From Euglena gracilis (taxonomy: Eukaryota), in the NCBI GenBank assembly GCA_039621445.1, contig CP154954.1, positions 27,927,735 through 27,991,734 of the forward strand: a DNA stretch of 64,000 bases. The letters run 5' to 3'. Numbering within the stretch: position 1 is the stretch's first letter; every line of letters starts with the position of its first letter. Positions 1 through 64,000 of this stretch are shown in pieces. Under the pieces are notes generated by a model. It searched no databases and was not told the DNA's origin. It saw only the letters and a program-made list of their open reading frames with translations. Both the position numbers and the translations under genes were made by a program.

Positions 1-994
1 ATTATTTGATCATTCAGATTACACGTCAACCGTGTGTTTGCATTTCTCGTTTTTTTGCATGATGCTTTGCGCTTCGGCGCAAGGTATTTCCTCACCAAGT
101 CCGCGCGCTGGCCGTTCAGAGAGGGGCCCCAACACACCGTACCACATCAGAGGGACTCCCATAAGCTCAGGGGGCTTCTGTTTTAAATTGCGCTTAAGCG
201 CAAATTTTTACCTTGCCTTCTGTGCCCGGCAGTGTGGGGCCTGGAGTTGCTCACCAGACGTTGGGACAGGTCCATGGGCTTGCCCTCAATCCCCCCAACA
301 CCGCCCGCCTGGGTGGTTCCCACTGTACCGCTCCTCGCACTTCAAGCACCCAGGGATCAGAACTCTGTGATGCCATTTTTTCCCAACTTTTCACAACGTG
401 CATGCAGAGTCCACCCTCTGGACGCCTCAGCAGGCAACCCTTAACGGACGCATCGCAGATCCCAAAAAAAACAACAAAAAGGGCCAAATTACACCCGGAT
501 TGTGTAGCACCATCAGGGGAGCACAGTAGAGGCTTCAAAAACGAGGGACTCGCAATGGGGGTTTTGGCACTTTTTGGGTGAAATTCACGTGTCCCGGCGG
601 TCAAACCCAGGGTTTTGAACCTTTTTAAAATGCTGCACAGGCTGAAAAACACCAAAATTGGGCCTGTTCCCCAGGTCCCAACATCGGAAAATGATGCACA
701 CGCCACCGTAGAGGGTCTCCGCGGAACTAGAGGGTCCAAAGGGTGGGTTCTACCGCCGGGTCTCAAAAAGTTTGAAAATTTGCGCCAAAGCGCAAGCTAA
801 AAATCAAAACCTTAAGTGCAAGTTAGGCCGCCTAAGATTTTGGGTTCATTTTTCAAAGCAACTTTCAAAAAATTTCCCAGCCAAAATCCTTATTTTTCAG
901 CTGAAGTGTATTAGGACAGATTTTTTTTTTGCTCAAGGACCGCCCTGACAGAAGAGCATCAAATCGCTTCATTATTCATTTTTTATTTTTCCAG

Positions 995-1118
995 GTTCAT
1001 GCAGCTGCGACAAATCGAAGCAGCCCGAGACATCGCTATCCTTCTGAGCAATGGCAAGAACCGCGTGATGCTGGATGCGGATACCCTGTTGCTTGACCTC
1101 AAGCCTCGGTCGTCGTAG
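995..1118 (+). CDS. PHB2: Last exon of a prohibitin (PHB2-like); upstream exons not identified in this window
   Basis: A polypyrimidine tract and CAG acceptor (992-994) precede (G)FMQLRQIEAARDIAILLSNGKNRVMLDADTLLLDLKPRSS* (TAG 1116-1118). This matches the prohibitin C-terminal motif LRxIEAAxxIA...NRV.L.AD.L.L, which is PHB2-type. Confidence 0.85.
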
Positions 1119-2717
1119 GTCACAAAGCATCTCCTCCTTTCTGTTATTTTTGCATTTTTTTCTCTGGCGGCAGACAGCACCACGAGTGCCTTCAGGGCTG
1201 CTTTGTACCTACCAATACCAGAGGGGGGGGTCAGACACCTCTTTCCCTCTCATTATTTGATGCGCATTTCACGTTTCCTCACCATTATGGCAGAAGCTGG
1301 CAAAGAGCCAAGCCATTTCCCTACTCCACATTTTCCCGCAGAACATCTTGCATGTTGGGGATGGTTCGCTCATTTTGGTGGGGAATGGCCCCGCTCAATA
1401 TTGCGGACAACCATCTGCACACCGTTGCGTTGTTGATGCACATCTCGTGTAAATGGCACGTTTCCGGGACATTGTCTGCCATTTTCAATTGCAGCGCTCT
1501 GAGGTTGCCACACCGTGTCGTTGACTCACACCTGCGTCAACGGCACATTCCTGGAACACTGCCGTGCCTTACCGGTGACCCTCAGCCGATGCAAAGGAGC
1601 AGATGCCCCCACCTTTCCCTCTCGGATGACTCGCACAGGGCGGCGACGGTTGTTTCTTGGCCGCTCCGGGCAGTGTCCGGCTGGGCAGGACTGTACCTAC
1701 CGCAGACCAGGAGCCTTTGGCCCCTCCTTTTCGCATGCTTCCAAATCGTCGTCGCCTCTGGTTGTTCCAAGCATGTCGCCATGCACCCGAGGGTTTTCAT
1801 GAGCGATGCCACACAGCGCATGTGATGTTGACCGCAATAGAAACGCGAGGTGTGCGTTCCCCACTGGCATTTGAAAGCTTTGATGATTTGGCCTGGAAAG
1901 CGGAGGCATCCCATGCTTCCTTAATGATAGCATACAATGCAGTCACTTTCATATGGAGTGCCACAGGTGACTCGCTACTCCTTCACGACTGTGCGCCGCT
2001 AACCTCGCCGATGCTGAGACTGAGTCGCAGCTGAAATGCTGGAGGCAAGACTGAGCCGCTCGTGGTCCGTTCGATATCTTTGGGGTTCTCTTCAAAGCTC
2101 TGTCCAACATGGGGGTCGAAAATGGGAAGTCGAAATTTGTTTTTGATGGATGAGCGATGGTCCAAGGATGGTGGAAATCAATTTCCCCCTGATTTCAACC
2201 TGTGCTTGCCGACGAACGCCGATTTCACAAGTAATTCCTGTGTATAGTTCAATGTCCCAGGATTATTTTTTTTTTAATTTCAGGTCCGCTTTCTTTACCA
2301 TGGATGCCCACAGCAATTTAATTTGCAGCATCACATCTGCCAAGCCCCCGAGAGTCAACTGCTCAGGGTTACAAAGCTCTTGGATATTGCGATTTCCATA
2401 TGTGCCAAGTATCAAGGTCGGGATGTAGCTTTTGTAGATTGCTGCAGGGTGCCTTACAGTTTCCCACAAAAATTGGAGTCTTTTGTTGGATTAGGACCCA
2501 GAAAAGATGATGTTAATCCGGCTTTTCTTGTTTGTTTTGGATTTTGGATGGCTTCTTTGCTTTGGCCACCTGCCTATGGCAATTAATTGGTCCTTGCCAA
2601 GTGATCTCTACCTGTTGTCCTCCCCTTTCAAAATATGCCCCCCCCCAAACAACAGGGTGGGGTCTGCTGACCCCAGACCCCCCGGAGGTCAGCACAAACC
2701 ACACGGGGGGGGGGGTA

Positions 2718-3014
2718 GATCTGGCCTGGGGGGGGGGGTAGTGGGCCGACCTTAGGTCGGCCCACGGTCGCCAAAGGTCGCCAAAGGTCGCCCTTGGTCG
2801 ATGTCAAAAAGCGTTCACCCGGGCAAATTAGCGCGACATACAAACAAAAGGAGTTGCACACACAAGGTATTTTCTTATTTTAGGGCCGCCGAACAGTTGC
2901 CTGCGGCGCTACAATGCAAAAAAAAAAACTGAGTAGGAAATACCCATAACGACCTTTGGTGACCGTGGGCCGACCTAAGGTTGGCCCACTACACCCCCCC
3001 CCCCAGGCCAGATC
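2718..3014. mobile_element. MITE with ~60-bp TIRs (poly-G, TAGTGGG, internal palindromes)
   Basis: GATCTGGCCTG(n)TAGTGGGCCGACCTTAGGTCGGCCCACGGTCGCCAAAGGTCG has an inverted copy ending CAGGCCAGATC. Confidence 0.75.
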
Positions 3015-3747
3015 CGGGAACCCAAACCACACAGTGACACAGTTAACCACCCAAATATAAAGCCCTCCCGGCTTTATATATGAGTGGGATTTCAAGACCC
3101 TCAGAGGGGGCTGAAATTGGGGGGGGGGGGCTTCATATTTGGGGGGATCAAACTTTGCTAGGTGGGCTATAGCTGGCGTCCTTCAACTTCAGTCAAATTC
3201 CAATTTTTATTCGGGGGGGGGTCACTATTCGGAAAAGCGGTCGAAAACCAGGGGGTCCGAGCATTATCGAAGAAATTTCTTTGTGGGTCTACATTTCAAC
3301 CAACGTTCTGAATAGTAGTCCCCGGGGGCTTCTATTCAGGGGGTTTACTCTTGTGGATGCATTGGATCATTAAACGTAAACTCACCCAACCCTCATTTAA
3401 CCAATGGCTGAAGAAAGCACTTGCCGTCCCAATTGACAGACAATCCATGGGGAGGGCCTCCTATTCGGGGGGGGGGGCTTCTATTCAGGGAGGGGTTTCC
3501 AACACTTCCCCCCAAAAATGTGCAATTTTTATCTGGAAATGGAGCTGTCTGGTAAAAAAAGTTCATCTACCCAAAGATGTCTGCTTTTTCCTGAATGGCA
3601 CCATTGCCTGGCTCCATATTGGGGGGGGACCTGGGTGGCTTTATGTTTGGGGGGAGGGGTGATACCTACTCGGTACACCACCCTCGCCTGGCTGGCTGGC
3701 CCCCGCAGCGGCCGCCCGGTATCCCCACCGCGCTGCATGGCCGCGGC

Positions 3748-13568
<9,821 letters not shown>

Positions 13569-13920
13569 CCCTCGCTGGTCCTGGCTGCAGCCTGGGCCAC
13601 CGTCCCCCCCCCCCCACGTACCTCGTCAGCATCACTGCACACTGCAGCCCGTCCACCACATTGTGCAAAAACTGTGTGCAAAGATTGCGTTCCGCTGCTT
13701 TGTCAGGCTTCAAACGGGCCTCCATACCATCATCCGACCATTTGGCGCTCTCTCAAAGAAACTGGTCCTTCACTTCCCCCACCATTGCCTTGTGCCAGAG
13801 TATTCAGAGCAGACCTTGCCAGAATGGAGTGCAGGCAGAACCCCCCCCCCTGGGGCTCTGTTTGTTGCCTGTGTCTTACCTCCACGTGCGGCATGATTTC
13901 AAAGGCTCAGCGGGCATCTG

Positions 13921-13948
13921 CTGCCCCCCCTCACTGCAGGTCAGCAGT
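13921..13948 (+). promoter_or_regulatory. Candidate spliced-leader trans-splice (or 5'UTR intron) acceptor upstream of KRI1
   Basis: A pyrimidine-rich run ends in CAG (13937-13939), 9 nt before the ATG at 13949. Euglenozoan mRNAs are SL trans-spliced. Confidence 0.35.
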
Positions 13949-16276
13949 ATGGCTGCCGAGCCCAAGAAGGCTGCACTGCTTGGCAGTGACGACAGTGACG
14001 GGGAGGCGGCGCCGAAGAAGCTCTCGCTGTTCGGCGAGGACGACGACGGGCCGGCCGAGGAGGGGGAGGGGGCGGTGCCCAGCGCCCTCAACTCCCTGCA
14101 AGTTGGCCAGGGCCTGGCAGACCGTTCAAGTTGGGGAAATGGGGACCCAAAGCACGCATGATCGTGCTACGAATGAGCAGTCGATCAATGGGGGGGCACT
14201 CACCACACAACAAACTGGGCCAGAAAAGTTAGCGCCGGCCATAAAGAGACAAGAAGCCTTAGTGCAACTAAGGGGGGGGGGGGGTGGATCAAGAGAATTT
14301 CTCCCACGTTCATGGTGAATTCTAGATACATAGAACTCACAAAACTCATGAAAGTTAAAGTTCATTTTGCAAAGCCATTCATCCCTGATTTACCCCCCAG
14401 TGTTAAAATCTTGGCAAGGTTTCCCTAGGCTTTACGTTGAAGGAGGGTAAATTTCCCCTGCTGCAAAACAATGTTTTGTCAAACAAGTTCACCATAGTTT
14501 TGTCAGCTTCCATCAGCTTTTTGCAAAAATTTTCGTTCCCACCTTTTTTCTCTTTGTGGGGGGGATGGACTTTCTCAGGTACCAGGTAATTCAACAAAGA
14601 AGAAATGAAGCATCAAGTGTGGACCCGTCCAAAATGGTAACCCTGAATCACGCCCTCCACATACACAAATGTTATGTGCAAATGCAATATTTTCATATGT
14701 GTGGTGTGTACAGATGTATATCCATATAAGCACCAGGTTTATTAAAGCTGGCGGGTGCTGGGTTGCGCGCTGGGGTCACAAGAACCGAACTCAATTGTCT
14801 ACAGAAATTTTCTTTTCCCTTCCCAACGGCAACCCACCAGGCCTTGGGGGGGACAAGAAGTATGCCTCAACGCTGCTGCGTCGGAAGCGGGAGCAGGAGC
14901 TGCGGCTGATGAGGCAGAAATTCGGGAACCAGGGGGTTTTCCAAGCCAGTGTGGACCCCACCCTGGGGGGGGGGGCGGCCAGCACCTTTTCCCCAACCAG
15001 CAAGGGAGTCGGTTTTTGGGGGTGTAGTGTCACAGTACACCTCCAGTGCTGATGGCATGCTGAGAGTGGCCATTTCCAAGGGACGTTGACCCAAACTGAC
15101 CCCTTCTCCTGCCGTTGGAGCAACAACCACCCCCAGGCGCCACCTCTCTTTACAGAAAAGCCTGATCACAACCCAGGGCAGCCAGCTGAATATTGCTCTC
15201 CCACCCTCAGATGGTCCACAACAGCCAGCGCCTTCCAGCTGGCCTCTCCCCCTATGGTCCGAAGAAAGCCCCCTGTCAGCGATGCAGGGGATGACGACGA
15301 TGACCTCTCCACAGACGAGACGTCGGACGAGGACGGCTTCATGCTGAGCGACAAGAAGAAGATCGAGATCTCCAACGTGCTGCAGGCAGTCCGGGCTGGG
15401 GGTCAAGGGGCCGCTCGAGGCTCTGTCCGGAAACTCACACAGAATACCCCTGTCTGCTGGGGGGTGGTTCGGCCGCTCAAGCAGGGCAAGGCGTAATCTG
15501 TGACGTCTCCTTTGTTGTTTGAACAGTTTAACGTTTGTTTTCTTTTTGAGCACATTGATAGCGAAGGCCTCAAGTGTTGTCACATCCATTTGCATTTGTG
15601 TGCATTTGTGCAGAAAGGAGTCGCCAGACTGACTGCATAACTTAGCAAGTTGCTCCTTGTGCTAACCCTGTCTCTAAGCACCTGCCATCCCCTCTTCCCC
15701 CTAACAGTTGAGTGGCGCCGTGAGCGTGACACGTCCCGCCTCCAGGAGGAGCGGTTCTTCTACGACAGCGAGTCCGGCAGCTCCACGGATGGTGGGTACG
15801 TCACCGACCCGCAGAAGAAGGGCCGCTACACCGTGAAGTCCCAACTGTGGGACGCTCTCGGGGACGACGAGGACCTGAGCAAGGCCAGCGCCCACCATCC
15901 CTGTGATGAGGAACAGCGAGCACATAGCAAGCTGGCACGGGAGAGAGTGGAAATGGGCAGAGGAATTATCTCCGGCAAATAATTTATACGCTGGAGAAGG
16001 TTGTGTTCACAGTGTCCGCCTGATGTATTGTTAGGCTGTGGCAGTGTGTGTGCGCGCATGCGTGTGTGCGTACATGTGGATCACTGGTGTTGTGTACCGC
16101 CTTCACATGGAAAGTTTGCCCACTGGTCATGGAGAGTATTTCTTCTGTTCTGCCACCATAATTTTTATGGTGACAGAACGATTTTATGGCGACGTGTGGG
16201 ACTGTCTTGCAGCAGACCCACACGTCGCCCCGTACCACCACAACCCCACACTGACAGTCAAAATGATAGACAGACC

Positions 16277-16316
<40 letters not shown>

Positions 16317-19300
16317 GGCAGACAGACAGACAGACAGACAGACAGACAGCAGATGCGACTTGCAACGGCTGCCATCCAATTTTCCCGAATGGTGGGCGGT
16401 GCCGAGGCTCGAAGACCTGGCTCGGACCTATGAGGACCAGGACAGGCAGGGGAACCAAATGATCCCTGCAGCTGAGCGGCAGAAGGCGAAGGAGGAGTTC
16501 CTGGCGCTTGTGCGGGAGGCGGAGACCGGGATGCAGAACTGGTCGCTGAAGGTGTGCGGCAGGGCATGAGCCTTCGCACATTCTCTGGTCGTCATGACGA
16601 GTCGCTTGCCAGCAGGAACAGGCTCCTTGTCAACCCGGAAGACCCCGGCGGGGAGGGACCCTGTCCCAGTCCCCTCGTCAAGAGGGGGTCTGAGTATGAG
16701 CAAGCCCAAGGCACCGAATATTCTCTGAAAAAAAAATGGCCAACGATGACAGGGAAGTGGAGTCCTGCCGACCTGGGTGGGTCCACCATTTCCCAGGGAC
16801 CAGAAAAAGAAGCCTAATTGGGAAGTTGGTGTGACGTGTTTTTCTTCGTCTTATTCAAAGGCACCGCACATTCCAAGCTGCCACGCCCCTCCCAACTCCC
16901 ACAAACACTTGACACCAGAGGGGAGCATGTGCAAAGCAAAAAAAAATCTCCAGGTGAAAACGACGATTTGAAATATTGAAGACGGCACAAAACTACAAAA
17001 AAATTTCGGGTGCACATTTTGAGACCAAGGCCATTGAAGAATAAACAAAAATATGAACAAAATTCACCGATGTGCAGGTAACGCCCCCAGATCCCTCTCC
17101 TTCTTCTAATTATCATTATTTTGGGTTCCTCGCCAGGCTGAACCCAACGCAGTGCAGCCTGCCATCAAGGTTCAAATGGATCCGGAGAGGTGGGAGTGCC
17201 ACACCCCGAGGCTTCAAACCGGAGACTTGCGCCAACGTGATGCCCACCTCGGTGCCGCCGCCCAAGTGCCCAAACGTTTTGGTGCCCAAGCACACAAAGG
17301 TGGGTTGGCCCGTGCCCCGCCACTGTCACAGGAACGGCAGCCCTCGGCAGAGGACGCCGCGACGGCCCGGGAGCTGGACTCCAAGTTCTGGCAGACCCGG
17401 CAGGGGCGGGCGCTGAAGCGGGACCTGGATCGCCGCGTGCAGGCCCGGGCCAAGCTGGAGCAGCTGTTCTCCAACGAGCAGGGCGGGCGGGAACGGCTGC
17501 CCCGCCTCCTTTTTTTGTTGTGCCACATGCAGAGGGGGCTGCTGCACATTTATGCCTTTTGAAGAGGACACCGGAAACCTCATTCTGTCTGGTTCTGGCT
17601 CGTACACCGAGAGCACCCTCAGTGAACTGGTTGCAGCAGCACACGGTTTGATGAATGTCAAAATACAATCATGGGGTGCCTGCAAGACATTTATCTTTGT
17701 CAAAAAAAAAACTTGCACCAGCCTACCCTCATTGCTGACTGCTTGGCATTTCCCAACCCAGGTTGTGCCTGGGACCAGCGGTCCCACTTGCCCTGGCCTC
17801 AGTTCCAAGGATCCCAAGGAGGCATTCCTGAAGAACCAGTGCCCCCCTGGACTGGAAACCTGGGACCACTTCGGGGAGACAAGGTTCCATCCGCCCGGCG
17901 GAAAGATGGTTGTGACATGGGGGGCCCTGCGCCGACTACTTCATAAACGACGGATGGTCGTGGACAAAGGCAACGGAGGAGGCGGAGGAGGCAAAACCGA
18001 AGCGGAGGTCGGCCAAATCCCGAGGGGAGGCGGCCGGCGAGGAGGAGGAAGAGGAAGGGGGCCCAGAAGAACCTCCGGAGGCCCCTTCATCCACTGGCCA
18101 CACCCGAGGTGACTTCGAATGTTCTTGCTGGCAAGGAAGTTTTTTTTTGTTTTTGCAAATTTAATCTTTCATTTTTGTGTCCTGCTCCAGAGATATAGCA
18201 TGGAAATTGGAGAATTCGGAATTAAATTATGATTTGTTCTGTCATCCGATTATTCTTCTTGTTATTGACATGACAACTCCCACCCCTTTATGGGTTGAGC
18301 AGGGGTTGTGTGGAGATTCATACAACTATTTTAAGGCTCATATTTCATCACCCTTGGCAAAGCATCAAAAGCTGAAGAAATCTGATAGAAGGGAGAGGAA
18401 GGGAAGCACTGCCAGCTAAGCAAATGTATGTGAGGAAGGAGATATGCAATATTTTGTTCTGTTTCTTGTTTGTTTCAAATATGGTGCTCATTTCTTTTCT
18501 GGCTAAAAATCCTCTTTGTTCACCACCTCACGTGTGCTTGGGAGGACGAGGAGTTCACCAACAACCAAGAGGTTTTTGAACATGCATATGAAGAGTTCAA
18601 GTACCACCACCAAGAAGAGGTATATGTGGCCTTTTGTTCACAGTGGGTTTGCACAGGGGAGAGAGTATGCAAGTTGCATAAGTTGCATCTGTTTTGCACA
18701 ATACAAATTCTGGATAATTTTCTTTTTTTTTGCACAGTTTTCATTTTTTTTTGCACAATGAAAATGTTGGAACGTGTGCATTTTTTGAACATTTTTTTTT
18801 GTGTTTTGACCCGCCATTCTCCAAAATTTTCAATGTTATTTCACAGGGAAATCTTCTACCTCATCAGAATCACATGCGTCAAATCAAATCACAGGCATCA
18901 TGAAGTTGCATACACCAAATCAAATCACAGGCATCTTGAAGTCACATACACCAATTTTTGTATTTGTATTTTCAGTTGTTGCATCATGAAAATGGGTGAA
19001 TGCAATTGGGCAGGCAACCGTGGCACTATGCAAGTTTGCATCACGCTTGCTTTTGGTGGACAATTTTTTCTATGGTTCCTTCTTTTTCGTATTTTTTTCA
19101 AAATAAATGTGGAAACGCTTTTGTTCATGCTTCCGTGCTTTTTGGTGGATAAAAGTTCGAATGATTGTTCAAAATGTGCACTGTGTTGCAGGATGAAAAA
19201 TGTTGCATAATGAAAAATAGCCCCTGGCGCAGATGAAAGATTTTCTCCACCAGCCTACCCCTGCTGATTTTACATGTTGGGAAGTTGCCATTTTCGCTCG

Positions 19301-22300
19301 TATTTGATGACTCGTCAGAAAAAAATTCCTAAGATAAGGAAAGCAACATGGTTGGCCTGAATGCCTTCCAGCTAGGATTGGGCCTCACAGTTCTGAGATT
19401 GAAATGCCCCCCCCATTTTCTCAATTTGCTCGCTGGACAGGTGGAATCCGCCATATTATTGAAACATTGGCCATCACAGGAAGTAGTGTACAGTCTGACT
19501 TTTTTCAAAAAAGGTTGGTGAGATGGCAAATCCTTGAGAGGACAGGCTCAAAGGAAGTTGACAGCGACAGGCAAGACACAGGGAGAGGAGGTTCACTCCA
19601 ACTGGAACACCAATGCAAAGCCTTAGTTAATTTCCCCTCTGAACCGTTGTTGGGGATGCGAGCAAACTTTTTTTCACCTTTGAGTTTCCTCATTTCCAAA
19701 TTTAACTTGACAGTCTAAAGTTTAAACTTGAACGCTTAAAGTTTAAAGTTTAAAGTTTTTTTTAAACGACCCAGGGACCCAGCGTGGGCAGTTGGGCCTG
19801 GCCCGACCAGGCTTCTTTTTAACTTGGAAGACCCCCGGGCCGGGGCCAGACCCCCCAGGGGCTCCTGGGCCAGAGGCCCAGGCGTGGGTTTCAGTGCGAA
19901 TGCGACCGCCAATTTTTTTTTGGAAAATGCCCTTAGACGGCCCGATTGGGGTGGTCCCCACCAGGGGTCTTAAAAAGAAGCCTGGGCCCAACCCCTGGGG
20001 CCGGCCTGGGTGGGGGTTTTGGGGCAAAAAAAACTGCCCAGGTGACAGTTGATGGGGGGGTGCAAATCGGGGGGGGGGGCAACAAGGCAGCTCAAGGTAT
20101 GCAAAATGTGCAAAAGGGTGCAAATTATGAGAAAGGTGCATTTTTTTGAAAGGGCCCAAAGGGCCCAAAACCGACCCTCCCGGGGGGTGGGGGGTGTCTG
20201 GTATGGGCAGGAACCCCATGCCAAGGCACCCCCGGGCTTGTCAAAAGAAGCCTGTGCGCACCCCTGCACAGGCTTCATAGTCTGCTGGGCTGCCTTCCCA
20301 CTGGGGTCCACAGGGCTTCACGGAGCAGATTGCGGCGCCGCAGATGGGGCCCAGCCTGCGGCGCAAGGAGTCGGCCCGCAAGAAGCGGCGGGAGCTGCAG
20401 GCAGAGAAGGAGGCAGAGCGGGAGCGCACGTTCCAGGAGGAACTGAGCTCAGGCGACCCCTGGAACGTGATTGATGGTGGACTGCGCTGACGAGTGTGTG
20501 CATGAGGGGGGTTACATATGTGTCTGTCGAGCGGGTATTTGTGGGTTGTGCACATTGCGTGTTGTGTGTTGTGCTGTATGTCTACTATGTTGCGTGTGAA
20601 ATTGAACAGTTTGTGTATTGCAAGGGTCTCATGGCGCTGCCGCGTGAAGATGCAGAAGAAGAAAGCATTGCAAGAGAAGTCAGCCCTGCTGAAGGAGATT
20701 GCGGGCGCCAAAAGCCGAAAGCCACTCATACAGTGTCCGTCTGTATGTATTAATGCGCATATTGCTGGACCGCAAAATAAATAATAAAGGTTCATAATTG
20801 GCGCACTGGGTTACCTGAACTGGGAAAAAGTGTCATGGGCAATTTATTTCAGCGCCTTTTTGTTTTGTCAATAACAGTGGCCTCCGCAAATTTTTCTGCA
20901 TTTCAACATGTTGTGGAATGTCCAACGCTGCAGAATTTACGGGGGCAAAGGAGAGGAATATGAAATTGTGTGAAGGGCTGCGGTCAGGCTTTTGCTTAAG
21001 GACCCGGGGGGGGGTATTGGCTAGCCAATCGGCTAGACACTGGAAAAAGTGGACTAGCTAGACCCCCCCTCCCCCAGGGGGGGGGTCCGGGGGTCCCCCG
21101 GACTGGAAAAAAATTTTCCTCCGGCGCACAGCGCCAGAGGAAAAATAAGGTTTTTAACAGGTTTTTGGCTGATTTTGTTCCAAAAATTCCCAAAAATGGC
21201 CAAAAACGGGCATTTTTTGGCCATTTTTGGGGGTCCCAAAAAAAATTTTCGGCGCTTCGCGCCGGTCACTGGAAAAAAAATTACACTAGCTAGCTCTGCT
21301 AGAAAACCCACTAGCCAAATTTGGACTAGCTGCAGTCCAGCCCCCCCGGGGGGGGGGGGGTACTGCAATCCCTTAAGCAAAAGCCTGGCTGCGGTGCACT
21401 GGCGGAGGAGCCGGACCCCGAGCCAAGCGATGGGTCGCCCCGGCACAGAGTGGGTCTCGCCCGCAAGGACCGCTTCTCGGCGGACCTCCTGCACAAGATC
21501 CGCCACGCCTCCCTGGAGGAGTACGACCAGCTCATGTCGCAGGTGTTCAACGACGACTATTACGAGGAGGCGGACACCGTGCAGGGCCCCGCTGAGGGCC
21601 GAGCAGGGCCCCAGAGGCTGCATGGGCGAAAACGATGGTTCCAGTCATTTGGCACCCGTCCAGGTCATTTCCTTTTTCGGGGGAACATAGACACCCCGAA
21701 GTCATAACCCCCTACCCCCCCCCAGTCGTACGACCACCCCTCATTTAGGACCACCCCCCGGTCACAGGTTGCAGGTTATGGAGGTGTTACGACCCCCCCC
21801 CCCGGTCACAGGTTGCAGGAACCCGGTTATATGACAAGGGGGGGGCGGGTAATAGTGCTGCGGGGCCAATAGAGCTGCAGGTCCAAATAGTGCTGCACCC
21901 CCCGCCGGATGAAGCGAGCGTCCAATAGTGCTGCACCCCCCCCAAATCACAGCAATGTGAAATGCGTAGAAGCTGGTGCAGCCCACTGCAGCACCTTTTT
22001 TAATCCGCAGAGAGGGGAAAGGGGGCAAATTCCCACCCGAACAACTCACAGAAGTCGTCCGAAGATGAACCACACAACCTCACCAGCCTCAGACAAGGAC
22101 ATTGAGCAGACAAATAGGGTGCCTGTGGTGATAGGTCGGGACTAAGAGGCACCCAGTCCAATAGCACCCCCACCGCGGGAGGCGGCCGTCCAATAGAACT
22201 GCGGGTGCAATACTATTTGGGGGGTTTACACACAAAATTGCGCACAGATATGTCACCCTCATATCAAACGACCACCCTGTCAAGCGATCATCCCCTCTGA

Positions 22301-25300
22301 TCAGAGAACCCCTTTCAGGAGGATTTTTCGTGTTTCAGGGAAGCCGAGTATCCCTCTGCAGCGATCACCCCCAATCAGAGGACAGACAAGGTTGTCTGCT
22401 GCGTGCTGAACACTTCAGGCGCATGCTGACTCCTGTCCTGGCGGCACCCTGGCAGGAATTTCCACCCGGAGGCCGAGGACTGGGCAGAGCAGCCGGAGCT
22501 CCGCAAACTGCTCGGCACGGATGCGTCTTGGGAGAAGCGCCAGCTCGTGGCATCTGTGTTCAGTGAGACCCCGACGGCCACGGAGGCCGCAAGCACGCAG
22601 GCTGATGGGCCAGCGTTGGCCAGAGCAAAGGTTTGTTGGATGCTGAAGGAAGGATGTGCGTGGGAACGACTGCCAAATCACGTCCATTTTCAAAAGTGTT
22701 ATCATGTTGTGCCAACCGTCCCCTACTAAAACTCAGAATTTTCTCCAACGCCATTATGAAGATGTTTACCAAACCAAATTCGCCAAGTCTGTGGCAAATG
22801 ATCTTTCGGACCGCCCTGCCTTAGACCAGAAGGTTTGGACCCCCCAACTGAGCACAGGAACGCACGAGGAAAGGGCATTTCGCGGCACAGGGGTGGTAGG
22901 TCACGGGAGGTGGGGTGGTCGTTGGTTGGGTCGCGGCCGGCCGCGGCACCTGCCTCCCATAAACCAACCTCCCGCGAGTCCCCATCGGGACTGGATGTCC
23001 GGCGGTGATGGTCCCGCCTCTGCCCACTGCGGCCCCTCCGGGCCCCCACCCTGGCCGCAGCAGCGGCGGCGGGGGCAGAAAGGCGCCGGCCGGGCCGCAG
23101 GACTCCGACAGCGACAGCGACGGGGACGATGCGGGGCGGCGGCGGCGGCGCACGGTGAGCAAGGAGACGCTGCAGCGGCAGCTGGAGGAGGAGGCCAGGG
23201 CGGGGGGGGGAGGGGGAGGGGCTGGCCGGCGGTGGCCGGATTGCATTTGCCATGGCCCCACTGGACCTGTTTGAGGGTCTCTTTTGACGATTTTAGCAAA
23301 TGGCGGATGCCTGTCGCCGTCAGCTCGCCTTGGGTAACGCAAAATGTGGGTTTATTCTGGTTTCTGACCCCTCCCATGTGAAGACCCCCAGCTTGAAGCA
23401 GGATTTCAAGACCCGCATGCAAAAATCAAACGTCCCTGCACATGGTTTGGGGGTTTTATATTGGGGGGTTTCCTTGGAATTTTCCCTTCCTTTCTTCTTT
23501 GTAGAAGTTGAACTGGATATTTTATCCCACACCAGCATTCATGGCCGAGAGGGGAACTTAAAAAAAAAGCTCTCAGCGGCCCTCACACACGGTCTTCCTC
23601 TTTGAGGATGGATACAATTTGCGCCAAACCCCCCCAGTCCTGCCAGAGGTACAGTACACCCAGAAGGAGATAGACGAGCTGGGGTACGAGGATGTCATTG
23701 CGGGTGGCACCGTGAAGTGCCGCTTCAAGTACCGCGGCCATGCCTCGCCCTGGGAGTAGTGCGGCTGTATTTGAACCACTGGGTCGTCAACTCACTCGGT
23801 TGTTTCAGTCGGAGTGACGGTCTCCCAGTCAGCCGCTGCTCAACCTCCCCACACCTGGGGCCACACACACGGCGAGGGCGGCGCATGCTCTCAACATCGA
23901 CCCCATCCGCTTCGAGGGGCTGGACACCACTGACCTCCTGCCAGGGACCCTGCCTCTGTGACCCCTTCGGGGGTCAAACTCGAGATCGAACACAATCTGC
24001 GTACCTCTCTCTCTCTCTCTCTCTCTCTCTCATCTCCGTATGTCCACAGATCCACCAATCCATCTCTCCGTCCGTCCGCCCGTCAGTCCGTATGTTGTTC
24101 CAGCCAGCCAGCCAGCCATCCAATCCCATCCATCCTATCCATCCATCCATCCTCACAAATTTTCCCCCCCAGAGGCCCCGGTGGTACAACGTGCGGGTGG
24201 GTTCGGGTAATTTTCTTGCTGACCGTGATTGTGCGCCTTCTGCCATTTATTGTGTTCAAGATGGGATTAGGATAAGGTGGTTTGTATTTAGGCTGAAAGT
24301 TAGGCTCTCTTTGTCATTTTTGACCAAATTTCAACCTAATTTTTAGCCAAATGTGTTGACTGAACAGTTTATCTCCCAAACAACCCCCCCCCCCATAGAT
24401 GCACACACATACACATCCGCACAAGGAGTGGATTTCCCACCCGGCCGGTGGGGAGGTCCGGCCGGGTCCCCAACGCGGTGCTGCCAGATGCCACGCTGGA
24501 CTCCATCGCCCCGATGCGGTACCTCGCAGCACACCGCACAAAGGCGGAGCGGGATCGGGTCCAGGCTTCTTTCTAATGAAAAGGGTGAACCCCCCCGGGG
24601 ATGCTGTGGGCAGGCAGGGGGCAGACAGGGGTCGACCCCCACCCACCCCACCCATGGGTAGAGGGGATTCCCGTACAGCCCCCCCCCCCTCCCACCCTGG
24701 GTTGGCAAATAAAGAAGCCTGACGGGGACCGGCGCATCGTGGAACAGCGGCTGAAGCGGCTGGGGCAGGTGGACTACAAGTGGAAGGTCGGCAGCAAGAA
24801 GTACAAGAAGGCCTCCGGCATCAGCCAGGGGGCGTTGGTGTGGCGGGCCGCCTCCCGCCCCCCCCCCCCAAATACCCACCAAGACCCACCCTTGGGATTT
24901 ACACAAACGTCCTGAAAATTCCCCCCATCAAGGTGGTTCAAGATGCATAGAGCATTAAGTTGTCCCAAATGTGACCCCGCCCCCATCGGTTGAACTGCAC
25001 CGACAAAGGATCTCTGTTTCAAGTTTTTCAGTAGCGGTCTGCCCATTTGCAACCCCTGAAACAAGTCGTCAGAAGCGACATTTGAGGTTTGCATGTGTTG
25101 TCCCCTCCCCCCGGCCCCTGACCCCCGACCCCGCGACGTGGGATGAGCTGCAGGCCAAGCTGGACCAGCTCAAGGCGGAGAAGGCCGCGAAACGCGCCCG
25201 CCTGGCGGCGGAGGCGGCGGAGGGGGAGGAGGGGCCCGCGGAGGCGGAGGACGGCTACGCCGCCGACGTGGGGGAGCCGGCCCCGCCCCGGACCAAGGCC

Positions 25301-25740
25301 AAGGCGAAGCGGCCCCGGGAGGTGGGCGGGGCTGAGCTGGGGCCTCTGATGCGGTGGGGGTGGTGTGGCAACACGCACAAAACCTCCGGGACGTTCCAGA
25401 GCTGATCGACTCATACTCACAACCATGCATGTCCTTTGTTTCCCGCCCAAGTTGCATCCAACCGTTGAAACATCCACCCACCAGCCACCAACTGCGTCAC
25501 TGGCAGACCGCAACTGTCACCGGCAGAGCGGGAAAATCGGCATCCGGGCCGGCCCCCAAGGTTCCAAAAAACCACTGCTGAGGTTATTTGTGAACATCGC
25601 TTTTTGTATTTTGTTGGGGGTGGGAAGGCCCAGCCCCGCTGATGGTGGACACAGATCAGGTTGCTGCCGAAGCTGTCCAACAGAAGGAGAAGGAGAAAGG
25701 GCGCAAGCAGAAGAAGCACAAACCAGAAACCTCTGCCTGA
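13949..25740 (+). CDS. KRI1: KRI1 (40S ribosome biogenesis protein), about 20 exons
   Basis: Exons 13949-14104, 14852-14926, 15281-~15400, 15708-15882, 16407-16551 and further exons up to 24727-24822, 25127-25321 and 25659-25740 (TGA). Motifs match KRI1 N-terminal, middle and Kri1_C regions: LQV|DKKYASTLLRRKREQELRLMRQKFG, EDEEFTNNQEVFEHAYEEFKYHHQEE, SLRRKESARKKRRE, EEYDQLMSQVFNDDYYEE, LGYEDVIAGGTVKCRFKYR|NIDPIRFEGLDTTDLL. Confidence 0.9.
14105..14851 (+). other. Non-conventional intron (KRI1 intron 1)
   Basis: ggc-CAGGGCCTGG pairs with CCAGGCCTTG-ggggg; no GT/AG ends; joins LQV|DKKY. Confidence 0.85.
14927..15280 (+). other. Non-conventional intron (KRI1 intron 2)
   Basis: aac-CAGGGGGTTTTC pairs with GAAAGCCCCCTG-tcagc; joins KFG|DAGDDD. 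Confidence 0.85.
16267..16349. repeat. (CAGA)n microsatellite
   Basis: Read directly from the sequence. Confidence 0.95.
19808..19984. mobile_element. hAT-type MITE inside an intron
   Basis: 15-bp TIR CAGGCTTCTTTTTAA/TTAAAAAGAAGCCTG; TSD GGCCCGAC/GGCCCAAC (7/8). Confidence 0.85.
20985..21387. mobile_element. hAT-type MITE inside a KRI1 intron
   Basis: Perfect 17-bp TIR CAGGCTTTTGCTTAAGG; perfect 8-bp TSD GCTGCGGT (20977-20984, 21388-21395). Confidence 0.92.
23736..23892 (+). other. Non-conventional intron with CAT/ATG end pair
   Basis: ggc-CATGC...GCATG-ctctc; joins the conserved motif RFKYR|NIDPIRF. Confidence 0.8.
24559..24726 (+). mobile_element. hAT-like MITE (24562-24721) that constitutes a KRI1 intron
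   Basis: Perfect 11-bp TIR CAGGCTTCTTT/AAAGAAGCCTG, the same TIR as the MITE at 19808. Flanks ATCGGGTC/ACGGGGAC match at 5/8. Removal joins ERDR|DRRIVE. Part of the interior recurs at ~59285-59340. Confidence 0.8.
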
Positions 25741-26581
25741 GGAAGAAGGTGCGGCGGACTGAACGCCCACTCCACTACCTCCTGGGGCAGCTAACCCACC
25801 TCAACCTCCCACATTCCCTCCCGCACAGTCCCTCCCACCCTGACTCTAACACCCTAACACCAGAGCGTTGGGATATCATCCTGGCGTAGTTTATGCACCA
25901 CGCCTCTTCCATCTCTCCAACCCCTGTCGTGCTCCTGTGCACGTGCACACATGTGTGGGTGACAGGGCTGCAAGCGTCAAATGGGGAGGAATATCGCCAT
26001 TTTGAGCCACGCCGAGGTTTAGTTTTTGTCTCTGTCGTGCTGCCACATTTTTGGGTACCGCCCCCTGAGAGATTGCAATATTAATTAGGACATGGGAACA
26101 TATTTAATGACTTGAATTGCTAGATTGGAGAAGGATGGATGTCTGATGGAGGTTTTGACGGCTGCCCCCCCCCCCGGAGAGGACCAAACGGGGGGATTCG
26201 GTCCCCCCCCATCCGCCCCGAGGCGACCCCCAACGGCCGCTACTCCGAACAGGTGTGGGGACGCCGCCTTATTGATGCTTTAAAGCATTAAGCCCCCGGT
26301 GTAATCCGGGTCTTGAATTGGTGGCGAAAAGCAAACTCCCTCCATAAAGTGCCCACAACGAGGTATTAGCAGCGTCGATGAATATAACCTGTTTATCATG
26401 ATCCAGTTATAACTTAATAATAATAAGTAACCCCCCCCCCCAAATAATACCCATGCGCCCCATGCGTTTGAGAAGATGACTTGGTCTCTTCATTTCCCTG
26501 GGTTTTCGCGCTCCCCACTGGAGGTGCCCATGAGAAATGTCTGGTGCAGCAGGCCTACTCTTGGTCCAAGGTGGCGCATGG

Positions 26582-27592
26582 CGGTAGACTGGGGGGGGGG
26601 GGTAGTGGGTAGTGGGTAGTCGACCGACTAGTCGGCCGACTACCCAATTGGTCGGCCGACTAGTCGGCCGACCAAATGGTCGGTAGCTAGTCGGTACATT
26701 AGAGTGGGTAGTCGGCGGACTAGTCGGCCGACTACCCACTCTAATGTACTAACGGGTCCAAACCACCGACTTTTAAGCCCCCCCCCATGAAGAAAATCCA
26801 ATGCAAACTAGTCGGTGGCTAGTCGGTGGTCATAAAAATGGTCTGTGGCGGGCCCAAATCACCCGGAAATGGTCCGGATGGGTCCAAATAAGTGCCTTAC
26901 ACCTAAATAAACACCCCCAGATGGAAATCTTTGGTCGGTGGGGGTCGGTGGGCCCTTGATGGGGGTCTCGAAGGGTGAAAAACCAATGATAAAACAAGGA
27001 TTACATGAAAATCCTTTAGAAATGCAAGCATTCTGCATCACGAGAGGCAGAAACCCCCCCTACACCCCCATCAGAGCCTCAAATAACAAAATCCCTTCTG
27101 TGTTGGCGACATACTCGGGGGCTAAGTCGTTTTTGTGGCTCACTTTGGCATAGGCGGGGGGGGGGGGCTCGCCCCCCCCCCCCCCGCACCCCCCCATCAA
27201 ATAACAAAATCCCTTCTATGTTGGCAATAGACTTGGAGGGATAAGTCCTTTTTGTGCAAATTTTGACTTATATTGAAAATCCAATGGGGAGAGGTGTTCT
27301 TTTGTCAAAAGTGGCCCAAAATGGACATCCCCCCCAATTTTTTTGCATATCCCCCCCCCCCCAATTGGGGGGTTCTGGAGCCATTTGGGTGGGTTTTGAC
27401 TGGTGTTGAGGTGATTTAGACAAAAGTTTTTTCCCGGGGGGGGGGGGGCTTAAAAGTCGGCGGTTTTGACCCGTTAGTACATTAGAGTAAGCTAATGTAC
27501 CGACTAGCTACCGACCAATTGGTCGGCCGACTTGTTGGCCGACCAATTGGGTAGTCGGCCGACTACCCACTACCCCCCCCCCCAGTCTACCG
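26582..27592. mobile_element. Foldback-like non-autonomous element with long (~150-200 bp) modular TIRs
   Basis: Starts CGGTAGACTG(n)TAGTGGGTAGT and ends ACTACCCACTAC(n)AGTCTACCG. The arms are built from GTCGGCCGAC/CGACTAGTCG palindromes and TTTTAAGCCCC/GGGGCTTAAAA. Confidence 0.85.
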
Positions 27593-27634
27593 TTTGGCAC
27601 TGTCCAAGGTGAAGGTTTGGGTTAATTGAATTGA

Positions 27635-27820
27635 TAGGGTTAGGGTTAGGGTTTGGGAATGGGGTTAGGGTTGGGTTTAGGTCGTTTAACCCAGATTTAG
27701 GCTAAAATTAGACCAAATTCAGGCCAGAATTTAGGCCCGATTTCGGCCCAACTGCCTAACTCTGGCCTAACCCAACCCTAATCCCCTTCTGAACGAACCG
27801 CAACCCTGACCCTGCCCCTA
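27635..27820. repeat. Degenerate interstitial TTAGGG-like repeats in inverted arrangement
   Basis: TAGGGTTAGGGTTAGGG... at 27635-27681 and CCTAACCC/AACCCTAA/ACCCTGACCCTG at 27766-27820. Confidence 0.55.
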
Positions 27821-29162
27821 AAAATAACGGAAATCACCGAAGGAGTAGTAGTTAAAGGCTGCCTCATCAACCTCTCCCAGGTGGGTCGATTTCTGCCTGG
27901 CAGAGGAGGACAAAGAGATTTTCGGATTGATGGATTGTACCATTTTCTTGGAAAGGACAGTTTGACAGATTTTTCAGCCCTAACGTACATTGGGACCAGG
28001 TTGCTGCTTTGAGAAATGCAATGCACAAAAGGGTCATGTGAGGATGATGGACGTTTGAAGGAGTTGAAGCCGCTCTGTATTTTGCAACTTGGGCCGCTTC
28101 CCAGCAGTTCGCCTTCTGCCACATTATGCTGCGGACGTTGTCGGCTTGACGTTGCGTGGCGGAGCGAGCAAGCGGGATATCACACGAGGTGCGCTCCGCG
28201 ACGCGATACAACACCTTATGGTATCGTTGTTGGAACCTGACCCACAACAAATTGCAATAAATAATAGCAGCACCCAAGGAGTTGTTGATGGTTTTTAAAA
28301 GTGGAAAGCAATGGGAAAATGAAAGGATCAGTTTTTCACACAATTTCGTACGATCATGCATATGTTGCTCATCAGATTGCTCCCTGGTCTGATGAGCAAT
28401 CCCTGACTTTTCACATCCCTTCCGCTGACCAACCTACCGAAATGAAAAACCAAGGTGGGTTTCTGGGGGAGGCTCATGCGCCTGTTCTTTCTAGGGGATC
28501 ACTCATATGGCGAGGGAGGTAGTGGGCTCTCTGCTCTATATGGGTCCGATGTAGGATAGTTCTGACTTTGGGTGATGTTCCGCAGTTTGTTTGATGTTCA
28601 GGATGGGAGTGAGGGTTCTGGTCGGATTTGGAGCAGGGTTCAAGAGAGGTGGGGTTACGTTTGGAATCGGGTTTGCGAGGTGTTTTCTACTAATTTTAGC
28701 CTAAATTTAGCATTTCTTTCAGTTCTCAAAACAGTTGATTAAAACCTGACCCCAATTTCACCTAAGAACCCAATAAAGTGTGATGAAAGTGCCAAATCCA
28801 GATATTCACAGTTGTGCTCCATGCATCTTGAATCCACCACAACCCTTCAGTTGACGACCCAACAATGGCTTGCACCTCCACATGTCTGTTGTTTAACAAC
28901 ACGCCAAAAAAGAGAGAATTGAAATATCATCTGTTTTATTTTTTCCACCCTCGGATCCCCTCCCCATCGACAAGTTTTGATTTGTGTCCAGCTGAAGAGC
29001 AACGGTAACAGTATTTTTTTTGCTTCCGGTGCAGAAATTTGGCAAAAGGGCAAAAATGGGTGGGAAATGGACTCTCCGTCTGTGTCAAATTATGTTTTAA
29101 GGAACGTTTTTACATCATTGGCAGTCTTTTTTGGCATTTTTACATTTTTCGATTTTTTTTTA

Positions 29163-29390
29163 AACCCGCCCCCCCAAATAACCTGGCGGGGCCCTTGCTC
29201 CTGGCAGTGGCCGAGTAATTTGGCGGGGGAAGGGGCAAAAAAGATGGTTTCAGTAATTTGGCACTCCCTTTTTGGGCAAAATTCTTTTACAACGCTGAAA
29301 AAAAGGGCCCAAATAACCTGGCAGGGGGGGGCAGGACCAAAAGTTGGTTCCAATAAGCTGGCACCCCGCCAGGTTATTTGGGGGGGGGTG
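29163..29390. mobile_element. TA-flanked MITE with poly-C/poly-G TIRs (Tc1/mariner-like)
   Basis: TA|AACCCGCCCCCCAAATAACCTGGCGGGG ... CCCCGCCAGGTTATTTG(n)TG|TA. Confidence 0.75.
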
Positions 29391-29407
29391 TACACCAGGT
29401 TCTCAAC

Positions 29408-29703
29408 CAGGCTTGTGCTTAGTCGGGTGCCTACCCCACAGGGGGGGGGTGCTAGGGGCAGGCACCCCATAGCACCCGATCCGACCCCCCCCCCCGGGGG
29501 GATAGGGTTTTGGGGGGTGCCTGCCCCTAGCAGGCACCCCCCTCCGACCCCGGCGCCGGGGGCCCGGAAACGGCCATTTTCAATGAAAATTTTCTCAGTC
29601 CGGCCTGGACCCCTATCCCCCCGGGGGGGGGGTGTGCCTGCTAGGGGCAGGCACCCTATAGCACCCACCCCCCCTCCCCCCCCATTTGGTAAGCACAAGC
29701 ATG
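29408..29703. mobile_element. hAT-type MITE
   Basis: TIR CAGGCTTGTGCTTA/TAAGCACAAGCATG; perfect TSD TTCTCAAC (29400-29407, 29704-29711). Confidence 0.9.
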
Positions 29704-30062
29704 TTCTCAACCCCCAGTCAAGGCCAAGGCCCAGCCAGTGGACCCAGAGGGGTGGTCAGCCGGTAGCCTTTTTCCAGCAAGCCTGAATTCCCCGAGCTGG
29801 ACCCCTCCCCCAAGGGGTCGCCAAGCGACGCCCTGGCACCAACGGTGTGTCCGAACTGCTGAGGCATTGCGGCACCCACAATATTTCCATGAAAATGAAC
29901 CCAGGAACCCCCCTCCCCCCAACCAAACAATGATTGCATTGTGTTCAAGCGCAAATCTGATCCATATGCCTGCACACAGGACCCACCGTCAGTGAAGCTG
30001 CTCAATGCGGAGACTCAGCCTTGGAAAAGCAAGCAACCATGTAAAGGTGTGGTGTTAGAAGA

Positions 30063-30122
30063 TGTGTGTGTGTGTGTGTGTGTGTGTGTTTGTGTGTGTG
30101 TTTCGCGCGCGCGCGCGCGCGA
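30063..30122. repeat. (TG)n followed by (CG)n microsatellite
   Basis: Read directly from the sequence. Confidence 0.92.
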
Positions 30123-30465
30123 GTGCCTGCATGCATGATAGTGAGTGAACAGTGGATAGCTGTGAACTCTTGTTGCAAATGTCAGGTCAGCTTTGAGGTT
30201 CAGATTCCTGTCTTAGCTCATCCAGAAGCACTGACACACAACACGTAATGATGCCATGCATATGTGTCAAGTGCAAAGGATCAGCTGTTGTGTGAGCAAG
30301 TTGTGTAAAAGGAAGCAACTTGTGTGTGGTGTGTGTGCTGCTGAGAGCACAATGTGACTGTGCGTGTGAGGGAGTGATGGATAGCTGTGAAATGAAAAGG
30401 TCACAATTTGAGGTTGGCAGAAAAACTCATCCAGAAGCACAAATAGAATTTTAATGGGAAGGTTT

Positions 30466-30496
<31 letters not shown>

Positions 30497-30899
30497 GGTT
30501 TTTTTCACTTTTTTTTTTTTCAACGCTTTCCTTTTTTCTTTTGCTGCAACCCTCTTCATCATTTGACGACCCCGACGCTACGATGCCCTGGCGCCCAGGG
30601 ACAAATTTGGGTCCTCTGTGGCGTGCCATTCGGCAGTTGCATTGCCGGCTTTGGCACTTACACTGCATGGCTGTGGCATTTGCCATTGTGCCTGCCTCAG
30701 ACCGTCGCAACTCGGCGGTGGACCTGCCTGCCTCCCAAGACCCCCCCGAGGCCGGCCCTGGCCAGCCACCCCGCCGCCCCTGGCAGAAGCCTAAGACGCG
30801 GAGAAGTGGACCGCAGAAGATGTGTCGGCCGCCTTTTTCCGAAAACAGAAGATCGGCACAACCGAAGGGGAGATCCCGAAACGCCACCGCCGGCCTCCT

Positions 30900-32879
30900 C
30901 CGCACTGCCGTCGGGTGGAGGGGGTTGGGGCGGCGGCGTGGCTGCCGCCAGCACCCGCAAAGGCACCCTCAGCCCTCTGCCCCAGGGGGCCCAGCCTGCC
31001 TGTGTTGCCGGCCGCATGAGGTGGGGTAGACCAACCACCTGACCATGTGGGGATGGATGTGTTTGTTTCTTCCCCCCCCCCACCGCCTCCCTGCAGCTGA
31101 GGCTAGGACATAACAACCAGATGGTGATGAAAATGCAGTCGTCTAACTCAATTCCTATCGAACATTTTTAGAACCGAGATCTATTCAAACCAGAGTGACA
31201 CCATCGTTTTCTCGGCCTCTTTCTGGCTGCGGTGGGGAGCGTTCTCTCTGAGGGGTTTGCATCGATGGAGTGTCTGTGTAAAGTTGAGGAAAGTTGTGCT
31301 GTCATTTCTATTCATGGTTTGTCATACTCGACGGGAACCTGTAAAAACGATAAACGGGCAGTCTGGTCTGCCTGGGCCTGAAGCGACTGATTCGTCGAGA
31401 TTCCACCCACCGCAGTGAACAAGAGGCTGCTGCATCACCGCTCAGTGGTACCCTCCTTTCACCATGCATGCATCTTTAAACGCTGTAATAACTCCTCACG
31501 GGTGCACATCGTCCTACCTCCCCCCCTGCATGTGTCCAACAAACACCCTTGTCCAGCAACCCCCGCCCTTATTTGGACGGTAACTTTTTGTCACCGTAAG
31601 TGGAATTTTGCTTGTTCAGAACCCCTTTTTGTCCGATGTTCGCTCCTCTTGTTTGGACCACCACTTTTGTCATTTATGTGCTTGTTGGACGCAGAGGGGG
31701 ACTGGTAAATTGCCCCCCCCCCAAATAAGTGCGCACCCCTGGAGGACCCAAACCTTCCTCCCTGGTGCTCGTCATTTTTGCAGTGCTGCGACACAAAATG
31801 GCTTTTGATTTCAGAGGGCATTTTGACAGTCATTTAAACCACAAGAAAGGGGGGAAATAATGAAAATGGGTGAAAATCATGTGGGTCATGTGTTTTTTTT
31901 ATTACTTTGTTAATAAGTGCACACCACCAAGGGCTTCGAATCTTGTTCTTATGAAGTTTGCACTGATGCATTTATTGGTGGTAGGTTGGGCTTGACATTC
32001 AGTACCAGAATTACAGAGAAGTCAAAATACTATCAGATGGGGCGTTTTGAGTTCCAGCTTAAGTTCTGAACTTTTTCTTTGTCAATGTTTTCTTTGCTTT
32101 TGCTTTTCAGAATATTCCTTTGATTCCATACAACAATCCAATGCTGCGCCACATGCCGTGTTTTTGTTGCTTTCTTTGCACAGAAAATTGGTATCTGAAC
32201 ATGCGTGTCACGCTCTCTGTCGTTGTGTTCTGCTCTGCTGAGGTGCTGCCAACTGCAGCACCTCCAGCATTGTGACCCCCTCCCACCGTCTGACAAATTG
32301 ACCCTCCCCTGCTGGGCCCTGAAGGTTATCCCAAGGCCTTGTCGTTCCCCGGCTGACCGGAAAATCGTTTAAGGCTCCCTCAAATATGCTTGGGTGTCTT
32401 AAAAAGGGTGTCTTAAAAATACTCCGTCCCCCCCCGGGGGGGTATCCGTAGGAGGAGGCTCGATATCGAACGCTCGACCTCGAGCCTCCTCGAACATTTT
32501 TAAGCCCCCCCCCCTCTAGGGGGGGGGGCTTAAAAGGCGTTCGAGGAGGCTCTAGAGCCTCCTCGAACCATGTTCGAGGAGGCTCTAGAGCCTCCTCGAA
32601 CGTGGTTCGAGGTCGTTCGAGGAGGCTCTAGAGCCTCCTCGAACGTGGTTCGAGGACGTTCGAGGAGGCTCTAGAGCCTCCTCGAACGTGGTTCGAGGTC
32701 GTTCGAGGAGGCTCTAGAGCCTCCTCGAACGTGGTTCGAGGTCGTTCGAGGAGGCTCTAGAGCCTCCTCGAACGTGGTTCGAGGTCGTTCGAGGAGGCTC
32801 TAGAGCCTCCTCGAACGAAATCTCGAGCCTCCTCCTGTGTATATGCTTCACCGTATCAGGAGACTGTGCTTCTATTTTC

Positions 32880-32934
<55 letters not shown>

Positions 32935-35900
32935 CTGTGTGGTTTTGGGATGCTTACTGCTGGTGCATCTCCATCTTTGCTCCTTTGTTGTTTGCAAATT
33001 TAATGACTGCGCCTGCCTGCCTGCAAAATTTGTTCACCTGCAGATAAAACGAGTTTATTTTGTAAATGAAAGGGATAGGGTTAGGTCGACTTGCACCCGA
33101 GAAGGGGTTGGCGGATAAAAGGGGTTTATTTTGTTAATGAAAGGGATAGGGTTAGGTCGATTTGCACCCGAGAAGGGGTTGGCGGATAAAAGGGGTTTAT
33201 TTTGTTAATGAAAGGGATAGGGTTAGGTCGACTTGCACCCGAGAAGGGGTTGGCGGATAAAAGGGGTTTATTTTGTTAATGAAAGGGATAGGGTTAGGTC
33301 GACTTGCACCCGAGAAGGGGTTGGCGGATAAAAGGGGTTGGCGGATAAAAGGGGTTTATTTTGTTAATGAAAGGGATAGGGTTAGGTCGACTTGCACCCG
33401 AGAAGGGGTTGGCGGATAAAAGGGGTTTATTTTGTTAATGAAAGGGATAGGGTTAGGTCGACTTGCACCCGAGAAGGGGTTGGCGGATAAAAGGGGTTTA
33501 TTTTGTTAATGAAAGGGATAGGGTTAGGTCGACTTGCACCCGAGAAGGGGTTGGCGGATATAAAAGGGGTTTATTTTGTTAATGAAAGGGATAGGGTTAG
33601 GTCGACTTGCACCCGAGAAGGGGTTGGCGGATAAAAGGGGTTTATTTTGTTAATGAAAGGGATAGGGTTAGGTCGACTTGCACCGAGAAGGGGTTGGCGG
33701 ATAAAAGGGGTTTATTTTGTTAATGAAAGGGATAGGGTTAGGTCGACTTGCACCCGAGAAGGGGTTGGCGGATAAAAGGGGTTGGCGGATAAAAGGGGTT
33801 TATTTTGTTAATGAAAGGGATAGGGTTAGGTCGACTTGCACCCGAGAAGGGGTTGGCGGATAAAAGGGGTTGGCGGATAAAAGGGGTTTATTTTGTTAAT
33901 GAAAGGGATAGGGTTAGGTCGACTTGCACCCGAGAAGGGGTTGGCGGATAAAAGGGGTTTATTTTGTTAATGAAAGGGATAGGGTTAGGTCGACTTGCAC
34001 CCGAGAAGGGGTTGGCGGATAAAAGGGGTTTATTTTGTTAATGAAAGGGATAGGGTTAGGTCGACTTGGGCGGATACCCGAGAAGGGGTTGGCGGATAAA
34101 AGGGGTTTATTTTGTTAATGAAAGGGATAGGGTTAGGTCGACTTGCACCCGAGAAGAGGTTGGCGGAAAAAAGGGGTTGGCGGATAAAAGGGGTTTATTT
34201 TGTTAATGAAAGGGATAGGGTTAGGTCGACTTGCACCCGAGAAGGGGTTGGCGGATAAAAGGGGTTTATTTTGTTAATGAAAGGGATAGGGTTAGGTCGA
34301 CTTGCACCCGAGAAGGGGTTGGCGGATAAAAGGGGTTTATTGTGTTAATGAAAGGGATAGGGTTAGGTCGACTTGCAGACGAGAAGGGGTTGGCGGATAA
34401 AAGGGGTTTATTTTGTTAATGAAAGGGATAGGGTTAGGTCGACTTGCACCCGAGAAGGGGTTGGCGGATAAAAGGGGTTTATTTTGTTAATGAAAGGGAT
34501 AGGGTTAGGTCGACTTGCACCCGGGAAGGGGTTGGCGGATAAAAGGGGTTGGCGGATAAATGGGGTTTATTTTGTTAATGAAAGGGATAGGGTTAGGTCG
34601 ACTTGCACCCGGGAAGGGGTTGGCGGATAAAAGGGGTTGGCGGATAAAAGGGGTTGGCGGATAAAAGGGGTTTATTTTGTTAATGAAAGGGATAGGGTTA
34701 GGTCGACTTGCACCCGGGAAGGGGTTGGCGGATAAAAGGGGTTGGCAGAGAGAGAGAGACTCACAGATGGAGAGATCAATTTGAAAATTGTTTTCCTGGA
34801 CTCCTGATACCCAGATGTATGTACGTAGGAGGAGGCTCTAGAGCCTCCTCGAACCTCCTCGAACCACGTTCGAGGAGGCTCTAGAGCCTCCTCGAACGTC
34901 CTCGAACCACGTTCGAGGAGGCTCTAGAGCCTCCTCGAACGTCCTCGAACTACGTTCGAGGAGGCTCTAGAGCCTCCTCGAACGTCCTCGAACTACGTTC
35001 GAGGAGGCTCTAGAGCCTCCTCGAACGACCTCGAACATCGTTCGAGGAGGCTCTAGAGCCTCCTCGAACGATGTTCGAGGAGGCTCTAGAGCCTCCTCGT
35101 ACATTGTTCGAGGAGGCTCTAGAGCCTCCTCCTACGGAGCCTCCTCCTACCGTAACCCTCCCGTCCCCCCCCCTCACAAGGAACAATTTTCGGGTGAATC
35201 AGAAGACAATAAGCAGAAAAAAAAATCCACAAAGTCGTGTTTCCTGATAAACAGGAACATTCAATTGTTATGAATTTATGAAAAATAATGCATTTAGCAC
35301 CAAATTGCTCAGGGAACGGGTAAAACGATCTATCGACGGGTTTGGGTACTGCAGAGGGTGAGGGCTTTCGAGAGGGTAGCTTTGGGGCGGAATTTTGAGG
35401 GGGCCAATGTATTTCCATCCCCCCGCATCCGTTGCTGCACAGGTACTCCGGCCCCTGCCAGCCCATTTCAGGTCGCCCCACTTCCGGGCCCCGAAAGTGG
35501 TGTGCCCCACAGTCGCTTCCCATTCACCAACCCGGGGCCAATGTGGCGATCTTTGTCCATATTATACTTACAACCTGGTGTGGATTGGCTTTTGGACCCA
35601 TTCGCAATGACTGAGTGTATGTCACGCCCCCACACATCCTAAATATAACCCTTATTCTTCGACACTTCAAATATCAGCCCCCACCCCAATTGTGAAGCCC
35701 CCAACCCAAGTTTGCTTTGGAAGGTGTGGTGTGACGTTCTTGTACGTAAGTTGGATTTTTGCAGGTGGATTGGTTTCATTCACACGGTGGGTAAAAACTG
35801 AGAGGTGGACAAAGGGAAATCAGTCTGGCGATGGTGATCCACTTCAATCGAATAAAAGGAATGCCCACCGAGGCATCACGCAAAGTTTGATTGACAGCCC

Positions 35901-38900
35901 CGAAATATATCACGAAGTCTTTTCTGTACATGATTTTGGATGTAATTTATTTAATCCATTTTTTTGCTTGTCTGTTTTGTTTTGTTCACTCTTTCTCATT
36001 CTGGTGTATCAATAAGTTTTTTGTGCTTTGTCCTAATCTGTGCGCCGTGCCCTAATAAGTGCGCACCCCTTCGGGGTCCGAAACTACGTCCTCAAGATGT
36101 GCGCACCCGTGCACTTGTTAGGGGGGGGGTTAGATTCGGAAGGTGTAAGGGTTTCATGTGGGATGTCCCCCCCCCCACTGCAGCTACAAGGGGGGTTTGG
36201 AACCCCTCCCACCTGCTAAGGGGGGTTCGGACCGACTCCGGACCCGACTTGGACTGGGGCCCCAGACCGAGGAAGGGCTCCCGGGACCCCTCCGAAAGCT
36301 CAATTTTTCCCTTCCATCGCTTCCTGCTGAAGATTCTGGCAACTTTGACAAAATTTTGCCCAGGAAGTACCTAAAATGGCATTTCGGGTCGATGTTAGGG
36401 ACTGAATTTTTTAAACCCGGCGTTTCGCTCCGGGCTGATAGTGGTTCATTTTGGCCACGCCACTGTTTACGTAGGAGTGCCTTCCCTTCCCTTCCAAATA
36501 TAAAACTTCTCTGAGGGTGTCTTGCCCAAATATAAAACCAGGGTCTTTAGGTCCTGGGTGTTGATTTTCTTTCAAAAGAAGTAGCTCAACCGCTGCAATT
36601 TACAGCATTTTCCGCCAGGAAGTGCGTTTGGATTTTCTTGGGTGTGCGGTGTCGCTTGAGGAAGTTTGACCTCCTCCCTGGGGGGCCCAGTCAGCAAGCC
36701 AGCAGCCTTTTTCCAGCCTCGGACCCCCTCCCCCATCGACAGTTTTATTTTGCAGTTTCCCATCGACAGTTTTATTTCGGGGATGCAAAAATGGGGCAGA
36801 CCGGGCAGAATTGGTCGAAAACGGCTGGCCAATTTGGGGTCAAAATCGACCGTTGGTATATTTAGCAATTTTTTTAAAGGGATTTTGCACTTTGGATTTT
36901 TTGGGATTTGGTTCGACCCCCAGTGGGGAACCCCATCAGGGGGGGGGGGTCAGCCAACAGCCGTTGTCCCGCAGCCCAAATTTCCAGCCTCTGAGCTGGA
37001 CCCCCCCAGGGGTCGTTAAAGCGACGCCCTGGCCTGGCCCAACGCACAGCCCCGCCCCCGTTGCCGCCTTCCTCAGGCCGCCGCCGCGCTGCCAGCCCCC
37101 CTTTGGAAGTGGGCCGGGCGGCGACCGAGCCCACCGCCGTGGTCTGCCAGGGCTGGGCATGCCGGGCCAAAAAATGGGTCAAAAATGGCGAAAATGGGTC
37201 GGGAAAAGCTGTCCAGGGCATGTTTGGGGTCAAAAAAAAAAGATTTTTTTTGTGTAATTGGCAGTTTTTTACATTTTTTTTGCGATTTCGTTTGTTTTTT
37301 TTTTGGTGCCCAGTTTGACCCCAGGTCAGGATCAGCTCCAGCCCGGGACCCAGCCAGTCAGCCAGCAGCCCAGCCAGCCCAAATTTTTTAGCTTCTGAGC
37401 TGGACCCCCCCCCCCGGTGGGTCCTTATCCAACGCCCTGCCAGACCCCCCCCCAGTGAACGGTTGGCCCAGGTCTCCCACTGGTGGCCCCACCCTGGTGC
37501 TGGCCTGCGGCCGCCCCCATTGCCCCTGGCCCGCGTGTCCGCCGCAGGTCTGCCGGACCCCAACTCCCTCCCCCTCCCCCCGCCCTGGGAAGCTGCCGTG
37601 AGTGCGGGCGACAAGCCCAGGGGACAACTTCCGAGAACGACAAGTCAGTCAGTATGGCCAAGGTCGCAGGAGGGGGGGGGACCTCACAGGGTCGAAAACT
37701 TCCAGGGGGATATGTGCTGGTTTCCAGCGACAAACAGGAGGACACCAAGAAATCACATTCATTTTTTTTTTCAGTTTCTTTTGCAAATTAACCCATTTTA
37801 CATTTACAGAGAAGGTTCACAAGCAAAGATAATTGTCAATTTTTGTTGGGCCAGCAAAGGAAAGGTGCACGATCATCATTCACGATAATGGTCATCATAA
37901 TAGCCATAGTGGGATGCAATTGAATTCTTCTTGTTAAAAGAAGGCAAGAGAGATTGCAAACACAGTTTAAACTGTTCTTTTTTGTTTTGCATTTTAATGT
38001 GGGGGAGGGGGGCCATTTTTTTCAAACCGACCCCGTGGTCCTCTGGGCAACTATTTGCTGACCTGTCATGGGGATCTGTCTCCCACTCTTTATTCGCCGA
38101 CATATGGTTGGAAGGGGCAGGAGAAAATGATTCGCTGGCAGCAACAGGATGTGACAAAGGTTGGACCTTGCCATATCGTTTGCCTTGCCTGCCGTCACCT
38201 CCTCTGTTCCAGAGGCACGGGACCCCAGCAGCCCCATAGCCCCCCTCTCTGGGTCGCGGTCTTTCCGAAAGGTGACTGTTGTTGGCCAGAGCTGGACCAT
38301 TCGTGCCACATGTCCTCAACCTCCCATCACCTTCATGGAGCGCATGGGTTGCCCATCTGCTCGGGTGGTCGCTGGCCAACGTTTTTTCTTTGGCGTGATG
38401 CACACCAAAACAAAAATTGGTTCAAATGGCTTGCCCTCACAAAACGTGGTGGTCGCTGGGGGGATTCCTGCCTCATGGGAGGAGAGGCGAGTCCCGCCTC
38501 GTGGATTTCAATCCCCACCCGTGATAAGGACGAGTGAGGGAGATTCCACTCTAAAAAGCACTCCGTAAATTTGCAGATTGAGTCGATTTATTTCCAATTG
38601 AGCTGTGGTGAAAAGAAGCTTAATGATACGTTAAAAAAAAAGTCACTCTGTTCAGTTTATAAATTGTGATGAGTACGGTAATGGCGGTGAATCACAATTT
38701 TTAGTGCATGAGCAAAACCAAAAAAAAATGATTTCTTTTCTTCTTGTACTCATTTATCCCGCTCAATTTATCAATGAAATTGTCACCGCTGTGACAAAAA
38801 AAAACAGAGACCCTCGCAGGGAAATTGAACCAGTTCTGTTGAAAGCCCAGTTCTTCGATAATTTTCACCTCCGAAACCTTTGGTCGAACCTTTGCAGTGC

Positions 38901-41900
38901 AAGTCCCCATTTCTGGCTTGTTCAATTCCCCTCGACTGTGTTCACGAGGTTTGTTGCAGATCACAGTCGCATGCAACGATTGTCCAAGCTCTGCCCTCAG
39001 TCCCAGGAACCTACCAGGTGCCCCAGCTGGTGTGGATGTGTGCGCGCATGTTAGTTTTGCCGCCCTCCCAGTATGGTAGTATTCTCCAATATGACATGCG
39101 ATCACAGGAAGACAGAGGGCTCATTGGTTCTGACTCATTCTCACTGGTTTTTTGTTTTGAAATATCTGGATCAAAGAATGTTTCATAGAAAAAACGAAGT
39201 GAGGTCATAACTATGTTGTCTCATATGAAAAAAAAATTCTGCATCGCATCACAGCTGTCCTCAACTATGGGTGTCTTTTATTTTGTTGAAGATGGAAAGT
39301 CTGGATCACGGCATCGCTTGAGTCACAATGGGGGCCAGCCAGCCTACCAGCCAGGAGCCTTTTTCTAGCCTGCCGCCCTTTTTGAAGCCTCGGACCCCTC
39401 CCACCCCCACATGACAAATTTTTTTCAGCCGCCCAAAGGGTTGCTGGACAGCAGCGGATTCTTGGCCAAAAATGAGCAAAATGGGTTGGGAAAGGCTGGC
39501 CATGGTAATTTTGGGGTAAAAAATCGATTTTTTTGCAGACAAGCAATGGCATTTTGGGGGGGCATTTTTGCAGTTTGACCTTTTTAGCCCCCAGTTCGAC
39601 CCGGGTCGGGCCCAGTTCCATCCAGGGGACCCCTATGGGGAGAGGGGCCTTTTTCCCGCCAGCCTGAATCTTCCAGCTTGAGCTTGACCCCTCCAGCAGG
39701 TCGCTAAGCATCGCCCTGGTCTCGCTTTAAATGTTCGACAAAAATAAGATTTGTGCTGAAGCCTCAAAAAAAGGCCATTTTCGATCATGCTGGTGGTCCA
39801 TCTCCTCCCCTTTGCCTTTCACTCTGCTTCGATAGCCAACAAGTTCTGTCACAGGGTACGTGTCGCCAAAGCAATGCTTTTTTCCCCTTTTGAACTTTGA
39901 ACAATCACATTTTTTTTTGTTGTCAGTGCCGCTCTGAAACAGTTTTCTTTTTTTGGATTTGCCTGGGGTTTCGCCTCCACCAAATTGGCACCCATTGTGC
40001 GTCGAAACAGGGTCTTAAGCAGTATGCAATGCAGACTGGGCCGCCCCCCCCCCCCGCCCACCTTGGCACAGAGGCCAGCCCCGATCCCAAGCCGGAGGAC
40101 ACGGCGACCACCCCCGTCCGGCGGTGGACCGCCGACGCCGCAGGGCCGGCTGGGCTGCCCAATGGCCTCGCCTTGAACCCCCCAACTGGGGACCCTGGGT
40201 AGGACTCTCCCCCCCCATTGGGTATCCTGGGAAGGACTCTCCCCCCACTGGGTATCCTGGGTAGGACTCTCCCCCCCATTGGGTACCCTGGGAAGGACTC
40301 TCCCCCCCACTGGGTGTCCTGGCTAAACCCGCCCCCCCTAATAGAAGCGCGGGAGCGCAGGGTCCAAATAAAAGCGCACCCATGCCGTAGAAGGCGGCAG
40401 TCCACTACAAACGCACCCCCGTTTTGATGGGATTTTTGAAGGAAGTAAGTCAACAAAAATAGGCAGGAAGGGTCCAAATAAAAGCTCAACCCCCGCCGCC
40501 AGAGGCGGCAGTCCGCTATAAGCGCACCTGCGCTTCTATTAGGGGGGGGGGTTGGACTTCCCCCCACTGGGTACCCTGGGTAGGACTCTCCCCGCCCCGC
40601 CCCCGGCCAGGCCTGCCTCCACGCCCCCCAGGCGGTCTGCACTTGCCCCACCCAGCCCCACAGGTGTGCCATTGGGGAGGCTAATTGTTACCCTGCTTTC
40701 CCAAAAACGCCGCCAGACACCGTAGAAGTGCATGAACCCATATTCACTGTGAACACCCAGAGCCAGGGGGTAATTCATGGAGGGTGTCCAGCTCCCCATC
40801 CTGTCACACGAGGAACAGGTTTTCCCTCGCAAAAAGTCAGTGTCAAAGACAAAAGACGAAGTGTACCATTTTCGACACGCAGTGCAGACCAGAGTGGTTA
40901 GAGACGCAAATTTTGGGACACCTAACCCTAGAGTTTGTTTGCCCCCCAAAAAACAGTGAGCACACAGTCACAGGCTTTCCATTGTTGCTTCCCCATTGCT
41001 CCACCCTGGTAAATCCCCCCAAATAACACCCCCCAAACACCCCCCCCCCCCAAATAACACCCCCCCCGGGGGGCCGATTTCGATCCCCTCGGACGCCCAA
41101 ATAACACCCCCCTGTTTTCTTTTGGTTTTCCATGTAAAAAATACCCCCCCCCCCAAATAACACCCTCCCCTGGGGCCCCAGTTCAGGTGCCCAAATAACA
41201 CACCAGGGGGGTTATTTGGGGAGGGGGTAACCCCCCCAAAAATAAGACCCCGGGTCCATTTCATGGGTCGGTTGCTGGAAAGCCCGAGGGGGGGTCTTAT
41301 TCATGGGGGGGGTGCATTTTATGGATTTTTGCTGGAAAATTTTCGACCCCCAAAACGTCCAAAAATGCCCCCCAAAATACCATTTTTCGAAAAATTCGGC
41401 GCTTCGCGCCAAACAAATAGGGGAAAATATGCTGAATTGTATGGAAACTGTCCCAAAATGACAGATTTAGCGCCCAAAAATGGCCCTTTTTTCAAAAATC
41501 CGGCGCTTTGCGCCGGCAGGGGGGGTCTTATTTATGGGGGGGTCCATCGCTGAGCTCTTATCCCTTTATGGGTAAGAGCGAAGCTTACCACTGGGGGAAA
41601 ACCCCCCCCGAACCCCCCCCCCCCTCGGGGCCACGGGCCTCGGCCTCGGGCCCCTCGGGAACCGGCGGATTATCACCATGATCCCGGCCCCGTTCCCGAA
41701 TTTTTTTTTCTTCAGTCGCGAGCGACTGGATTCCTAGTTTCCGAATCACCTGGGTTTGACCCCCAACTCCCCGCCAGGCCCGAGTTATTCACGCGCGAAG
41801 GGGTCCAAACTGGGTAGGATTTACCTGCCCCCCCCCCTGGATAAGCCCCCCCCCCTTTGGACTCTGCCATTTCGGCCAAAAAAATCAAAGGAAATGTCCG

Positions 41901-43645
41901 GAGACCTAATTTGAAGCCCTTGGAACGCCCCATCCACCGGTATTTTGATTTCCCCGCAACTCCCCGCCTGGCCCGAGATACGGCCGTTTTTGGCCTGGAT
42001 GGCCGTTTTGTACACTTTTTCCACTGTTCGACTTTTTTTCGTTTTCGGGGGGTGGGGGGTCAAAAAATCGATGTTTTCAAAATTTCTCGAAAATGATGCA
42101 AAATCAAAGGAAATGTCCGGAGACCTAAATTGAAGCCCTTGGAACGCTCTATCTACTGGGATTTTGGTTTCCCCGCAACTCCCCGCCCAGCCCGAGATAC
42201 GGGCGTTTTTTGGCCAATTTGGGCCGTTTCAGGCCATTTTGTACACTTTTCCCTCTGTCCGATTTGGCCGTTTTCGGCCAAAAAAGTCGAAAAAATCGAA
42301 AAAAAAATTTTGCCCGAAACGATGTTTTTTGGCCTCCCGGACCCGGAAAAACTGTTTTTGAGCCGAAAACGAGCGTTTTTCGACCCGCCGGCGCCCCGTT
42401 TTGGGCCGCCGACCCATTGATTTTGGGTCAAAACCGGGTCAAAAAAGTCGAAAAAAATCGAAGATTTTTTTTGGCCAAAAACGATGTTTTTGGGCCTCCC
42501 GACCCGGAAAAACTTTTTTTGAGCCGAAAATGAGCGTTTTTCGACCCGCCGGCGCCCCGTTTTGGGCCGCCCACCCATTGATTTTGGGTCAAAACCGGGT
42601 CAAAAAAGTCGAAAAAAATCGAAAAAATTTTTTTGCCCAAAACGATGTTTTTTGGCCTCCGGACCCGGAAAAACTGTTTTTGAGCCGAAAACGAGCGTTT
42701 TTCGACCCGCCAGCGCCCCGTTTTGGACCGCCGACCGATTGACTTTGGGTCAAAACCGGGTCAAAAAAGTCGAAAAAATCGAAAAAAAATTTTTGCCCAA
42801 AACGATGTTTTTTGGCCTCCAGGACCCGGAAAAACTGTTTTTTTTCTGGCACAAAACCCATGGATTTCAGGCAAAAGAGCTCCATGGAGTGGGCCGGTAT
42901 GTATGCAGGGGTCAATGAAGGGGTGGGTGCGCGCTTATTAAGAGCTCAGCACTATTCAAAACCTGGTTTCATGGATTTTTGCTTGGACCGGCCAGGGGGG
43001 GTCTTATTTTGGGGGGGGGTCCATTTTATTGGGGTGGTCTTATTTTGGGGGGGGGTTTAAAGTTACTTGCTTCATAATGAAATTGAATCCACATGATTTA
43101 TTTGAAAGTAAAATCTTCCCAAGGTCATTTTCCACAAAAACAGTCTTCTAATCCTCTGTTCCCGTTTCTCTCGTTTTCACCCTCTCTCCAAACAATAAGC
43201 ACCCGGTTTATTATATATATTAATTGGTCGCCCAAAGTCGGAGACCGAGGGGTGGTTTAATTACTTTGGGGGGGGGGGTTATTATTTTGGCAAAAATTTC
43301 AACGTCAAAAAGTTACCTTCAAAATTGTTTCAACTGGCCCGGCCCCTTTTTCTCCACTTTGTAAAATATATGCTCTTATCGAGATTTATTTTTTTAATGA
43401 CTGGTTTTTGGAACAGTGAAAGAGACCCCCCTCCCCCCTCCCCAGAGGTCGGTAAAAGGGCGTTTGGCCAGGGCCACACACCAGGGCCACACACAGTCCG
43501 GAAGCAACTGGATTGGGGGGGGGGGGGGCGCTTCAGCACCGATGTCTCGCAGGCCGCTCCATGCCGGCGGTGGACTTTGAAGCGGCGGCCCGCCCTGTCT
43601 CGTCGCCAGCCATCGTCACCGCCCCGCCCCCTCGACCCCGCCCAG
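30900..43645 (+). CDS. Probable 5' Pro/Ala-rich low-complexity exons of the NLR-like gene (start codon not resolved, possibly near 30582)
   Basis: Small GC-rich segments with AG/GT or paired ends: ~30900-31020, 31416-31447, 35443-35499, 37077-37144, 37502-37597, 40074-40137, ~40620-40663 and 43553-43645. Most are phase-compatible, and 43553-43645 joins in phase to exon 44173. Confidence 0.45.
32446..32836. repeat. Array of 30-bp perfect palindromes (left arm)
   Basis: Seven copies of GTTCGAGGAGGCTCTAGAGCCTCCTCGAAC, mostly at a 43-bp period. Confidence 0.95.
32883..32932. repeat. (GA)n microsatellite
   Basis: Read directly from the sequence. Confidence 0.95.
33043..34746. repeat. 71-bp tandem satellite, about 22 copies, with sporadic 17-bp sub-duplications
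   Basis: Unit GGGGTTTATTTTGTTAATGAAAGGGATAGGGTTAGGTCGACTTGCACCCGAGAAGGGGTTGGCGGATAAAA. Confidence 0.97.
34824..35152. repeat. Array of 30-bp palindromes (right arm, inverted relative to the left arm)
   Basis: About 8 copies of the same palindrome. The spacer GTCCTCGAACCAC is the reverse complement of a left-arm spacer (GTGGTTCGAGGAC). Confidence 0.95.
39307..39718. mobile_element. hAT-type MITE of the same family as the intron-forming element at 10461
   Basis: Termini CACGGCATCGCTT / AAGCATCGCCCTG; flanks GTCTGGAT/GTCTCGCT (6/8). Shares internal CCAGCCAGG..GCCTT..CTCGGAC.CCCTCCC and GAGCT.GACCCC motifs. Confidence 0.7.
40185..40595. repeat. ~31-bp minisatellite interrupted by a poly-C TIR MITE (~40327-40552)
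   Basis: Units of CTGGGTAGGACTCTCCCCCCCATTGGGTATC resume after an element bounded by CCCCCCTAATAGAAGCGC/GCGCTTCTATTAGGGGGG. Confidence 0.75.
41231..43057. mobile_element. TA-flanked poly-C/G TIR MITE hosting Helentron-like copy 1
   Basis: TA|ACCCCCCCAAAAATAAGACC ... GGTCTTATTTTG(n)TT|TA. Confidence 0.6.
41548..42967 (+). mobile_element. Helentron/DINE-1-like non-autonomous rolling-circle element, copy 1
   Basis: Subterminal IRs GCTGAGCTCTTA (41549-41560) / TAAGAGCTCAGC (42939-42950); 5' hairpin GCTCTTATCCC..GGGTAAGAGC; central ~161-bp tandem repeats; short 3' tail ending CCTGGT(TT); no TSD. Confidence 0.75.
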
Positions 43646-44172
43646 GTGTGCCCCCCGTCGCCTCTTTGGCTGCGTGTCACGGAAAAGCCATGCCCCAGGG
43701 GGGTGGAGGCCATGGCTGGAAACATTTCCGCAAACTGAAGCCAGATTGCTTGCCCCCCCCCCCCCCGCCGCCCCGGCAGAGGGATCTATTGCCTGCCAAA
43801 TTTAGCATTGCAGTGACTGCAGGCTGCAGGAATGGAAGTCCTCCCCCCCGGGGTTGGTGCAATGCTTTCTGTGAACGGACCGAAGAGAAAGTGGGGACCG
43901 ACATATGCACCCCCTCCCCCCATTCCGGCACGTCTGCAGTGGGGGGTTTTCCGGCCGCCTATAGTGAACCGTCCGGCTGTCTCGTGGCCTTCAGCAAAGG
44001 CGCAATGTGGCCGCTGCCTGCCCGGCTGCCATATTTGAGCTGGGTGTCCGCGGCTGGCTCGGCGCCAAACTGACTGCCTCCCTCCCCCCCCCCACGCTCC
44101 GCGAATCGGTTCGCCGTCCCATGTTCGGCCCCAACGGATTCCCCGGCCTCGCCCCCGCCGCACCGTCCGCAG

Positions 44173-45458
44173 CGTTCCCGGGCTTCCACCCCGACCGCTT
44201 CCGCAACCTGCAGCGCCACTTCGTGCCCAGCGTGGAGCTGTGGCTGGAGGGCCTGGCCGCCCATCCAGGCCCACCCCACCCGCCCCCCCCCCCTGGTCCA
44301 GAGGTTTGTGACGCGAATTGGAGCCCACCCCCGGCTTCCGGATCAGGGTCAATTGGCGTGCAGTTGCGCACCAACGCTGGGAGGCCTTCAATGAACCAAC
44401 CAGACACGTTTCAGGCAAAAAAAACCAGCCAGCCGTTGCCCCTGCGAATAGTGAATTTTGGTTGATTGTGAACCAAGCGGTACCAATTAGAATTGGACGT
44501 GCGGAACACAAACAGTCATCCACCTGAGGGTTGACTCCTTCTCCTCGAAAGCAGTAGAGGTCAGCCCAGTCCCCACCCCACACAGAAACCACTCCTCCCC
44601 CATTTCGCGAGGAAACATTCCAGCGTTCTGCTTTCGATTCCTCCGCGCCAGAGGCGGGCGCCGACTCACCCGACCACCCCGCCCCATATTGAACCCCAGG
44701 CCTGTGGTCCACACATCCTCTCACGTCCAAAGTCCTCCGTCCTCCGGAGGGGGTTGGGTTGACGGTTCGGGCCCCCCCCCCCCCCCCCCCGGCCCCGGGC
44801 GGGCCTGTCCCCAGGACCCCAAGAAGCGGTTCCCCGCCGCCTCCATCGCCCTCCTGTGCCGCCAGGTGAAGGCCGCCGTGGAACAGCGGAGGCCGCGCTG
44901 GGGCGGGCCCAAGGCGTGGCCTCCCCACGGTGTTACGCCCGGCTGAAGTCAGGGACAGCGCCGCAGAGGGCGGCGCCTTGGCGGCAGTGTTGTTGGAGGC
45001 GCAGGCGTGGGCGATGCTCGTGTACGGCGCCGAGCTGTACGAGGACGTCGATAGCATCCGCCCAGGGCCCCCCGTGCCCTGCCCCGCTGTGTGCCTGCCC
45101 CCCATCTTGTGGCATATTGTGCGTCGCATCATTTCGCACCATTTCCAGTGTGCGAAGTCGAGTCCCACCCCTTGAGCTTTTCGTGGCCGGCGGGTCCGCG
45201 GTGGGGCCATGGGGGCTGTGGCCACAGCCACGTCGCAGCTGCCCCCACCAGCTCTACGCTGTGTTCGACGCCATGTGTGCAGATTACGGGCACGCCGCTA
45301 CGCCATCCCCGGCGGTGGTCGCAGAGTGGGAGCTGTTCCTGCCGCTGGCCGTCCACTTGGATGGCGCCATCCGGCCCAGCCCCACCCTTCCATCCGGTCC
45401 CCCTTGCCCAAAAAAAAGAGCGCCAGACCAACACAAGAAATGATTCAGTTACATATTT

Positions 45459-45514
<56 letters not shown>

Positions 45515-64000: not shown

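What the first reader, a model, noticed from the sequence alone, without database searches (positions are those of the whole stretch)
24554..24729. A KRI1 intron shares a perfect TIR with a separate MITE
The intron core 24562-24721 is bounded by CAGGCTTCTTT/AAAGAAGCCTG, identical to the TIR of the MITE at 19808-19984. The exon-reconstructed target ATCGG+GAC differs by 1 nt from the left flank and 2 nt from the right flank. It interrupts a conserved housekeeping gene and also begins with GT, making it an intermediate intron type. This is a second TIR family supporting MITE-derived intron gain.
Basis: partly seen in the sequence, partly recalled or inferred. Interest (0 to 1): 0.8.

Follow-up and report, generated by a model that had tools for sequence, protein, structure and literature searches.

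The report
Transposon-like nonconventional intron in Euglena KRI1
A 168-base intron in the Euglena KRI1 ribosome-assembly gene carries the same end sequences as small transposon-like elements nearby, which is concrete support for the long-standing idea that Euglena's odd introns began as jumping DNA.

Summary
CAGGCTTCTTT occurs exactly 5 times in the window against 0.06 expected. Four of these form two inverted pairs, at 24562-24721 and 19808-19984.

The gene is Euglena gracilis KRI1, or that of a very close relative. A transcript-derived protein, EG_transcript_3819, reads ...AERDR|DRRIVEQ... across the junction. The intron is therefore 24559-24726.

It fits the published nonconventional-intron code exactly: a 3-nt spacer, CAG...CTG, a 5-nt spacer, then a purine. 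The "intermediate" label adds nothing.

The "separate MITE" is not intergenic. It lies inside a GT-AG intron of the same gene, and a third, degraded copy (16619-16816) lies in the gene's other GT-AG intron.

In all three copies the flanks match best at 8 bp: 5/8, 7/8 and 5/8. Other CAG-ended elements in the window have 8-bp duplications of 7/8 to 8/8. The splicing code's 3+5 nt equals this 8-bp duplication.

Caveats:
- The intron shares only the ends with the other copies.
- Its own duplication (5/8) is weak on its own.
- No genome was held, so copy number is unknown.
- No transposase was found.
- The junction was not among the read joints shown.

The MITE origin is a published hypothesis. This is a concrete instance of it, not a new kind.

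The parts
13949..25737 (+). KRI1 gene (coding part mapped). It has 19 introns, of which only introns 5 and 9 are GT-AG.
   Evidence: tblastn of P0001 and the splice mapping; joints in RNA runs; Pfam Kri1 and Kri1_C on P0001
24478..24558 (+). Exon upstream of the intron (...VLPDATLDSIAPMRYLAAHRTKAERDR)
   Evidence: 100% identity to P0001 residues 600-626
24559..24726 (+). Nonconventional intron 16, 168 nt. Layout: GTC | CAG...CTG | ACGGG, and the next exon starts with G. Four equivalent registers run from 24557-24724 to 24560-24727.
   Evidence: in-frame TAA at 24574-24576; protein junction
24554..24561 (.). Left copy of the putative 8-bp target duplication (ATCGGGTC)
   Evidence: 5/8 identical to the right copy, and k=8 is the best flank length
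24562..24572 (.). Left terminal inverted repeat, CAGGCTTCTTT
24711..24721 (.). Right terminal inverted repeat, AAAGAAGCCTG
24722..24729 (.). Right copy of the putative 8-bp target duplication (ACGGGGAC)
24727..24822 (+). Exon downstream of the intron (DRRIVEQRLKRLGQVDYKWKVGSKKYKKASGI)
19808..19984 (.). 177-bp MITE-like element with the same TIR (15 bp perfect). Flanks are GGCCCGAC / GGCCCAAC (7/8). It lies inside GT-AG intron 9 (18620-20313).
   Evidence: folds as a long hairpin, z -2.91
16619..16816 (.). 198-bp degraded copy with ends CAGGCTCCTTG / AAAGAAGCCTA. Homologous to 19808-19984, flanks 5/8. It lies inside GT-AG intron 5 (16552-17331).
   Evidence: 0 of 500 shuffles reach the internal alignment score
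20244..20254 (.). Solo right end AAAGAAGCCTG with related subterminal sequence. No convincing left partner.
20985..21387 (.). 403-bp element with the related TIR CAGGCTTTTGCTTAAGG (17 bp) and a perfect 8-bp duplication, GCTGCGGT. It is nested in nonconventional intron 11.
29408..29703 (.). 296-bp element with TIR CAGGCTTGTGCTTA (13/14 between its arms) and a perfect 8-bp duplication, TTCTCAAC
   Evidence: loose ends of reads at 29408
10461..10902 (.). 442-bp element with TIR CAGGGCGTTGC and flanks GTCCTACC / GTCCTGCC (7/8), in DNA that does not look coding

Best explanation
Interval 24559-24726 is a nonconventional (non-spliceosomal) intron of the Euglena KRI1 gene. It most likely began as the insertion of a small non-autonomous DNA transposon with CAG...CTG terminal inverted repeats and an 8-bp target-site duplication.

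Shown:
- It is removed from the mRNA.
- Its ends follow the published code exactly: 3 nt, CAG, a paired stem, CTG, 5 nt, then a purine.
- Its 11-bp ends are identical to those of a non-exonic element 4.6 kb upstream.

Inferred:
- The element inserted into the target ATCGGGAC.
- The nonconventional splicing machinery recognises the hairpin made by the two ends. It cuts 3 nt before CAG and 5 nt after CTG, so it removes the element plus 3+5 = 8 nt, which is one copy of the duplication. The pre-insertion reading frame is restored.
- The intronic parts of the duplication then drifted (GAC to GTC, ATCGG to ACGGG).

The superfamily is probably hAT-like. This rests on the 8-bp duplication and the CAGG start, and both criteria are recalled, not tested. 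No transposase was seen.
For: - **TIR identity.** 5 exact 11-mers against 0.06 expected, with 0 of 100 shuffles reaching 5.
- **Junction.** P0001 (EG_transcript_3819, 755 aa) reads AERDR|DRRIVEQ. The two flanking exons match at 100% and 97%. The splice mapping gives 24559-24726 with 0 mismatches, CAG at +4 and CTG at -8. An in-frame stop lies inside the intron.
- **Published code.** The 3-nt and 5-nt spacers, CAG/CTG, the purine and the need for pairing are in passages of PMC12501133.
- **Flank length.** Flank identity peaks at k=8 in all three copies: 5/8, 7/8 and 5/8, or 17 of 24.
- **Window census.** 85 CAG...CTG inverted repeats against 30 in shuffles, maximum 43. 3 of 85 have flanks of at least 7/8, against a mean of 0.04 (maximum 1) in 99 offset controls. 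Only k=8 stands out.
- **Perfect duplications.** Two further elements with related ends have perfect 8-bp duplications.
- **Literature.** PMC4770533 passages report 8-nt direct repeats at a recently gained nonconventional intron in E. agilis gapC.
- **Fold.** The minimum-energy fold pairs the two ends.
Against: - The 24558>24727 joint was not among the 15 of 462 joints listed when RNA runs were laid. Read-level proof is missing.
- The intron's own duplication is only 5/8. By my arithmetic that arises by chance about 6% of the time.
- The interior of the intron is only marginally like 19808-19984 (16 of 500 shuffles reach the score) and not like 16619-16816 (190 of 500).
- The gene's 16 nonconventional introns taken together, intron 16 included, show no 8-bp signal. 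They score 44/128 = 0.34 at k=8, against 0.22-0.38 at other k.
- A census of inverted repeats not anchored on CAG shows no enrichment: 9 of 699 with flanks of at least 6/8, against 5-18 in offset controls.
- The whole-intron fold is no more stable than shuffles (z +1.03; 173 of 200 shuffles fold as well).
- No transposase domain appeared in 44 of the 57 ORFs of at least 180 aa. The 13 ORFs inside the gene were not scanned.
- No genome was held, so family size is unknown.
- The paired ends of an intron are under selection for splicing, so their conservation says little about its age.
Confidence: 0.75

Rival explanations
1. Intron first. The nonconventional intron is the source, and the copies in the two GT-AG introns of the same gene arose by intron mobility (reverse splicing of the excised circle plus reverse transcription, or local gene conversion). 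No DNA transposon is involved.
For: All copies with the CAGGCTTCTTT-type end (three elements and one solo end) lie within the one 12-kb gene in a 64-kb window. Excised nonconventional introns form circular RNA, according to passages in PMC11282704 and PMC12501133.
Against: The non-exonic copies have flanks that match best at 8 bp (7/8 and 5/8). Reverse splicing does not predict this. Their limits are the TIRs, not the intron borders (TIR plus 3 and 5 nt). Elements with related ends elsewhere in the window, at 29408 and 10461, have 8/8 and 7/8 duplications.
Confidence: 0.08
2. Capture during double-strand-break repair. The intron sequence was inserted while a break in the exon was repaired, leaving short direct repeats. 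The authors of PMC4770533 proposed this for the E. agilis gapC intron.
For: Direct repeats at the junctions. The abstract and passages of PMC4770533 read 8-nt repeats in this way.
Against: Break repair does not predict a constant 8-bp repeat length across unrelated sites, nor identical 11-bp inverted ends at separate loci.
Confidence: 0.07
3. Convergence. The shared ends are not shared ancestry. Selection for a good CAG...CTG stem produced the same 11-mer independently.
For: CAG/CTG and the adjacent pairing are required for splicing (PMC12501133). Many of this gene's nonconventional introns start CAGG, 8 of 16 by my reading of the table.
Against: Eight further identical bases in both arms of two elements is far beyond chance. 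The non-exonic copies are not under splicing selection. None of the gene's other 15 nonconventional introns has this 11-mer.
Confidence: 0.04

Closest known systems
Euglenid nonconventional introns and their splicing code (PMC3935182, PMC4770533, PMC12501133)
   Same: Non-GT-AG borders, CAG at +4 to +6, CTG at -8 to -6, 3-nt and 5-nt spacers, a purine at the start of the next exon, paired ends, and direct repeats that make the junction slidable. All are met here.
   Different: Nothing in kind. The addition is non-exonic elements with the identical 11-bp ends and 8-bp flank repeats. I did not find this reported in the passages read or in six literature searches.
Introner elements of Micromonas and other algae, as reviewed in PMC11282704 (passages)
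   Same: Small TIR transposons that become introns on insertion. The target duplication helps define the excised unit, so the mRNA is restored.
   Different: Introners are removed by the spliceosome at GT/GC-AG sites and have duplications of about 3 nt. Here removal is nonconventional, there is no AG end, and the duplication is 8 bp.
hAT-superfamily non-autonomous elements such as maize Ds. Their features are recalled from memory. Ds acting as an intron is cited in PMC3935182.
   Same: 8-bp target duplication and short TIRs of about 11 bp beginning CAGG. A tendency to reinsert nearby would fit the clustering in one gene.
   Different: No transposase or autonomous copy was seen. The TIR fits the recalled hAT end motif at 4 of 5 positions. 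Membership is not established.
Merlin transposons of Euglena gracilis (PMC8101967, passages)
   Same: DNA transposons documented in this species, with 8-bp target duplications.
   Different: Merlin ends start 5'-GG and their TIRs are 24 bp or longer according to that paper. These elements start CAGG and have TIRs of 11-17 bp.
Recently gained nonconventional intron 4 of gapC in E. agilis strain ACOI 323 (PMC4770533)
   Same: A nonconventional intron flanked by eight-nucleotide direct repeats.
   Different: A different gene and species. There the repeats were read as traces of break repair, and no related non-intronic copy was described.

Membership tests
Euglenid nonconventional intron | Removed from the mature mRNA | tested here: met
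   Transcript-derived protein P0001 reads across the junction. An in-frame stop lies inside the intron. The joint was not among the read joints listed.
Euglenid nonconventional intron | No GT/GC-AG border pair | tested here: met
   The four equivalent registers give GG..CG, GG..GG, GT..GG and TC..GG.
Euglenid nonconventional intron | CAG at +4 to +6 and CTG at -8 to -6, giving 3-nt and 5-nt spacers | tested here: met
   Register 24559-24726. The rule comes from PMC12501133.
Euglenid nonconventional intron | Purine as first base of the downstream exon | tested here: met
   G at 24727.
Euglenid nonconventional intron | Base pairing beyond CAG/CTG that brings the ends together | tested here: met
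   11 bp perfect, and the ends pair in the minimum-energy fold.
Euglenid nonconventional intron | Excised as circular RNA | not testable with these tools
   The single read-laying run (19) listed no back-joint here.
MITE (non-autonomous TIR DNA transposon) | Terminal inverted repeats; small size; no coding capacity | tested here: met
   160 bp between perfect 11-bp ends.
MITE (non-autonomous TIR DNA transposon) | Target-site duplication of fixed length | tested here: inconclusive
   The intron scores 5/8 at k=8, which is its best k but weak alone. Sister copies score 7/8 and 5/8, and elements with related ends score 8/8, 8/8 and 7/8.
MITE (non-autonomous TIR DNA transposon) | Several copies alike along their length | tested here: inconclusive
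   19808 against 16619 are homologous (0 of 500 shuffles). The intron against 19808 is marginal (16 of 500), and against 16619 there is no similarity (190 of 500). No genome was available to count copies.
MITE (non-autonomous TIR DNA transposon) | Empty sites or presence/absence polymorphism | not tested
hAT superfamily | 8-bp duplication and a hAT-type end motif (criteria recalled) | tested here: inconclusive
   8 bp is the best fit. The end CAGGC fits the recalled motif at 4 of 5 positions.
hAT superfamily | hAT transposase on an autonomous copy with the same ends | not testable with these tools
   No transposase domain in the 44 ORFs scanned. No genome was held.
Merlin superfamily | TIR starting 5'-GG, 24 bp or longer; 8-9 bp duplication (PMC8101967) | tested here: not met
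   The ends start CAGG and are 11-17 bp long. Only the duplication length agrees.
Spliceosomal introner | GT/GC-AG splice sites used by the spliceosome | tested here: not met
   No register ends in AG.
Intermediate intron (intermediate/nonconventional subtype) | One canonical border plus nonconventional structure | tested here: inconclusive
   GT appears in 1 of 4 equivalent registers. The abstract of PMC4770533 holds that such a GT does not show kinship with conventional introns.

The most novel reading that the evidence does not exclude
The nonconventional splicing code is a direct imprint of one transposon class. Its two spacers (3 nt before CAG, 5 nt after CTG) add up to the 8-bp target duplication of transposons with CAG...CTG ends.

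Any such element that lands in an exon, in either orientation, would therefore be removable at the RNA level from the moment it inserts, together with exactly one copy of the duplication. That would restore the original message.

The purine reported at the first base of the intron and the purine at the first base of the next exon would be the same position (6) of the duplicated target. Position 6 is a purine in both flank copies of all five elements listed. Most of Euglena's introns would then descend from this class.
Probability: 0.45. Interest if true: 0.85.

Novelty: new member of a known kind. Interest (0 to 1): 0.58.

Why it matters
The origin of euglenid nonconventional introns is still called unclear in the 2025 study of the splicing code (PMC12501133). 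That study counts them as 71.8% of introns in E. agilis. The MITE idea has rested on inverted ends and short repeats at the junctions.

This window adds three things:
- An intron and non-exonic elements with identical ends.
- Clear 8-bp duplications on related elements.
- An arithmetic link (3+5 = 8) between the splicing code and the duplication.

Together these make the question directly testable on the published assemblies and in the published knock-in assay.

Tried and rejected
- **Own genome.** None was held, so elements could not be clustered genome-wide.
- **Metagenome scan for the two ends 130-160 nt apart.** It returned 18 loci. GC is 0.41-0.58. By my reading of the ends, the inverted repeat continues outward past the 11-mer in 16 of 18. 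blastn found no likeness to the window's elements beyond one 19-nt run. I judged them unrelated, probably bacterial palindromes.
- **Sequencing runs.** No RNA holder was listed among the indexed rows.
- **Read laying (runs X15, X21, X24 and DNA run X1).** It gave eight of the gene's joints, but the joint of this intron was not among the 15 of 462 shown.
- **Pfam and PDB-sequence searches on single exons.** The exons were too short. Kri1_C reached only E 0.11.
- **Rfam over 13000-27000.** Only three sub-threshold matches, none in the intron.
- **Transposase search.** No transposase domain was found.
- **Target duplication in the gene's nonconventional introns.** No signal.
- **Un-anchored inverted-repeat census.** No enrichment.
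- **Candidate left partner at 18928 (2 mismatches) for the solo end at 20254.** This is at noise level.
- **The two elements with perfect duplications, 20985 and 29408.** They share ends (13/14) but not interiors (111 of 200 shuffles reach the score). Here 'family' means TIR family only.
Full report
**What is at the coordinates**

The 11-mer CAGGCTTCTTT lies at 24562-24572 and its reverse complement at 24711-24721. The same pair lies at 19808-19818 and 19974-19984. Exact matches in the 64-kb window number 5, the fifth at 20244-20254. In 100 dinucleotide-preserving shuffles the mean was 0.06 and the largest 1. With up to one mismatch there are 6 matches against 1.89, and 2 of 100 shuffles reach 6.

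**The gene and the junction**

Single exons were too short for Pfam or PDB-sequence searches. A search of the large protein collection with the upstream exon returned one protein among 32 candidates. This was P0001, 755 aa, which its source names EG_transcript_3819.

P0001 carries Kri1_C (E 1.6e-12, residues 561-634) and Kri1 (E 4.1e-7). It matches the window in 19 pieces at 86-100% identity, from 13949 to 25737. The window is therefore Euglena gracilis KRI1, or that of a very close relative.

P0001 reads ...AHRTKAERDR|DRRIVEQRL.... Mapping each junction against the protein places the intron at 24559-24726 (168 nt) with no mismatch. Four equivalent registers exist because of a GGG repeat. An in-frame TAA at 24574-24576 rules out read-through.

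Laying two raw RNA runs, one probable RNA contig set and one DNA run gave eight other joints of this gene. Only 15 of 462 joints were listed, and this intron's joint was not among them. The junction therefore rests on the transcript-derived protein, not on reads I saw.

**What kind of intron**

Of the 19 introns mapped, only two are GT-AG: 16552-17331 and 18620-20313.

Intron 16 reads GTC|CAGGCTTCTTT...AAAGAAGCCTG|ACGGG, followed by G. This is the published nonconventional code point for point: a 3-nt spacer, CAG, a paired stem, CTG, a 5-nt spacer, and a purine at the start of the next exon (passages of PMC12501133).

None of the four registers ends in AG. The GT in one register fits the older label 'intermediate/nonconventional'. 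The abstract of PMC4770533 concludes that such a GT does not reflect kinship with conventional introns.

The minimum-energy fold pairs the two ends. The whole intron, however, is no more stable than shuffled sequence (z +1.03; 173 of 200 shuffles fold as well).

**The other copies**

The 'separate MITE' at 19808-19984 lies inside GT-AG intron 9 of the same gene. Its ends are perfect for 15 bp, and it folds as a long hairpin (z -2.91; 2 of 200 shuffles).

A third, degraded copy at 16619-16816 has ends CAGGCTCCTTG / AAAGAAGCCTA. It lies inside the other GT-AG intron. A solo right end sits at 20244-20254.

| Comparison of interiors | Shuffles reaching the score | Reading |
|---|---|---|
| 19808 against 16619 | 0 of 500 | clearly homologous |
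| Intron against 19808 | 16 of 500 | marginal |
| Intron against 16619 | 190 of 500 | no similarity |

What the intron shares with the other copies is essentially the ends.

**Target duplication**

I compared the last k bases before each element with the first k bases after it, for k = 2 to 12. In all three copies the best value is at k = 8: 5/8, 7/8 and 5/8, or 17 of 24. The intron's 5/8 is weak alone.

I then listed all inverted repeats of at least 10 nt that start CAG and end CTG, 60-1500 nt apart.

| Census measure | Observed | Control |
|---|---|---|
| CAG...CTG inverted repeats | 85 | mean 30, maximum 43, in 30 shuffles |
| Flanks at least 7/8 identical at 8 bp | 3 of 85 | mean 0.04, maximum 1, in 99 offset controls |
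| Flanks at least 6/8 | 5 of 85 | mean 0.77, maximum 4 |
| Other end trinucleotides, at least 7/8 | 51 of 12,290 | 35 of these come from ends starting CCT |

Counting flanks with at most one mismatch, k = 8 gives 3 cases. k = 6, 9, 10 and 11 give none. I take the 35 CCT-ended cases to be the tandem arrays near 32.5-35 kb, but I did not check this.

The three strong cases are:
- 20985-21387, with 8/8 flanks and a 17-bp TIR, CAGGCTTTTGCTTAAGG, nested in nonconventional intron 11.
- 10461-10902, with 7/8 flanks.
- 19808-19984, with 7/8 flanks.

A further element at 29408-29703 has ends CAGGCTTGTGCTTA and a perfect duplication, TTCTCAAC. Loose read ends fall exactly at 29408. By eye, its ends and those of 20985 agree with the 19808 end at about 11-12 of the first 15 positions.

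**Results against the reading**

- The gene's 16 nonconventional introns taken together, intron 16 included, show no duplication signal: 44/128 at k = 8, within the 0.22-0.38 seen at other k.
- An inverted-repeat census not anchored on CAG shows none either: 9 of 699 against 5-18 in controls. In that census the register is lost whenever the flanking bases happen to pair.
- The two perfect-duplication elements share ends but not interiors (111 of 200 shuffles reach the score).
- No transposase domain was found in 44 of the 57 ORFs of at least 180 aa. The 13 inside the gene were left out.
- No genome was available.
- The metagenome scan gave only unrelated palindromes.

**Mechanism**

The simplest account is that a small transposon of a class with CAG...CTG ends and an 8-bp duplication inserted into the KRI1 exon at ATCGGGAC.

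The nonconventional machinery cuts 3 nt before CAG and 5 nt after CTG. It therefore removes the element plus 8 nt, one copy's worth of the duplication, and the message is restored.

This 3+5 = 8 link is my inference. I did not see it stated in the passages read. It fits two published points:
- The 8-nt direct repeats at a recently gained intron in E. agilis gapC, which the authors read as break repair (PMC4770533).
- The pyrimidine|purine consensus reported at both intron ends (PMC11282704). In this model both ends are the same position of the duplicated target.

Position 6 is a purine in both flank copies of all five elements listed. The hAT assignment rests on recalled criteria. Merlin elements, known in E. 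gracilis with 8-bp duplications, start with GG and have longer ends (PMC8101967), so they fit less well.

**Comparison and novelty**

The intron is a regular member of a known class.

The MITE origin was proposed in 2013 (PMC3935182) and repeated in 2016, 2024 and 2025. It was still called unclear in 2025 (PMC12501133).

Six literature searches found no paper in the held library that describes a Euglena element family with both intronic and non-exonic copies. The library omits most subscription journals, and I read passages only, no supplements.

I file this as a new member of a known kind with above-average interest. It turns a standing hypothesis into something countable on existing assemblies.

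Noticed in passing
window 20985-21387 and 29408-29703: Two elements with near-identical ends (CAGGCTT[T/G]TGCTTA) and perfect 8-bp duplications. Both lie in 640-nt bins whose summed word depth in DNA run X1 is about 650,000-955,000, against roughly 70-180 in most other bins. This suggests a very high-copy repeat. Their interiors are not alike.
   Followed up: partly
window 13949-25737: 17 of the 19 mapped KRI1 introns are nonconventional. Several deviate from the strict 3/5 spacing, for example introns 7, 15, 17 and 18.
   Followed up: partly
window 16619-24721: Every copy of the CAGGCTTCTTT-type end in the 64-kb window (three elements and one solo end) lies within the one KRI1 gene. The two non-exonic elements sit in its only two GT-AG introns. 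This could reflect local reinsertion or a preference for genes.
   Followed up: no
window 10461-10902: A 442-bp element with CAGGGCGTTGC ends and 7/8 flanks, in a region of (TG)n microsatellites and ORFs without any Pfam match.
   Followed up: partly
window 32539-32817 and 34823-35136: Tandem arrays of a 43-bp palindromic unit (GTTCGAGGAGGCTCTAGAGCCTCCTCGAAC...).
   Followed up: no
window 55652-58073: ORFs with WD40 repeats (E 3.9e-11 and 1.6e-8) indicate a second gene on the + strand.
   Followed up: no
window 13741-14381, 21433-22714, 26561-27842: Further bins with very high word depth in the DNA run and many loose read ends, for example at 14226, 14276, 21341, 21360 and 27195. These are short high-copy segments, partly G or C runs, inside or next to introns.
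   Followed up: no
window 15392>21562 and 16495>25158 (joints): Long 'skips' supported by only 20-22 nt on one side, one of them with 24 other letters between the sides. These are likely reads from other loci or paralogues, not splicing.
   Followed up: no
L001-L018 (metagenome contigs): The same 11-mer pair occurs in what look like bacterial contigs as the inner part of longer palindromes, for example AAAGGGGT-CAGGCTTCTTT...AAAGAAGCCTG-ACCCCTTT in 10 loci. 9 of those 10 come from one assembly. They are unrelated to the Euglena elements.
   Followed up: partly
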